Shown: piece after piece, positions 1-64,000 of the stretch
Position numbering within the stretch: the first letter of the stretch is position 1
How the letters are laid out: each line of letters starts with the position of its first letter
Source of the DNA: Dehalococcoidia bacterium
GTDB taxonomy: Bacteria > Chloroflexota > Dehalococcoidia > Plut-88900
Direction: 5' to 3'
Assembly: GCA_965197645.1 (NCBI GenBank)
Contig: OZ240219.1
Coordinates: forward strand, 96,001 to 160,000
Length of the DNA stretch: 64,000 nt
Notes under the pieces: generated by a model
What the model saw: only the letters and a program-made list of their open reading frames with translations
Databases searched by the model: none
What the model was told of the DNA's origin: nothing
Translations under genes and position numbers: made by a program

Positions 1-796
1 GAGATTCGGGGGTGGCACCAGCCATGCGGGGACTCTTTGTCATTATCCCAGCCACCTTCTCGATGCGGGACTTGAGCTCTCCATCGGTACGGCCGGTGAA
101 CAGTGTGATCATCAGAGAGCAACGAACGGAGTCCGGGTCCCTGCCATAGCTCTGGCAGAGGTCGCGCAGCAGCTGTCGTCTCTCCTTGAACTCGTCCGGT
201 GTCTGAGATGTGCCGTTCCATTCATTTCCGTACTTGGCGGCCAGGGGTATGGTACGTTTCTTGCCATTTCCGCCAACGACTATGGGAGGGTAGGGGTCCT
301 GCGCGGGCTTGGGATAGGAGGTTATGTCCTCCAACTGGTAATGCTTGCCATTGTAGTTGACGTTGTCCTCGGTCCAGGTGGCGATGGTGAGCTGCAGGGA
401 CTCCTCCAGCCGTTCGAAGCGTTCGGCCATGTTGGGATAGGGAACGCCGAAGGCGGCGTGCTCTCCATCGTGCCAGCCTGCGCCCAGACCAAACTCCAAA
501 CGGCCGTTGGAGAGCTGGTCTATACAGGCGGCCATCTTGGCCAGGACGGCGGGGTGCCGGAAGGTGATGGGTGTTACCAGGGGGCCGAAACGAAGCCTGG
601 AGGTACGGTCGGCGAGGGTGGCCAGGGATATCCACGCTTCCGAGGCTTCGGAGGTGTCGTCGCTGACGTCCGGTATGAGGTGATCGGACCTCCAGATGGA
701 CTCGAAGCCGAGGGCTTCAGTGCGCTCGGCCACGCGATGCCAGCGTTCCCAGGTGAGGTCCTCCTGGCCTTCGATCATGATGCCCAGTTTAGCCAT
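1..796 (-). CDS. LLM-class (probably F420-dependent) oxidoreductase, 3' end runs off the window
   Basis: Read manually on the minus strand, not in the ORF track. ATG at 796 follows a GGGAGGAG SD. It translates MAKLGIMIEGQEDLTWERW...FRSDH...ELGLGAGWHDGEH, typical luciferase-like monooxygenase motifs. I saw no stop before position 1. Confidence 0.85.
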   Translation of the reverse strand, partial: MAKLGIMIEGQEDLTWERWHRVAERTEALGFESIWRSDHLIPDVSDDTSEASEAWISLATLADRTSRLRFGPLVTPITFRHPAVLAKMAACIDQLSNGRLEFGLGAGWHDGEHAAFGVPYPNMAERFERLEESLQLTIATWTEDNVNYNGKHYQLEDITSYPKPAQDPYPPIVVGGNGKKRTIPLAAKYGNEWNGTSQTPDEFKERRQLLRDLCQSYGRDPDSVRCSLMITLFTGRTDGELKSRIEKVAGIMTKSPRMAGATPES

Positions 797-881
797 GGTT
801 TGCTCCTCCCTTACCAAGAGGGTGTGAATAGCAGGATGACAGAAGTGCGGGCGCTCAACGGTTGGACGCTGCCGGCTGGGC

Positions 882-1928
882 CTATTCCATGACGTCTCGG
901 AAGGCCTCGATGGAGCGGTGAATGTCGTCCTCTTCGATGCCGTAGTGGGTCACCAATCGAAGGTTGCCGCCGCCCCTGTCCATGGTCTTGACGTTGTGTC
1001 CTGCCAGGGCCTCGACAATTCCGTTGGAGGGTTGCCTCTCCACCTCGACCATGACCATGTTCGAGTGCACCTTCTCCAGCTCGATATTGAGGCCCGGTAT
1101 CTCGGCCAGCCCGTCGGCCAGGCTGCGGGCGTTGGAGTGGTCCTCGGCCATCCTATCGATCATCGTCTCCAGGGCTACCACCCCAGCGGCGGCGATGACT
1201 CCTGCCTGCCGCATGCTTCCACCCAGCCCCTTTCTGATCCGGCGGGCCTTCTCTATGAACTCTTCACTGCCACAAACCACCGATCCGACGGGGCAGGACA
1301 GGCCTTTGGATAGGCAGAAGGTGACGGAGTCGAAGTGACTGGCGATCTCCTTGACATCGGTGTTGGTAGCTACGGCGGCGTTGAAGATTCGAGCCCCATC
1401 CAGATGCATGGGTAGGTCGTGTCGCTTGGCCACCTGGGAAACGGGGGCGATGTCTTCGGGGGTCAGCGCAGCGCCGCCGCATAGATTATGGGTGTTCTCC
1501 ATGCAGATCAGCGCAGTGTGGGGGAAGTGGACGTTGCCGGGGCGGATCGCCTCCTCCACGTCTGCCGGGTCCAGCCGGCCCTGCTCGTCGTTGGGGACGG
1601 TGAATACGTGAACACCACCATAGACCGAAACGGAGCCGGCCTCGTACCGAAAGCTGTGGGCCTTGTTGCCCAGTATCACCTCGTCTCCCCGCTGGCAGTG
1701 GGCAAGGACGCTCACCAGGTTGCCCTGGGTGCCGCTGGAGACCATTACGGCAGCCTCTTTGCCCAGCTTCTCGGCAGCCATGGCCTCCAGCTTGTTGACG
1801 GTGGGGTCCTCGCCGAAGACATCGTCGCCCAGCTCGGCCGACATCATCGCCTCCCGCATCTCGGGAGTGGGAAGGGTAACGGTATCACTTCGAAAGTCGA
1901 TGACTTTGTCGCTGCTGTTGGCGGGCAT
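882..1928 (-). CDS. ltaE: Low-specificity L-threonine aldolase
   Basis: IDFRSDTVT, GDDVFGEDPT, HLDGARIFNAA and FCLSKGL (PLP lysine) motifs. Confidence 0.92.
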   Translation of the reverse strand: MPANSSDKVIDFRSDTVTLPTPEMREAMMSAELGDDVFGEDPTVNKLEAMAAEKLGKEAAVMVSSGTQGNLVSVLAHCQRGDEVILGNKAHSFRYEAGSVSVYGGVHVFTVPNDEQGRLDPADVEEAIRPGNVHFPHTALICMENTHNLCGGAALTPEDIAPVSQVAKRHDLPMHLDGARIFNAAVATNTDVKEIASHFDSVTFCLSKGLSCPVGSVVCGSEEFIEKARRIRKGLGGSMRQAGVIAAAGVVALETMIDRMAEDHSNARSLADGLAEIPGLNIELEKVHSNMVMVEVERQPSNGIVEALAGHNVKTMDRGGGNLRLVTHYGIEEDDIHRSIEAFRDVME

Positions 1929-2074
1929 AGGAGCGCCTCCTGCCGGAAAGTGGGTTCATTCTAGCATCGGGCGTTGCCAAAGGCTAGAAGAGGCACTATG
2001 ATGCGCGGCGCCGCTGAGCTAACGAGGCCCCTGGGGCATGGGAGTATCTATATGCCGGACAAGGCAGGAATGAG

Positions 2075-2713
2075 ATGAAATTTGTACGAACCCGGGTAAC
2101 GTTTCAGAGCAACGAGCTGGTTCTGGAGGGAATCGTGACCCACGGGGAGGTCCCCTGTCCGGGCGTGGTGGTGTGCCATCCCCATCCCCTCTATGGGGGC
2201 GACATGGACAACCTGGTGGTGACAACGGTCTGCAGCGAGCTCGAGAAGAGGGGTATCGCCAGTCTGAGGTTTAACTTTCGGGGGGTGGGGCGAAGCCAGG
2301 GGGACTACGACGAAGGCATCGGTGAGACCGATGACCTGCGGGCGGCCGTCTCCTTTCTCGCCGGCAGCGATGGGATTACGCCGGAGTGTATCGGAGTGGC
2401 CGGCTACTCCTTCGGAGCTACGGTGGCGATGGACGCGGCGGCCACGGATGAGAGGGTCAAGGCACAGGCGGCGATTTCGATACCGCTGATCGGCGAGGAA
2501 CCGAGTCCCCCAACCGACTTATCGGGGCCCAGCCTGCTGATCGCGGGGAACAGGGACCAGTTCGCGCCCGTCGAGAGGCTGGAGAAGCTGGCCGGCGGCA
2601 TGACGGGCCCGGCCGAATGCCGGATCGTCGAAGGGGCGGACCACTTCTGGGGGCCTCTACTGGGTGAGATGGGCGAGGCGGTCGGCGAGTTTTTCTCAAA
2701 GCACCTGGGGTGA
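2075..2713 (+). CDS. Alpha/beta fold hydrolase
   Basis: CHPHPLYGGDMDN, RFNFRGVGRSQG, GYSFG nucleophile elbow, ADHF. Confidence 0.88.
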   Translation: MKFVRTRVTFQSNELVLEGIVTHGEVPCPGVVVCHPHPLYGGDMDNLVVTTVCSELEKRGIASLRFNFRGVGRSQGDYDEGIGETDDLRAAVSFLAGSDGITPECIGVAGYSFGATVAMDAAATDERVKAQAAISIPLIGEEPSPPTDLSGPSLLIAGNRDQFAPVERLEKLAGGMTGPAECRIVEGADHFWGPLLGEMGEAVGEFFSKHLG

Positions 2714-2885
2714 TTTGCGGGCCTAGACGAAGGGGAATCCACTAACCAACCGCACTTCGATGGGCCCAATGGGAACGGCACCGGGTGCTCCGTCCCGACT
2801 TTTTCGCTCTGCAGGCCAGATTCGGAATGACGGAGGATACCGCAGCCTGTCTTAGACAAGGATTGTTACCTCGTTTTCGCTGGCA

Positions 2886-3284
2886 CTAAGGTTTCTTAGC
2901 GACCCGGAAATGCAGTGTGTGAACTTCAGTGCCGTCAACGAGCCAGCTTACCTGGTAGTCGCCGAATTTCTCTAACTGTATACCATACAAACCGTTGATG
3001 ATTCGATGAGTTCGGTAGTTCATCCCCTCGGCGGGTTCCTTGATATTTATCTTATCGGCTAACGGCGGAATGATATCGTTGGCGTCAGCATCTTGCACAT
3101 GCAGCTCCAGCGTTCTTTCCTTTTGAGTTTCGTTGGGAGCGAACTTCAAGGCGAGAACAGTAAAGAGCTGTGGGTGAACTGCTGGCACAGCTGTGGCATA
3201 GATGGAGTCAATCCCGATTCCTACTGCCGTGAGCTTGTTACCAGAGTCTGCATAGTCGCAGAGGAATGCATATTCTACGTTCAT
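2886..3284 (-). CDS. Hypothetical protein, DUF6941-like beta-rich
   Basis: N-terminal AFLCDYA..GKL...G pattern and C-terminal FGDYQVSWLVDG resemble DUF6941 proteins (family from recall). Starts 5 bp after the hicB-like gene. Confidence 0.6.
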   Translation of the reverse strand: MNVEYAFLCDYADSGNKLTAVGIGIDSIYATAVPAVHPQLFTVLALKFAPNETQKERTLELHVQDADANDIIPPLADKINIKEPAEGMNYRTHRIINGLYGIQLEKFGDYQVSWLVDGTEVHTLHFRVAKKP

Positions 3285-3289
3285 GGACG

Positions 3290-3559
3290 TTAAGCTGTGC
3301 CGGTCCCTGCTGAAGGCCAGATGGTGACTTGGGAGGGAGCATTTGGAATGCTGGTTCTGGAGTTGTCACGGATTGCCTCCATCGCCTCGTGCATATTTGC
3401 TCGCAGTTCAGCAAGCGTCTCGCCCTGTGAGACACAACCGGGCATCTCAACTACTTCACCCCAGTAGCCAGTTTCTCCTTCCCCACTTTCGTGTACCAGA
3501 ATGGTGAATCCCAACAAGTTGACCCTGGTTTCTGATTCATCTCGCAAGGTAGTGGCCAT
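3290..3559 (-). CDS. hicB: HicB-family antitoxin (short, no obvious DNA-binding domain)
   Basis: GYWGEVVEMPGCVSQGETLAELRANMHEA is the HicB partial RNase-H fold motif. AGGAGG SD upstream. Confidence 0.8.
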   Translation of the reverse strand: MATTLRDESETRVNLLGFTILVHESGEGETGYWGEVVEMPGCVSQGETLAELRANMHEAMEAIRDNSRTSIPNAPSQVTIWPSAGTGTA

Positions 3560-3584
3560 CGTCCTCCTCCTAATCGGGCTGTGT

Positions 3585-3800
3585 CTAAACGTTCTCTAAG
3601 AATTCGCGCTCATTTCTACCTGATAAATGAATGAGCCTCTTGAGCAGTCCGATCTTTAGAACGCCGGCAGGCACCGAGAGATTGTATCCGTTCAAGTTTA
3701 CAACGCGGTGGCTACCTTTGCCTTTACGCTCTTCGCCGCCCAACCGAACTAAGGCTTTCACCGCGTCTTTCTGACGTATGTTTCTCAGCGATGGCGTCAC
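3585..3800 (-). CDS. hicA: HicA-family mRNA interferase toxin
   Basis: AVKALVRLGG..RKGKGSH..SVP..LKIGLLKRLI, with the GSH catalytic His. Likely GTG start at 3800 (ORF track starts at 3857). Confidence 0.75.
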   Translation of the reverse strand: MTPSLRNIRQKDAVKALVRLGGEERKGKGSHRVVNLNGYNLSVPAGVLKIGLLKRLIHLSGRNEREFLENV

Positions 3801-3969
3801 AAGGATCAATGTCCAGTGAGTTGGAGCATTATACGCAGACGCTGAATACACCCACAATAGCTCGTTACACTTACAATTCCAGGGTTTCTAACCGCCGCAC
3901 TACCGGATACTCCCTCGTTGGCCGCCGAATCGGCGCCATGCTAGACTAGATTTATCGAGCCGAAACGAT

Positions 3970-4476
3970 ATGCAGATGGACGCAATATCAACGCCGAACT
4001 GGCCCAGGGACCTCCTGCTGCTCTTCCTATCCCTATCGGTCCTGGGCTTGGACCAGCTTACCAAATACCTGGTTCGTACCTACATGTACGTCGGCCAGTC
4101 GATACCCGAGGATGCTCCGGTCCAACTCACTTACATACGTAACAGCGGAAGTGCGTTCGGGTTGTTTACGGGCCAGACCTTCGTGTTGACCATAGTGGCC
4201 TTTCTGGGGGTAGGGATCATCGGCTATTTTCTGCTGAGGGGAGGCAGGTCCAGTTTGCCGTTGAGCATCAGCCTGTCGCTCCAGCTGGGAGGGGCCATCG
4301 GCAATATCATAGACCGGATAGCTTACGGTTATGTCATCGATTTCATAGACGTCAACGTGTGGCCTATCTTCAACGTAGCCGACTCCTCGATCACTCTAGG
4401 ATTCATCCTGTTGGCCTGGACCCTGCTGTTCCACAAGGACAGGAAAGTGAAGCCGAAAGATGCTTCGGCAAGCTAG
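3970..4476 (+). CDS. lspA: Lipoprotein signal peptidase II
   Basis: DQLTK, NSGSAFG, GAIGNIIDR, VIDFI and FNVADS motifs. Confidence 0.95.
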   Translation: MQMDAISTPNWPRDLLLLFLSLSVLGLDQLTKYLVRTYMYVGQSIPEDAPVQLTYIRNSGSAFGLFTGQTFVLTIVAFLGVGIIGYFLLRGGRSSLPLSISLSLQLGGAIGNIIDRIAYGYVIDFIDVNVWPIFNVADSSITLGFILLAWTLLFHKDRKVKPKDASAS

Positions 4477-5368
4477 CCCGACCCGCTGGAGTATTGTGGC
4501 CGAGGAGCCGGGCAGCCGTCTCGACCGATACCTGTCGAAGCTGCACCCGGACCGGTCCCGATCATACATCCAAAAGCTGATCATCGATGGATACGTCAGG
4601 GTGAACGGTGGATTGAGCCGGGCAAACGCGAAGGTCAAGCAGGGCGATCGGATAGAGGTTGCCTTTCCACGCGATTCCGTCGAGAGCCTGAAGCCTGCAT
4701 CGATACCACTATCGGTCGTCTACGAGGACGAGGATGTCCTCGTCGTGGACAAGCCCCCCGGCATATCGACCCATCCGGGGTCGGGAAGCCAAAACGGTAC
4801 CCTGGCCAACGGCCTGCTGGCTCGCTATCCGGACCTGGGGGGAGTAGGCAACCCGCAACGTCCCGGCATAGTCCACCGGCTGGACAAAGACACCTCGGGG
4901 TTGTTGATAGTGGCCAAATCGAACGCAGCGTTGGAAGGTCTGTCTCGACAGTTCAAGGCCCGCTCCGTGACCAAAAGGTACATCACCCTAGTGAAGGGTA
5001 GAGTGGAGTCTGATGAGGGCGTGATCGAGGCGCCCATCGGCAGAAGCGCGAAACACAGGAAGCGGATGGCCGTGGTGACCGAGGGCCGGCAGTCGGTCAC
5101 CCGGTACAAGGTGTTGAAGAGGCTGGAAGAGCACACGCTGCTGGAGGTATCGCCCAAGACGGGACGGACGCACCAGGTAAGGGTACACCTGGCCGCGATA
5201 GGCCACCCGGTCGCCGGGGACACCACCTACGGATCCCGACACCCGGCCCTGGAGAGGCAGTTCCTTCACGCCTCGTTTCTGGGGTTTCAGCATCCGGTGA
5301 CAGATGAGCGGATAGAGCTGACTTCAGAGCTCCCGGACGACCTGAATCCGGCGCTGTCCCCGTGTTAG
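4460..5368 (+). CDS. RluA/RluD-family pseudouridine synthase
   Basis: S4 domain (RLDRYL), HRLDKDTSG and TGRTHQVRVH. Sits in the usual position after lspA. Confidence 0.93.
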   Translation: MLRQASPTRWSIVAEEPGSRLDRYLSKLHPDRSRSYIQKLIIDGYVRVNGGLSRANAKVKQGDRIEVAFPRDSVESLKPASIPLSVVYEDEDVLVVDKPPGISTHPGSGSQNGTLANGLLARYPDLGGVGNPQRPGIVHRLDKDTSGLLIVAKSNAALEGLSRQFKARSVTKRYITLVKGRVESDEGVIEAPIGRSAKHRKRMAVVTEGRQSVTRYKVLKRLEEHTLLEVSPKTGRTHQVRVHLAAIGHPVAGDTTYGSRHPALERQFLHASFLGFQHPVTDERIELTSELPDDLNPALSPC

Positions 5369-5386
5369 AATGCTTCGGTTAACGCT

Positions 5387-6865
5387 ATGACATCTCCGGT
5401 AAGAGTCAGATACGCACCAAGTCCGACAGGGCTGCCCCATGTGGGCAACATTCGTACCGCCCTGTTCAACTGGCTGTTTGCTCGCCACAATGACGGTGTG
5501 TTCGTGGTCCGGATCGAGGACACGGATGCAACCAGAAAGGTGGATGGGGCGGTCGAAGCGACTCTTGACGGTCTTCGATGGCTGAAGCTGGACTGGGACG
5601 AAGGGCCTGAGGTGGGGGGCGAGTACGGCCCGTATTTTCAGTCGGAGCGGCTGGACCTGTACCACAGATACTCGGAGCAGCTAACTGGACAGGGCTTGGC
5701 CTACACCTGCTATTGCTCTTCACAGCGGCTGGCAGAGATGCGGAAAGAGCAGCAGCGCAGGAAGGAACCTCCCCGGTACGACCGGAAGTGCCGGGGTCTG
5801 AACGAGGCCGAGAAGCGGGCCGCCGGGGACGTGAGCACCCCCGTGGTCAGGTTCAAGGTGCCCCTGGGAGAGTCGGTTACCTTTACCGACCTGGTCCGAG
5901 AGGAGGTCACCTTCGAGACCGACGTGCTGGACGACTTCGTGATAATGAAATCGGACGGGTACCCGACCTACCACCTGGCCAACGTGGTGGACGACCATTT
6001 CATGGAGATATCCCACGTGATGAGGGCCGAGGAGTGGCTTTCCAGCACCCCCAGGCATCTTCTGCTGTACCACGCTTTGGGGTTCCAGCCGCCCGAGTTC
6101 GCGCACCTGCCCATGATCCTGGGGCCGGATAGGTCCAAGATGAGCAAGAGGCACGGCTCCACGGCGCTGCCCGAGTACGAGGAGCAGGGCTATCTGATCG
6201 AGGCGATGATCAACTTTCTATCGTTGCTGGGCTGGGCGCTGGACGATAGGACGGAGCTGCTCAACCTGGACCAGCTGATCGAGCATTTCACCATAGAGCG
6301 GGTGGGGAAGACGGGGGCTATCTTCGACGCCGACAAACTGAACTGGATGAACGGTGTCTACATTCGAAAGCTGTCGGTGGACGAGCTGGTGGAAAGGGGG
6401 CTTCCTTTTCTCGAAAGAGACCTGTCCCCCAAAGTGCCTAGGCTTCTGGACCGGGAATACGTGGCCAGGATAGTGCCGCTGGTGCAGGACCGCGCCAGGA
6501 CCCTGGGAGAGCTGGCAGACCTGATGGAGTTCTTCTTCCTTGAGCTGGAGTACGATCCGGCTCTGCTGGTGCCGAAGAAGATGGACGGCGCCGGGGCGTT
6601 GCAAGCCCTGCTAACGGCGGAGGAAAGGCTCGGGGGTTTGGCGTCCTTCGACCAGGGAAGTTTGGAAGATTTGCTGAGGCCGTTGGCCGAGGAGCTGGGG
6701 GTGAAGACGGGACAGCTGTTCGGCGCGCTAAGGGTGGCTACAACCGGCCGGACGGCCGCTCCACCCCTTTTCGAGACGATGGAGGTACTCGGAAAGACGC
6801 GATGCATGGAACGGATAGAGAGGGCCATACGACTGTTGAAGGGGTCCGCTCCCAGTGGGGCTTAG
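5387..6865 (+). CDS. gltX: Glutamate--tRNA ligase
   Basis: RYAPSPTGLPHVGN (HIGH-like), RIEDTD and KMSKR. Confidence 0.97.
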   Translation: MTSPVRVRYAPSPTGLPHVGNIRTALFNWLFARHNDGVFVVRIEDTDATRKVDGAVEATLDGLRWLKLDWDEGPEVGGEYGPYFQSERLDLYHRYSEQLTGQGLAYTCYCSSQRLAEMRKEQQRRKEPPRYDRKCRGLNEAEKRAAGDVSTPVVRFKVPLGESVTFTDLVREEVTFETDVLDDFVIMKSDGYPTYHLANVVDDHFMEISHVMRAEEWLSSTPRHLLLYHALGFQPPEFAHLPMILGPDRSKMSKRHGSTALPEYEEQGYLIEAMINFLSLLGWALDDRTELLNLDQLIEHFTIERVGKTGAIFDADKLNWMNGVYIRKLSVDELVERGLPFLERDLSPKVPRLLDREYVARIVPLVQDRARTLGELADLMEFFFLELEYDPALLVPKKMDGAGALQALLTAEERLGGLASFDQGSLEDLLRPLAEELGVKTGQLFGALRVATTGRTAAPPLFETMEVLGKTRCMERIERAIRLLKGSAPSGA

Positions 6866-6880
6866 AAACGGAGAAGCGTC

Positions 6881-7346
6881 AATGGCGGCAGCAACCATGT
6901 GCGGCGTGCACAAGCTGATCTCGGATGTGTCGGTGTTGGCGGAGAGCAAGGTGCTGATGGTCAGGTACGCCGACACCGAAAAGCACGATAACCAGCAGGG
7001 TTGGTTCCTGCCGGACACTCTGCTCTCGGACCTGGAGCATCCTGATGAGGCGGCCCGGAGAGTGCTGACGGATGATCTCGGGCTGGCCGAGCCTTCGGCT
7101 GAGCTAGGCGATATCGAGTCGTTCAAGGGAAACGATGGCACGTGGCACCTGGCCTTCCACTACACGGCAAAGCTGTACGGGCCAATCGAGCTACCGCCTA
7201 AGGACAAGGTAAGGGAGAGTAAGTGGTTCCCCCTGGACCGGCTACCGCCCAGATCGGAGGTGGCGCACCACGGATGGGCGCTGGGGGTGCTGAAGAGGAT
7301 CACCTCGGACTCGCTTGCGCTTGACGGGCGCGTTCTGGCAGAATAG
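6881..7346 (+). CDS. NUDIX-domain protein with degenerate Nudix box
   Basis: WFLP....LEHPDEAARRVLTDDLG resembles a Nudix box that has lost its conserved Glu residues. Start approximate. Confidence 0.6.
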
Positions 7347-7356
7347 TCGGTAGAGT

Positions 7357-7430
7357 TGGGGAATCGTCTAGTGGTAGGACAACGGACTCTGGATCCGTAA
7401 GCCCTGGTTCGAATCCAGGTTCCCCAGCCA
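7357..7430 (+). tRNA. tRNA-Gln (anticodon CTG)
   Basis: Cloverleaf TGGGGAA...TTCCCCA-G-CCA, anticodon arm ACGGA-ctCTGga-TCCGT, GGTTCGAATCC T-arm. Confidence 0.96.
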
Positions 7431-7548
7431 ACTTTTTCTCAGATTTTTCAACTTACAAAGAGCCAGTAGCAATAGGAGTCAGCACTCGGTGACCAAGCTG
7501 TTTCGGCGCCTTGAGGCAACCGAGTCGAAAAGTACCTAGATCAGAGCT

Positions 7549-8826
7549 ATGACCAGCATGGAGACATCTCCCCGGAACCGGCTGGAGCGGTTCCTCCCGG
7601 CCCTGTTCCAACGGGACTACCGCGTGATGTGGTATGGGCACCTCTCCGGAGAATCGGCATCCTGGGCCATGGGCGCCGCCGAAGGCTGGCTCATCTTCAA
7701 TCTCACCGGCAGCAGCACCTGGGTGGGGGCCATATTCCTGGTGGCTATGCTTCCCTGGTTCGTGGTGCCGGTGATCGCCGGTTATCTGATCGATCGGTTC
7801 GTCCGGCGGGACATACTGGCATGGGCGTACGTGGTAAGCCTCCTGCACAGCTTTACCCTCGCATTTCTGGTCCTCACCGGTGCGATCCAGCCGTGGCACA
7901 TACTTCTCCTGGCCTTCATCAACGGCAGCTCCAGGGCCGTTCACATGGGCGCTATGGAAGCGCTGGCCGCCAATCTGGTGCCGGAGAAAACCCTGCCCAA
8001 CGCTTACATCCTGGTCAACGCTGGCTACTACGCCACCCGCCTGATCGGCCCCGGACTGATTGCGCCGATTGTGGACGAGATCGGCCTTGAGTGGATCTTC
8101 TTCGGCTGCACCGCCTTCTACGGGGTAGGCGTGTCCATGATCCTTATGATCCGCACCCGATCGACCGGAGTCGTTGAACACGGGAAGGGACTGCGTCACA
8201 ACGTGTTTACCGGTTTCGCGTACGTCTACGGGCACCCGGTGTTGCGCAGCATCATCCTCGTGGTGATGTTCCACTGAATACTGATAATGTCATTTGAATC
8301 GCTCGTGCCAGCGATTTCGGAAAACCAGCTAGACGCCGGGGGCGGCGGAGTGGCGTACATCAACATGATGGTCGGCCTGGGGGCCCTGTTGCTTTCCATC
8401 GCAGTACTCCCGATAAGAAGCCAAGCATTGATAGGACGGCTCTTCTTGATCTCTGCCGTAGTCAGCATCGTCGGCAATGTGATTCTTGCGCTGGCGCCCA
8501 CTCTTCTCATCGCCATGCTGGGAACAGTGGTGATAGGGATCTCCCATACCGGTTTTATGACTATGGCCACTATCATGATCCAGGTGATAGCTCCCGATAG
8601 CATGCGCGGGCGCATCACAGCCATCTATCTGATTCATGCCGGAGGCATCATGGGTTTTTCCTACTTCGCCAACGGGGTTCTCGCCGATATCTTCGACCCC
8701 AGCTGGGTACTCCTGGTGGGGAGCATGGCCTTTTTGGTTGTACTCATGGCCAGTGCCTTCATACGCACCCCGAGGCGTCTGTACCACGCCGGCATTTCCA
8801 CACAGGCGGGCATGGTTCCCAGCTAG
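7549..8826 (+). CDS. MFS transporter with in-frame TGA at codon 243 (candidate selenocysteine; otherwise a nonsense pseudogene)
   Basis: ORFs 7549-8277 and 8287-8826 are in the same frame. Joined (425 aa) they align end to end with paralog 9122-10405. TGA 8275-8277 corresponds to the paralog's TGC at 9854-9856. Confidence 0.8.
8293..8321 (+). promoter_or_regulatory. Candidate bacterial SECIS hairpin
   Basis: TTTGAATCGCT-CGTGCC-AGCGATT(T)CGGA can form an 11-bp stem with two G-U pairs and one bulged U. The 6-nt loop has GU at positions 2-3 and starts 27 nt after the UGA. Confidence 0.55.
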
Positions 8827-8854
8827 GCGGTCGTACTCGGTAACTTCGGGACGG

Positions 8855-9005
8855 CGTCCGGAGCCCGGCGGCGTCTCTCAGATACGATTTTACCCTCCCG
8901 CTCAGAAAGGGCCCCCCACCCCAAGCGGTTTTATCCTCCCACCCCGGATTCCATCCGACAGCTCCCCACCCCTGGAAAGAGATCCTGGGAGATGGGTGAA
9001 GGAGG
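8855..9005. repeat. Degenerate GC-rich REP-like intergenic element
   Basis: gtctctcagatacgattttaccctccc... resembles gtccctcagatattatttccgccccc at 43810-43835. Multiple C/G-run hairpins. Confidence 0.4.
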
Positions 9006-9121
9006 TATCCGCGCCGAGGTAACAATCCTGGAATATCGCTGCGGTCAGGCGTATAGTGTGAAGCGTTGTTCCTCCATGGGACCTATGGGCAAGGCAAATT
9101 AGACGGCTGCAACCTACCGGC

Positions 9122-10405
9122 ATGGCCTCAATAGCAGGAGCGAAAGAGCTAGCCCGGGGAAGGCTTTTCCCCGCCCTGACCCACTCCGATTTTCGGCGGA
9201 TGTGGTTTGCCGAAATCTCGGCGAACTCGGCATCGTGGGCGCTCATCACAGCGAAGGCGGTGCTGGTCCACGGACTGGCCGAGAACAATCCCAACGCCTG
9301 GACCGGGTTCGTGATCTTCGCGTCGATGATTCCCTACGTGTTCGTGCCGGTGCTGGGCGGACTGCTGGCGGACCGGTTCGTTAGAAAGAACCTGCTGGCG
9401 GTGGCCTATGCGGCCAACATACTGATCAACCTGCTTCTTGCCTTCCTGGTGCTCACCGATATGGTGCAGATCTGGCAGGTGGTGTTGATCTCCTTCGCCA
9501 CCGGAAGCGCCACAGCCATACAGTACGCGGCCGCTGAATCCCTTACGGCGAACCTGGTGCCCAAGAAGTACCTGATCAACGCCTACGCCCTGATCAATGC
9601 GGTGTTTCACTCGACGAGACTGATGGGGCCCGGGGCGATCGCGCCGCTGGTCGATCGGATGGAACCGGGCTGGATATTCCTGATGTGCGCCGGCGCCTTC
9701 ATGGTAGCGCTGCCTCTGGCGTTGAGCATAAAGACAATCTCGACCGGTGAGGTGGAGGAGGCTAAGAGCGTCCTCTACAACCTGGCCGCCGGGTTCAAGT
9801 ACACCTATTCGCACCCGATCATATGCAGCATCATCCTGCTGGTGCTGTTCCACTGCGCCCTCACCATGTCATTCGAATCGATGTTGCCTGCGATCTCCAA
9901 ATTCAGATTGGATGCCGGAGACAGCGGCGTATTCTACATGAGCATGATGGTGGGTGCTGGGGCGCTCGTGATCTCGTTGGGGATCGCTCCACTGCGGGGC
10001 GAGGGCCTTCGCGGACGGCTTTTCCTGTTGCTCGCATTGGGCAGCTCCCTCAGCCCCCTGATGCTGGCAGTTGCCCCCAACCTCGCCTTAGCCATGATAG
10101 GGACAACTGTAATGGGCGCCACCCAGGCCGGGTTCATGGTGATTTCGTCGACGATGATCCAGTCGGTGGTGTCGGATGCTGTACGGGGCCGGGTGACCAG
10201 CATCTACGTGATCCACGCCGGAGGAATCATGTCGTTTGCCATGCTCGGCTACGGACGTCTGACTGACTCCATCGATCCAGGATGGATTCTGAGCGTGGGC
10301 GGCCTGGCTTTCATGGCAATAATCCTGGGGAGCGTGTTAGTGACGACAATCCGGCGGCTGTACTGGGTTGGGGTGCCTATGCCCGTTGGCGGCGGCTCCG
10401 AGTAG
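9122..10405 (+). CDS. MFS transporter, Cys-containing paralog of 7549-8826
   Basis: About 12 hydrophobic segments, GLLADRFVRK motif A, VSDAVRGRV, FHCALTMSFES. Confidence 0.92.
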   Translation: MASIAGAKELARGRLFPALTHSDFRRMWFAEISANSASWALITAKAVLVHGLAENNPNAWTGFVIFASMIPYVFVPVLGGLLADRFVRKNLLAVAYAANILINLLLAFLVLTDMVQIWQVVLISFATGSATAIQYAAAESLTANLVPKKYLINAYALINAVFHSTRLMGPGAIAPLVDRMEPGWIFLMCAGAFMVALPLALSIKTISTGEVEEAKSVLYNLAAGFKYTYSHPIICSIILLVLFHCALTMSFESMLPAISKFRLDAGDSGVFYMSMMVGAGALVISLGIAPLRGEGLRGRLFLLLALGSSLSPLMLAVAPNLALAMIGTTVMGATQAGFMVISSTMIQSVVSDAVRGRVTSIYVIHAGGIMSFAMLGYGRLTDSIDPGWILSVGGLAFMAIILGSVLVTTIRRLYWVGVPMPVGGGSE

Positions 10406-10425
10406 TCTCTCTCGACGGTCTACTC

Positions 10426-10938
10426 TCAACCCTTCGAAGGGGTCATCTCCCGGCTGAGCTGGTCGAGCACCAGTTGATCGGTGGGGAAGGCCAGGGGCTC
10501 GGGTGGATTATCCGGCCGGAAATAGTCCACCAGGTCCAAATCGTCGCCGGCCTGAAGTGTCCCTCCGACTACCGTCCCACTGAACCAGATGCCGACGGTC
10601 AGGGAGTCGGGATCGTGGAAGTTGGAGTGTACGGTGTACACAGGCCCCACCTCGACCTGCAGACCTGTCTCCTCCAGAAGCTCCCGATAGGCGGCTTCGC
10701 GCACGTCTTCACCCCACTCGACGTAGCCGCAGGGGATGCACCATGCGCCTCGATAGCGCCCCCGTGCCCTTCGACCGAGCAATACGCGGCCGTCATCGAT
10801 GAGGATCACTGCCACACCGGTGACGGGATTTCGGTAGAGGACGTAGGAGCAACTGGAACAGACCAGCCGGTCTCGGTCGCCCTTGCGCCGGCTTTCGAGC
10901 CCGCTCCCGCATTTCGGACAGTAGCTGAATTCGGTCAT
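10426..10938 (-). CDS. NUDIX hydrolase with N-terminal zinc ribbon
   Basis: CPKCG...CSSC and the Nudix box GYVEWGEDVREAAYRELLEETG. Confidence 0.9.
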   Translation of the reverse strand: MTEFSYCPKCGSGLESRRKGDRDRLVCSSCSYVLYRNPVTGVAVILIDDGRVLLGRRARGRYRGAWCIPCGYVEWGEDVREAAYRELLEETGLQVEVGPVYTVHSNFHDPDSLTVGIWFSGTVVGGTLQAGDDLDLVDYFRPDNPPEPLAFPTDQLVLDQLSREMTPSKG

Positions 10939-11043
10939 GGCGTAGTGCGGGTATTAGAGCACAAAAGGGGCGCATTAACTACGGCATCCGGGGCAGACCG
11001 TTGACGTTGTAATCTTCGAACGAAAGGCAGCAAGGAGGAAGCT

Positions 11044-11223
11044 ATGACCAATCCTGTAGTCCATTTCGAGGTGGGAGTTAAGGACGGCAAAGCCGGGCAG
11101 GAGTTCTATTCAAACCTGTTCGAGTGGAGCATCAACGCCGAGCACGTAGCGGTCGGAAAGATGCTCTACGATGCCATCAAGTATCCGAAGCACAGTCGAC
11201 CGGCTCGAAGCGCTCGGCGATGA
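11044..11223 (+). pseudogene. Truncated VOC/glyoxalase-family gene fused to unrelated sequence
   Basis: Strong AAGGAGG SD, then MTNPVVHFEVGVKDGKAGQEFYSNLFEWSI (VOC N-terminus). Similarity is lost after about 31 aa and the frame stops at 59 aa. Confidence 0.6.
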
Positions 11224-11605
11224 TGAGGAGGTTAGGTGGGAGATGTATCGCGAAGCCGGTAACGACGGCGACGAGGTAGACGAGAAGCCGTTTTACGAAA
11301 CTATAGCGATCGTTGACGATGAAGACGATACGCCAGCTACCTTCGTCTATTTCCCTCAGGGCGCGCTCTATCGCCCTGCCTTGAGTCTCGCCTTTGAGAA
11401 CGTGCCACCATCCGCCCCGGAAGACTACGCGAATCTGCCTGTGAACCCGTTTTTGGCCCGGTGGCGGCTGCATATGACCGATTATACGCCTTCAAAGCCA
11501 GCGTCCAGGATTGTGTCATCCCCGAAAGATCAACCCAAAACGATGTCGTTCTCCTTGGGGAAGCAGTCAGACCGCCGTTTATCGCCAAGGTATTTTGCGC
11601 CCTGA
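11171..11605 (+). pseudogene. Fragment of an acidic hypothetical protein
   Basis: Protein-like ORF with no SD, overlapping the VOC fragment in another frame. Likely a decayed remnant. Confidence 0.35.
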
Positions 11606-11714
11606 AACCTCCCGAGAATTGTTAACACCCTCTTAAATACGGGTCGTCCTTCCGGTGCTGGAAGGACGACCCGTATATGTCTTGAGGAATTGTATACTTA
11701 CCCTTGATCCTGAT

Positions 11715-12554
11715 ATGTCGACTGCTTCGGATCGGATAGAAACGGCACGGGCCGCCTACGAGGAGCTGAGGAGCTTCCTGGATGGGATGCCGCCTCTCCG
11801 CTGGAGCAAGACGAGCATGTGCAAAGGCTGGGAGGTGCGGGACGTAGTCGCTCATCTGGTACACGCCCTGAAATATCAGGCCAAGATGGTGCAGCTCGGT
11901 GTGAAGGGCGTGCCGAGACCGGCGGACATCTTCGAGGGGGTCACCCAGGAGATGAGGACCCGGGCCATCGCCCGGGAAGCTCGCCTCCAGAGTGAGAAGC
12001 TGGCAGACCAGCTGCTGCCGGCCTTCACCAACGGGTATCGCGAGATTTTCGATCTGTTCTCGTCGCTGACGGATGAGGAGCTGAACAAGAGGACCTTCCA
12101 TGCCATCGGGCCGGGAGGCGTGGTGAAGGTGAGAACTTATATCGATCTGGTCATCCTGGAGACGACCCTGCATAGCTGGGATATCCGGTACGCGCTGGAC
12201 CCATCGGCTAGGTTGACGCCGCCGAGTGTGCCCGTGCTTATGGGATATGCCTCGGCTTGGCTGCGGCGGACCCTACACCCGGCCGCGAGGAACGGGGAAG
12301 CGCTTAGATACCGGCTCAGGGTTGGTGATTGGCCGGAGACGATATCGGACATCCTGGTCCAGGGAGATGACTTCAGTCGCGTGGAGCCGGTCAGTCCGGA
12401 GGTCACGGCCACCCTTACATGTGACGTGGACAGCTTCCTGTTGCTCCACTTCGGGAGATTCGGGTTTCTACAGGCCATCGAGTCGGGTCGATTGGAGGCG
12501 GAAGGCGACGTCGAAGCCGTTGGGTTGCTGGACGCCTGGACACGGCCGGTCTGA
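11715..12554 (+). CDS. Maleylpyruvate isomerase family (MDMPI/DinB-like) protein
   Basis: CKGWEVRDVVAHL and ETTLHSWDI metal-binding motifs, C-terminal SCP2-like region. Start at ATG 11715. Confidence 0.85.
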   Translation: MSTASDRIETARAAYEELRSFLDGMPPLRWSKTSMCKGWEVRDVVAHLVHALKYQAKMVQLGVKGVPRPADIFEGVTQEMRTRAIAREARLQSEKLADQLLPAFTNGYREIFDLFSSLTDEELNKRTFHAIGPGGVVKVRTYIDLVILETTLHSWDIRYALDPSARLTPPSVPVLMGYASAWLRRTLHPAARNGEALRYRLRVGDWPETISDILVQGDDFSRVEPVSPEVTATLTCDVDSFLLLHFGRFGFLQAIESGRLEAEGDVEAVGLLDAWTRPV

Positions 12555-12568
12555 GGGCACCGAACCGT

Positions 12569-12597
12569 TTGCTAGGGCCGAGAGGAACGGATATAAT
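12569..12597 (+). promoter_or_regulatory. Sigma70-type promoter of tRNA-Glu
   Basis: TTGCTA-17 nt-TATAAT just upstream of the tRNA, followed by leader hairpin GCCACGGCT-ggg-AGCCGTGGC (12604-12624). Confidence 0.7.
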
Positions 12598-12640
12598 CGA
12601 TAGGCCACGGCTGGGAGCCGTGGCTACCTGATTAACAAGG

Positions 12641-12717
12641 GGCGCGTTCGTCTAGCGGCCCAGGACACCGCCCTCTCAAGGCGGAGATCGCGGGTTCGAA
12701 TCCCGCACGCGCTACCA
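12641..12717 (+). tRNA. tRNA-Glu (anticodon CTC)
   Basis: GGCGCGT...ACGCGCT-A-CCA acceptor, CCGCC-ctCTCaa-GGCGG anticodon arm, GGTTCGAATCC. Confidence 0.96.
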
Positions 12718-12727
12718 GAGACAAACA

Positions 12728-12768
12728 AGGCCCAGGCCCTCTTCGGAGAACCTGGGCCTCAGGTTTTA
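12728..12768 (+). terminator. Probable terminator after tRNA-Glu
   Basis: AGGCCCAGG...CCTGGGCCT inverted repeat followed by a short T run. Confidence 0.5.
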
Positions 12769-12827
12769 CTATCCCCCACGCTGTCCTATAATGGGGCTGC
12801 TTGAGCTTTACTACGCTAGGAGGAGAT

Positions 12828-13628
12828 ATGGCTACTACCCACGAGCGGATGCAAAAGGGCGAAGAGACGATGGAGGAGCTGAGTGGCGGCACTCGAAAGG
12901 CGGCGGGGTTGCCTCAATACGAGGTGGCGCCCGACATGGGCCAGTGGGTCACCGCCAGTCTATTCGGCGACATATGGGGTCGGCCCGACCTTCCCAAGAA
13001 GATCAGAAGTTTCGCCAGCATGTCCGTGCTAACGGTTACGGGCAAGGAGGCGCAACTCAAGGGCCACGTGAACTTCGCGCTGAACATCGGCTGGAGCAAG
13101 GAGGAGATATCGGAGCTGTTCTACCACCTGGTGCTCTACGGAGGACTTCCCTCGGCGCTCAACGCACTGGGAGTGGCCAGGGATGTGTTCAAAGACAGGG
13201 GACTCCTCGATCAGCCCATGGAGCCGACGGAAGGTACCGAGGCGACCTTCGAGGAGAGATACGCCAAGGGCATCAAGGTGATAGCCGAGATGTCGGCTAC
13301 GGATGCTACGGAATTCTCCATGGGCGACGACGTGGCGATGGTACACGGCATGGAGGACCACATCATATCGAGCCTTTTCGGCGACGTATGGAGTCGGGAC
13401 GTGCTGCCGAAGAAGGTCCGGAGTATCGCCACCATGTCGGCGTTGACAGCGCTGGGAAAGGAACCTCAGCTGGAGGCCCACCTCAACTGGGGGCTGAACA
13501 TCGGCTGGACCAAAGAGGAGATATCGGAGCTGTTCTTCCACCTGGCGTTCTACTGTGGTCTGCCGGCCGTGCTCAACGGACTGAGGGTAGCCAGAGGAGT
13601 GTTCAAGGACCGGGGGCTGGTCTCCTGA
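12828..13628 (+). CDS. Carboxymuconolactone decarboxylase (CMD) family protein, tandem two-domain
   Basis: Two repeats of LFGD(I/V)W.R..LPKK.RS...H.N..LNIGW.KEEISELF.HL..Y.GLP. AGGAGG SD before ATG 12828. Confidence 0.88.
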   Translation: MATTHERMQKGEETMEELSGGTRKAAGLPQYEVAPDMGQWVTASLFGDIWGRPDLPKKIRSFASMSVLTVTGKEAQLKGHVNFALNIGWSKEEISELFYHLVLYGGLPSALNALGVARDVFKDRGLLDQPMEPTEGTEATFEERYAKGIKVIAEMSATDATEFSMGDDVAMVHGMEDHIISSLFGDVWSRDVLPKKVRSIATMSALTALGKEPQLEAHLNWGLNIGWTKEEISELFFHLAFYCGLPAVLNGLRVARGVFKDRGLVS

Positions 13629-13660
13629 GGGCCTGCGCCCCACGATATAGGAGGGGAGAG

Positions 13661-15256
13661 ATGCAGTATTTCAAGCGCCGGCCGCCGGTATATGGTCGGA
13701 ACGGGATGGTGGCCACCAGCGAGACCCAGGCCGCTATGGCCGGACTCCAGGTCCTGAGGGATGGAGGCAATGCCGTGGATGCGGCGGTAGCCACCTCGGC
13801 CGCGCTCAGCGTTACGGAACCGATGTCGACGGGGATTGGCGGCGACCTTTTCGCCCTGGTGTGGTCGGCCAAGGACCGGAAGGTCTACGCCCTGAACGGC
13901 AGCGGCCGAGCTCCCAAGGGGGCATCTCTGGAGGAGCTGCGCTCCAAAGGGCATAGCCAGATTCCCGGCCACAGCGCCTACGCCGTATCGGTCCCTGGCG
14001 TAGTGGACGGCTGGCGGACCCTGTTGAAGGGCCACGGCTCGAAACGGCTCTCCGAGCTGATGAAACCGGCAATAAAGTACGCCGAAGAGGGGTTCGTGGT
14101 CTCGGAGCAGATAGGCCGCTATTGGGCCAACACCGAGGCGAAGCTGGCCCAGTATCCATCGGGTTCCGAACTGCTGCTAAACGGCCGGGCGCCAAGGGCC
14201 GGCGAGGTGATGAAGCTGCCCGAGCTGGCAGCCACGTTAAAGGCTATAGCCCGCAGCGGGCCCAAGGCGTTCTACCAGGGCAAGCTGGCCAAGAAGATAG
14301 CCGGGTACGTACAAGAGCACGGCGGGTGGCTGGACACCTCGGACCTGTCTCGGCACACTTCCACCTGGGACGAACCGATCTCGACGGACTACCGTGGGGT
14401 CACCTGCTGGCAGTGCCCGCCCAACGGTCAGGGGATCGCTGCCCTGATGGCCCTCAACATCGCCGAAGGGTTCGATATTCGAGGAATGGGATTTCAGAGC
14501 GTCGATACCTACCACCATCTCATCGAGTCTATGCAGCTGGCATTCCAAGACGCCCTCGACCACGTAGCCGACCCGAGCAAAGCCGAGGTCCCCATCCGAC
14601 GGCTGCTGTCCCAGGAACATTCCGCCGAGAGGCGTAGCGCCGTCGGCTACGATCGGGTGCTATCCAGGTCGGACGCAGGCAGGGTGATGGTCCGGGCCGA
14701 TACCGCTTACCTGACGTGCGTCGACGGCAAGGGCAACGCCTGCTCTTTCATCAACAGCCTGTACGAGTCCTTCGGCACAGGCCTGGTGGTACCGGGGACG
14801 GGGATTGCGCTGCAGAACCGGGCATCGCTGTTCTCGTTGGACCCGGACCATCCCAACGCCCTGGCCCCGGACAAGAGGCCCTTTCACACGATAATTCCGG
14901 GCATGGCCACTAGAGGCAACGAGCTGTGGCTATCCTACGGAGTGATGGGCGGTTTCCAGCAACCCCAGGGCCACCTCCAGGTGCTGGCGAACATGGTGGA
15001 CTTCGATCTAGACCCACAGGCCGCACTGGACGCCCTGCGGTTCAGCATTCAGCTTGGGGACGGCGTAGCAATAGAGGCCGAAGTGCCATCGTCTACGATG
15101 GAGGAGCTGCGAAGACGGGGCCACGCCATCATCCCGGTGGACGACCCAACGAGAGGACTGTTCGGCGGAGGCCAGATCATCGAGAGAGATGCGGACTCAG
15201 GAGTCCTACGCGGGGGCACGGAACCTCGCAAGGACGGCCTGGCGGTAGGGTGGTAG
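13661..15256 (+). CDS. ggt: Gamma-glutamyltransferase family protein
   Basis: GGNAVDAAVA, GIGGDLF, autocleavage Thr in DTAYL, PFHTIIP, GVMGG..QPQGH. True start is ATG 13661 after a GGAGG SD. Confidence 0.93.
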   Translation: MQYFKRRPPVYGRNGMVATSETQAAMAGLQVLRDGGNAVDAAVATSAALSVTEPMSTGIGGDLFALVWSAKDRKVYALNGSGRAPKGASLEELRSKGHSQIPGHSAYAVSVPGVVDGWRTLLKGHGSKRLSELMKPAIKYAEEGFVVSEQIGRYWANTEAKLAQYPSGSELLLNGRAPRAGEVMKLPELAATLKAIARSGPKAFYQGKLAKKIAGYVQEHGGWLDTSDLSRHTSTWDEPISTDYRGVTCWQCPPNGQGIAALMALNIAEGFDIRGMGFQSVDTYHHLIESMQLAFQDALDHVADPSKAEVPIRRLLSQEHSAERRSAVGYDRVLSRSDAGRVMVRADTAYLTCVDGKGNACSFINSLYESFGTGLVVPGTGIALQNRASLFSLDPDHPNALAPDKRPFHTIIPGMATRGNELWLSYGVMGGFQQPQGHLQVLANMVDFDLDPQAALDALRFSIQLGDGVAIEAEVPSSTMEELRRRGHAIIPVDDPTRGLFGGGQIIERDADSGVLRGGTEPRKDGLAVGW

Positions 15257-15273
15257 GAAAGAACGTCTAGGGC

Positions 15274-15804
15274 GTGAGCACCTACTACGGGATGGTCCAC
15301 GGGAGGTTTCAACCGTTCCACAACGACCATCTGGACTACGCCAAGAAGGCGCTGGCCAGGTGCGAGCACTTGATAATCGGGATAACCAACCCGGACCCCG
15401 AAACGATCCGGGAGGAGGGTACCAGCTCTCACCGGCATCGGGACGAATCGAACCCGTACACCTTCTTCCAGAGAATGTCGATGATCCGAGGCGCATTGGT
15501 GGACGAGGACGTGCCATTGGAGAGGTTCAGCTTCGTTCCATTCCCCATTCACCATCCGCAAAAGTGGCGGTTCTACCTCCCTCGAAGGGAAGATGTAACA
15601 CTGTTCATCCGGGTGTTCTCCGACTGGGAGCAGACCAAGGTGGATAGGTTCCAAGAGAACGGCTGGACTGTGGAGATACTGGACCCAGGGGAGTCCAAGG
15701 GGATAGAGGCGACGAACGTGCGGGAGAGGTTCGGGCACAACGGAAACTGGGAAGAGCTGGTCCCGAAGGCGGTGGCCGAGGTGATCAAGGAGATACGGAG
15801 CTAA
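15274..15804 (+). CDS. Cytidylyltransferase-like nucleotidyltransferase (NMN adenylyltransferase-like)
   Basis: GRFQPFHNDH (HxxH), NPYTF..R, IEATNVRE and WEELVP. Confidence 0.8.
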   Translation: MSTYYGMVHGRFQPFHNDHLDYAKKALARCEHLIIGITNPDPETIREEGTSSHRHRDESNPYTFFQRMSMIRGALVDEDVPLERFSFVPFPIHHPQKWRFYLPRREDVTLFIRVFSDWEQTKVDRFQENGWTVEILDPGESKGIEATNVRERFGHNGNWEELVPKAVAEVIKEIRS

Positions 15805-15857
15805 CCGCTAAAGCCGCGTCTGTATAATAGTCCAGAGTAACCGAAGGAGAAGGTCAC

Positions 15858-16772
15858 GTGGAGGTATTCCTAGCCACGCCAAGGGGATTTTGCGCCGGGG
15901 TAGTGCGGGCCGTAGATGTAGTAGAGGTGGCGTTGAAGAAGTATGGCCGTCCCGTCTACGTCAAGCACGAGATAGTCCACAACCCGTATGTAGTGGAGTC
16001 GCTGGAGGCGAAGGGAGCGATTACGGTGGAGGACGTCGAGGAGATACCCCCAGGCTCCACCGTGGTCTTCTCGGCTCACGGGTCGCCTCCGGAAGACTTT
16101 CAGAAGGCCTCCGCCAGGGACCTACACGTAATCGATGCGACCTGTCCCCTGGTGACCAAGGTACACAACGAGGCTCGCAAGTATTCCAGGGATGACCGTA
16201 AGATAATTCTGGTGGGGCACCGTGGTCACCAGGAGGTGATCGGGACCATGGGCCAGGCGTCGATGGAGCTGGTCGACGAGAGGGAGGAGGTCCGGCTGCC
16301 GGAGTGGGACCCCACTACGCAGGTGACGGTGCTGACCCAGACCACCCTATCCGTCCACGATACCGATAGGGCCGTCCAGCAGATCAAGTCCAGATTCCCC
16401 AAAGCGATGATACGTAACGACATCTGCTACGCCACGACGAACCGGCAGGCGGCGGTAACTGAGTTGGCCTCCAAATGCGATGTGCTGTTGGTGATCGGCG
16501 CCAAGAACAGCTCCAACTGCAACCGCCTTCGGGACGTTGCCCAGGACAATGGGGTCGGAGCCTACCTGCTGAACGGCCCTGAGGGACTGCGGGACATCGA
16601 TTTGAGCGGTGTGAAACGGATAGGGATCATCTCCGGCGCCTCGACACCCGAGTCCCTAGTGGAGCAGGTAGTACAACGCCTTCAGCCTGACAAGGTCTCT
16701 ACGGTGGAGGGTGCCGAAGAAGACATCACCTTCGTGATGCCGCGTGAGTTCCGGGACGAAGTCCATACCTAG
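15858..16772 (+). CDS. ispH: 4-hydroxy-3-methylbut-2-enyl diphosphate reductase
   Basis: PRGFCAGV, HEIVHN, SAHG, DATCPLV, ICYATTNRQ and SSN. Confidence 0.97.
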   Translation: MEVFLATPRGFCAGVVRAVDVVEVALKKYGRPVYVKHEIVHNPYVVESLEAKGAITVEDVEEIPPGSTVVFSAHGSPPEDFQKASARDLHVIDATCPLVTKVHNEARKYSRDDRKIILVGHRGHQEVIGTMGQASMELVDEREEVRLPEWDPTTQVTVLTQTTLSVHDTDRAVQQIKSRFPKAMIRNDICYATTNRQAAVTELASKCDVLLVIGAKNSSNCNRLRDVAQDNGVGAYLLNGPEGLRDIDLSGVKRIGIISGASTPESLVEQVVQRLQPDKVSTVEGAEEDITFVMPREFRDEVHT

Positions 16773-16870
16773 ACCTCGCCCAATCTGGACACCCTGATCG
16801 AGCGGTTTGCGCCCGTCGTTGATGTATACTTGAGCCTGGACTGACCTGTAGCGCTCTAAGGAGCATCCAT

Positions 16871-18244
16871 ATTATCGGCGCCACCATATTCCGTGCTCTG
16901 ATCAGCATCCTACTGGGTCTCATTGTCTTCGCCGCCATACTGACATGGCTTCTCGGGGGCAGCCTGAAGTCCCACTTCCTCTCCGAGGATTTCTACAAGG
17001 CTCACCTCGTGGAGAACGACGCCTATAACCGTCTGTTGGATGCGGTCCTTATCCCGCGAATTGAAGAGAATCTGCTGGAAGAGGGACGCGCCGACTTCAT
17101 CGGAGGTCTACGGATCGACGAGGAGGACGTAGCCCCTCTCGCCAAGGGCATTCTGCCTCCACCGGAGGTCAGGAACCAGGTGGAAGAAGCGATAGACGGG
17201 GCGGTGTCCTACCTGGACAAGCAGGAGGACCCGGTCAGCGGTGACGTCATAGAGGTACCGGACGTCTACATCCGCTTCGGGCCGATTCTTGGCAACCAAG
17301 CGGACCGGGGAACGGCCAAACGGGCGATTTTCGCTTTTTTGAGGTCGGAGCTGCGTAACAACTCGGAAATACTGCCCGCGGTCGGCGGCACCACCCAGGA
17401 GCGGATAACGACGGTGTCCCGGCAGCTGGTCGCGACCCTGGTCAGCCTGCAGGACCCCGAGTTCCCGATTCAGATACCGTCGCTGGAAGCAGTGCCCGAC
17501 GAGTTTCGGGCCGAGGTGTACGACACCGCCGTTGCCCTGTTGCCTGCCGCCGGTATCCCTGCACCGGTGATGGAGAGTCTCGCCGAAGCCGACGCTGAGA
17601 TAAAAACCGAGCTTCAGCAGCCCGATCCGGACGAAGCGCTGACAGGGGCGCTGAGCATCGCCATGGAGGTCATGGTGGAGCCGCTGATAGACGCCTCCTT
17701 CGATAGGTTCAGAGAGGACCAGCTGGACGAGGAGGACAGGTTCGATCCGATCGACCGGCTGGCCCAGAACCGGGGAGAGCCCAAGGAGCGGGTGCTGGAC
17801 AGGCTGGACATGGCACGGGACTGGCTGGGCCGTGCCAAGACCATGGGATCATGGGTGGCGCTGCTGATCTTCGCCCTGGCGAGTGTCCTGATGGGGTCCA
17901 TCCACCTGCCCCGGGTTGGTTCATTCCTGGGCTGGCCGGGCCTCACGCTGTTCCTTGCGGGTGGGGTGTTCCTCGGGATGGCGGCGGTGCTTAGGTCCCA
18001 GCTTCCCAACAGGCTGGAATCCTTCGTGGAGGGGAGGGGAGCGGGCTGTATGGCGGTGGCCGGCTCCGAGTCCTCCTTCTCGCCCGAGTTCTGCTCTCTG
18101 GCGGTGGACGTCACCCGGTCCATGGCGGGGGAAGTCGCCGGAGATTTCATAGTGCCATCGGCAATCATCCTGATCATCGGGTTAGCGCTGGTGATGGCAT
18201 CGGTGATTGTAGGAAGAGCAACTCGCGGGAGTGACTTCAGGTAA
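16871..18244 (+). CDS. Hypothetical membrane protein (N-terminal anchor, large acidic extracytoplasmic domain, 3 C-terminal TM); probable ATT start
   Basis: The frame is open upstream of GTG 17009 and encodes a hydrophobic helix. AAGGAG lies 7 nt before ATT 16871. Confidence 0.7.
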   Translation: MIGATIFRALISILLGLIVFAAILTWLLGGSLKSHFLSEDFYKAHLVENDAYNRLLDAVLIPRIEENLLEEGRADFIGGLRIDEEDVAPLAKGILPPPEVRNQVEEAIDGAVSYLDKQEDPVSGDVIEVPDVYIRFGPILGNQADRGTAKRAIFAFLRSELRNNSEILPAVGGTTQERITTVSRQLVATLVSLQDPEFPIQIPSLEAVPDEFRAEVYDTAVALLPAAGIPAPVMESLAEADAEIKTELQQPDPDEALTGALSIAMEVMVEPLIDASFDRFREDQLDEEDRFDPIDRLAQNRGEPKERVLDRLDMARDWLGRAKTMGSWVALLIFALASVLMGSIHLPRVGSFLGWPGLTLFLAGGVFLGMAAVLRSQLPNRLESFVEGRGAGCMAVAGSESSFSPEFCSLAVDVTRSMAGEVAGDFIVPSAIILIIGLALVMASVIVGRATRGSDFR

Positions 18245-18319
18245 TCCTGGGACCCACGCAGCGGAAGCTTTGGTGTGAGAGCAGGCCAGCTCGTGGCCAA
18301 TCGCGAAAAAGCTGCGGCC

Positions 18320-18868
18320 TTACAGGGGCAGCAGAGGTTTGACCCCAGGTTCCGGCTCCACCTCCATGGCGTTTAGTACGCAGGCTAGCATGGCGTAGTA
18401 GCCCACCGTAGCCGTAAGCTCGGTTATGCCCTGGTCTCCCAAGCGTCGGTGGGCTTGCTGGAAAGTTTCTGCTGACACCCGCTTGGTTCGCATGAGTTCC
18501 CGGCAGTACCGTGCCGGAATCGCCTCATCGTCGCTGAGACCATCGATGTCCCCTTTGTCCCGGATGGTCGTGATGGCGGCGTCGGACACACCGGCCCCTC
18601 TCGCCTCGGGCTCGTGATAGGTCCACTCGAACTGGCAATCGGACTCCCGGGCAACGACGAGAATGGCGATCTCCCGCGTCGCAGGTGGGAGGGTCGATTC
18701 GAACCGGATGTAGGCCCCCAGGTGGGCGATCCTTCGAGCCGCCTCCGGGCTGTTCAACAGCACGCCGAAGGGGCCCACGATCGATCCCCTGCTTCCTACG
18801 ATTTCGTCGTAGACCTCTCGCTGTGCTTCGGGCAGCTCCTGCCTATCGGGTGTGGGCACTCTGGGCAT
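18320..18868 (-). CDS. Carboxymuconolactone decarboxylase / AhpD-like family protein
   Basis: GPFGVLLNSP, REIAILVVAR...FEW..H...AR.AG. Confidence 0.85.
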   Translation of the reverse strand: MPRVPTPDRQELPEAQREVYDEIVGSRGSIVGPFGVLLNSPEAARRIAHLGAYIRFESTLPPATREIAILVVARESDCQFEWTYHEPEARGAGVSDAAITTIRDKGDIDGLSDDEAIPARYCRELMRTKRVSAETFQQAHRRLGDQGITELTATVGYYAMLACVLNAMEVEPEPGVKPLLPL

Positions 18869-18952
18869 GGTTAGTAACCTCCGTAAGCTGTTGCTAGTAT
18901 GATTTGCCGTCTATTATACTCACTCGATACCTACACGCTTCGGAGGACTCAT

Positions 18953-20158
18953 ATGGGTGGACCCCTAGAAGGAATCAAGGTGCTGGAGATTGCCAACTGG
19001 CTCGCCGCGCCGGCGACTGCAGCCCTTCTAGCAGATATGGGGGCCACTGTGGTCAAGGTGGAACCGCCCGATGGAGACCCCTGGCGGCAGTTCAGACCCA
19101 GCACGATGGGGTACTCCATCGAACCCGACGTCAACTACGCCTACGAGCTCGACAACCGGGGAAAGAGGTCTCTCACCCTGGACCTGACCAAGAACGAAGC
19201 GCGAGAGGTGGTCCTGAAGCTGTTGGAAACGTCGGACGTGTTCATCACCAACCTGGTCCCCGGCCGGCTGGACCGTTTTCGTCTCAAGTACGAGGACCTA
19301 TCACCCGGCAACCCTGGACTGATCTACCTATCCCTCTCGGGGTATGGTGATCAGGGCCCGGACAAGGACAGGCTTGGCTTCGACTACACTGCGTTCTGGG
19401 CCCGGTCCGGCATCATGTCGTTGATTGGCGATCCGGAGGGGCCGCCGATGCTTCAAAGGGGAGGTATGGGGGACCACACCTCCTGCCTGGCGATGGCGGC
19501 CGGAGTCCTGGCAGCCCTGTTCGAACGGGAGAGGACCGGCAGGGGGCAGGAGATAGCCGGATCACTGCTGAACGTGGCCCTCTGGGTCCTGGGGTCCGAC
19601 GTTCAGACGGCGTTGATAGCGAGGGACAAACCCGTCCTGAAGCCTCGCACGGACCGGATGGCCATGTGGAACAGCTACCGGGCCAAGGACGACAAGTGGC
19701 TCATGCTGGTCAACCCCAACCGGGACGTGTATTGGCCCAGGGTTTGCGCTGCGCTCGGCCGGACAGACCTCGTCGACGATCCCCGGTTCCAGTCCATCGA
19801 GGGGATGACTGAACACGCCAACGAACTGGTGGACATCTTCGATGAGATCATCGCCACCAGGCCGAGGGACGAATGGGGTCGCATCCTGGACGAACACCAG
19901 GTTATATGGGCGCCGGTACAGGACCTAAACGAGGTGATGAAAGACCCGCAGGTGAAGGCCAACGGCTACCTCACCACGCTGGACCACCCCGTTTTGGGCC
20001 AGTACGAGACCATAGACACGCCGATCAGATTCAAGACGTCGGAAGTGCGGGCCAGAGGGCCGGCGCCGGAGATTGGGCAGCACACCGAGGAGGTCTTGCT
20101 GGAGAGCGGCTACAGCTGGGAGCAGATCAACGAGTTCCGCGACCAGGGAGTCGTATGA
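18953..20158 (+). CDS. CoA-transferase family III (CaiB/BaiF)
   Basis: PLEGIKVLE, LADMGATVVKVEPP.GD, NRGKRS, catalytic GD, APEIGQHT. GGAGG SD before ATG 18953. Confidence 0.93.
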   Translation: MGGPLEGIKVLEIANWLAAPATAALLADMGATVVKVEPPDGDPWRQFRPSTMGYSIEPDVNYAYELDNRGKRSLTLDLTKNEAREVVLKLLETSDVFITNLVPGRLDRFRLKYEDLSPGNPGLIYLSLSGYGDQGPDKDRLGFDYTAFWARSGIMSLIGDPEGPPMLQRGGMGDHTSCLAMAAGVLAALFERERTGRGQEIAGSLLNVALWVLGSDVQTALIARDKPVLKPRTDRMAMWNSYRAKDDKWLMLVNPNRDVYWPRVCAALGRTDLVDDPRFQSIEGMTEHANELVDIFDEIIATRPRDEWGRILDEHQVIWAPVQDLNEVMKDPQVKANGYLTTLDHPVLGQYETIDTPIRFKTSEVRARGPAPEIGQHTEEVLLESGYSWEQINEFRDQGVV

Positions 20159-20226
20159 GTCCAACCTCCTCATCTATGTAATTTCATACTGGTTGTCGAT
20201 AGTTATCAGGAGTTAAAGGAGAGTAA

Positions 20227-21306
20227 GTGTTCACACCACCGCCACTTCGCAGCGCTCACCCATACTACATGCACGACTGTATTCACGACCAGCCGGAGGC
20301 CATTGCCCAGGTGCTGGATAGCCAGGCCGGGGCCGCCCGAGCGCTGGCCGAGCGGATAGCATCGAGGAGCCGGGTACATGTGGTCGGGATAGGTACGTCG
20401 TGGCATGCGTCGCTGGTCGGAGAATACCTGTTTCGGGAGATCGGGCGTCGGAGCGATGCCCGGGCGTGGAACTCCTTTGAGTTCGCAGCATCGCTTCCGA
20501 AGTTGGACGGAGAGGACGTGGTCATAGTAATGAGCCATCGAGGTACCAAACAGGCATCTCGAGAGGCGCTGGCCGCGGCCAAGGGGGCCGGCGCCGCTAC
20601 CGCACTGGTAACGGGGCAGGGCTCGGAAGCGGAGGTAGGACTGGCAGACACGGTGCTGTACACCAGTTACCAGGACCTGTCGTCGGCATTTACGATCAGC
20701 CACACGACAGCTATGACGGCCCTGGCTATGGTTGCGGTTGAGCTGGGAGGCGGCGCCGAGGGTCCAGCCCTGGCCGCGCTTCCGGAGGCGGTCGAGAAGG
20801 CGCTGCAGCTGGAGCCCCAGATCCAGGAGATGGCCCGCCGGTACCGGGACCAGCGATGGTACGCCTTCGCCGGGTGGGGACCCAACGCATCGACGGCCTA
20901 CGAGGTGGCGTTGAAGATCAACGAGGCAGCCTACTCGGTCACCACGGCATTCCAGTTGGAGCAGTTCCTCCACGGCCCCTTCGTGGCTACGGAGACCGGA
21001 TGCCTGGTCACCCTCGTAACGCCTCCCGGTTTCGGCTACGAACGGTCGGTCTCCATCGCCAAGGCGGTCAAGGAGACGGGCGCCGACGTGGCAGCGTTGG
21101 TGCAGCAAGGGGATGCGGGAATCACCGGCGTAGCGGACCTCTCGCTGGCCCTGCCCCCTGTGCCCGAGTTCCTCACCCCGACGGTCTACCTGGCGCCACT
21201 GCAGCTACTGACCTATTGGCTGGCGTTGGAGGCGGGACAGAACCCGGACACCTTCCGGCTAAACGACCCGAAACACAAGGCGGCCAGGAACCACTACTCC
21301 CTTTAG
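20227..21306 (+). CDS. SIS-domain sugar-phosphate isomerase/deaminase (GlmS C-terminal-like)
   Basis: IHDQPEA, GIGTSWHA, SHRG, EVALKINE, EQFLHGP. Two SIS domains, no glutaminase domain. Confidence 0.85.
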   Translation: MFTPPPLRSAHPYYMHDCIHDQPEAIAQVLDSQAGAARALAERIASRSRVHVVGIGTSWHASLVGEYLFREIGRRSDARAWNSFEFAASLPKLDGEDVVIVMSHRGTKQASREALAAAKGAGAATALVTGQGSEAEVGLADTVLYTSYQDLSSAFTISHTTAMTALAMVAVELGGGAEGPALAALPEAVEKALQLEPQIQEMARRYRDQRWYAFAGWGPNASTAYEVALKINEAAYSVTTAFQLEQFLHGPFVATETGCLVTLVTPPGFGYERSVSIAKAVKETGADVAALVQQGDAGITGVADLSLALPPVPEFLTPTVYLAPLQLLTYWLALEAGQNPDTFRLNDPKHKAARNHYSL

Positions 21307-21308
21307 TG

Positions 21309-22181
21309 CTATCGTTCCGGGCTGATGAGGAAATCGGTGACCTCCTCGCCGCCGTGTTCCGCCCAACGGCTCTCCTCGACCGCGGTCAGGAACCTCTGGA
21401 CGGTCTCGTTGAACAGCTCCGGCTCCTCCAGATTGAGGGTGTGGCCGGTCTGGGGAAAAACGACCAGTCCCGAGGTGGTGATGTGCCGCTTCATGAACAG
21501 GGCCGGCTCAATGCAGGGATAGTCCTCATCGCCGGTAATGACCAGGGTGGGGACCTTGAGGGCCTGCAGCTTCGGCTCCAGCTCGAAGATGGTGGGACGG
21601 CGGGCCAGGCATCTACGCAGTATCATCGCCGAACCGAAGGCCGAGTGGTCCGAGAACTGTTGGGCAAAGGCCCCCCAATCATCCTTCCTCTTACGCAACA
21701 GCTGCACACGGGTCGGTGACTGAACGTACTCGTCGAGGCCCTGCATCCCTTCGGACTCCAGCCGGTCGGCCTCAATGGCGGTCTCTTCGCGGAACCGTTC
21801 CGGGTCGGTGCTGCCCGATCCTGTGCCGGCCACCACCAGTGACGTGGCCATCTCAGGATGCGCAATGCCGAAGTTGAGAGCCACGTTGCCGCCCATGGAC
21901 AGCCCGGCGACGTGGGCCTGTCCCATCTCCAGGTGAATCAGGAGCTGGCGCAGGTCTTCAATCGCGATGTCCTGGGAGTAGGACTCCGGGTCCTGGGGAA
22001 CGTCGCTGGGAGGATAGCCCCGGGCGTTGTAGGTAATCACCTTGTACCGCTTGGAGAAGAACTCGACCTGACCGCTCCAGCTCTCGTAGCTGCCCGCGAA
22101 CTCGTGGGAGAAGACCAAGGGTGACCCTTCGCCGGTCACCTCGTAGTAGATGTTCACGCCGTTGACCAGTGCTGTGGGCAT
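21309..22181 (-). CDS. Alpha/beta fold hydrolase
   Basis: HEFAG, YNARGYPPS, GLSMGG, GHTLNLEEP. Likely start at MPTALVNG. Confidence 0.9.
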   Translation of the reverse strand: MPTALVNGVNIYYEVTGEGSPLVFSHEFAGSYESWSGQVEFFSKRYKVITYNARGYPPSDVPQDPESYSQDIAIEDLRQLLIHLEMGQAHVAGLSMGGNVALNFGIAHPEMATSLVVAGTGSGSTDPERFREETAIEADRLESEGMQGLDEYVQSPTRVQLLRKRKDDWGAFAQQFSDHSAFGSAMILRRCLARRPTIFELEPKLQALKVPTLVITGDEDYPCIEPALFMKRHITTSGLVVFPQTGHTLNLEEPELFNETVQRFLTAVEESRWAEHGGEEVTDFLISPER

Positions 22182-22287
22182 GACTCTCTCCTTTGGGAAC
22201 GGGGACATGGTACCCGTGAAGCGGGTCGTTAGCAAGGTGGGTTAGCCGAGTGTAGAATATGGGCCGCCCGCCCTGAGATATTATAGT

Positions 22288-22320
22288 TTGGGGGGGCACA
22301 TCTCCCAAACCCCTCAGTTG
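22288..22320. repeat. REP-like palindrome
   Basis: tttggggggg-cacatc-tcccaaacccct resembles copies at 41045-41080 and 45685-45715. Confidence 0.4.
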
Positions 22321-22452
22321 AAATGGAGGGTATCGATGTTCGCAGTCCTTAGTGTACCCGGACGCGTACCTGCCATTAAGGGACAAAAACTCTGCACTCC
22401 CTGGACGCGCAGTCTGAGGGCAGGCTCAGCCGCTAGAATGGAGAACTGATCG

Positions 22453-22932
22453 ATGGTCAATATAGACATCAAGACCGAGTTCTTGTTCGAGGTCAAGATA
22501 CCGCAGAAGCCGTATCACTCCATAGGCGAGACACCTATGGGCTATCGGATGATCACCACACCGGACAAGGGGGCTACAGTGACCGGCCCCAAGCTCAACG
22601 GCACGGTGTTGGAGGGGGGCGGGGACCCCTACCTGCTCAGGAAGGATGGCGTTGGACTGGTGGATGCTCGGATCACCATTCAGGCCGATGATGGCGACCT
22701 GATCGGGATGAGCTACCTGGGTATTTCCAAGTATCCGGAGGAGACGCGAAAAGCCCTGGGCCGGGGCGAAAAGGTGCCCATTGACGACTATTATTTCTAC
22801 GTCGGCGTGCTGTTCGAGACCGCCTCGAAGAGGTACCGGTGGATGAATGAGACCTTTGCTATCGCCAAGGGGTTCCATCCCCACGAGTTCCTTGGAAGAG
22901 GGATCGGGTACAAGGTATACAAGATACTGTAG
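22453..22932 (+). CDS. DUF3237 family beta-barrel protein
   Basis: IGETPMG.R, GPKLNGTVL.GGGD, DARITIQADDG, FETAS.RY.WMN. Confidence 0.8.
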   Translation: MVNIDIKTEFLFEVKIPQKPYHSIGETPMGYRMITTPDKGATVTGPKLNGTVLEGGGDPYLLRKDGVGLVDARITIQADDGDLIGMSYLGISKYPEETRKALGRGEKVPIDDYYFYVGVLFETASKRYRWMNETFAIAKGFHPHEFLGRGIGYKVYKIL

Positions 22933-23065
22933 GAGGGATTAGAACCCTCGACCGCGAGCCGGAGAGCTTAGCGTAGAGCCATTCTCCACTCGCCTGACCT
23001 CAACCTAGTGTCGAGGCCCACCGAGTGGCGGAAGCCTTCGCTGGTACCGGACAGTAGTATTCGGC

Positions 23066-24715
23066 CTAACCGACGGTCGGGGCTTGTTCTCTGCTCTTGG
23101 ACCCCAGGATGAAGCCCTCGTAACCATTGGCCGCGATCTCGTTACACTTCTTGCGGTATGTCCCGACTCCGCCGGCATAGGGCATGAACACCCTGGGCTT
23201 TCCGGGGATGTTGGCTCCCAGGTACCAGGAATCCGCCAGCATGAACATGGTCGGTTCGGCGACCTCCTGGAGGTGGACTCCCCATTCCTTCTCTGCATCT
23301 GCGTCCGCCTCAGACGTCTCAATGCCATGTTCGGTCATGTAGGCGATGAAGTCGGCAATCCACTCGATGTGCTGCTCGATGGATACCGGCATGTTGCTGA
23401 GGACGTTGGGGCTGCCGGGTCCCGTTATCATGAACATGTTGGGGAATCCGGCTACCTGCAGGCCGAGGTAGTCCTTCGGCCCCTCGGCCCACCTGTCTTT
23501 CAGCGATACGTCGTCCCTGCCCCGGATATCCATCTTCAGGTAGGTGCCGGTCATCGCGTCGAAGCCGGTGGCGAAAACGATGACGTCGAACTCGTACTCC
23601 TCGTCCTCGGTGCGGATCCCCTTCGGAGTGATCTCCTGGATCGGAGCGTGGCGAATATCGACCAGCTCGATGTTATCGCGGTTGTAGGTCTCGTAGTAAT
23701 TTGTGTCGATCAGAGCGCGCTTCGCTCCGTAGGGGTGGTCGGTGGGCAGGAGCTTCTCGGCGGTCTCGGAGTCCTTCACTGTCTCGCGGATCTTGCTCCG
23801 GACGAACTCGGCGACGATGTCATTTGCCCTTCTGTCGACGGCTACGTCATGGTACATCTCGTACAGGAACTGGTTAGCGCCCTCCGTCCAGCCGGCCTCT
23901 AAAAACTCCAGTCGCTCTTCCGGGCTGACCTCAAGGGCTGATCGCGTATCGGGGTTGCGAGGAGTCCCGGCTTCGGACCACTTCATCGTTTCCAGGATCT
24001 CATCGTAGTTGGGTTTCACCTCTTCCTCGATGAACTTGCGGTCCACCGAGGCGTGATGAGCGGGAGCGGTGAACTGGGGTGTCCGCTGGAACACGGTCAC
24101 GTGCTCGGCCTCCCCGGCGATTACCGGGATCGCCTGTACACCGCTGGAGCCGGTGCCGATGACAGCCACGCGCTTCCCTTCGAAGTCCACCTTTTCGTGG
24201 GGCCAGGCTCCCGTGTGATACCAGTCTCCCTCGAAGGTGTCCAAGCCTTTTATCTTCGGGATGTTGCCCGTAGAGATACACCCGATACCAGTAATCAGGT
24301 ATTGGGCTGTGACATGGTCACCCTGGTCTGTTTCGATCTCCCAATGGTTGGCGTCCTCGATAAACTTCGCAGAGGTGACTCGAGTCTTGAACTGGATGTT
24401 AGGACGAAGATCGAAGCGGTCCGCAACGTGGTTCAGGTAGGATAGGATCTCCGGCTGCTCCGGGTACTTGCCGCTCCAACTCCACTCTTGAAGCAGCTCT
24501 TTTGAGAAGGAGAAGCAGTACGAGTAGCTCTCGGAGTCACACCGTGCGCCCGGGTAGCGGTTCCAATACCAGGTGCCTCCGACTCCTGTGCCCGCCTCGT
24601 ACACCTGGGCGGACATCCCGAGCTCCTCCCTCAGTCGCCACAGCATGCCCAGTCCAGAAAAGCCGGCCCCTATTACAACGGCGTCGAAATCCGGGGATTT
24701 TTCCGAGTTGACCAT
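23066..24715 (-). CDS. Baeyer-Villiger monooxygenase (CHMO/PAMO-like)
   Basis: GAGFSG, GGTWYWNRYPGARCD, fingerprint FEGDWYHTGAWP (FxGxxxHxxxWP), GTGSSG, ATGFDA. Confidence 0.95.
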   Translation of the reverse strand: MVNSEKSPDFDAVVIGAGFSGLGMLWRLREELGMSAQVYEAGTGVGGTWYWNRYPGARCDSESYSYCFSFSKELLQEWSWSGKYPEQPEILSYLNHVADRFDLRPNIQFKTRVTSAKFIEDANHWEIETDQGDHVTAQYLITGIGCISTGNIPKIKGLDTFEGDWYHTGAWPHEKVDFEGKRVAVIGTGSSGVQAIPVIAGEAEHVTVFQRTPQFTAPAHHASVDRKFIEEEVKPNYDEILETMKWSEAGTPRNPDTRSALEVSPEERLEFLEAGWTEGANQFLYEMYHDVAVDRRANDIVAEFVRSKIRETVKDSETAEKLLPTDHPYGAKRALIDTNYYETYNRDNIELVDIRHAPIQEITPKGIRTEDEEYEFDVIVFATGFDAMTGTYLKMDIRGRDDVSLKDRWAEGPKDYLGLQVAGFPNMFMITGPGSPNVLSNMPVSIEQHIEWIADFIAYMTEHGIETSEADADAEKEWGVHLQEVAEPTMFMLADSWYLGANIPGKPRVFMPYAGGVGTYRKKCNEIAANGYEGFILGSKSREQAPTVG

Positions 24716-24773
24716 CTTGTCCTCCTGGTGGTTTCAGTTCAGCTATCGAGACCTGCCGGAGTTAGGGTACGTT

Positions 24774-25724
24774 CTATCCTACCGAATGGGCTTTGCGCGC
24801 CTTTACTATACACGCTTTGACCGCCTTTACAACCTGTTGGAAAGCGAGCTCGCAACCGGGCAGCATCAGCATGGTGAAGAACCCGTGCATCTGGCCTGGA
24901 TATCTCTTGAGGTCCGTCGCTACGTTGGCTTCCTGCAGACGAGCTGCGTAAGCCTCGCCTTCATCGAGCAAAACGTCATGCTCCGCAGTCAGTATAACGG
25001 CAGGCGGAAGCCCGGATAGGTCCTCGGTGTGCAACGGAGACGCGTCCGGCTCAGTGCGGCGAGAGGCCTCCGGAAGGTAGTGGTCCCAGAACCAGACCAT
25101 CCCCTCGCGGGTTAGCAGCAGTTCATTTTCGGGATCGGTATAGGAGGGCCGGTCGAAATCGGCATCGGTGACGGGATAGATGAGCACCTGTAGGTCTACG
25201 GGCGGGCCGCCCCGGTCCCGAGCGCGTACGGCCATTATCGCAGAGAGGTTTCCACCTGCGCTGTCTCCGGCCACGACCAGTGGCGCCCCCGGGCCGGCGA
25301 TATCACTCAGGTGTTCCCCCACCCACTCCAGCGCTGCATACGAGTCATCCACAGCCGTTGGGTATCGATGCTCTGGCGCAAGCCGGTACTCCACCATGAC
25401 GACTGCGCTGGACGTCCGCTCCGCCAGCTTACGCCCTACGGTGTCATAATCGTCGATCGAGCCTACAACCCATCCGCCTCCGTGGTAGTAGACTACAACG
25501 CCCCTAGGTGGTTCGATGGGAACGAGGACGCGAAGGGTGATCTCGCCATCCGGTCTCTCTATGGTGTGCTCCTCTACACGGGCCATCTCAGGCGCGGGCC
25601 CATTGAGCTCCGCGAGTCCGGACTCCAGGGCACGCACCTCTTCAGGTGTGGATTCGTGTAGAGGCTTGTCATCGCCTTCTGAAAACTGTTCTAGTAATCG
25701 CTTGGTAGCGGTATCAAGTGCCAT
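24774..25724 (-). CDS. HSL-family esterase/lactonase
   Basis: HGGGW, YRLAPEH, GDSAGG, HGF. Confidence 0.92.
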   Translation of the reverse strand: MALDTATKRLLEQFSEGDDKPLHESTPEEVRALESGLAELNGPAPEMARVEEHTIERPDGEITLRVLVPIEPPRGVVVYYHGGGWVVGSIDDYDTVGRKLAERTSSAVVMVEYRLAPEHRYPTAVDDSYAALEWVGEHLSDIAGPGAPLVVAGDSAGGNLSAIMAVRARDRGGPPVDLQVLIYPVTDADFDRPSYTDPENELLLTREGMVWFWDHYLPEASRRTEPDASPLHTEDLSGLPPAVILTAEHDVLLDEGEAYAARLQEANVATDLKRYPGQMHGFFTMLMLPGCELAFQQVVKAVKACIVKARKAHSVG

Positions 25725-25918
25725 ATCTCCCCCTGATGTGTCTGTTGGACCCTATGTCCCTGTCTGGTGTTCCTGTCCGTTTCGATACATTGCTACGATC
25801 ACCTATGTATCGGCGTGGCCTCGCTAGACTTTACTTGAGATGAATGATGATATCAACAGCTAAGACGTATGCAGGAGTCTGGTGTGGCCTAGTGTCTGTT
25901 CACACTCCCGCCCTCCAA

Positions 25919-26098
25919 TGTCGTTCCGAAACGGAGCACGGCTTAGTGAGGAATCTATAGCCCATCTCCCCAGCCCACTCTGCACGGGCGGGCCCATCCG
26001 GCTCGTATGTGCAATCCCGCGATTACCGGGGCCGACGACGGAATCGGCACGAAACTCTCAACAAACCCCTTAGATTCTTCACTGCGTTCGGAATGACA
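25919..26098. repeat. Inverted REP doublet (REPIN-like)
   Basis: tgtcgttccgaa...agtgaggaatcta (25919-25957) matches the reverse complement of tagattcttcactgcgttcggaatgaca (26071-26098). Confidence 0.65.
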
Positions 26099-26139
26099 TC
26101 CAAGCTGTTTAGGCGGCATGGTCTTAATGTGAACAGGCC

Positions 26140-26622
26140 CTAATCTTGATGCCGATCAGGGAGCTGCTTGAGTAGATTGGCCATCTCTATGGCGTTGATG
26201 GCGGCTTCATAGCCCTTGTTGCCCAGCCTGACACCGGACCGCCGCCTGGCCTGCTCCCGGTTGTCGGTTGTGAGAACGCCAAAGAGTATGGGAACCTCGG
26301 TGTCCAGGTTGGCCCTGACCACGCCCTGAGTAGCGCCGCTGGAGACGTAGTCGAAGTGGGCGGTCTCGCCTCGGATGACAGCTCCCAGGCAGATGACGGC
26401 CGCATATAGACCGGAGGCCGCCATCTTCTTGGCCGCCAAGGGGAGCTCCATGGCGCCGGGTACCCAGGCCGTATCGATATCGGTGGCTGCGACGCCGTGG
26501 TCACCGAGGCCTTCCATGGCACCGTTCAACAGGCGGGTGGTGATATCGTCGTTGAAACGGGACACGGCAATCCCGATGCGCATCCCCTCGCCCGCAAGCT
26601 GGCCCTTGTAGCTCTCGCCCAA
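26140..26622 (-). CDS. ribH: 6,7-dimethyl-8-ribityllumazine synthase
   Basis: SRFN, VPGAMELP, GAVIRGETAHFDYV, GNKG.EAA. Confidence 0.96.
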   Translation of the reverse strand: MGESYKGQLAGEGMRIGIAVSRFNDDITTRLLNGAMEGLGDHGVAATDIDTAWVPGAMELPLAAKKMAASGLYAAVICLGAVIRGETAHFDYVSSGATQGVVRANLDTEVPILFGVLTTDNREQARRRSGVRLGNKGYEAAINAIEMANLLKQLPDRHQD

Positions 26623-26633
26623 GGCGGCCTCCC

Positions 26634-27830
26634 TTAGATGATGTGGCCGAGCTTTTTCTTCTTGGTGTCGAGGTAGCGCTTGTTATGCTCGTTCACAGTG
26701 GGCATGATGGGGACCCGCTCGACTACCTTCAGATTGTAGCCTTCCAGGCCAGCCCGTTTCATGGGATTGTTGGTCAGGAGGCGCATCTCCTTGACCCCTA
26801 GGTCGACGAGGATCTGCATGCCGATGCCGTAGTCCCGCCTGTCGGCGGGAAAGCCCAGGGCCTCGTTGGCTTCGACGGTATCCAGCCCGTTGTCCTGCAG
26901 AGCGTAGGCCTTCAGCTTGTTGTGCAAGCCGATGCCCCGGCCCTCCTGGCGCATATACAGGAATACGCCCCGGCCCTCGTCGGCAATGGCTTGCAGGGCG
27001 AGGTTCTTCTGCTCCTCGCAGTCGCACCGGCGGCTGGAGAAGACATCGCCTGTAACGCATTGGCTGTGAACGCGTACCAGGACGGGTTCATCCGGGCTGC
27101 CGACATCCCCCTTCACCAGGGCGACGTGCTCGTCGGGATCGATCATGCTCTGATAGGCGATGGTCTGGAAATCGCCGTACTTGGTGGGCAGCTTGGCCTC
27201 GGCGACTCGCTGGACCAGCTTATCGTTACGCATTCGATAGGAGATGATGTCGGCGACGGTGACTATCTTGAGACCGTGCTCGGCGGCCAGGGCCTCCAGC
27301 TCGGGGAACCGGGCCATTGTGCCATCGTCGGTCATGATTTCACAGATAACCCCAGCGGGATACAGCTCGGCGAGGTTGGCAAGGTCTACGGCCGCCTCGG
27401 TCTGGCCGGCTCTAACCAAAACACCGCCGTCCCTGGTGCGCAGGGGAAAGATGTGGCCGGGACGGGTGAGGTCATCCGGCTTGGTGTTGGGACCTATAAG
27501 TGCCTGGACGGTCTTGTCCCTATCGAAGGCGGAGATGCCGGTGGTGACCCCGTATCGAGCCTCGACGGAGACGGTGAAGGCGGTGCCCAGTGGCGCCGTG
27601 TTCTCCTGCACCATCATCGGAATCCGCAGTTCCTGCAGCCGGTCTCCCCTCATGGGCACGCAGATGAGACCTCGACCATACTTGGTCATGAAGTTGATGA
27701 TCTCTGGGGTACACTTCTCCGCGGCGATGGCAAGATCGCCCTCGTTCTCCCGGTCCTCATCATCCACGATGACGACCATGTGACCGGCCTTGATCTCCTC
27801 GATGGCTTCTTCGACGGTGCTAAGCGGCAT
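26634..27830 (-). CDS. ribBA: Bifunctional DHBP synthase / GTP cyclohydrolase II
   Basis: [44 protein letters not shown]. Confidence 0.96.
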
Positions 27831-27865
27831 TCGGATCCTCCAGCACAACGTAAGCTCTCTCCATA

Positions 27866-28498
27866 CTACGTTTTACTCTTCCCGCCTTCCAGCGCTAACG
27901 ATTCGAGATAGACGGGAGAATTGTCGCCCTTCACCAGCTGCTCCACGTATTTGGCCAGTATGTCCACTTCCAGGTTGATGGGAGAGCCGGGCCCCTTCAC
28001 GCTCAGATTGGTGTGCTGCCAGGTGAAGTTCACAAGTGAGACGGTGAAGGACGAAGCTTTTCGCTCCACAACGGTGAGGCTGATGCCATCGAGTCCGATG
28101 AACCCTTTGGTGACGATGTAGGGCATCAGTTCCGGCGGGGCTTCCACCTCCATGATCATGGCGTCGCCTTCCGCCTCGACGGACACCATCGTCCCCCGGC
28201 CATCTATGTGTCCCTGCATGATGTGTCCACCCAGCCGTGAGCCAAGAGCTAGGGGCCGCTCCAGGTTGACCGGGTCTCCCTCTTTCAGGCTCGCCAGGTT
28301 GGTCTTGCGAAGGGTTTCAGGCATCACGTCCGCAGTGAACTCCCTCTCGTTCAGCGAGGTGACTGTCAGGCACGCACCGTTGACGGCGATGCTGTCCCCG
28401 ATGGCGACCCCTTCCAAGGCAACGTCGCCGGCGAAAGAGAACCCGTTCTCCCGGACCTCACTGATGGACCCCACTTCCTCAATTATGCCTGTGAACAA
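27866..28498 (-). CDS. ribE: Riboflavin synthase (alpha chain)
   Basis: [32 protein letters not shown]. Confidence 0.96.
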
Positions 28499-28509
28499 AT
28501 GAATGACTC

Positions 28510-29589
28510 CTAAGGGTACCCGGTAATCATAATATCATCACCCAACCGCTTCACCTCCAGGTCCTTCAGACGGAGTACATCGCTCATACGCTGAGCGCCG
28601 GCGCCTCCCACCGCTGCCGGCGATTCAGCACCACCTATTATAGCCGACGCCACAAACGTAACAACTTTGTCCACCAGCTTCCTGTCAAAGAAGGAGCCGA
28701 GGAGGGCGCTTCCCCCCTCCACCAGGACGTGGGTGCACTCTCTCTGGCCCAGCCATACCAGCAGAGTGTCTATGTCTACCAGGCCGTCTTCCGAAGGGAA
28801 CTCGGCTACCTGGGCACCCTGAGCCTCCAGGCCGGTCCGGGTCTCGTGGTCGATGCCTGAGACGGCTATTACCGTGTCTCCGGGTTGTACGAAGAGCGCG
28901 GACTCGGTTGGCGTCCTCCCACGGCTATCGACGACCACTCTGAGGGGCTGGGGATAGTCGCTTTCTGGAGGGCCGGTGCGGACGGTCAGCCTGGGATCGT
29001 CCTCCAAGACGGTGTTGACACCTACCATTACGGCGTCTGCAATGCCGCGTAGATGGTGGGCACACATACGAGCTTCTTCACCCGTGATCCACTGCGACTC
29101 GCCGGACCGGGTAGCGATCTTGCCGTCCAGGCTGGCTGCGAACTTGGCGGTGACGAAGGGCCAGCCGGTGGTGATGTACTTGGCATACGCCTCGTTTAGC
29201 TGCAACGACTCCTTTTCCAGCTCTCCGACGTGAACGGCAAGTCCGGCTTGCTCCAGCTGGTCCCTGCCCCGGCCTGAGACCCTGAGGTTGGGGTCCAGGG
29301 CCGCTATGCGGACCTCGGCTAGCTCGGCATCGATAAGAGCTCCGGTGCAAGGGGGCGTGCGGCCCTGAAAGCAGCAGGGTTCCAGGGTGACGTACATGGT
29401 GGCGTCTTTGGCGGCACCGCCGGCCTGCTCCAGGGCGACGGCCTCGGCGTGCGCCTGGCCCGCGGGCCGGGTGCTCCCTTCACCCACCACCACCCCATCC
29501 TTCACTATCACGGCGCCCACGGCCGGATTGGGGCTGGTCCGACCCAGGATGCACTGGGCCAGCGAGAGGGCGCGGTTCATGTAGTCCAT
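28510..29589 (-). CDS. ribD: Riboflavin biosynthesis deaminase/reductase
   Basis: PNPAVGAV, HAE, TLEPC...TPPC, SLDGKIA, VEGG. Confidence 0.96.
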   Translation of the reverse strand: MDYMNRALSLAQCILGRTSPNPAVGAVIVKDGVVVGEGSTRPAGQAHAEAVALEQAGGAAKDATMYVTLEPCCFQGRTPPCTGALIDAELAEVRIAALDPNLRVSGRGRDQLEQAGLAVHVGELEKESLQLNEAYAKYITTGWPFVTAKFAASLDGKIATRSGESQWITGEEARMCAHHLRGIADAVMVGVNTVLEDDPRLTVRTGPPESDYPQPLRVVVDSRGRTPTESALFVQPGDTVIAVSGIDHETRTGLEAQGAQVAEFPSEDGLVDIDTLLVWLGQRECTHVLVEGGSALLGSFFDRKLVDKVVTFVASAIIGGAESPAAVGGAGAQRMSDVLRLKDLEVKRLGDDIMITGYP

Positions 29590-29616
29590 AGACGAAGACC
29601 AAAGAACGCCGAAGGG

Positions 29617-30207
29617 CTAGTCGGCTCCCCCGGCTACTGCCGATTTCCGGAAGTCCTGATGGGCGCGGCTGGCGGTGGGTGAGGCTTGTCCCTGGTACTT
29701 GCTCCCCAGGGCCTTGGAGCCGTACAGATTGTCCGCCCGGGTGGTGAGTCGTAGAAACGATATCTGACCGATCTTCATGCCGCCGTAAAGCGTGAGGGGC
29801 AGAGTAGCCACGTTGCTGAGCTCCAGGGTGAGCTTGCCCTTCCAACCCGGATCAACGTAGCCGGCGGTGGAGTGAATCAGCAGGCCGATTCTACCCAGCG
29901 AGCTTTTCCCATCCAGCCTGGCGACCAAATCATCGGGTACTTCGATGTGCTCCAGGGTACCGCCCAGTACGAACTCGCCGGGGTGGAGGATAAAGGGCAC
30001 GTCGTCCTCGATCATGACGCTTTCGGTAAGGTCCTCCACGTCCTGTCTGACATCGATGTACGGCCGGCGGGAGTTGCGAAAGACCAGTATCTGGCGGTCC
30101 AGGTGAACGTCGACGCTGGCCGGTTGGATATCGCCGGCGTCCAGGGGCCGGATGACAATACGCTCCTTGTCGATCTCTTCCCTTATGGACCTATCGCTTA
30201 AGACCAA
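29617..30207 (-). CDS. dcd: dCTP deaminase
   Basis: MVLSDRSI, QPASVD, GKSSLGRIGL, AGYVDPGW.G.LTLE, KYQGQ. Confidence 0.95.
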   Translation of the reverse strand: MVLSDRSIREEIDKERIVIRPLDAGDIQPASVDVHLDRQILVFRNSRRPYIDVRQDVEDLTESVMIEDDVPFILHPGEFVLGGTLEHIEVPDDLVARLDGKSSLGRIGLLIHSTAGYVDPGWKGKLTLELSNVATLPLTLYGGMKIGQISFLRLTTRADNLYGSKALGSKYQGQASPTASRAHQDFRKSAVAGGAD

Positions 30208-30328
30208 CGCGACACCTGCCTATCCGGGTCGTGAATTGGGTTTCTGTTCCGGCAATTCTAGCAATGTGAACATGGCTGTATCAATACGAATCCAAGACCA
30301 TTTAGAGCCAGTATCGACCGTGGACAAA

Positions 30329-30366
30329 CCAAAGGGGGCGGCCCGAATTCGGGACGCCCCCTTTGG
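30329..30366 (-). terminator. Intrinsic terminator hairpin downstream of the SIMPL gene
   Basis: CCAAAGGGGGCG...CGCCCCCTTTGG perfect outer stem, followed by TTTG on the minus strand. Confidence 0.7.
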
Positions 30367-30383
30367 AAAGCTCGACCAGTTGC

Positions 30384-31211
30384 CTACTCGATGGCGAAGG
30401 CCATGCTAACCGTAAGCCTGAGCTCCGTTTGGCCCGCACTTATGGGCGTATCAAATGCTGTCGCTTCCTCCATGGTCATGGCGCTGTCGGTGAACACACC
30501 CTGCGGTATCGGCGCCACTCTCCCACCCTCTCTGATGGCAATGGCGGGCCCCAGGGTCACACCGGCCAGGGTAGCCAGGTGCTGCGCCTTAGCCGTGGCA
30601 TCCGCGACTGCTTTCTCCCGCAGCTCGGCCTGGAAGGGACTGGAGTCATCGATGGTGAAGTTGATGTCGTGGATGCGGGTGAGGTCGCCACCCGCTCCTG
30701 CAACGCCATCGATGATATCGCCAACGGAGTCCAGATTACGGACGATGACGCTGACGCTGTTGGCAACCTCGAAGCCGGTTAGCTCCGGGCGATCTTCCCG
30801 GTAGTCATAGACCGGGTTGATTCTCAACGATCGGGTCCTTATGTCGTTCTGCTCAACTTTCTGGCTCCGCAGAACGTCGACGATGGCCGTCATGGCCTCC
30901 GCAGCGTCACTACGGGCTTCGGCCACCGTGTCTCCGCGGGCCTGAACGCCCAGGGACAAGATGGCGGTATCGGGGGATACGCTGACGCTGCCCGTGCCCG
31001 AAACGAAGATGCCTCCATCCTGGCTGCCGGACACCAGCTGTACGGTGGAAACCCCGCCTGACATAGCGCTCTCGTCGCCGGAGGTCTCAGCGGAGGAGAC
31101 GGCCGGGGACTGAGCATCGTCATCGTTGGCATCAGAGCTCTGGCAGGCTGTAAAGGTGACCAGCGCAGCAATTAACATGATAGCCAGGAAGAGTCTTTTA
31201 CGCGTTATCAT
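30384..31211 (-). CDS. SIMPL (DUF541) domain lipoprotein
   Basis: Signal peptide with lipobox-like FTAC, VSGTGSV...PD.A, A..DA.AKA..LA..AG..LG. Start ATG 31211 after AGGAGG. Confidence 0.88.
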   Translation of the reverse strand: MITRKRLFLAIMLIAALVTFTACQSSDANDDDAQSPAVSSAETSGDESAMSGGVSTVQLVSGSQDGGIFVSGTGSVSVSPDTAILSLGVQARGDTVAEARSDAAEAMTAIVDVLRSQKVEQNDIRTRSLRINPVYDYREDRPELTGFEVANSVSVIVRNLDSVGDIIDGVAGAGGDLTRIHDINFTIDDSSPFQAELREKAVADATAKAQHLATLAGVTLGPAIAIREGGRVAPIPQGVFTDSAMTMEEATAFDTPISAGQTELRLTVSMAFAIE

Positions 31212-31418
31212 TGAGTATCGCCTCCTGTATAGTCTCTTTTCCGCTCGATCGCCATCGTTCCAAAAGTAAGAACAAAGAAGTTGCCAAAAGGTTGCATCGG
31301 ACATTCCGAAAGCCGGAAGTCTTGGTGTGTTGTGGTCCCTCGGCGTATGGAGCCGCCTCGTCCGACCATCATGACATCGAAAACGTCAGTCAAGTATAAT
31401 CGATTGAGCGGCGATTAG

Positions 31419-32024
31419 ATGAAATCAGCGGTAACGGACATCGTCAAGACCCTGGCTCTGGCCGCGGCATTGTTCTTCATGGTGCAGGCGATAGTACAGA
31501 ACTACGAGGTGTTCGGCGCCAGCATGGAGCCTACCATCCATACGGGGGACCACATAATAGTAAACAAAGCCGCCTACGCTTCCCTGGACCTGCACAAGAT
31601 GTCCAAGTTTGTCCCCTTCTATGAGGCCGAGAAGGGGGAGGGTCTCGAAATATTCGGCGTGCCGGCCCGCGGCGATGTGGTGATTATCAACTCCCTAAGC
31701 CCTCCACCGAAACAGCTTATCAAACGCATCGTGGGGGTACCCGGCGATACTGTGGAGACACGAGACGGCGAGCTGTTCATCAACGGTGAGCGTGTCGAGG
31801 AGGTCTACACCCGGGGTTCGGCGCCCGTGATTGATCCGGTGGTCATTCCCCGAGACCACTACTATGTGTTGGGTGATAATCGGGCGCACAGCAACGATTC
31901 CAGATTCTTCGGTCCGATCCATCGGGACGCCATAGTGGGCAAGGCGTGGCTGTCCTACTGGCCGTTGGACGGCTTCGGCATCATCGACGATCACCACCTG
32001 GAACTGTCCTCCGATTTCGAGTGA
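31419..32024 (+). CDS. lepB: Signal peptidase I
   Basis: SMEPT, IKRIVGVPGD, GDNR..SNDSR.FG. Confidence 0.95.
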   Translation: MKSAVTDIVKTLALAAALFFMVQAIVQNYEVFGASMEPTIHTGDHIIVNKAAYASLDLHKMSKFVPFYEAEKGEGLEIFGVPARGDVVIINSLSPPPKQLIKRIVGVPGDTVETRDGELFINGERVEEVYTRGSAPVIDPVVIPRDHYYVLGDNRAHSNDSRFFGPIHRDAIVGKAWLSYWPLDGFGIIDDHHLELSSDFE

Positions 32025-32031
32025 CCACCTC

Positions 32032-32601
32032 GTGAGAGATGACGAAATCCGGGAGATCCTCGAAGGCTCCAACGCCTTGCTCCAGGGCCATTTTCTCCTC
32101 ACCTCCGGCCTCCACTCCCCCAACTACCTGGAGAAGTTCCGGCTTCTTCAGGACCCCTCGCATATCGAGTATTTCTGCACCAAAATTGCGGACCGCTTCC
32201 GAGCCGAAGGCGTAGAGACGGTGGCCGGACCGGCGCTGGGTGGCATAATCCTGGCCTACGAGGTGGCCCGGCAGCTGGGGGTCAACGGTGTCTACGCCGA
32301 GAGAGAAGGCGACGAGAGGGTGTTCCGTAGAGGGCAATCGATCTCGCCGGATGAGCGGGTCCTCATCGTGGACGACATTCTGACTACGGGGGGCTCGGTC
32401 AGGGAGATGGTGGAGGCGGTGGCGAAGGCTAGAGGGGAGATCGTGGGCATCGGACTGCTTATCGATAGATCAAGCGACGTGCCTGAGTTCAACGCGCCAC
32501 TGTACACGTGCCACCGACTGGATATCCTCACCTATCCGCCGGAGGAATGCCCCCAGTGTAAAGCAGGACAGCCGCTGACGAGACACGGGAGCCAGGTTTA
32601 G
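32032..32601 (+). CDS. pyrE: Orotate phosphoribosyltransferase
   Basis: GHFLLTSGLHS and the PRPP motif VDDILTTGGS. Confidence 0.93.
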   Translation: MRDDEIREILEGSNALLQGHFLLTSGLHSPNYLEKFRLLQDPSHIEYFCTKIADRFRAEGVETVAGPALGGIILAYEVARQLGVNGVYAEREGDERVFRRGQSISPDERVLIVDDILTTGGSVREMVEAVAKARGEIVGIGLLIDRSSDVPEFNAPLYTCHRLDILTYPPEECPQCKAGQPLTRHGSQV

Positions 32602-32671
32602 CCCAGGGGGTACGCGGCATGGGTCTTCAGTTGCTAGACAAACCCGGCGGGCCTACCCATAATATAGCCGT

Positions 32672-32746
32672 GAGCCGTTAGCTCAGCGGTAGAGCACCGG
32701 ACTTTTAATCCGGGTGTCGTGGGTTCGAATCCCACACGGCTCACCA
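32672..32746 (+). tRNA. tRNA-Lys (anticodon TTT)
   Basis: GAGCCGT...ACGGCTC-A-CCA, CCGGA-ctTTTaa-TCCGG, GGTTCGAATCC. Confidence 0.97.
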
Positions 32747-33005
32747 CGCTTGCACCGTAGACCGTACCGGCCCCGAGCATCAGCCACCGGATTAGCACCG
32801 GCGCTCCCATCGCTGCGGGTGTTGGCTCCCATATCTCCGCCACCACCAGCCACTCCCCCACACGGTCTGTTGATTCAGGTGCGTCAAATGGGTGCAAGCC
32901 ACCCCGGCTGCTCCGCAGCCCCTAACAGAACTAAACCAGGGCTCGGGGTGTTATATTGTGCTCCGCTATTGGAGACCCAAGTCCAGGGTAGATAGAGGTG
33001 TCGTT

Positions 33006-33908
33006 ATGACCGTGCCTCCTCAGAAAAAGCTGCATCGTCCGATTCTGGAGATGGTAAGGGAAGCGAAAAATGATGCGGTGTCGTTTCAACACTTAAAGTA
33101 TGCACTCATCCAGCACTTTTCATTGAATGAAACAGACCTAGAGGAAAGAGTACCGTCGGGGCAGAACAGATTCACCAATCGGGTTTACTGGGCAGTATCC
33201 TATTTGAGGCGTGCGAGCTTACTGAGGTCACCTTCACAGGCTCGTTTTCTAATCACAGATCAAGGACTCCAGGCTCTTGCGACTTACGACGGTGACATTG
33301 GGACCGGAGAACTCAAACGCTTGATTGAGTTGGGAGGGCGAACAATACCGCCAGAACCTGGGGTCGTTCCAGAGGTTGAAGATGTCTCCGGAGCTACACC
33401 GGATGAACAACTGGCGACTCTTCATCAAGAGCTAGACGACAAACTAGCCGATGAGCTGTTGGATGCTGTTCTAAATTTATCGCCTGATCGCTTTGAACAG
33501 TTGATGGTCAGACTACTTGAGAAGATGGGCTACGGCAAAGGTCAGAGAGTGGGAGGCCCAGGCGATGGGGGGATTGACGGCATAATCGACCAGGACCTGC
33601 TCGGCCTCGAGAAGGTCTACGTCCAAGTCAAGCGTTGGGAAGGGTCGGTCGGTGAACCTGAGATACGTAACTTTTCCGGCAGCCTGCAGGCAAAGGGCGC
33701 CAGCAAGGGCGTGTTCATCACTACGTCAACCTTTGCCGGCAGGGCGCGGGAGACAGCGGACCGTATCTCTGCTGGCCCTCAATTCATACGCCTCGTCGAT
33801 GGCATAGAGCTCTCTCGCCTTATGATCAGGCATGATGTAGGCGTCGTGACCGAAATCTCCTACGATGTGAAAAAGCTGGACGAGAACTACCTCGGCAACG
33901 AGGTGTAG
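33006..33908 (+). CDS. mrr: Mrr type IV (modification-dependent) restriction endonuclease
   Basis: Mrr_N winged helix (NRVYWAVSYL) and catalytic DGGIDG...VYVQVKRW, KGVFITTS.F. Start ATG 33006. Confidence 0.92.
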   Translation: MTVPPQKKLHRPILEMVREAKNDAVSFQHLKYALIQHFSLNETDLEERVPSGQNRFTNRVYWAVSYLRRASLLRSPSQARFLITDQGLQALATYDGDIGTGELKRLIELGGRTIPPEPGVVPEVEDVSGATPDEQLATLHQELDDKLADELLDAVLNLSPDRFEQLMVRLLEKMGYGKGQRVGGPGDGGIDGIIDQDLLGLEKVYVQVKRWEGSVGEPEIRNFSGSLQAKGASKGVFITTSTFAGRARETADRISAGPQFIRLVDGIELSRLMIRHDVGVVTEISYDVKKLDENYLGNEV

Positions 33909-34005
33909 CGCTGGATTGGGACGGCGACGTTCTCAACCGGGTCGCCCAACGCCAAGGGCCGTGGGAGTAACGCCGGGCGCACAGAGCCGTGGTTATTCCG
34001 TGTGG

Positions 34006-35424
34006 CTAACCAGCCTGGGCCATTGGGGGTATCTTGTCGGCCCAGGGCCTTGCCTGCTCAAGCGCCGCCGAGGCCCGAAGCACCGATACTTCGTCGCCTA
34101 GCCGGCCTATGACGTGCAGCCCGATGGGAAGGCCGTCGGAGGAGAACCCACAGGGGACACTGGCGGCGGGATTGCCGGTAACATTGAAGGTGGGCGTGAA
34201 GGGGGTGTATTCCCAGGCCTGATTGACGCCTCGTGTGCCGATCCTGGTGGTGTACTGTCCCACGGGAAAAGCGGGTATCGCCGTGGTGGGCGTGATAAGA
34301 AGGTCGTAGGTCTCGAAGAAGTCCTCCATCCGAGCCCTGAACTCCCACAGGTCCACCATGGCCTTGGCGTACTGGGCGCCGGTTATCTCCCGCCCCCGCT
34401 CGATGCCCTCTCGGACGTAGTCCATCAGCTTGTCGCCGTGGTCCCTCAGAAGCGCCTCGCCGTCGGCAGCGTAGTTCTCGGCGGGAATGATGGTATCGAA
34501 GATGTCGAAGGGAGGCCCGGACTCGGGTGTCGCATCCTCAAGGCTGCAACCGAACTCCTCGAAAAGCCCCGCGGCCGCTCGAGTAACCGAAAGGACCTCT
34601 TCGTCTACCTCAGCGTAGCCCAGGTCGGGGCTCCAGGCCACCCTCAGACCGCTCACGCCGCCTTCCAACGCGGCCAAGTAGTCCGGCGGCTCCTCCCGGA
34701 TTCTGAGAGAATCTCGGGGGTCGGGACCTGCAATTACGTTGAGCATGAGGGCCGAGTCTCGCACGGTGCGGGACATGGGGCCGCTGTCAGCGAAGAGCAC
34801 CCAGCTGTTTCGGGGCGCCGGCACCCGGGCGTGGGTGGCCTTGATGCCGTAGACACCGCAGAAGGAAGAGGGGATGCGGATAGAGCCTCCGCCGTCGCTG
34901 CCCGTGGCCAGGGGGCATAATCCGGCGGCCAGGGCTGCCCCGGAACCTCCGCTGGACCCGCCGGTGGTCCGGCTGGTGTCCCACGGATTGCGGCAGTGGT
35001 CTCCCAGCTTGTTTTCGGTGCTGCCCGAGGCCCCGAACTCCGGGGTGTTGGTCTTGCCAAGTATTATCGCCCCCGCATTCTTCAAACGTTCCACGGTGAT
35101 GGAGTCCTCTTCGGGCACATTGTCCTCATAGACAAGGGAGCCCATGGTGGTCCGGATGCCCTTGGTGTTCTCCAGGTCCTTGACCGCGACGGGGACGCCG
35201 TGAAGGGGAGGTAGGTCGTCGCCCCGCATCACCGCCGCTTCCGCTTCTTTCGCCGCCTGGCGAGCCTCGTCTCCGCAGACGGTTAGGAAGGCGTTTAGCT
35301 GGGAGTCGAGGGCTTCGATCCTTTCGAGGTAAGAGTCGATAGCCTCAACCGGCGAGGCTTTCTTTTCCCTGATCAGCCCGGCAAGCTCGGTAGCGTCCAT
35401 AAAAGCGTAGGATGAGCTATCCAT
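34006..35424 (-). CDS. Amidase-signature family amidase
   Basis: GVPVAVKDL, GKTNTPEF, GGSSGGS, GSDGGGSIRIP. Confidence 0.93.
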   Translation of the reverse strand: MDSSSYAFMDATELAGLIREKKASPVEAIDSYLERIEALDSQLNAFLTVCGDEARQAAKEAEAAVMRGDDLPPLHGVPVAVKDLENTKGIRTTMGSLVYEDNVPEEDSITVERLKNAGAIILGKTNTPEFGASGSTENKLGDHCRNPWDTSRTTGGSSGGSGAALAAGLCPLATGSDGGGSIRIPSSFCGVYGIKATHARVPAPRNSWVLFADSGPMSRTVRDSALMLNVIAGPDPRDSLRIREEPPDYLAALEGGVSGLRVAWSPDLGYAEVDEEVLSVTRAAAGLFEEFGCSLEDATPESGPPFDIFDTIIPAENYAADGEALLRDHGDKLMDYVREGIERGREITGAQYAKAMVDLWEFRARMEDFFETYDLLITPTTAIPAFPVGQYTTRIGTRGVNQAWEYTPFTPTFNVTGNPAASVPCGFSSDGLPIGLHVIGRLGDEVSVLRASAALEQARPWADKIPPMAQAG

Positions 35425-35475
35425 AACGACCTCCTTCTAATCGAGACGGACTCCTTCAGCGACCGACATTGTCGC

Positions 35476-36429
35476 CTAACGAGGGCCAGCCATCAACTCG
35501 TCCCGCTCCGCCGGAGAAAGGTGAGCCACCGCCTGGTCTATGATATCGAGGCCGACCCTCTCACTCCAGGCCTGAGCAATCTGCTGAAATGCAGGGCCCG
35601 GTGTACCGTTGCCTATCTTGACCCCATTCAGGGAGACCACCGGGGCGATGTGGCTAGGCGTTGTGGTCATAAAGGCCTCGTCGGCCTGGTAGACGTCGAA
35701 GGGGGTGTAGTCGCCCTCCTCGGACTCGATGCCCAGGCCCTCGGCTATCTCCAGGACCGTGTCCATGGTGATCCCGCCCAGCACGTGGCGGCGGTTGGGC
35801 ACGTGGATTCGGCCCTGTCGGAAGAACAGGAAGTTGGCCCCACTGCTCTCGGCTACGTTGCCATCGTAGTCCAGCATCAAGGGTACGGCTTCGGGATCGA
35901 CGGCGTGGGCCTCGAACTCTGCGATGAAGTGGTTCATCTTGTTGGAGATCTTAGCCTTGGGCGAGAGGCTCTGGGGCGGGGTGCGACGGGTGGCGGGGGT
36001 GACCATCTTGATCCCCTTCAAATACCACCGTGCGTACATCTCGAAGGCCAGGGGCTCGGTGTAGATGACCACAGTCGGGTCCATCGACGCCCGGCGGGTC
36101 GGGTCTAACGGTCCCCTGCTTATGATATGGGTCAGGCCTACGTCATCGGGATTGGGCCCGGCGCGCTCCTTGTTCTCGTTTACCAGGTCCAGGGTGACCC
36201 TCTCGAGCTCGTCGATACTCATTTGGGGGTCTATCCTGGTGTAGTTGAGAGACCAGTGCAGCCGGTCCAGATGTTCCCGAAGTCTCCACACCTTTCCCCC
36301 AAAGGTCCTGGCCATCTCATAGACGCCATCGCCCCATCTGAAGCCCCTATCGAAGACGGAGATCGTGGCTTGACTTTCGGGAACAAGATCGCCGTTGACG
36401 TATACCAGGGGTTCGTTAGTGTTTTCCAC
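35476..36429 (-). CDS. Aminotransferase class IV (BCAT/D-amino-acid-transaminase-like)
   Basis: ISVFDRGF.WGDGVYE, HLDRL, AK..N, E.SGAN, LGGIT, ADEAF. Confidence 0.88.
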   Translation of the reverse strand: MENTNEPLVYVNGDLVPESQATISVFDRGFRWGDGVYEMARTFGGKVWRLREHLDRLHWSLNYTRIDPQMSIDELERVTLDLVNENKERAGPNPDDVGLTHIISRGPLDPTRRASMDPTVVIYTEPLAFEMYARWYLKGIKMVTPATRRTPPQSLSPKAKISNKMNHFIAEFEAHAVDPEAVPLMLDYDGNVAESSGANFLFFRQGRIHVPNRRHVLGGITMDTVLEIAEGLGIESEEGDYTPFDVYQADEAFMTTTPSHIAPVVSLNGVKIGNGTPGPAFQQIAQAWSERVGLDIIDQAVAHLSPAERDELMAGPR

Positions 36430-36506
36430 CAGATTCCTCCTAGTAACTAGGTTCGAGCACCGATTAACCCAGTAGCTTTGGTCGGGGCAGGTCGTAGACC
36501 AGAGCT

Positions 36507-38255
36507 CTAACTACGGGGTTTCTCGGCGGAGCGAGCCTGCATTCTTCGGTATCTCTCTATAGAAACGGCAGCCAGGATGACGATGATTGCCAGGGCCAGC
36601 ATAATCGTGGAAACGGCGGTGGCCATGGGCGTGAACTCACCTGCTCTGGCGTCCCAAATGTTCATCGGGATGGTCTGGAATCCCGGGCTTTTCAGCGTCA
36701 TAGCCAGGACCAGCTCGTTGAAAGAGATCAAAAAGGAGACGACTAAGGCTATTCCAATCCCAGGGTAGATCTGGGGAAAGATGATAAGCCGAAACCTGCT
36801 CAGTCGATTCGCTCCCAGGCTTTCGGCTGCCAGCTCCTGGGTCTCGTCGGCGTTACGGAAAGCAGCCGTCAGGATGATGATGGCGAAGGGCAGTGCGAGC
36901 ATGATGTGGGGAACAGCCAGGCCGGGGACTGTGCCCATGAGGAAGTTTAGCCGGCCGAAGTAATAGAGCCTGAAGATGATTCCGGCGAGAACCACGGTCG
37001 GAATGACCAGTGGCGCCAGCATCAGCGAGCCGACGATCTGCTTGCCGGGGTACCGGCCTCGCACCAGACTGTAGGAGACTAGAAGCCCCAGCAAGACGGC
37101 AGCGAGGGAAGCAATGGCGGCGGTCTCGAAGCTGTTTAGCGTCGAGGATAACCAATCGACCAGAGGGTCATCTCCGTTGAAGTAGGTTACGTACCATTTC
37201 CAGGTGAAGTCCGTGGGTGGGAACTGCAGGAAGGTGGTGCGGCTGAAGGAGAGCACCACTACGACTAAGCTGGGAAGCATCATGTATAGCCCAATCAATG
37301 TTGCCACCGCACCCAGGAGAATTCGTCCCAGTGAGCTCTTTCTATCAGTTTCGGGAACGTACTGGACAGCTGATTCTCCGCTGGGATACAGCGGTTTGAA
37401 ACCGATGAACCTGATGAACATCAGGTAGATCAGGAGCACTACGGTCAGCAAGAGCATCGACAGGGATGAATTGAAGCCTCCCTCGACTCGGAGAAGAGAT
37501 GCGATGCCCCGATGCTGTACGTCGCCCAGGATGTCGGGGGCGGCGTAGGCCCCCATACTCAACGCCAGCACCAACAGGCATCCGGCAAAAATGCCCGGCA
37601 GACTCAGAGGCAGGTAAACTCGGAGAAAGCTTCGAATCGGGGGCGCCCCGAGGCTCTGAGCCGCGATGTTTAGCCCCTTGGGGATTCTCAGCATGCCGAC
37701 GTACACGCAGAGGACCATCAGCGGGAGGAGTATCTGAACCATCGAGACCGTCACCGAGAAGCGGGTGAACAGCATCTCCAACGGCTCATCGATTATCCCG
37801 ACGGCTTGCAGAGCCTCGTTAACCCAACCGTTCCTGCCTAGAACTATGCGCCAAATGGAGGTCTGGGGCACGAAGTGGGTGATTAACGGGACGGCCACGA
37901 CGAAGAGTAGCAACGCTCTTCGCCAGCCGGAGCTGCTGGCCAGATAGTAGGCCAAGGGGTAGCCGAGTAGGAGGCAGCTAACGGTGGTGATGAAGGAGAA
38001 CTGCAGGGTGGAGCTCCACAAGCCTCGATACACGGCGCTGGTTAGAGCTCGATGGTAGTTGGCAAAGGTGAGGTTGGACCAGCTTCCGAAGCTATCCTCG
38101 ATGACGTTGACCAGGGGGTATAGGAAGAAGTAGGCGAACAGGGCGGTTCCGGGAAGGAGCATCAGGAGATAAACGGAGTGCTCGCGGGAGAAGCGCTGGA
38201 GGGAGCGACTTCGGCCAGTGAGGGGAGCGGCCAGAAATATGAGAGCTGATGGCAT
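36507..38255 (-). CDS. Fused two-domain ABC transporter permease (PotB+PotC-like)
   Basis: Two BPD_transp_1 units, each with an EAA-type loop (IAAQSLGA, LAAESLGA). Confidence 0.88.
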   Translation of the reverse strand: MPSALIFLAAPLTGRSRSLQRFSREHSVYLLMLLPGTALFAYFFLYPLVNVIEDSFGSWSNLTFANYHRALTSAVYRGLWSSTLQFSFITTVSCLLLGYPLAYYLASSSGWRRALLLFVVAVPLITHFVPQTSIWRIVLGRNGWVNEALQAVGIIDEPLEMLFTRFSVTVSMVQILLPLMVLCVYVGMLRIPKGLNIAAQSLGAPPIRSFLRVYLPLSLPGIFAGCLLVLALSMGAYAAPDILGDVQHRGIASLLRVEGGFNSSLSMLLLTVVLLIYLMFIRFIGFKPLYPSGESAVQYVPETDRKSSLGRILLGAVATLIGLYMMLPSLVVVVLSFSRTTFLQFPPTDFTWKWYVTYFNGDDPLVDWLSSTLNSFETAAIASLAAVLLGLLVSYSLVRGRYPGKQIVGSLMLAPLVIPTVVLAGIIFRLYYFGRLNFLMGTVPGLAVPHIMLALPFAIIILTAAFRNADETQELAAESLGANRLSRFRLIIFPQIYPGIGIALVVSFLISFNELVLAMTLKSPGFQTIPMNIWDARAGEFTPMATAVSTIMLALAIIVILAAVSIERYRRMQARSAEKPRS

Positions 38256-38266
38256 GGTGAGATCTC

Positions 38267-39199
38267 TCAGCCTGCGAAGTGCGGCACTACTGTTTCCGCA
38301 ATTTGTTGGTACTGATCCAGCATGCGGTCCGGCGATACTCCGACGTCCAGGACAATATGTGTGACGCCCAGTGCCAAGTACTCCTCGATTGTCTCGATAC
38401 AGTCGGCGGCAGTGCCCACGGCGTTGGCGAAGCCCAGCTGGGCTTCGTCGGTGCCGGCGCGCCGGGTGGACTCTTGGCGCATTACCTCCCAGGCCTCTTC
38501 CATGCTGTCATCGATGCATATCCACATGAAGAGCGCCCACTCCAGGGCATCGGGGTCCCGGCCGTACTCATCGAGGTAGCGCCGGAGGAGCTGCTGGGCC
38601 TCTCGATAGCCGTGGGGCGGGACTATGGTGGGGAAGAAGCCATCGCAGAAGCGGGCTGTGCGGCGAAGTGCCCCCTCGGCAAAGCCTCCGTCCCGGTAGA
38701 CCGGGCCCATCCAGAGAGGCGGGTGGGGCTGCTGGATGGGCCTGGGACGCAGCGTAACATCCTCGAGCTGATGGAACGCCCCTCGATGAGTGACCTCCTC
38801 CTCCGTCAAGAGCCGCTTCAGCACCTGGAGCCGCTCGTCGGAGATGCGGCCCCGGTGACGCATATCCACGCCCATGGCATCGAACTCCCAGCTCCTGCCC
38901 CCAATACCCATGCCCAGTATCAGGCGCCCGTTGGAGAGGATGTCCACGGTAGCGGCGGTCTTGGCCAGTGCCAGGGGGTGCTTGTAGGGCAGCACCAGCA
39001 CCGCAGTGCCCAGCTGAATGCTCTGGGTGGCCTGCGCGACGGCGGACAGGACGGTCAGGGGTTCCAGGTTGGGCTCCAGGGCAAAGTCCGGCGCCCAGAA
39101 GGAATCGAAGCCCCAAGCTTCCGCTTTTTGAGCGACCTCCACCGGCCCGACGATCTCCTCGAGGTGAGTGTACATCAGGCCGAACTTTGTGCGTGGCAT
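38267..39199 (-). CDS. LLM-class flavin-dependent oxidoreductase
   Basis: AEAWGFDSFW, LGTAVLVLPYKHP..LAK..ATVD.LSNGRL.LG, PRPIQQPHPPLW. Confidence 0.92.
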   Translation of the reverse strand: MPRTKFGLMYTHLEEIVGPVEVAQKAEAWGFDSFWAPDFALEPNLEPLTVLSAVAQATQSIQLGTAVLVLPYKHPLALAKTAATVDILSNGRLILGMGIGGRSWEFDAMGVDMRHRGRISDERLQVLKRLLTEEEVTHRGAFHQLEDVTLRPRPIQQPHPPLWMGPVYRDGGFAEGALRRTARFCDGFFPTIVPPHGYREAQQLLRRYLDEYGRDPDALEWALFMWICIDDSMEEAWEVMRQESTRRAGTDEAQLGFANAVGTAADCIETIEEYLALGVTHIVLDVGVSPDRMLDQYQQIAETVVPHFAG

Positions 39200-39265
39200 G
39201 CGTGCTCTCCACCCTGGTACAAAGCCCTAGGAGTGCGGTGATCCCTGCCCCTGGGTGATATGGCT

Positions 39266-40147
39266 CTACTTGTTCTTTCGCTTGGACCGGGGTCCGAATG
39301 GCTCGGGTTGGAAGGGGCCGTCCCGGGCCTGTAGGAACTCTTTCAGGCCACCGCTGCGCTGGGCCATGTCCAGCGGCTTGAAGAAATCGAGGCTGCGGGA
39401 CATGTGAGCTAGGGCCTTGAACTCGTTGTTCAGCAGGAGAGCGTTGCGCAGGCCCATGGCGTAAAGGCCCCGGGTCGCAACGTGGAGGGTCAACTTCGTC
39501 GTCTCCGGTGCGACGAGGGCGATTCGTTCGACGATCTGGAAGCATCGATCGATAAGCTGATCGTGAGGCACGACCTCGTTTACGATGCCGATTCGATGGG
39601 CTTCCTGGGCATCGATGTGGTCGCCGGTCAGAGCGTAGCGCAGCGCTTCTTTGTAGCCGGCGTTGAGCACCCAGAAGAAATTGGTATCGTCTCCCATGCG
39701 CACCTCCGGCTGGCCAAAGACCGCCTGGTCCGAGGCGTAGGTCAGGTGACAGGCGAGGGCGTACCAGGAGGCCCCGGCGAGGCAGTAGCCATTAACCGCA
39801 GCGATGACCGGCTTACTCAGCTCCCAAATCTGGATGATGTTGTCGTTTTCGTACCGGTCTCGGTCGCGCTGTATGTTGATCTGCTCGGCGACGTTGGAGT
39901 CCTCGGGGAGACCGTAGGGCCAGGCCAGCTCCCGGCCGCCCTTGATGTCGTAGCCTGCGGAGAAGGCCCTGCCCGCACCGGTGATGACGATGGCCCGCAC
40001 CTCGGGATCGCGCTCAGCCTCCCTCAAGGCGGTGCTCAGCTCCTCTTCAACCTGCTCGCTGATGGCGTTGAGCACCTCGGGGCGGTTGATGGTGATAAGC
40101 ACGCCCTTGCGCTGCTTCTCGTACAGAATCGATTCGTAGTCCGGTAT
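39266..40147 (-). CDS. Enoyl-CoA hydratase/isomerase family protein; probable ATA start
   Basis: NRPEVLNA, AFSAGYD, KPVIAAVNG, FGQPEV. The typical N-terminal strand PDYESILYEK lies upstream of GTG 40102 and begins at ATA 40147 behind an AGGAGG SD. Confidence 0.88.
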   Translation of the reverse strand: MPDYESILYEKQRKGVLITINRPEVLNAISEQVEEELSTALREAERDPEVRAIVITGAGRAFSAGYDIKGGRELAWPYGLPEDSNVAEQINIQRDRDRYENDNIIQIWELSKPVIAAVNGYCLAGASWYALACHLTYASDQAVFGQPEVRMGDDTNFFWVLNAGYKEALRYALTGDHIDAQEAHRIGIVNEVVPHDQLIDRCFQIVERIALVAPETTKLTLHVATRGLYAMGLRNALLLNNEFKALAHMSRSLDFFKPLDMAQRSGGLKEFLQARDGPFQPEPFGPRSKRKNK

Positions 40148-40162
40148 GGAAACTCTCCCTCC

Positions 40163-40975
40163 TCAGTGGGCCATGATCAGGCCGCCATCCTGGTTAATGG
40201 ACTGGCCGTGTATCCAGGATGCCGCCTTGGTGCAAAGATAGGCTATGAAGTCTCCGACCTCCTCGTCGGTGCCGTTACGCCTGATGGGCGTCGTGCTGGC
40301 CATCTCCTCCCAAGCGTCGCTATGCACCAGATCGTCCATGCGATGGGTGTCTACGGCGCCAGGGCAGACACAGTTGACGTTGATGCCGTGGGGACCCAGC
40401 TCCTTAGCCATCGATTGGGTCATTCCCACTTGGGCAAAGCAGCCGGCGTTGTAGGCCAGGCACTCGGGGTCGCCCTCCTTACCGGCGCCGGAGGACACGT
40501 TGACTATCTTCCCGCCCTCGCCCTGCCTGATCAGGTGCTTGATCACGGCCTTGCTGCACAGGTAGGTGCCCATAATCTTTATGTCTACAACCCTTTCGAA
40601 GATGTCGTCATCCAGGTCGACGATGGGTACCCGGTCCGGGCCCCGGGCGAACGCGGCGTTGTTCACCAGTATGTCCACCCGGCCCAGCTCGGCGACCGTC
40701 TGTTCGACCATGGCGTACACCTGCTCGGCGTTGGCGACGTCGACAACTACCGGCAGTGCCCGACGGCCCAGGTCACGCACCTGCTCCGCCGTGCTCTCGA
40801 TGTCCTTCCAGCCGGCCTTCTTCTCATCGGGCGGGTACCTGGAAGGGTCCCGTCCGGTGCCTGTGACCACCACGTCGGCCCCCAACTGGGCAAGGGCTAC
40901 TGCGGAGGCGCGGCCTATGCCCCGCAGCCGGCCTGCACCCGTGACTATTGCGACCTTACCGTCCAGCTCTCCCAT
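40163..40975 (-). CDS. SDR family oxidoreductase (atypical YxxxC)
   Basis: TGAGRLRGIG, NNAA, S..G, YNAGC in place of YxxxK. Confidence 0.9.
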   Translation of the reverse strand: MGELDGKVAIVTGAGRLRGIGRASAVALAQLGADVVVTGTGRDPSRYPPDEKKAGWKDIESTAEQVRDLGRRALPVVVDVANAEQVYAMVEQTVAELGRVDILVNNAAFARGPDRVPIVDLDDDIFERVVDIKIMGTYLCSKAVIKHLIRQGEGGKIVNVSSGAGKEGDPECLAYNAGCFAQVGMTQSMAKELGPHGINVNCVCPGAVDTHRMDDLVHSDAWEEMASTTPIRRNGTDEEVGDFIAYLCTKAASWIHGQSINQDGGLIMAH

Positions 40976-41039
40976 GAAACCCTCCCTCTAACGAACTCTT
41001 CTTCATAGCAACTAATTTGGTCCCAGCCGACCGCCCTCA

Positions 41040-41105
41040 GAGGTTTTGGGGCTGGGGGAACATACCCCAGGCCCCCGCCAGAGGGAAGTTTCCCTCGGCA
41101 GTCCC
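41040..41105. repeat. REP-like palindromic element
   Basis: ttttgggggctggggg-aacata-ccccaggcccccgcc-agagggaagtttccctc. Same architecture as 45685-45745. Confidence 0.5.
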
Positions 41106-41175
41106 TAAAGCGACAGATGTCTTACTGATTTTCTACTGAAGATATCTAGTACCGGCGTTGCGTAAACAGAATCCG

Positions 41176-41970
41176 TTACTGGAATATGGCGGAGCCCGAG
41201 CCGCCGCTGGCGGCGATCACCTCTCCCGTGATGGACTCGGCTTTTGGCGAGGCGAGGAAGGCTGTCACGTAGCCGATCTCGCTGGCGTCTACGATGCGCC
41301 GTATGGCTATGCTCTCCTCAATTTGCCTCTCCACTTCCTCGACGGATATTCCCTGCTGACTCGCCATCTCTTCATGGTCGGGAGCCGAGCGCTCGGTGAG
41401 GGTCGCGCCGGGATGCACCGTGTTGACCGTAATACCGTAAGATCCCAGTTGGTCCGAGAGGGTCTTGGTCATATGCACCACCGCGGCGTTGCGCATGCCG
41501 CTGATAACCCCGGAGAACCTGCCGGACAACCCGCCGATGTTGATGATCCGCCCCCAGCGCTGGCGCTGCATGTGAGGGGCCACCGCCTTCGAGCACCTGA
41601 AGTAGCCCATGGTCTTAGTGTTGAGGTCCTCCAAGAGGTCCTTCTCGCTGGCCTCATTCAGGTGCCCCTGAACCATGCCGCCCACAACGGCCGCGTTGTT
41701 CACCAGTATATCGACCTTACCCAAGGCATCGACGGTGCTCCTGACCAGGTTTTCAATGGACTCGGTGCTGGTCGTGTCGGTCTGGACGGGAAGAATACGG
41801 CGACCGGTCGCTTCGGCGAGCTCGGCGGCCGCCTCCTCCAGGGGCTCCATGCGACGGGCGCAGATGACCACGTCCACCCCTTCCATCCCCAGCTCCTTCG
41901 CTACCGCTTTGCCAATTCCCATGCTGCCGCCTGTGACTATGGCTGCTTTACCGGTCAGTTCCAGGTCCAC
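41176..41970 (-). CDS. SDR family oxidoreductase (lacks catalytic Tyr)
   Basis: MDLELTGKAAIVTGGSMGIG, NNAA, SGMRNAA at the active-site position. GTG start at 41970 after GGAGG. Confidence 0.88.
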   Translation of the reverse strand: MDLELTGKAAIVTGGSMGIGKAVAKELGMEGVDVVICARRMEPLEEAAAELAEATGRRILPVQTDTTSTESIENLVRSTVDALGKVDILVNNAAVVGGMVQGHLNEASEKDLLEDLNTKTMGYFRCSKAVAPHMQRQRWGRIINIGGLSGRFSGVISGMRNAAVVHMTKTLSDQLGSYGITVNTVHPGATLTERSAPDHEEMASQQGISVEEVERQIEESIAIRRIVDASEIGYVTAFLASPKAESITGEVIAASGGSGSAIFQ

Positions 41971-42096
41971 TGCGACCTCCCTGAGTGGGTGTGGATTTGT
42001 TGTTGCCGGCGTATTGTATCGCAAACGGCCGCGGTGGGTATGGTGGCGAACATCGGGTATAATCGTTCCATCCATAGCCGACCCTTGGAGGAGCCT

Positions 42097-43710
42097 ATGC
42101 CCGCCGATCTCATCTTCATCAATGGACAAGTTTTGACCGTGGACGACCGGTTCTCAGTCCACGAAGCCTTGGCGACGGACGAGAACCGCATTCTCGCCGT
42201 GGGCAGCACGGATGAGGTGTCGGAGCTCCGTGGGCCCAACACCCAGGTGCTGGACCTGAAGGGCCGAGCGCTTCTCCCGGGCCTGATCGACGCTCACTGC
42301 CACCTGGCATCCCACGGCTTCGATCTGATGGGCGTCAGGGTGCGCTATCCCGAGGTCCAGTCCATCGCGGACGTCCAGGCAAAGGTGAGGGAGGCGGTGT
42401 CCCAGGCCAAGGCAGGTGAGTGGATATCGGGATCGGGCTGGGACCAGCGGAGACTGGAAGAGCAGAGAATGCCCAACCGGGCCGACCTGGACGCCGTCGC
42501 ACCGAACAACCCGGTGGTCCTTGGCAGGGCCTGCGGTCACATATCGTCGGTCAATTCCAGGGCCCTGGAGTTGGCCCGGCTCCACGAAGAGGTGGCCGAC
42601 CCGCCCGGAGGTCGCTATGGTCGAGACGACGACGGCCGGTTGAACGGGGTGCTGTTCGAGACGGCGCAGGCGCCCGTACAGGCGATCACCCAGCCCGAAG
42701 AAGAGGAGCTGAGAAAGGCGCTCATCGAGGGGTCGAAGCACTACCTCTCCTATGGCATCACCAGCATCCACGATGCGGGCGGGCACTCGGGGGACCAGTT
42801 CCGCATGCTCAACTCGCTCCAGGAGACCCAAGTAAAGCTGCGGGTCTACAACTTCGCCATCGATATGGTGGACCCGGAGGGCTACCTGGACAACTGCGTC
42901 GCCGCGGGGATGTCGACGGGACTGGGCACGCCGTGGGTAAAGGTGGGGGCCTGCAAGTTCGTCACCGACGGCAGTACCAGCGGCCCGACCTGCGCCACTC
43001 GCAAACCGTACGATTCCGACCCCCACGATACCGGCATCATCTACTACGAACAGGAGCAGATGGACGCCCTGTACGACAAGGCCCATAAGGGCGGCTTCCA
43101 GCTTACGGCCCACGCCGTGGGCGATCGGGCCATAGATATGGTGGTCACGTCCATGGAGCGGGCCTTCGCCGACCGGCCAATCCAGGACCCGCGGCCCCGC
43201 ATCGAGCACTGCGCTCTCCTGGACCTGGAGCTGATCGAACGGATCAGAAGGTTGGGCCTGTGCCCGGCAGCCCAGCCCGTATTTTTCAACGAGTTCGGAG
43301 ACGGCTACCTGAGGGACTACGGCGAACGGACCAGGTACATGTTTCCCGCCAGGACGTTGCTGGAGCACGGGATTCCGGTGGCCGCCAGTTCAGACTCTCC
43401 GGTAACCACCAACGACCCCTACATGGGCATGTACGAGGCGATGACGCGAGCTACTTCCGGCGGACAGACTGTCTACTCCGAGGAGACGGTGACCATCGAG
43501 CAGGCGATACGGATGTACACCCGCAACGGCGCCCACGCCGCGTTCGAGGAGTCGATAAAGGGCACTTTGGAGCCTGGCAAGTTGGCCGACTTGGCTATAC
43601 TTTCAGGGCCAATCCTGGGCTTGGGAGCCGACGATGTCCGGCAGCTCGGGGCGGACATGACTGTAGTCGGTGGGGAGATCGTCCACGATAGGGGACGCAT
43701 CTCGGCGTAG
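42097..43710 (+). CDS. Amidohydrolase family 3 (YtcJ/NfdA-like)
   Basis: PGLIDAHCH, HAVGDRA, RIEHC, SSDSP, GTLEPGKLADL. ATG 42097 after GGAGGAG. Confidence 0.9.
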   Translation: MPADLIFINGQVLTVDDRFSVHEALATDENRILAVGSTDEVSELRGPNTQVLDLKGRALLPGLIDAHCHLASHGFDLMGVRVRYPEVQSIADVQAKVREAVSQAKAGEWISGSGWDQRRLEEQRMPNRADLDAVAPNNPVVLGRACGHISSVNSRALELARLHEEVADPPGGRYGRDDDGRLNGVLFETAQAPVQAITQPEEEELRKALIEGSKHYLSYGITSIHDAGGHSGDQFRMLNSLQETQVKLRVYNFAIDMVDPEGYLDNCVAAGMSTGLGTPWVKVGACKFVTDGSTSGPTCATRKPYDSDPHDTGIIYYEQEQMDALYDKAHKGGFQLTAHAVGDRAIDMVVTSMERAFADRPIQDPRPRIEHCALLDLELIERIRRLGLCPAAQPVFFNEFGDGYLRDYGERTRYMFPARTLLEHGIPVAASSDSPVTTNDPYMGMYEAMTRATSGGQTVYSEETVTIEQAIRMYTRNGAHAAFEESIKGTLEPGKLADLAILSGPILGLGADDVRQLGADMTVVGGEIVHDRGRISA

Positions 43711-43740
43711 CGAACAGGATGATACGTGCTGAAAAAACAC

Positions 43741-43860
43741 GGGGTGTGCAGAGGGGCTGCGCCCCTCTGCAGGGAGTCTGAGAGCCTGCCCTGAGCCCGC
43801 CGAAGGGGTGTCCCTCAGATATTATTTCCGCCCCCTTTCCTGGGCAGTAAGGGGACCATG
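43741..43860. repeat. Composite REP-like element with nested palindrome
   Basis: GGGGTGTGCAGAGGGG-ctgcg-CCCCTCTGCA hairpin, then a TCTGAG...GGTGTCCCTCAGA hairpin interrupted by agcctgccctgagcccgccgaagg. Confidence 0.65.
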
Positions 43861-43922
43861 GGGACGGTCGCAGGAGTCTTACAGCAGCCCGATAGGGTTC
43901 GAGCTTTGACTGGAGACCGGAT

Positions 43923-44582
43923 ATGAACGGAGTTCACGATATGGGCGGCATGCACGGGTTCGGGCCTGTGGCACCCGAGGAGAACGAGCCCGTTTTCCAC
44001 GAGGAGTGGGAAGGCCGGGTGTTCGGGATGTCGGTGGGATTCGGAGGGAAGCTGCGGGTCGGCGGCCGCTTCGAGCTGGAGAGTCTGGACCCGGCAGACT
44101 ACCTGAGTTTCAGCTACTACCAGAAGTGGCTGCAGGCGATGGAGAACTCGCTGGTGGAACGGGGCGTTGTTACCGCCGACGAGCTGGAAGCGAAAATCGA
44201 GCACTATCGCCGGAACCCCGAGACGCCGGTGCCGAGACTGGAGGACCCCGAGCGGGTGCCGCGGTCGATAAGCCGGCTCAGGCTTCATTACTCCCCGGTG
44301 GTGGAATCGGACGTCGTTCCCCGATACAGCATCGGAGACCGGGCGAGGGCGCGCAACGTCAACCCGCCGGGACATACCCGTCTGCCCAGGTACATCCGGG
44401 GTAAGCTGTGCGTAATCGCCGGGTACTACGGCATCCACGAGCTGCAGGACACGGAAAACAGCGGAGACCCCCAGCCGGTGTATAGCGTTCGGTTCGAAAG
44501 CGCGGAGCTGTGGGGTGAGACCGCCGAGCAGAACCAGGCGCTTTACATAGACATGTGGGAGAGCTACCTGGAGCCCGCCTAG
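43923..44582 (+). CDS. nthB: Nitrile hydratase beta subunit
   Basis: MNGVHDMGGMHGFG, FHEEWE, SYYQKW, GHTRLPRYIRGK, ELWG, WESYLE. Confidence 0.96.
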   Translation: MNGVHDMGGMHGFGPVAPEENEPVFHEEWEGRVFGMSVGFGGKLRVGGRFELESLDPADYLSFSYYQKWLQAMENSLVERGVVTADELEAKIEHYRRNPETPVPRLEDPERVPRSISRLRLHYSPVVESDVVPRYSIGDRARARNVNPPGHTRLPRYIRGKLCVIAGYYGIHELQDTENSGDPQPVYSVRFESAELWGETAEQNQALYIDMWESYLEPA

Positions 44583-44594
44583 AGGAGCAGATAT

Positions 44595-45218
44595 ATGAGT
44601 GGCCAGCATAAATCGGAGCATCACCCGCAGCCGGAATCCTACTCAGCCATGCGCACCAAGGCTTTGGAGTCGCTTCTGGTGGAGAAGGGCCTGATAAGAA
44701 GCGACGTCGTGGACGAGATAGTCCGGACATATGAACAGGACATCGGGCCGTTGAACGGCGCCAAGGTGGTGGCCCGGGCCTGGGTAGACCCCGACTACAA
44801 AAAGAGGCTCCTCGGAAATGGGACCCAAGCTGTGGCGGAGATGGGGTATGAGGGCGCTGAGGGGGCCGAGATTGTGGTGCTGGAGAACACCCCCGACGTA
44901 CACAACGTGGTGGTATGTACTCTGTGCTCCTGCTATCCGTGGCCGGTACTCGGTCTGCCGCCCACCTGGTACAAGTCGCCGGCATATCGGTCCAGGGCGG
45001 TGCTGGAGCCCCGGTCCGTCCTCAAGGAGTTCGGCCTGGAGCTGGACGACTCGGTGGAGGTGAGGGTGTGGGACAGCAACTCGGAGGTCCGGTACATGGT
45101 GCTGCCCGATCGCCCCGAGGGGACGGAGGGGTTGAGCGAAGAGGGGCTGGTGCCCCTGGTAACCCGTGATTCGATGATCGGGGTTGCGAAAGCCTCGACA
45201 CCGGCGGCGGTGGGATAG
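44595..45218 (+). CDS. nthA: Nitrile hydratase alpha subunit, cobalt type
   Basis: VCTLCSCY claw motif; Thr and Tyr at these positions indicate Co-type. Confidence 0.97.
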
Positions 45219-45228
45219 GAGTTTCGCC

Positions 45229-45570
45229 ATGCCCGTATCACCGGACAGACAGGTCTCCGACATGAAGGGAAAGTCGGCCCCGCCTCGGAGTAACGGGGAG
45301 CTGGTGTTCCAGGCGCCCTGGGAAGGTCGGGCCTTCGGGCTGGCGGTGGCCATGAACCACGACGGGCGCTACGAGTGGACCGACTTCGCCGGCAACCTGG
45401 TAGCAGAAATCGCTGAGTCCGAGAAGAGTCGTGCTTCCCAGGTATACTACGAGCAGTGGTTGGCGGCGTTAGAGAAGCTGGCCATCTCCAGAGGTATGGT
45501 CTCGAAAGAGGAGTTGGACGCGCGGACCGAGGAGTTCGCCTCCGGGCAGCAAGACGACCACGATCACTAG
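45229..45570 (+). CDS. Nitrile hydratase accessory/activator protein (P14K-like)
   Basis: PPRSNGELVFQAPWEGRAF, YYEQWLAALE, His/Asp-rich C-terminus. Lies directly after nthA. Confidence 0.9.
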   Translation: MPVSPDRQVSDMKGKSAPPRSNGELVFQAPWEGRAFGLAVAMNHDGRYEWTDFAGNLVAEIAESEKSRASQVYYEQWLAALEKLAISRGMVSKEELDARTEEFASGQQDDHDH

Positions 45571-45586
45571 CAGACTGATGACATCT

Positions 45587-45745
45587 GGGGTGTGCAGAGG
45601 GGTTTCGCCCCTTTTCCGGGAGCCTGAGGATAGCCCCCAACCCCGCGTTAATCTGCCCTCCCACCCACTCTGAGAAGTTTTAGATTTTGGGGGCGCATCC
45701 CCCCAAAACCCCCGCCTTGGGACACGAGTGTCCCGAGGCTCCCAG
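45587..45745. repeat. REP-like element cluster
   Basis: GGGGTGTGCAGAGGGG (identical 16-mer to 43741-43756) ...gggagcctgag. Second unit ttttgggggcgcatcccccaaaa-cccccgcc-ttgggacacgagtgtcccga. Confidence 0.65.
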
Positions 45746-45838
45746 TCACTTGTTTAACCAGCCCCAGTCCTGCCCATAAGGGAAAGAAACCCTCTGCGCT
45801 CCCTCAATGCTGGATTCTGAGACAAGCTCAAAAGTAAC

Positions 45839-46717
45839 ATGACCGAGTGGGTTGGGAGTTTCAAGAAAGCCATCGGAGGGCAGGACGTGAGGGCCGCCCT
45901 AGACGTGCTGGCAACCCGATCGACGGACCACGCCGGCACGCCGAAGAAGGCGGACAAGGAGTTGGCCCTCGAGGCGGTCATGGAGTCACTGGACGCGGAC
46001 GAGAGCCGGCACCAGCTAGCGATATCGCTATCGCGGGAGCCCGAGCCGGTGGCGCAGGAGTTGGCAGCGTTAATCCTGGCCTGTACCTATCCGGTGAGTC
46101 CCAAAGAATCGATCGATATCCTCTACCGGATCTGCGACCATGAAAACTGGGAAGTGCGCGAGTACGCTGCCGGCACCCTCGGCACGCTGCTCACCGAACA
46201 TTGGGACGATCTCTATCCGGTGTGCCTGCGCTGGGTGACGGACCCTTCCGAGAACATCCGTCGGGCCGTGGTGTTGGCGGCCAAGTACACGGCTCGATCT
46301 CGCAAGGCTGAGTGGAGCGTCCCTCTCCTCGACCTGATCGAGCCGCTGCTATCGGACCGGACGGAGTACGTGAGGAAGAACCTGGGGCCTTTCGCCATCG
46401 GAGACGGGTTTCTCCGATACTACGAGGAAGAGACGCTGAAACGGCTGCCTGTGTGGAGCAGATCGGAGAACGAGGCGGTGCTGTGGAACGTGGCCATGAC
46501 CTTCTCGGCCTCCGATGGGGCAAAGCACCTTACATTGGCCCTGGATCTGCTGGGCAAGCTGGCGGAGGATGAGCGGCCCTTTGTGTGGCGGGCGGCTGCA
46601 TCTGCGCTGAGGACTCTGGCCCGTAAGCGTCCGCAGGAGGTGACTCCGGTGTTGGAGACGTGGCTGGATGGACCTCGGCGTCAATGCGCGGAAAGGGCGC
46701 TGGGGAAGAAGAGATAA
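45839..46717 (+). CDS. HEAT-repeat protein, DNA alkylation repair (AlkD-like) family
   Basis: Repeated D.nwEVRe.A / D.SENIRRA / DRTEYVRKN / DERPFVWRAAA..LR helical units. Confidence 0.7.
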   Translation: MTEWVGSFKKAIGGQDVRAALDVLATRSTDHAGTPKKADKELALEAVMESLDADESRHQLAISLSREPEPVAQELAALILACTYPVSPKESIDILYRICDHENWEVREYAAGTLGTLLTEHWDDLYPVCLRWVTDPSENIRRAVVLAAKYTARSRKAEWSVPLLDLIEPLLSDRTEYVRKNLGPFAIGDGFLRYYEEETLKRLPVWSRSENEAVLWNVAMTFSASDGAKHLTLALDLLGKLAEDERPFVWRAAASALRTLARKRPQEVTPVLETWLDGPRRQCAERALGKKR

Positions 46718-46721
46718 ACGA

Positions 46722-46754
46722 AGGGGGCGTACCGATGACATCGGTACGCCCCCT
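46722..46754. terminator. Hairpin between convergent genes, probable bidirectional terminator
   Basis: AGGGGGCGTACCGA-tgaca-TCGGTACGCCCCCT perfect 14-bp stem. Confidence 0.75.
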
Positions 46755-46779
46755 ATTCTGCGTTTCCAGGTGTGACGAG

Positions 46780-47043
46780 CTAACCGCCGCTGATGGCGGG
46801 GAGGAAGTAGACCTCGCTCTCCTCGGTGACCTTTTCCAGCATGCCCAGAGGGGTCACTTCGCCGTCTACGGCGACGGAGATGTTGCCCCGTATCTTGTTC
46901 TTTTCGACCAGCCGTTCCTTGATGCCCGGAAAGGACTCCTCCAGGCTGTCGATGACCTGCCGCACAGTGGAGCCGGGTACAGTGACCCGGTCCTGACCCT
47001 CGGTCAGGTCTCGCATCAGGGCTGGAATGAATACCTGGGGCAT
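46780..47043 (-). CDS. MoaD/ThiS family sulfur carrier
   Basis: Ubiquitin-like size, C-terminal PAISGG. Confidence 0.9.
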   Translation of the reverse strand: MPQVFIPALMRDLTEGQDRVTVPGSTVRQVIDSLEESFPGIKERLVEKNKIRGNISVAVDGEVTPLGMLEKVTEESEVYFLPAISGG

Positions 47044-47049
47044 GGGGGT

Positions 47050-49320
47050 CTACCCGCCGTTCTTCTTCTCGTTAATCGCATCCAGGATGGCACTGGGCTT
47101 CATGGGAAGTACCTCCATTCGGACGCCGACAGCATCGTGGATGGCGGCGCCCAAGGCAGCGGGCGGCGGTACGATATTGACCTCGCCTACACCCCGCACC
47201 CCGAAGGGATGACCCGGGTTGGTTACCTCGACGATAACGGTATCGATCATCGGCAGGTCCAGGCTGGTGGGCATGCGATAGTCCAGCCACGTGGCATTCA
47301 TCATCTGGCCGTCTTCGCTCATGTAGTACTCTTCGTTGAGGCCCCAGCCGATACCTTGGGCCGCGCCGCCCTGCATCTGACCCTCGACGTAGCTCGGGTG
47401 GATCGCTTTGCCGACGTCCTGGACCATGGTGAATCGAAGGACGGAGACCTTGCCGGTCTCATCGTCGATCTCGACGTCTGCGATAGACCCTGCAAAGCCT
47501 CCGCCGGCTCCCACTGCGTTAACGTCGCCGACCCCGGTTATGGGCCCGCCGGTGTCGACCAGCTGACCGGCCAGCTCTTTGAAGGTCATACTGAGCTCCG
47601 GGTCAGACGTGGAGGCGATGACGCCGTTGTTCATCTCTATCGTTTCTGCGTCCACGTCCCAGATGGAGGCGGCCCGCTCGACGAGCTGCCGTTTGACGCT
47701 GTTGGCGGCCTCATGAGCGGCCCAACCCTGCTTGAAGGTCACGCTGCTTCCGCCTGTCCCGCTGGTGTAACCCACGGAATCGGTGTCGACAACGGCCGGG
47801 TGGACGTCCTCGGCCGGGATGCCGAGCACCTCGGCCGCCTGCATAGCGGTGGTGGCCCTGGTGCCTCCTATATCGGGCGAACCCTCTCGGAGGCTGACGG
47901 TGCCATCGGTGTTCACTTTGATGGTACAGCTGGCCGGCCCCCCGAAGTTCATCCAGTACCCCACTCCCACTCCGCGACCGCGGTTGGGGCCCTCCAGGGG
48001 CGCCTTCATGTGGGGATGATCGTGCATGGCCTGGAGTACCTCTTCACAGCCGACCTTGTGGAAGGGCACGCCATCCGCCCGGCGGGTGCCGTCTTTGGCC
48101 GCGTTCTTCATGCGAAATTCCAGAGGATCGAACCCCAGCTTCTGGGCTAGCTCGTTGACGAGGGACTCCGAGGCGAAGCCCGCATTGGTGGCGCCCGGCG
48201 CCCGGTATGCCGAGGTCTTGGGCTTGTTTACCACTACGTCCAGCCCATCGATGAGGACGTTGGGAATGTCGTAGCAACCGAGGACACACAGCGCACCGGC
48301 GTCTACGGGCGAGCCCGGATAGGCGCCCGCCTCGTAGGCCAGGTAGGCCTGGGCCGCCATGAGCTTGCCCTCCTTGTTTGCCCCCATCTTGATCTTGATG
48401 TAGGAGCCCGGGGTTGGGCCTGTGCTCTCGAACTCTTCGCCACGGCTGTGCAGGATTTTGACGGGATTTCCGGTCTTCCTCGAGAGAACGGCGGCAACCG
48501 GATCACCGTAAGGCTCGAACTTGCCACCGAATCCACCACCTATCTCCATGGGCACCAGGGTTACATCGGACTCATCCAGCCCCAGAATCTGGGCGGTGGC
48601 GTCTCTCACCTCGAAGGGGCCCTGGGTGCTGCACCAGATGGTGACTTTGCCGTCCTTGTTCCAGAACACTGTCGAGTTGTGGGGTTCGATATAGCCTTGA
48701 TGGACCGTCTGGGTGCGGAACTCTCGCTCCACAACGACGTCCGAGTCGGCGAAACCCTTCTCGACGTCGCCCAGCTTCATCTGAAGGTGCTTGGCGATGT
48801 TACTGGACTCTTTACTGAGCTCACCGCCTCGTTCGGTCTTCAGGTCCTCGTGCAGCAGGGGTGCGTCTTCCTTTATCCCGGCCAGCACGTCGACTACAGG
48901 TGGCAACACCTCGTATTCCACGTCTATCAGCGCTATCGCCTCCTCAGCGATGTGCGCATTCAACGCGGCAACGGCGGCCACGGGATGTCCTCTGTAGAGG
49001 ACCTTTTCGCTGGCCAGCACGTGCTCCCTCATATCCTTCAGCCCACCGGTGGCCCCGGACGGGAAGTCCTTGCCGGTGGCCACGGCCCGCACGCCTTCCA
49101 GAGCTTCCGCTTTGGAGGTGTCTATAGACTTGATGCGAGCGTGGGCGTAGGGGCTGCGAAGAAACTTGCCGTGCAGCAGGTTGGCGGGGTGGATATCGGC
49201 GCCGTACTGGGCACGGCCGGTAACCTTGTCCCACCCATCGTGACGAATGGGCCGGGTGCCCACAACGTTGAACTTCTCCCCTTCGAGGACCACATTAGGT
49301 TCATAGTCCGTAGTCGTCAT
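47050..49320 (-). CDS. Xanthine dehydrogenase family molybdopterin-binding large subunit (copy 2)
   Basis: KVTGRAQY, HQGYIEP, GGGFGGK, AYRAPG, EGQMQGG, GVRGVGE. Confidence 0.93.
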   Translation of the reverse strand: MTTTDYEPNVVLEGEKFNVVGTRPIRHDGWDKVTGRAQYGADIHPANLLHGKFLRSPYAHARIKSIDTSKAEALEGVRAVATGKDFPSGATGGLKDMREHVLASEKVLYRGHPVAAVAALNAHIAEEAIALIDVEYEVLPPVVDVLAGIKEDAPLLHEDLKTERGGELSKESSNIAKHLQMKLGDVEKGFADSDVVVEREFRTQTVHQGYIEPHNSTVFWNKDGKVTIWCSTQGPFEVRDATAQILGLDESDVTLVPMEIGGGFGGKFEPYGDPVAAVLSRKTGNPVKILHSRGEEFESTGPTPGSYIKIKMGANKEGKLMAAQAYLAYEAGAYPGSPVDAGALCVLGCYDIPNVLIDGLDVVVNKPKTSAYRAPGATNAGFASESLVNELAQKLGFDPLEFRMKNAAKDGTRRADGVPFHKVGCEEVLQAMHDHPHMKAPLEGPNRGRGVGVGYWMNFGGPASCTIKVNTDGTVSLREGSPDIGGTRATTAMQAAEVLGIPAEDVHPAVVDTDSVGYTSGTGGSSVTFKQGWAAHEAANSVKRQLVERAASIWDVDAETIEMNNGVIASTSDPELSMTFKELAGQLVDTGGPITGVGDVNAVGAGGGFAGSIADVEIDDETGKVSVLRFTMVQDVGKAIHPSYVEGQMQGGAAQGIGWGLNEEYYMSEDGQMMNATWLDYRMPTSLDLPMIDTVIVEVTNPGHPFGVRGVGEVNIVPPPAALGAAIHDAVGVRMEVLPMKPSAILDAINEKKNGG

Positions 49321-49360
49321 CTACTGGCCTCCGTCTATCCGGGCAGCGTTGCCGGGGCTG

Positions 49361-51643
49361 TTATTTCTTCTGTTCCCAAATTGCTTTCATAATGGCGCCG
49401 GGATTCATTGGGGTAGAACGCAAGCGGGCCCCACAGGCATGTTTGATGGCGTTGGCCATTACGGCAAGAGGAGGCACGATGCTCGCCTCTCCGACCCCTC
49501 TTACCCCGTACGGATGCCCGGGATTGGCAACCTCCACGATGACCGTATCGAGCATGGGTAGGTCCAGTCCGGTGGGCATCCGGTAGTCCAGGAAGCTGCT
49601 GTTGGTGAACTCGCCATTGTCGTTGTAGAAGTACTCCTCGTTGAGGGCCCAGCCGATGCCCTGGGCGGCGCCGCCCTGCAGTTGGCCTTCGACGTAGCTG
49701 GGATGGACGGCCTTGCCGGCGTCCTGTACCGCCGTGTACCTCAGGACATCTACTTTGCCCGTCTCAGGGTCCACCTCCACGTCGGCTATGGCGCCGGCAA
49801 AGGAACCACCGATGCCGGTAGGGTTGACCGAGGCGCGTCCCACCACCGGGCCGCCTACGTCCCTAGCCTGTGCCGCCAGCTCCTTGAAGGTCATCTTCAG
49901 CTCGGAATCGGACTTGGAGCTGATGACTCCCTTTTCGTACTGGATGGTGTCCACGTCGACGTCCCATATCCGGGCGGCTCGCTGGATCATCTCGCGTTTT
50001 ACGTCCTGAGCGGCCTCATAGGCAGCCCAGCCCGTGGCGAAAGTGGTACGACTGCCGTCTGACTGAGCGGTGAAGCCGATGGAGTCGGTGTCAACGACGG
50101 TGGGATTGACGTCCTCGGCGGCGATGCCCAGAACTTCGGCGGCCTGCATAGCCACCGATGATCTGGTGCCGCCAATGTCAGCCGAACCCTCCAGCAGGTT
50201 GATGGTGCCGTCATCGCTGACGCTGATGGTGCAAGCCGAGGGCTCGCCAATGTTGAACCAGAACCCCATCCCTACTCCGCGGCCCTGATTTGGTCCATCC
50301 AGCGGCGCCGAGTAGTGGGGGTGGTTCTTTATCGCCTCCATCACCTCGTAGGCGCCGATGCGGGGAAAGACGGGCCCGTCCACCCTGCGGGTGCCTTCTT
50401 TAGCGGCGTTTGCCAGTCTGAGATCGATGGGGTCGTGACCCAGCCCTTCGGCCAACTCGTCGATGAGCTGCTCGCTGGCATAGGCGGCGTTTGGAGCTCC
50501 CGGAGCCCTGTAGGCGGCCGCTTTGGGCTTGTTGGTTACCACGTCGTAACCGTCCACCAGCTGGTTGGGAATATCGTAAGCGGCGAACATGGTCATTGCG
50601 CCGCAGATCACCAGCGCGCCGGGGTAGGCGCCCGCTTCGTAAGCCAGGTAGGCTTGAGCGGCCACTATCTTGCCGTCCTTGGTGGCGCCCATTTTGGCCC
50701 ACGCGTAGGATGCGCAGGTGGGACCGGTGCCTTCAAAGACCTCCCGCCGATTCATCACGATCTTGACGGGATGCCCCGATTTCTTGGAGAGGAGAGCCGC
50801 TACCGGCTCGATGTAGATCTCGGTCTTGCCTCCGAAACCGCCACCGATCTCCTGGGTCATCACCTTTACCTGGGACACGGGCAGGCCAAGGATGTCCGCG
50901 GTGCGGTCTCTAACGAGAAATCCGCCCTGGGTGCTGCAGTAGACCAGGACCCGGTCATCTTCGTTCCACAGGACGGTGCAGGGATGGGGCTCTATGTACC
51001 CCTGATGCACTGTCGGGCAGGTGAACTCGCCCTCGACTACCACGTCGGCGTCGGCGAACCCCTTTTCGATATCACCCATGGATACCTGGAACTCGCTGGC
51101 GATGTTGGTGGCCTTGTCTCCGGTGCCGCCGCCCATGGTCTCGGTCCGCAGATCATCATGAAGGATGGATGCGTCGTCCTCCATTCCATCGAGTGCGGAG
51201 AACACGCCGGGAAGCACATCGTAGTCTACTTCTATCAGATCGATGGCCTCTTCTGCGATGTGGGGACTGATGGCGGCCACCGCAGCGACGGCGTGGCCCT
51301 GGTAAAGGGCCTTATCGCCCGCCAGGATGTTGTTTCGCCGGAACCTGAGTCCCTGGTCATCGCCCGGATCGGGCAGGTCCTTGCCTGTGACAACGGCTCG
51401 TACGCCCTCCAACGCATCCGCCTTGCTGGTATCGATGGAGCGGATGCGCGCATGGGCGTGAGGGCTTCGCAACACCTTGCCGTGCAGCGAGCCGGTCTTG
51501 GGAAAGTCGGCTCCGTAGTTGGCGCGGCCCGTAACTTTGTCTGCGCCATCGTGGCGGATGGGCCGGGTCCCCACCACGTCATACTCGACGTTGGATAGGA
51601 CCATGTTGGGTTCGTAGTCTTGTTTCGGTTTCGTGGTGGTCAT
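49361..51643 (-). CDS. Xanthine dehydrogenase family molybdopterin-binding large subunit (copy 1)
   Basis: Same motif set as 47050-49320, including AYRAPG and GVRGVGE. Confidence 0.93.
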   Translation of the reverse strand: MTTTKPKQDYEPNMVLSNVEYDVVGTRPIRHDGADKVTGRANYGADFPKTGSLHGKVLRSPHAHARIRSIDTSKADALEGVRAVVTGKDLPDPGDDQGLRFRRNNILAGDKALYQGHAVAAVAAISPHIAEEAIDLIEVDYDVLPGVFSALDGMEDDASILHDDLRTETMGGGTGDKATNIASEFQVSMGDIEKGFADADVVVEGEFTCPTVHQGYIEPHPCTVLWNEDDRVLVYCSTQGGFLVRDRTADILGLPVSQVKVMTQEIGGGFGGKTEIYIEPVAALLSKKSGHPVKIVMNRREVFEGTGPTCASYAWAKMGATKDGKIVAAQAYLAYEAGAYPGALVICGAMTMFAAYDIPNQLVDGYDVVTNKPKAAAYRAPGAPNAAYASEQLIDELAEGLGHDPIDLRLANAAKEGTRRVDGPVFPRIGAYEVMEAIKNHPHYSAPLDGPNQGRGVGMGFWFNIGEPSACTISVSDDGTINLLEGSADIGGTRSSVAMQAAEVLGIAAEDVNPTVVDTDSIGFTAQSDGSRTTFATGWAAYEAAQDVKREMIQRAARIWDVDVDTIQYEKGVISSKSDSELKMTFKELAAQARDVGGPVVGRASVNPTGIGGSFAGAIADVEVDPETGKVDVLRYTAVQDAGKAVHPSYVEGQLQGGAAQGIGWALNEEYFYNDNGEFTNSSFLDYRMPTGLDLPMLDTVIVEVANPGHPYGVRGVGEASIVPPLAVMANAIKHACGARLRSTPMNPGAIMKAIWEQKK

Positions 51644-51647
51644 AATG

Positions 51648-52124
51648 TTACCCCCGCATTCTGCCTGCTGCGTCCGTGACCGCTCTGACTATCTTATCGT
51701 AGCCGGTGCAGCGGCACAGGTTGTTGGCCAGCCACCACCGGATCCGGTCTTCCGTGGGATCGGGTTCATTATCCAGGAGGGCCTTGACGGCTACGATGAA
51801 GCCCGGCGTGCATACACCGCACTGGAGGGCGGCGTTGTCAAGAAAGGCCTGTTGGATGGGATGGAGCTCGCTGCCTTCGGCCACGCCCTCGATGGTCCCG
51901 ATCTCGCTGCCTTCAGCCTCTACGCCGAGAACCAGGCAGGAGGTCACGATCCGTCCGTCCATCATGACGGTGCAGGCGCCGCAGTTCCCGTCGTTGCAGC
52001 CCTCTTTGGCCCCAGTCAGCCCCACTACGTCCCGCAGCACCTCCAGAAGGCTCTGTCTGGGCTCACAGAGGAACTCCGTGTTTTCTCCGTTGATCGTCGC
52101 TTGAACATAGGATTTTCTTGGCAT
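51648..52124 (-). CDS. (2Fe-2S)-binding small subunit (CoxS-like)
   Basis: GC..G.CGAC, QCGVCTPG, NLCRCTGY. Confidence 0.94.
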   Translation of the reverse strand: MPRKSYVQATINGENTEFLCEPRQSLLEVLRDVVGLTGAKEGCNDGNCGACTVMMDGRIVTSCLVLGVEAEGSEIGTIEGVAEGSELHPIQQAFLDNAALQCGVCTPGFIVAVKALLDNEPDPTEDRIRWWLANNLCRCTGYDKIVRAVTDAAGRMRG

Positions 52125-52127
52125 CAC

Positions 52128-53000
52128 TTACCCCCTGGCTCGCTCGATGGCGGTGTTTAAGGCTCGACGGGTCAGCACTTCGCAGAGGTGCTTGCGGAAC
52201 TCGATGGTACCGCGCATATCTGTTATCGGTACCGCGGCATCCCTGGCGAGGTTGGAAGCCGTCCGGATGGCCTCGTCGCTGACGGCCTGGCCTGCCAGCG
52301 CGTCTCCGGCCTCCCTTACGAACAACGGCGTCGGAGCCACCGATGCCAGGGAAACCCGGGCCGACTGGATGGTGCTGCCATCATCGCTCAGGTTTACGGA
52401 CACGCCCGCACCGGCCACGGCGATGTCCATCTCGTTTCTGGGAATGAAGCGGATGTATCGCCCTCCGGAACGGGCGGCCGGCGCAGGTATGCTTAATGAT
52501 ACAAGCATCTCGCCCGCCTGGAGAACGTTCCGGCCGGGTCCTGTGCAAAAGTCCTCGACCCCTACCTGCCGGCTCCCATTGCTGCCGGCTATGTTGCAGG
52601 TGGCGCTCAGAGCGATCAGAGCGGGTATGGTATCGCCGCTGGGGGCGGCATTGCATAGGTTACCACCAACCGAGGCCCGCCCCTGTATCTGGATGCCGCC
52701 GATGATTCGGGCCGCATCTATCAGAGCGGGGTAGGCTTCCGCTATGGCCGCATCGTTGTATATCTGGTAGCAGGGTACAGCGGCGCCCAGCGTAAGCCCC
52801 GAACTCGGGTCGTAGCTGAGCTCGCTAAGCTCCGGGATGTCCTTGACGTTCACCAGTACATCCGGCAGCTTTCGATTCGTCCTGAGTTGAATCAGGATAT
52901 CCGTGCCGCCGGCCAGCACCTGGGCTTGGCCCCCATTCGCTGAAAGTACGCTTACAGCCTCCGAAACGGTCTGTGGATTTTCGTAGTCAATCCATTTCAA
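52128..53000 (-). CDS. FAD-binding medium subunit (CoxM-like)
   Basis: LAGGTD, ASVGGNLCNAAPSGD, PITDMRGT.EFR. Confidence 0.93.
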   Translation of the reverse strand: MKWIDYENPQTVSEAVSVLSANGGQAQVLAGGTDILIQLRTNRKLPDVLVNVKDIPELSELSYDPSSGLTLGAAVPCYQIYNDAAIAEAYPALIDAARIIGGIQIQGRASVGGNLCNAAPSGDTIPALIALSATCNIAGSNGSRQVGVEDFCTGPGRNVLQAGEMLVSLSIPAPAARSGGRYIRFIPRNEMDIAVAGAGVSVNLSDDGSTIQSARVSLASVAPTPLFVREAGDALAGQAVSDEAIRTASNLARDAAVPITDMRGTIEFRKHLCEVLTRRALNTAIERARG

Positions 53001-53385
53001 TTGCCGCCCTCCTTTCCCCTCGTTCAGGAAGTTTAGTTAGCCTGTGCCTGAAGAGAGTTGCGCTTTTCTGGATTGTTCCCCAACTCGCTGCCCATCCGTG
53101 GGTCTCTCCACGGCGTGTGAAGCAAGCTGGGATGATTTTACACGCTAAGATGCGATATGGCTAGAGTCCACAGGGTCTATTTGACCTGGAATCCCGATGT
53201 TAGCCAATCCCGCCGATCTTAATCATAGCCAGACCGGCTACAGCCCGGTGACCGAAAGATGGCTCAACGGGGCCGAAGGCCTGAGGGCCGGAAGGCGCCC
53301 CACCGCCTTCCGCTCAACCCGGCTACAGTCGAAATCACCCCGGCTATGGTTGTTGGATGTTCGGTAGTGTATCATCCCACAGACC

Positions 53386-54639
53386 ATGAAGACTGCAGCA
53401 CCAGCAAGCGTAGCTGACACCTCATACCCCGTGTATCGCTGGGTAGTTCTGGCGGCCTGGATCTTGCCGCACGTCTGGGGTTTTGTCGTCATGGAGAGCA
53501 TCGGGTTCTTACTCCCCAGCATGAAGGAAGAGTTGGGCCTGAGCCCCATCCAGGAAGGTCTCATCGGAGCGGCGCCGAGGATCGGCAGCATGATCCTGGC
53601 TATACCCTTTGGCTGGCTGCTGTCCCGGATGAGGCCCAAGCTTCTGACCTCACTGAGCCTGTTCATCGGAGCGCTGCTCATCTTCTTCCAGGGATGGGCG
53701 CCTTTCTTCTTCTACCTGTTCCTGGGCAGACTGCTGTTCGGCATCGCCTCCATAGCCCGGGAGCCGGCGAGAGCACTGTTAATGAGACAGTGGGTGCCGC
53801 CGAAAGAAGTGGTGATAGTAAATGCACTGATGAGTTTCCTATTCGGGATAGTCGCCATCGGATTCATCCTTACGCCGATCATTCTGGAGTGGCTGGACAA
53901 CAGCTGGCGAGACACATTCTACTTGTACGGAGCGCTCTCTCTCGGTCTTGCCGTCCTGTGGCAGGTGTTGGGCAAGGAGCGCCACACCGTCACCTTCGAG
54001 GAAGAGATGAAGTCCCAGATAGGGAATCCCCTACGCAGCATTATGAAGTACAAAGACCTGTGGACGGTGGGGCTCATGATGGGCGGCACCAGCATCACCT
54101 GGACTGCCTTTGCCACCTTCTGGCCCGGCTACATGGAGGACACCTACGACATGTCCCTTACGACCGTCGGGTACATTATTGGAACCGGCGGCCTGGTCTC
54201 TTCCGTAGCAGGGGTAGGGGTAGCCCTGCTGGTAGTCTACTCAGGTCGCAAGAGACAAGTCCTGTTGTTGACCGGTCTCCTGCTGGTAGGTCCTCACATC
54301 GTTATGCTATGGACCGGTTCAGTCCCGATTCTGATTGGCGTGCAGCTGATCGCCGGGTTGGGGTGGGCTTTCTACCCGGTAGCGATGACCGTACCCTTTG
54401 AGCTCTCGAGAATCAAGCCGCGGGAGATAGCGGTGGCGATAGGGTTCATGGAGACCCTTACTTGGATCGGAATGTTCATCGGCCCTCTCCTTGCCGGTGG
54501 AATTGAAGAGGTGACGGACGATCGAAGGCTGGCGCTGTTTGTATGCTCCTTCTTCGTGTTGACGCTGACCTTCGGCGGGTTGTTGCTGCCCCGGTCCTGG
54601 GACAAGCCGGTGCAAGAGATCCAGCCTGCCCACGCCTAG
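53386..54639 (+). CDS. MFS transporter
   Basis: About 12 hydrophobic helices, YRWVVL, GWLLSRMRPK motif-A-like. Confidence 0.85.
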   Translation: MKTAAPASVADTSYPVYRWVVLAAWILPHVWGFVVMESIGFLLPSMKEELGLSPIQEGLIGAAPRIGSMILAIPFGWLLSRMRPKLLTSLSLFIGALLIFFQGWAPFFFYLFLGRLLFGIASIAREPARALLMRQWVPPKEVVIVNALMSFLFGIVAIGFILTPIILEWLDNSWRDTFYLYGALSLGLAVLWQVLGKERHTVTFEEEMKSQIGNPLRSIMKYKDLWTVGLMMGGTSITWTAFATFWPGYMEDTYDMSLTTVGYIIGTGGLVSSVAGVGVALLVVYSGRKRQVLLLTGLLLVGPHIVMLWTGSVPILIGVQLIAGLGWAFYPVAMTVPFELSRIKPREIAVAIGFMETLTWIGMFIGPLLAGGIEEVTDDRRLALFVCSFFVLTLTFGGLLLPRSWDKPVQEIQPAHA

Positions 54640-54679
54640 GCCGCTCCCCAAACCCCAACACGCAGGCCTGCTACAGGCC

Positions 54680-55759
54680 CTATTGCGCTTTAATCAGGGC
54701 TTGGCAGAAGCGGGCGGTATCCACCAGGTCCGGGATCAATACGTACTCGCGGGTGGTATGCATCTCGTTGGTGGACATGCCCACCACCACCGAAGGAATG
54801 CCGTGCTCCATCATCACGTTGCCATCGGTGCCGCCGCCCGTGGGAGCGAGGACCGGCGTCAGTCCCATCGACTCCATGGTGCCGGTGGCCAGGCGAACGA
54901 TCTCGTCATCGGCGGATAGGTTGTACATGCGGAACTCTACGCCGAACTCCTCGTCGATGGTTGCTTCCTCGTACTTCTCCTTGGCCCTGGTGAAGACCTC
55001 GTTCATCTGGAGCTTGAGCAGGTCCAGGGTCTCCAGGTTACGGCTGCGGAACTCGCCGGAGAAGGAGGCGTTTTCTGGGACGGCGTTGCGCACGCTGCCG
55101 CCCGAGATGACACCGACGTTGATGGTGGTCTCTTCGTCCAGACGTCCTTGGGGAAGCTCGTTGATGATTTCGGAGGCGATCTTTATGGCGGACAGCCCCT
55201 TCTCGGGCTCGACGCCTGCATGAGCGGAGCGGCCGGTGATGTTCACATCGAAGGCGATGTAGGTGGGACTGGCCGAGGTTACCGTGCTGACGGGCCCATT
55301 GCCATCGAAGACAACGGCCTCCGCAGCCTTGATCATCGAGTAGTCCATAGCCTTCGCCCCCTCGAGCCCGACCTCCTCGCCGCGAGTGAAAGCGAGTTGG
55401 ACGGGCCGCCGAGCCGCGTCGTCCTCGTGGACCGATTCGAGGGCCTCTATGATGGCGGAGACACCGGCCTTGCAATCGCCGCCCAGGATGGTGGTGCCAT
55501 CGGAAACTACCCTGTCTCCCTCGACGCGAGGCTTTATGCCGCGACCGGGCTCCACCGTGTCCAGGTGGGCGGAGAGGAGAAGGGGGGCATCGCCCTCCTC
55601 GTGGGCGATCAGGTTGCCGTGGGCGTCTCGCTCAGGGGTGAAGCCCAGCTTTTCGAGACGCCTGGCCAGCTCCTGGGCCATCTCCTCTTCCTCGCCGGAG
55701 GGACTGTCTATCCGGACCAGGTCGCAGAAGGTCTTAACCAGGCGGTCTTGGTTGATCAT
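54680..55759 (-). CDS. M20 family metallopeptidase (PepT-like)
   Basis: SAHLDTV, GGDCKAG, EEVG, AHAG..PEKG, GGTD, HT. Confidence 0.9.
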   Translation of the reverse strand: MINQDRLVKTFCDLVRIDSPSGEEEEMAQELARRLEKLGFTPERDAHGNLIAHEEGDAPLLLSAHLDTVEPGRGIKPRVEGDRVVSDGTTILGGDCKAGVSAIIEALESVHEDDAARRPVQLAFTRGEEVGLEGAKAMDYSMIKAAEAVVFDGNGPVSTVTSASPTYIAFDVNITGRSAHAGVEPEKGLSAIKIASEIINELPQGRLDEETTINVGVISGGSVRNAVPENASFSGEFRSRNLETLDLLKLQMNEVFTRAKEKYEEATIDEEFGVEFRMYNLSADDEIVRLATGTMESMGLTPVLAPTGGGTDGNVMMEHGIPSVVVGMSTNEMHTTREYVLIPDLVDTARFCQALIKAQ

Positions 55760-55812
55760 CTATCGCCTCTTCGATTGAGTTTGCCGGCTCTGGCCCAAAA
55801 ATGCCGGTGATG

Positions 55813-56997
55813 TTACTTTCTGTACTGTTCCATCTTCCCCATGCGCTCCCGGACTATCTCCAGGGTTTCCAGCTTCTTGGGGAAGGCAAACCGAACGAAC
55901 TTCTTGCCGCGCTCGGCCTCCAGGTAGAAAGCGCGGCCGGGCACCGGGGTGACGCCTATGGACTCGGCCATGAACATGGAGAACTCCAGATCGTCGTAGA
56001 TGCCGCAGTCGGGATACTCGGTCATCACGTAGTAGGCGCCCTTGGGCGTGACGTAATCGAACCCAGCCTCGCCGATGATGGACAGGGTCATGTCCCGTCG
56101 AGCCTGGTAGCCCTTGGCCAGCTCTTCGTAGTAGCTGGGCGGGAATGCCATGCCGTGTACCATCGCCTGCTGAAGGGGTGCTGCGGCCCCGACGGTCAGG
56201 AAGTCGTGGGCGCGGCGTATGGAAGTGGATATCTCTTCATCCAGCGCGATGGCCCAGCCGATGCGCCAGCCGGTGACGCTGTAGGTCTTGGACACGCTGT
56301 TTATCGTGACCGTTCGCCTCTCCATGCCGGGCAGGGAAGCGATGCTGACGTGCTCTGCATCGTCGAACAGGATGTGCTCGTAGGGTTCGTCGCAGAAAAC
56401 GAGGGCGTCGTGCTCGATGACCAGGTCTGCTATCGTCTGCAGCTCCTCCCGCGAGTAGACCTTGCCGGTAGGGTTATGGGGAGTATTGACGACTACGGCC
56501 TTGGTATTGGCAGAGAAGGCGTTCCTCAGCTCATCGGGATCAAAGACGAAGGAGTCTCCCTCCCGTCTCAACGCAACGTGGACCGGCTTGCCCCCGGACA
56601 TCAGGGTGTCCGGGTTGTAGTTTTCGTAGAAGGGCTCGAAGATGATGATCTCGTCGCCCTGGTTCACGCAACCCAGCATGGTGGCCATCATCGCCTCGGT
56701 GCCGCCACAGGTAACCGTGATATGGGCATCAGGTGCGACGGTCAGGCCGTTGTACCACTGGAACTTCTCTGCGATGGCTTTTCGGAAAGCGGGGGCACCC
56801 CAGGTGATCGCGTACTGGTTAAAATCCCCGTCCAGGGCATCTTTGGCCGCTTGGACCAACGCCTGGGGAGGATCGAAGTCGGGAAAGCCCTGGGCCATGT
56901 TTACTCCGCCGAGGCCGTTGTTGATCCGGGTCATGTCCCGGATGATGGACTCGGTAAAGTGGCCGACTCGATCGGCGGTGTGGGTTCTGCTGACCAA
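55813..56997 (-). CDS. PLP-dependent aminotransferase class I/II
   Basis: NMAQGFPDF, NTPHNPTG, DEPYEH, SKTYSVTGWRIG. Confidence 0.92.
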   Translation of the reverse strand: MVSRTHTADRVGHFTESIIRDMTRINNGLGGVNMAQGFPDFDPPQALVQAAKDALDGDFNQYAITWGAPAFRKAIAEKFQWYNGLTVAPDAHITVTCGGTEAMMATMLGCVNQGDEIIIFEPFYENYNPDTLMSGGKPVHVALRREGDSFVFDPDELRNAFSANTKAVVVNTPHNPTGKVYSREELQTIADLVIEHDALVFCDEPYEHILFDDAEHVSIASLPGMERRTVTINSVSKTYSVTGWRIGWAIALDEEISTSIRRAHDFLTVGAAAPLQQAMVHGMAFPPSYYEELAKGYQARRDMTLSIIGEAGFDYVTPKGAYYVMTEYPDCGIYDDLEFSMFMAESIGVTPVPGRAFYLEAERGKKFVRFAFPKKLETLEIVRERMGKMEQYRK

Positions 56998-57139
56998 CTG
57001 CTTGGCGCCTCCGGCGGGGCGTATTCTATCACGTCCCCATTGACCCGTTCTATTATTGGTTGCGATGGCATCGGGCCGTGTCTATAATATCTTCCGTCAC
57101 TTTATGGCAAGAGGTTCGTAGACTCAGGGGGAGGACGGC

Positions 57140-58249
57140 ATGAGCTATCGTACCATCTCCGCAGACTGTCACCTGGATATCACCTGGCTGCCCCCGGACG
57201 CCTTTACCGCCAGGTCTCCGGCGGACATGAAGGGCCGGGTGCCCCTCGTCCAAGAGGACTCGAACGGCGTCAAGTACTGGTGGGTCGATGGCCAACGTAT
57301 GGAGGGGGGACGAGTGGGATGGTACGGTCCCGGGACCAACGGAGGTAAGCGTGCAGAGGTGCTGGTCCGCGAAGGGTTTACCAAAGGGGACCTGCGCTGC
57401 TCCAACTTCGAACAGCGGAAGGCCGACATGGTCCGGGACGGCATAGACTCCGAGGTAGTGTATGGAATCCTGGCCGTCGACCGGAGCATCCCCGATAAGA
57501 AGGTGCTGGAAACGACCTACAAGGCCTACAACACCTTCGCCTCCGAGTGGCAGCAGCACGATCCCGAATGGCTGGTGCCCATAGCTGAAATCCCCAACCA
57601 CGATGGACAGGTCGCTGCTGAGGAGCTGCGTAGAGCCAAGGAGATAGGGTTGCGTGGCGCCGAGTTCGCTCCGGCTACGATGTCCAAGCCCCTGTGGGAC
57701 GATGAGTGGGTCCCCCTATGGGAGGCCATGGAAGACACCCAGCTATCTCTAGCGTTTCACGCCTTCAACATCTCGATCAGCTTCTCCGAGACTGAGCATC
57801 CCGCTGCAGCCGGCGCCCACCTGGTTCTGGCCCCCTGTCGGGCGGATGAGGTGTTGTGCGTGCTGATCCTCTCGGGGCTGCTGGAGCGATATCCCCGGGC
57901 TCAGATGATCCTGGGGGAGAGCGGCATAGGCTGGATACCCTACATGCTGGAACGGTTGGACTACTCCTACGATCGCCGGCTGAGAGAGCTCGACCTGGCC
58001 ATGATGCCCTCGGAGTACTTCAAGCGGCAGGTCTCTGCCACCTACATCCAGGACTACTGGGGCACGAAGGCGATGTGGGAGCTGGGTTACCTGGACAACA
58101 TCATGTGGTCCACCGATTACCCGCACCGGGACAGCACCTGGCCCGATTCCATGGAGAACATGGACCTGACCTTCGAAGGCCTACCGGAAGAGGTCAAGAA
58201 GGCGTGCATCTACGATAACGTAGTGCGCACCTACGGACTGACGGCCTAG
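57140..58249 (+). CDS. Amidohydrolase family 2 protein
   Basis: ISADCH, FH, ESGIGW, WSTDYPH.DSTW. Confidence 0.9.
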   Translation: MSYRTISADCHLDITWLPPDAFTARSPADMKGRVPLVQEDSNGVKYWWVDGQRMEGGRVGWYGPGTNGGKRAEVLVREGFTKGDLRCSNFEQRKADMVRDGIDSEVVYGILAVDRSIPDKKVLETTYKAYNTFASEWQQHDPEWLVPIAEIPNHDGQVAAEELRRAKEIGLRGAEFAPATMSKPLWDDEWVPLWEAMEDTQLSLAFHAFNISISFSETEHPAAAGAHLVLAPCRADEVLCVLILSGLLERYPRAQMILGESGIGWIPYMLERLDYSYDRRLRELDLAMMPSEYFKRQVSATYIQDYWGTKAMWELGYLDNIMWSTDYPHRDSTWPDSMENMDLTFEGLPEEVKKACIYDNVVRTYGLTA

Positions 58250-58695
58250 CCCTCCACCTCGACGATCATCTCGATCTCGATGCACGCGTTGATGGGCAGA
58301 CCGGCCATGCCCACCGCCGAGCGAGCGTGCCGTCCCCTGTCTCCGTAGAGCTCCACCAGCAGGTCAGAGCCGCCGTTGGCTACGGCGGGTTGATCGCCGA
58401 AGCCGGAAGCCGAGTTCACCATGCACAGCAGCTTGACCACGCGGGTCACTTTGTCCAGGTCGCCGATCTCCGCCTTCAACGAACCCAGACAGGCCAGCAT
58501 GGTCCTCCGGGCTGACTGGCAGCCCTGCTCAATCGATATCTCGGCGCCAAGCTGGCCGATGTTATCGGTGTCGCCGATGTGACCGGACACGAACACCAGG
58601 TTTCCGGTGCGTACCGTGGGTACGTAGTTGGCGATGGGCGCCGACGTTTCCGGCAGGCTCAGGCCCATCTCCTCGATCTTCTTTTCGATCTCCAA
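58246..58695 (-). CDS. RidA/YjgF-family protein
   Basis: ANYVP, FVSGH, VANGGSDL, GRHARSAVG, IEIE. Confidence 0.9.
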   Translation of the reverse strand: MEIEKKIEEMGLSLPETSAPIANYVPTVRTGNLVFVSGHIGDTDNIGQLGAEISIEQGCQSARRTMLACLGSLKAEIGDLDKVTRVVKLLCMVNSASGFGDQPAVANGGSDLLVELYGDRGRHARSAVGMAGLPINACIEIEMIVEVEG

Positions 58696-58860
58696 TGCTC
58701 TCCTCCTATGCCAGGTGGTCCCTGTGGGACGTAACGGCGGCCCGGCGGTAGACTAAAGTGTATCTGAAGGACTCCCTCGATGTGAGGTTATGAGACGGGC
58801 TGCGGGCAGGGCCGGTAAAGGGACAGAGCCCCGGTGCACACCCCATGCTTCATTAGTCGG

Positions 58861-59679
58861 TTAGTGGGCCACGAAGGCTCCGCCGTCCATGTTGATCGAC
58901 TGGCCGTGGATCCAGGAGGCGGCCTTGGTGCACAGGTAAGCGATGAAGTCTCCGACCTCGTCGTCGGTGCCGAGACGACCTATGGGAGTCGATTCCTCGG
59001 TCTCCTCTACCCAATCGCCCACCTTGAGACCGTCGATCCTGGACGTATCGACCCAGCCGGGACAGACGCAGTTCACGTTGATATCGTACTTGCCCAGCTC
59101 CGCGGCCATGGACTGGGTCATGCCCACCTGGGCGAAGTTTCCCGCGTTATAGGCCAGCGTCTCCTCGGCGCCCACCTTGCCGGCCACGGAGGCGATGTTG
59201 ACTATCTTTCCGCCCTCGCCCTGTTTGACCAGCTGCCCGACTACGGCTTTGCTGCACAGGTAGGTGCCACCGATCTTGATATCGATAACCCTTTGAAACA
59301 CGCCGTCGTCCAGCTCGAGTATGGGCACCCGGTCCGGCCCCCTGGCGTAGGCGGCGTTATTGATCAGAATATCCACCCGACCCAGCTCTTTGACGGTGGT
59401 GTCCACCATCTCGTTGACCTGGTCGGCGTCGGACACGTCCACTACCAGGGGCAAGGAGCGTCTGCCCAACTCCCGGACTTGAGCGGCCGCGCTTTCGATA
59501 TCCTTCCACCCGACGGCCTTCTCGTCCTCCGGGTACCTGGATGGGTCACGGCCCGTGCCGGTGACCACCACGTCTGCGCCCAGCTTTGCCAGGGAAACGG
59601 CGGAGGCGCGGCCTATGCCACGCATCCGTCCCGCTCCGGTAACTATCGCCACCTTGCCGGCCAGCTCTCCCATGACCAC
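58861..59679 (-). CDS. SDR family oxidoreductase (atypical YxxxN), close paralog of 40163-40975
   Basis: TGAGRMRGIG, YNAGN. Colinear with 40163-40975 over its full length. Confidence 0.9.
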   Translation of the reverse strand: MVMGELAGKVAIVTGAGRMRGIGRASAVSLAKLGADVVVTGTGRDPSRYPEDEKAVGWKDIESAAAQVRELGRRSLPLVVDVSDADQVNEMVDTTVKELGRVDILINNAAYARGPDRVPILELDDGVFQRVIDIKIGGTYLCSKAVVGQLVKQGEGGKIVNIASVAGKVGAEETLAYNAGNFAQVGMTQSMAAELGKYDINVNCVCPGWVDTSRIDGLKVGDWVEETEESTPIGRLGTDDEVGDFIAYLCTKAASWIHGQSINMDGGAFVAH

Positions 59680-62381
59680 TACTCCTTTTCACCGAGAATG
59701 CGTCGTAGGACGTACTGAAGGACGCCTCCGTGCCGGTAGTACTCCAGCTCTATGGGTACGTCTATCCGGGCAATGGCGGAGAAGACCAGCGAGGTTCCGT
59801 CCGGCCTGGTAGCCGTGACCGTTACCTCCTTGCCGACCTCCAACCCTCCGGCTATCCCCTCGAAATCGAACGTATCGGCGCCGGTCAAACCCAGGCTCTC
59901 CCTGTTCTCACCATCCTTGAACTGAAGGGGTAGAACACCCATGCCCACCAGGTTGCTGCGGTGGATACGCTCATAGCTTTCGGCGATGGTGGCCTTGATG
60001 CCCAGGAGATACGGGCCTTTGGCGGCCCAGTCTCGTGAGCTGCCCGAGCCGTACTCCCGGCCAGCGATGACGATGGTCGGAACGTCGGCGGCCCTGTACC
60101 TCTCCGATGCGTCGAAGATGGTCATTTCCTCGCCATCCGGTTGGTGGGTGGTCCAGCCTCCCTCGGTGCCCGGCGCCATAAGGTTTCGAAGCCTTACGTT
60201 GGCGAAGGTGCCTCGCATCATAAGCTCATGGTTACCCCTTCGGGAGCCGTAGGAGTTGAACCCTCCGGCTTCGACCCCCCGCTCGATAAGATACCGTCCA
60301 GCGGGGCCATCGGCCGGGATGCTACCAGCCGGAGAGATGTGGTCCGTGGTCACCGAGTCCCCCAGGATGGCCAGGACACGAGCGCCCTTGATATCGGAAG
60401 AGGCCGGGGGCTCCGGGGGCAGGTCCTGGAAGATCGGCAGCTCCCGGATGTAGGTCGAACTGTCGTCCCAGGCATAGAGGCCGCCTTCGGGGACCGGGAG
60501 ATCGCGCCACTCGTCGTCACCCTGGAAAACGCCAGCGTATCTGTCCTTGTATATCTCAGGAGTGAGGGACTGCTTCATAGCCTCGCGGATCTGGTCCAGG
60601 GTGGGCCAGATGTCTCGCAGGTAGATCGATTGACCATCGATGTCCTGACCGAGGGGATCGGTGGTGAGGTCGACGTCCACGCGTCCGGCTAGGGCATAGG
60701 CGACCACCAGCATGGGAGAGGCCAGGTAGTTGGCCTTGGCTAGGGGGTGCACCCGCCCTTCGAAGTTGCGGTTGCCGCTTAGGACTGCAGCGACGACGAG
60801 ATCGTTATCGGAGACGGCCTGGGCAACAGGCTCCGCCAGCGGGCCGCTGTTGCCGATACAGGTGGTACAGCCGTATCCCACTACGTGAAACCCCAGCTCC
60901 TCCAGATAGGGCAGCAGCCCGGAGACGGTCAGGTAGTCGGAGACGACCCTGGAGCCGGGAGCGAGGCTGGTCTTGACCCAAGGCTTGGCGGACAGTCCCT
61001 TCTCCGTCGCATTTCGAGCCAGGAGGCCGGCGCCCAGCATCACCGATGGGTTGGAGGTGTTGGTGCAGCTGGTTATCGCGGCGATGACCACCGAGCCGTG
61101 GTCCAATGTAGCCTCATGGCCGTTCAGTTTGACGCGGGAGGGTTCGCTTGTTGTCGACTTATCGTAGACCTCACCGAGGGTGATCCGGAAGGAGCTCTTC
61201 ATATCGGCCAGCAACACCCGGTCCTGGGGTCGCTTGGGGCCGGCAAGGCTGGGCTCCACTGTGCCGATGTCAAGCTCCAACAGGTCGGAGAACCCCGGCT
61301 CAGGAGCATCCTCCGTGCGGAAGAGGCCCTGAGACTTGGCGTAGCGCTCGACCAGGTCCACGTGCTCGGCCTCGCGTCCGGTGCCCCGGAGATAGGCTAT
61401 GGTCTCCTCGTCCGTGGGGAAGAAGCCGACGGTGGCGCCGTACTCGGGGCACATGTTGGCTATGGTAGCCCTATCGGGCAGGGAGAGGCTGGACAGACCC
61501 GATCCACTGAACTCCACGAACTTGCCGACAACTCCTCGCTCCCTGATCATCTGGGTCACGGTCAACACCAGATCGGTGGCAGTAGCGCCCTCTTTGAGGG
61601 AACCGGTGAGGCGGAACCCCACAACCTCAGGGATGAGCATGTAGTAGGGTTGTCCCAGGAGGACAGCCTCTGCCTCGATGCCGCCCACGCCCCAGCCCAG
61701 GATGCTCAGACCGTTGATCATGGTTGTGTGGGAATCGGTGCCCACTACGGTGTCGGGAAAGGCGATGGATCGGTCTCCTGCACGCTTGGTGGAAACAACC
61801 CGTCCCAGGTACTCCAGGTTCACCTGGTGCACGATGCCGGCGCCCGGTGGGACCACCCGCAGGTTGTCGAAGGCGCCCTGGGCCCAGCGAAGTAGAGCGT
61901 ACCTCTCGCCGTTGCGTTGATACTCCATAGCGACGTTGCGGGCGAAGGCATCGGCCATGCCGGAGAAATCGACCTGGACGGAATGGTCGATAACGAGGTC
62001 GGCATCAACTAGGGGATTTATGGTGGCGGGATCGCCGCCCAGCCTCTGCATCGCCGACCGCATGGCCGCCAGGTCCACGATGGCCGGGACTCCCGTGAAG
62101 TCTTGCATCAGCACCCGTCCGGGCATGAAGGGGATATCCCCGCGGGCAAGATTGTCGGGTGTCCAGCCAGCGAGGGCCACTACGTCGTCCTCGGACACGA
62201 TGCCCTGGCCGCTGTGCCGGAGGGCGTTCTCCAACAGGACGCGGATGGAGTAAGGCAGTGCCGAGAGCTGGATGCCCTGGTTGGCGCCAAGCTTTTCCAG
62301 GCTATAGTAGTCGTGGTTGCCCTCAGAGGTCTCGAGGGTGGAGATAACACCTAAGGGATCGACCGGATTAGTCATCAGCAT
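59679..62381 (-). CDS. acnA: Aconitate hydratase A
   Basis: [57 protein letters not shown]. Confidence 0.97.
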
Positions 62382-62516
62382 CTACCGACAGTGGAGTGGG
62401 GTCCCGTCTGATGCGGGACGCCGTGCCAGTATATCACGGCCCCGGGCCGGAGCTCGAAGAGCGCCAGGCAGGGTGTCTTGAGCACTCTGTGAGGCGATGT
62501 ACAAAGAGAAAAGGCA

Positions 62517-62634
62517 CCCGGCAGCGACCTATTTTCCACAAGGGGTTGCCCCCCAAGTATCGTCAGCGCTGAGGTGTTTCACTTCCGTGTTCGGAATGGG
62601 AACGGGTGGGACCACCTCGCTATAGCCACCGCAG
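62517..62634 (-). rRNA. rrf: 5S rRNA (stand-alone)
   Basis: Minus strand reads CTGCGGTGGCTATAGCGAGGTGGTCCCACCCGTTCCCATTCCGAACACGGAAGTGAAACACCTCAGCGCTGACGATACT...AATAGGTCGCTGCCGGG, containing the conserved CCGAAC loop. Confidence 0.95.
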
Positions 62635-62651
62635 TGCCTTTAAGCACAGGA

Positions 62652-62681
62652 ATTCTACCATTCGGGGTAAGAACCGGTCAA
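62652..62681 (-). promoter_or_regulatory. Sigma70-type promoter of the 5S rRNA
   Basis: Minus strand TTGACC (62681-62676), 18-nt spacer ending in TGG, then TAGAAT (62657-62652), about 17 nt upstream of the 5S. Confidence 0.75.
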
Positions 62682-62828
62682 CCTCTAGCCGCCGACGCCT
62701 TAGAGGTCTGATGAGTTCGATTGAACCGCTGAAGGGCCACTGCGGCCCATCTTCTCTCTAACTACGAATAATCGTTTGTAGTTGTTCGGCGACCAAAGCC
62801 ATACGTCGATTTCGTATGACCAATGATT

Positions 62829-63989
62829 TCAATTGTTTAGCTGAGGCCCGAAATGCCCCCAGCCGTCTGTGACCACCGCTCCGGTTACGATATTGCGCAC
62901 CGGCACAAGCAGTTTTCTAAAATTGGAGTAGCCGATTTCTTCTCGGTGTTGTAGTTGACCTACAACGACCCCGGGATGTACCCCCATTCTGGATGAGAAC
63001 CCTCTAATCGAGTTATAGGAGTACCGAGGGCCCGTACGATCGATAAAATCTTCGAGATCTTGTTGAGCAACCAGGGTCTGGGCGGCTCTGTTATCGATTT
63101 GCTTTTCGTGTTCTGGTTGGTCAGGAGTTCGTTTGTCCGTGTCTACATCGATCGATGCATTGGAATTGGCTAGGCCATCTTGGTTCCTAACATGTTCCAA
63201 CTCGTGCATCAAAGTGTGCCAAAAGTAATCTATGCGGTCATACCTCAGTGAGATGGCAACCACAGGTGCATCGTTGGAAAGCCAGAAGCACGCTCCGTCG
63301 ATCCGAGAACCTCGAAAGGGTTCTACAACCAATAAGCGAATGCCAGCATCCGCTAAGAGTCCAGGTGCATGTCCAATCTCTTCGGGGTCAGAAGTCAAGG
63401 TGCGAAGCTCTTCGACAGCGGTAGAGTGATAGTTCGGGAAGTAGCGGTTTGCGGTCATTAGCTCGGCGATTTGCCGCGCACGATATAGCCACGCAGTCTG
63501 GGCCGGGGTGTCAGTGTGGTAGGGAGTCGATTTCCTGGCCGCATGAGCATAAAACTTCGGGGGAGTATCCAAGGTATCAGCATGGACAAACTCCATGAAT
63601 CGCTGTTCAAGGATAGCGATGTTCTCTGAGGGTTCCAGCCAATGCCTTTTGATCATCTCCTTGATCGGTCCCAATGAGTAAAGGCGTGCTCGCCTCTCTA
63701 CGGTGTTGATATCACGTGTGCGAGCCAGAGACAGTCGATACATAGATTCCAAGTTCATCCAAAACTGTGCACTAGTACCGAAAGCCGCAGCAATGCCATT
63801 AGCTGTTTCTGGGGTTATGCCGCGCTTGCCCATAATGATCTCATTTACGAGTCGAAGCGGACGTCCCAGGATCGCAGCCAAGTCTTCCTGAGTCCACCCA
63901 CGCTCTTCTATCTCTTCCCGGATGAACTCTCCAGGGGGGAACACTTCCGCAGGTAATTGTTGAGCGTCCATGCTCTTTTCCTCGGCCAT
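62829..63989 (-). CDS. higA: HigA-family antitoxin with XRE HTH fused to an ImmA/IrrE-type metallopeptidase domain
   Basis: PPGEFIREE..WTQEDLA..IIMGKRGITPE..FW.NL HTH, IDGACFW, FWHTLMHELEH (HExxH). Confidence 0.88.
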   Translation of the reverse strand: MAEEKSMDAQQLPAEVFPPGEFIREEIEERGWTQEDLAAILGRPLRLVNEIIMGKRGITPETANGIAAAFGTSAQFWMNLESMYRLSLARTRDINTVERRARLYSLGPIKEMIKRHWLEPSENIAILEQRFMEFVHADTLDTPPKFYAHAARKSTPYHTDTPAQTAWLYRARQIAELMTANRYFPNYHSTAVEELRTLTSDPEEIGHAPGLLADAGIRLLVVEPFRGSRIDGACFWLSNDAPVVAISLRYDRIDYFWHTLMHELEHVRNQDGLANSNASIDVDTDKRTPDQPEHEKQIDNRAAQTLVAQQDLEDFIDRTGPRYSYNSIRGFSSRMGVHPGVVVGQLQHREEIGYSNFRKLLVPVRNIVTGAVVTDGWGHFGPQLNN

Positions 63990-64000
63990 CAGTGATAGTC
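63989..64000 (-). CDS. 3' end of probable HigB toxin
   Basis: Minus strand GAC TAT CAC TGA = DYH*, the typical HigB C-terminus, overlapping the higA start (TGATG). Only 4 codons are visible. Confidence 0.55.
   Translation of the reverse strand, partial: DYH

Follow-up and report, generated by a model that had tools for sequence, protein, structure and literature searches.

Insertion of selenocysteine (Sec) is costly, and a Cys that has been replaced by Sec is almost always chemically active. The transporters predicted to contain Sec in the accessible text of a 2026 review (PMC13188914) are the YeeE/YedE thiosulfate family (with the motif GUxSG), the ABC permease SaoP, the SO_0444-family Cu/Zn efflux proteins (UxC), a putative mercuric transport protein, and an E1-E2 cation ATPase. 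Most of them are, according to that text, implicated in the handling of metals or metalloids, and Sec may be a ligand. Here, we analyzed a 64,000-nucleotide stretch of DNA from a marine Dehalococcoidia bacterium (the window, whose numbering is used throughout), in which a transporter gene, though apparently broken, is almost certainly intact, with an internal stop codon that is predicted to be read as Sec. The gene shares with the transporters named in the review the replacement of an important Cys by Sec in some organisms, via a UGA codon and an in-frame bacterial SECIS. However, none of those named in the accessible text belongs to the major facilitator superfamily (MFS), whereas the protein described here is a secondary transporter with 12 helices and would carry Sec in the seventh (TM7). 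Searches of Pfam and NCBIfam at E ≤ 0.001 gave no match between this protein and the YeeE/YedE (PF04143), SaoP (NF040733), or SO_0444 (NF033936) models.

The protein has its fold and Pfam family in common with exporters of the MFS_3/DHA3 type (PF05977; TIGR00900, EntS NF007792, Tet(V), and Mef), scoring 114.6 bits with PF05977 MFS_3 (cut-off 27) and 83.5 bits with PF07690 MFS_1 (cut-off 33.4). In NCBIfam, its scores all lie far below the cut-offs (110.6 vs. 319.6 for TIGR00900, which is the best, 70.9 vs. 324 for EntS, and 42.7 vs. 640 for Tet(V)), and it is therefore not filed as an EntS, DHA3, Tet(V), or Mef equivalog. What sets its subfamily apart from DHA3-type exporters is an H-C..M..E motif in TM7, and we know of no characterized member of the subfamily with this motif. 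Another MFS protein of interest is the iron exporter ferroportin, in which a Cys of TM7 and a His are transition-metal ligands in the C-domain site. Ferroportin (PDB 6w4s) ranked 39 in a Foldseek search, with 13% identity and a likeness at the level of the fold only; it might serve as a precedent for metal binding by a thiol or selenol of TM7, with a Cys position that is possibly equivalent.

The preliminary description of this DNA did not recognize the family as an established selenoprotein, and this is borne out by the absence of any MFS selenoprotein from the table of the 2026 review, from NCBIfam, and from our literature searches, none of which returned a paper describing MFS transporters that contain Sec. 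The terms MFS, major facilitator, PF05977, and PF07690 are absent from the accessible text of PMC13188914, as are MFS, transporter, and membrane from the main text of PMC13326102, whose 111-family supplementary and website list might include such a protein. The text of PMC12013277 has no transporter among its nine new families. We regard the predicted Sec-MFS transporter as a selenoprotein family not so far listed.

A transporter gene with one in-frame TGA and its relatives

Gene callers break the MFS coding sequence at 7549..8826 (plus strand) into two ORFs, 7549-8277 and 8287-8826. The preliminary description had read them as a single frame interrupted by one TGA and had proposed a candidate selenoprotein, a reading that is now strongly supported by the TGAs of orthologs, the Cys column, dN/dS, an invariant hairpin, and the Sec machinery. 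The complete frame comprises 425 codons from ATG 7549 to the TAG at 8824-8826, and the TGA at 8275..8277 (plus strand), codon 243, is its sole internal stop. Next to it is a tandem paralog of the same MFS subfamily (9122..10405, plus strand), and we could reproduce the reported gapless alignment of VVMFH-TGA-ILIMSFES with LVLFH-C-ALTMSFES, in which the TGA faces a TGC Cys codon at 9854-9856. Both halves of the interrupted gene are intact as claimed, with 425 residues vs. 427 in the paralog and 47% identity over 410 residues. It had also been remarked that ATG 8287 lacks a Shine-Dalgarno (SD) sequence, and there is indeed no GGAGG-like run in the preceding bases; this ATG is not a special start, since its Met247 is invariant in Cys forms as well. 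An atlas search with the Cys paralog returned generic MFS_3 names only. Taken together, 7549-8826 is very probably one functional MFS_3/DHA3-like transporter gene, whose UGA-243 is predicted to be decoded as Sec.

How often the TGA recurs was determined in 41 related genomes, where six loci (72 to 100% identity) were found, each with a frame of ~426 residues that is open except for exactly one TGA. All six TGAs fall at one column, within FH-U-[IT]L[IV]MSFESLVPAIS (6/6 Sec-clade genomes, three genera). The recurrence in independent genomes that had been put forward as a check is seen in five out of five close orthologs, all of them from two other genera, at 72 to 74% identity and dS > 1. A search of 401 genomes of the class revealed no further TGA at the codon-243 column, and no second Sec-MFS family was found among the MFS genes with an internal TGA that were checked: the TGA sits at another column in G346 and is the true C-terminal stop in L043, while the alignments of L075 and L076 hold no internal stop.

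The TGA occupies the column of the Cys in an H-C motif that is invariant. All remaining subfamily members examined carry Cys at this position, including the tandem paralog and the Cys orthologs, which are 66 to 69% identical (four loci) or 80% identical (a protein designated P0003). The H-C motif occurs in 18/32 rows of one alignment and 20/21 of another, all rows with at least ~30% identity having it, and the rows without it are distant MFS proteins (<29% identity). In a phylogenetic tree, seven Sec rows and one Cys row (P0003) form a clade with a support of 100/96, nested among Cys forms. Three metagenomic protein clusters stop exactly at ...FH: P0123 (86% identity), P0124 (109 members), and P0125. 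RNA-library contigs of X10 and X11 (covering 5/30 bins each) are 100% identical to the gene over 7876-8043 and 8664-8826, a weak signal as they are short, leave the TGA outside, and possibly stem from DNA carry-over.

The hairpin downstream of the UGA and the Sec machinery

A SECIS-like hairpin had been described just downstream of the TGA, and we found it as claimed at 8293..8321 (plus strand). Eight pairs, including one G-U, are formed between 8296-8303 and 8310-8317; they enclose the loop CGUGCC (8304-8309), with GU at loop positions 2-3, and a lower extension to 8293/8321 carries one bulged U. The accessible text of PMC13188914 gives as criteria for bacterial SECIS elements a loop of 3 to 9 nt, a stem of 4 to 16 bp, a G at loop position 1 or 2, a spacing of 16 to 37 nt from the UGA, and a minimum free energy ≤ −7.5 kcal/mol. 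Scored in this way, the hairpin lies within all these limits: its loop is 6 nt, its stem 8 bp, a G at position 2 is followed by U, the spacing is 26 nt (the loop starting at the 27th), and the energy is −9.1 kcal/mol (36 nt). An optional sub-pattern, in which the first loop base pairs with a later one, is not seen in the CGUGCC loop. Two further remarks of the preliminary description also held, namely that the paralog has a weak stem (−1.8 kcal/mol at the equivalent place) and that the stem codons are atypical. Measured over 496 long ORFs of this genome, TCA, TTT, GAA, CCA, and ATT represent 0.05, 0.16, 0.26, 0.09, and 0.12 of their synonymous sets, respectively.

The significance of the hairpin lies in its conservation and not in its folding energy, an argument that we dropped because the energy is not significant against shuffled sequences (71-nt piece, z = 0.30, with 115/200 shuffles as good). 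By a lax rule, 54/335 TGA-interrupted coding-like frames of this genome have a hairpin too. In contrast, a 35-nt stretch covering the hairpin (8285..8319, plus strand) is identical in the six Sec-form genes from three genera. This is the longest invariant run among them, followed by runs of 12 nt (around the TGA) and 9 nt, while elsewhere third-codon positions are invariant in just 40% of columns. Cys orthologs vary at synonymous sites across 8285-8319, and the conservation that was to be looked for is nucleotide-invariant and confined to Sec forms. In metagenome contigs, word depth spikes to 62-164x at 8280-8322. Since the element is 100% identical in the six genes, there is zero variation in which to count compensatory changes, and its structure is supported by conservation rather than covariation, namely by invariance in Sec forms and by the fact that Cys forms have lost the stem. 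One Cys ortholog, L071, forms a hairpin here as well (−10.3 kcal/mol, loop CUUC), so that the stem potential follows in part from the encoded peptide. The codon in the loop is Val GUG in Sec forms, whereas it is Leu in 7/8 of the Cys-form sequences read and Val in P0003. Scanning 8150-8450 against Rfam with E allowed up to 10 returned no match, which is uninformative for a SECIS-type element.

The genome (3.21 Mb in one contig, with 94% completeness by marker genes) has the machinery that Sec insertion calls for. The check for selA, selB, selC, and selD found all four, with tRNA-Sec detected both by ARAGORN and by Rfam RF01852 (66 bits), and SelA is present in 12/12 genomes of the family. SelD of this genome carries an in-frame TGA itself. 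Its gene (C1:941874) resembles the transporter gene in having a UGA at a Cys-type position and an 8-bp hairpin with a loop starting G-U, and in both genes the G of the loop is found 27 nt past the UGA. It differs in encoding a soluble enzyme and in having a 3-nt loop (GUA, vs. 6 nt) on a G+C-rich stem.

Alternative readings of the in-frame UGA

Could the TGA be a base-call or assembly error of this genome? This has next to no probability and is already refuted, since the TGA is found in five other genomes, in contigs from two other studies, and behind the truncated calls from >100 assemblies. The contigs, assembled from runs of those studies, span 8237-8311 and differ at 28-32 other places yet are unchanged at 8275-8277, which settles the doubt about base calling raised with the preliminary description. 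A real TGA might still mark a pseudogene shared by the clade, dead or dying after a C-to-A nonsense change from TGC to TGA, which takes a single base. The gene was not found with this query in 6/12 family genomes (5/9 of genus g4 and G001 of genus g2) and is dispensable, half of the family genomes being without it, and G008 keeps a decayed remnant. That remnant is, however, unlike the gene analyzed here: it covers just residues 264-424 and contains both a TAG and a frame shift. The TGA form persists in six species of three genera as an open frame of ~426 codons, at dS > 1, and these orthologs are not assembly copies of one sequence because their proteins diverge by 26-28%. Comparing selection before and after the TGA, as had been advised, gave equal values on both sides. 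For this genome against g4, dN/dS is 0.133 upstream and 0.155 downstream (dS 1.15 and 1.39), and against g3 it is 0.168 upstream and 0.144 downstream, the downstream range being 0.12-0.16. A dead gene would not retain 35 invariant bases of rare codons. We therefore consider decay of the gene to be extremely improbable and, judging by the ortholog TGAs, dN/dS, and the invariant run, already refuted.

Two other explanations keep the gene alive while doing without Sec. One holds that the TGA is a true stop and that a 242-residue N-domain assembles in the membrane with a 179-residue C-domain restarted at AUG 8287, the conserved 35 nt being a termination-reinitiation signal. The AUG lies 9 nt after the TGA, the halves are called separately by gene callers, and separately expressed MFS halves can complement each other. 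Nevertheless, the break would fall in the middle of helix 230-260 and not in the inter-domain loop 200-229, the AUG is the Met247 codon present in all unbroken Cys forms and follows no SD-like run, and the stop falls exactly on the invariant Cys in a genome with full Sec machinery, ahead of an element within the SECIS limits at selD-like spacing. We thus judge a split transporter very unlikely. The other explanation has the UGA read through without Sec, for example as Cys, through the Sec pathway under selenium scarcity, or as Trp by near-cognate decoding, so that the mature protein would carry little selenium in nature. It draws on P0003, a member of the Sec clade with 80% identity whose Cys, whether retained or regained, shows this residue to be acceptable for function. 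Against this, the downstream element fits the model of a SelB-dependent SECIS, and the genome invests in a full Sec pathway, Sec-containing SelD included; the accessible text of PMC13326102 reports 46-49 selenoprotein genes in related Dehalococcoidia metagenome-assembled genomes. Readthrough of this kind is, in our view, highly improbable, and decoding of UGA-243 as Sec is the reading that we retain below.

TM7, possible function, and gene surroundings

An AlphaFold2 model of the transporter (pLDDT 89.8, pTM 0.88) has 12 long helices and places residue 243 in the middle of helix 230-260, which corresponds to TM7, in line with the predicted location. The His and Glu said to be nearby are His242, which is adjacent, and Glu250, which is two helical turns off on the same conserved face. 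TM7 is the densest cluster of conserved polar residues, with the motif H-C-x-L-x-M-x-F-E-S-x-x-P, in which the Cys is invariant in the subfamily, and it is among the four helices that line the central cavity of MFS proteins. From the periodicity of conservation and general knowledge of the MFS, we infer that residue 243 probably faces this cavity. Motif A of the MFS, of the G-x-x-x-D-R-x-x-R-R type in the TM2-TM3 loop, is represented by G78, D82, and R86; of 43 subfamily sequences, at least 97% conserve these residues and their counterpart in the second half of the protein, D350-x-x-R353-G-R355. Foldseek returned 470 MFS matches in the PDB at E ≤ 0.001, the neighbors being NorA, MdfA, YajR, VMAT, and SV2A. 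A profile search of the PDB gave GlcP as the sole match, with halves swapped, which is of no use for mapping residue 243.

A ribosome reaching UGA-243 would, by the standard bacterial mechanism, receive Sec from SelB with Sec-tRNA(Sec) bound to the intragenic hairpin at 8293-8321, and translation would then proceed through TM7 to TM12, with Sec in place of the Cys that is invariant in the subfamily. The Sec form very probably arose once, from a Cys ancestor, in a marine SAR202-related clade of Dehalococcoidia. The sequence coding for E-S-L..P-A-I-S was in all likelihood partly palindromic beforehand, and a Leu-to-Val (GUG) change plus a set of rare synonymous codons would have completed the SECIS. 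If so, this would be a stepwise example of a SECIS arising from coding sequence that was already partly palindromic.

In the transporter itself, the selenolate could act with His242, Met247, and Glu250 of the same helix in contacting either substrate or coupling ion, as a ligand that is more reactive than Cys and permanently deprotonated. Soft metals and metalloids would be candidates, as would sulfur, selenium, or thiol-reactive compounds. We tentatively propose, as a possibility that we hold to be doubtful, that this may be the first MFS secondary active transporter with Sec in its translocation pathway, U243 and its three partners on the cavity face of TM7 binding the substrate directly, be it a soft metal, a metalloid, or a compound of sulfur or selenium. 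In its boldest form, the proposal would have the subfamily move selenium or sulfur species; according to the accessible text of PMC13188914, a specific system for high-affinity transport of selenium is not known from any prokaryote.

By its predicted replacement with Sec here, the invariant TM7 Cys of an abundant and uncharacterized marine subfamily is marked as functional, and residue 243 would offer a precise handle on what these transporters carry. If true, the Sec/Cys switch exposes an ocean-abundant SAR202/Dehalococcoidia transporter subfamily that works via a reactive thiol or selenol, and the bacterial selenoproteome would gain a membrane-embedded case that is not a redox enzyme. It would also correct an annotation error, as the gene is cut short at ...FH in >100 database entries.

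A scan of 7300-9200 for promoters and terminators yielded nothing above chance. Linkage to selA was considered and rejected, since selA lies 11 kb upstream in this genome but far away in genus g4. A tRNA-Gln(CTG) gene (7357..7430, plus strand) is directly upstream, between the transporter gene and the gltX and NUDIX genes. Apart from these, the neighbors in this genome are a luciferase-like oxidoreductase, threonine aldolase, LspA, and RluD and, further, a DinB/MDMPI-like protein, a CMD protein, and GGT. The set differs in genus g4, where a Peptidase_S49, a Rieske protein, an aldo-keto reductase, and unknowns are found. ORF clustering over 36 loci (most with flanks of only 1.5 kb) identified no recurrent neighbor beyond shadow frames and one SDR-like ORF, and since the neighbor sets differ and share no recurrent partner, we claim no operon partner. 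The short-chain-dehydrogenase-like ORF lies near the transporter gene in 8/36 loci.

A recurrent in-frame TGA in an MFS transporter gene

The transporter frame at 7549–8826 (+) contains a lone stop, the TGA at 8275–8277 (codon 243), and reading through it gives a 425-residue protein with above cut-off Pfam matches to MFS_3 (114.6 bits) and MFS_1 (83.5 bits). The adjoining downstream gene at 9122–10405 (+), encoding a 427-aa paralog, is 47% identical to the transporter and aligns without gaps around the TGA column, where it has TGC (Cys). This confirms the observation of a TGA-interrupted transporter frame and bears out the single TGA opposite a paralog Cys in the preliminary description. We consider it highly likely that UGA-243 is a selenocysteine (Sec) codon and that the transporter is a selenoprotein. 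The genome encodes two more Cys members of this "H-C" subfamily, the tandem paralog and a gene at C1:165820–167055 (−) (43% identity), and genus g3 of the same taxonomic family has an additional Cys copy (52%).

Orthologs provide the decisive test of the Sec reading. A six-frame search of 41 related genomes, in which stops were translated through, found six places at 72–100% identity, each interrupted by exactly one TGA but otherwise open over ~426 codons: the gene itself, four species of genus g4 (also of the same family), and one of genus g3. Recurrence in orthologs, which had been proposed as a check, was thus seen in three genera, with the TGA column identical in all six genes (translation FH-U-[IT]L[IV]MSFESLVPAIS). 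The class at large (401 genomes scanned) yielded no Sec form beyond these; one TGA, in genome G346, was rejected as a further case since it occupies another column and the motif of that protein has Cys. Scanning the genomes of 185,579 species returned nine loci, namely four Cys orthologs (66–69% identity) and five TGA forms corresponding to five genomes already found. In a collection of 5.8 billion proteins, a Cys form, P0003, ranks as the closest full-length relative (80% identity), and three gene-call clusters end exactly at ...FH: P0123 (239 aa, 86% identical), P0124 (244 aa, 109 member sequences), and P0125 (268 aa). The H-C pair is present at the column in all distant subfamily members, down to ~30% identity. 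It was counted in 18/32 and 20/21 rows of two sets of relatives, the rows lacking it being unrelated MFS proteins at less than 29% identity.

Could the TGA be a sequencing error or a nonsense change in a decaying gene? Runs of two other studies yielded contigs that cover 7549–8311 and 8019–8311 and differ from our sequence at 32 and 5 places, respectively, none of which lies between 8166 and 8382; related strains in these studies therefore carry the TGA too, which speaks against a base-call error. Comparison with genus g4 gave dS of 1.15 before the TGA and 1.39 after it, with dN/dS of 0.133 and 0.155, and comparison with genus g3 gave dN/dS of 0.168 and 0.144. Purifying selection is therefore equal before and after the TGA. 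What decay of this ortholog looks like is seen in a g4 genome in which the gene is otherwise absent (G008): a true remnant at L077 1353–1834 (G008:C1, ~1340350–1340830) covers just residues 264–424, is frame-shifted near residue 300, and has a TAG in the W386 column. Two RNA-library contigs from runs labelled sponge metagenome, 100% identical over 7876–8043 and 8664–8826, only weakly suggest that the gene is transcribed before and after the TGA.

An invariant hairpin, a probable SECIS, downstream of the TGA

The hairpin described downstream of the TGA is real, with a stem at 8296–8303/8310–8317 (+), extendable to 8293/8321, and a loop at 8304–8309, 26 nt from the UGA. The bacterial SECIS criteria in the text of a 2026 review on selenoproteins (PMC13188914) are a loop of 3–9 nt, a stem of 4–16 bp, a spacing of 16–37 nt, a G among the first two loop bases, and a minimum free energy of −7.5 kcal/mol or lower; the hairpin at 8293–8321 falls within all of these limits. 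The selD gene of the same genome served as an internal control: its UGA is followed by an 8-bp stem capped by a GUA loop, and the loop G lies 27 nt after the UGA, just as G8305 does in the Sec transporter. Taken alone, the hairpin is statistically not remarkable (energy against shuffles, z = 0.30), and a lax hairpin rule is passed by 54 of the 335 TGA-interrupted coding-like frames in the genome.

Across the six Sec genes, third-codon positions are invariant in 40% of cases, and the longest stretch of nucleotides without any change measures 35 nt, from +10 to +44 relative to the T of TGA. This run, 8285–8319, is exactly the hairpin; the next ones are 12 nt around the TGA, then 9 nt. The Cys orthologs, in contrast, have their longest invariant runs elsewhere and show synonymous-site variation within the hairpin stretch. 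An element without variation offers no compensatory changes to count, which limits the evidence. It is made up of minority codons (TCA, TTT, CCA, and ATT, with 0.05, 0.16, 0.09, and 0.12 of their synonymous sets), whose third bases are partners in stem pairs. The loop codon of the Sec forms is Val GUG, the source of the G-U, whereas seven of eight Cys-form sequences have Leu, the exception being P0003 with Val. The 36-nt element folds at −9.1 kcal/mol in five of the six Sec genes and −8.3 in the sixth; the same place gives −1.2 to −5.3 kcal/mol in five of six Cys forms. The exception, a Cys ortholog from a Chloroflexota MAG (L071, ~6694–6760), reaches −10.3 kcal/mol with a different hairpin, whose loop CUUC has no G in its first two positions. 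The sequence coding for E-S-L..P-A-I-S is therefore inherently partly palindromic, and it is plausible that this half-palindrome was a proto-SECIS, a possible stepping stone to the SECIS.

The invariant stretch also acts as a repeat common to co-occurring populations. Metagenome assemblies of two independent studies break at about 8280–8326, where word depth is 62–164x versus 5–9x on either side, and the loose contig ends continue as g4-type sequence, so several co-occurring populations share the element.

A maximum-likelihood tree was built for 31 rows (7 Sec and 24 Cys) from their N-terminal 242 residues. Every Sec row groups with P0003 in a single clade (support 100/96) that lies inside the Cys forms. 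On this tree the Sec label requires two changes, and no well-supported branch contradicts a single origin. P0003 has the same Val as the Sec forms and is therefore either older than the switch or a return to Cys.

Selenoprotein synthesis in the genome

The genome is a single 3.21-Mb contig of 60.8% G+C, of which the window is 96001–160000. All four genes that had been suggested for a search, selA, selB, selC, and selD, were found: 1) a tRNA-Sec with anticodon TCA (ARAGORN; Rfam RF01852, 66.4 bits, gathering score 47), 2) SelA (449 bits), 3 kb before the window, 3) SelB, a 621-aa frame recognised via its wing_3 domain, and 4) SelD, with one in-frame TGA of its own. The organism can therefore make selenoproteins. 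SelA is present in 12/12 genomes of the taxonomic family, and the main text of the BSepDB paper (PMC13326102) places Dehalococcoidia MAGs in the top ten bacteria by number of selenoprotein genes (46 and 49).

A crude scan of the genome, which looked for a hairpin downstream of the TGA in interrupted coding frames, pointed to several further likely selenoprotein genes, with UGA-to-loop distances of 17–27 nt and G first in the loops. They include three paralogs with a T-U-G-T-G-T-R-S-G context (C1:257586 (+), C1:2857140 (+), and C1:401323 (−)), a pair with V-P-A-U-P (C1:2776310 (+) and C1:2793815 (−)), and the contexts AhpD-like C-R-Y-U, Y-C-U-I-N-C, S-W-U-D-G-C, and selD itself; the remaining coordinates are C1:805071 (+), C1:2802761 (−), C1:742323 (−), and C1:941874 (+), the last being selD.

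New bacterial selenoprotein families are reported regularly. No MFS selenoprotein appears in NCBIfam release 20, in our full-text literature searches, in the family table or text of PMC13188914, in the main text of PMC13326102, or in the main text of the deep-Sep article PMC12013277. What sets this case apart is that the Sec sits inside a transport helix, in a secondary transporter.

Residue 243 in TM7 and possible function

An AlphaFold2 model built with a 43-sequence alignment is a confidently predicted 12-helix MFS protein (mean pLDDT 89.8, pTM 0.88), in which residue 243 lies within helix 230–260, the seventh transmembrane helix (TM7), as had been placed from the sequence. In the subfamily alignment (43 sequences, 24–80% identical to the query, with one outlier), conservation reaches ≥97% at only 36 positions, among them H242, C243, M247, and P254. 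The densest conserved polar cluster is TM7 (H242, C/U243, M247, F249, E250, S251, and P254), whose conserved helical face holds C243, E250, and S257. The MFS central cavity is lined by TM1, 4, 7, and 10, and the side chain of residue 243 is probably oriented toward it. The alignment contains no conserved Cys other than C243, and this favours a lone ligand or nucleophile over an intramolecular redox pair.

Foldseek matches are generic MFS exporters/carriers (NorA, SV2A, VGLUT2, YajR, VMAT, MdfA, and ferroportin). All NCBIfam matches (DHA3, EntS, Tet(V), Mef, and Tap) score far below cut-offs, so no equivalog name applies. A TM7 Cys in ferroportin is a precedent. Because of this precedent, the chemistry of the residue, and likeness to transporter selenoproteins in the text of PMC13188914, the protein might be an H+-coupled MFS_3-type carrier whose TM7 selenolate/thiolate contacts a soft metal/metalloid or a sulfur/selenium/thiol-reactive substrate, a tentative and rather doubtful assignment.

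The neighbouring genes of the Sec transporter differ between this genome and genus g4, and no recurrent gene partner was found among 36 loci. Downstream of the two transporter genes, the stretch at 10426–15256 encodes a NUDIX hydrolase on the − strand, a DinB/MDMPI-like protein (11655–12554), a tRNA-Glu (12641–12717), and a two-domain CMD/AhpD-like protein (12801–13628); it has a thiol-metabolism flavour, yet is not conserved in genus g4. The ORF at 12791–15256, whose C-terminal part we named a putative gamma-glutamyltranspeptidase from reading its translation, overlaps the CMD gene in another frame. Its first ~300 residues are Arg/Gly-rich and look like a shadow frame, so the real gene probably begins near 13700.
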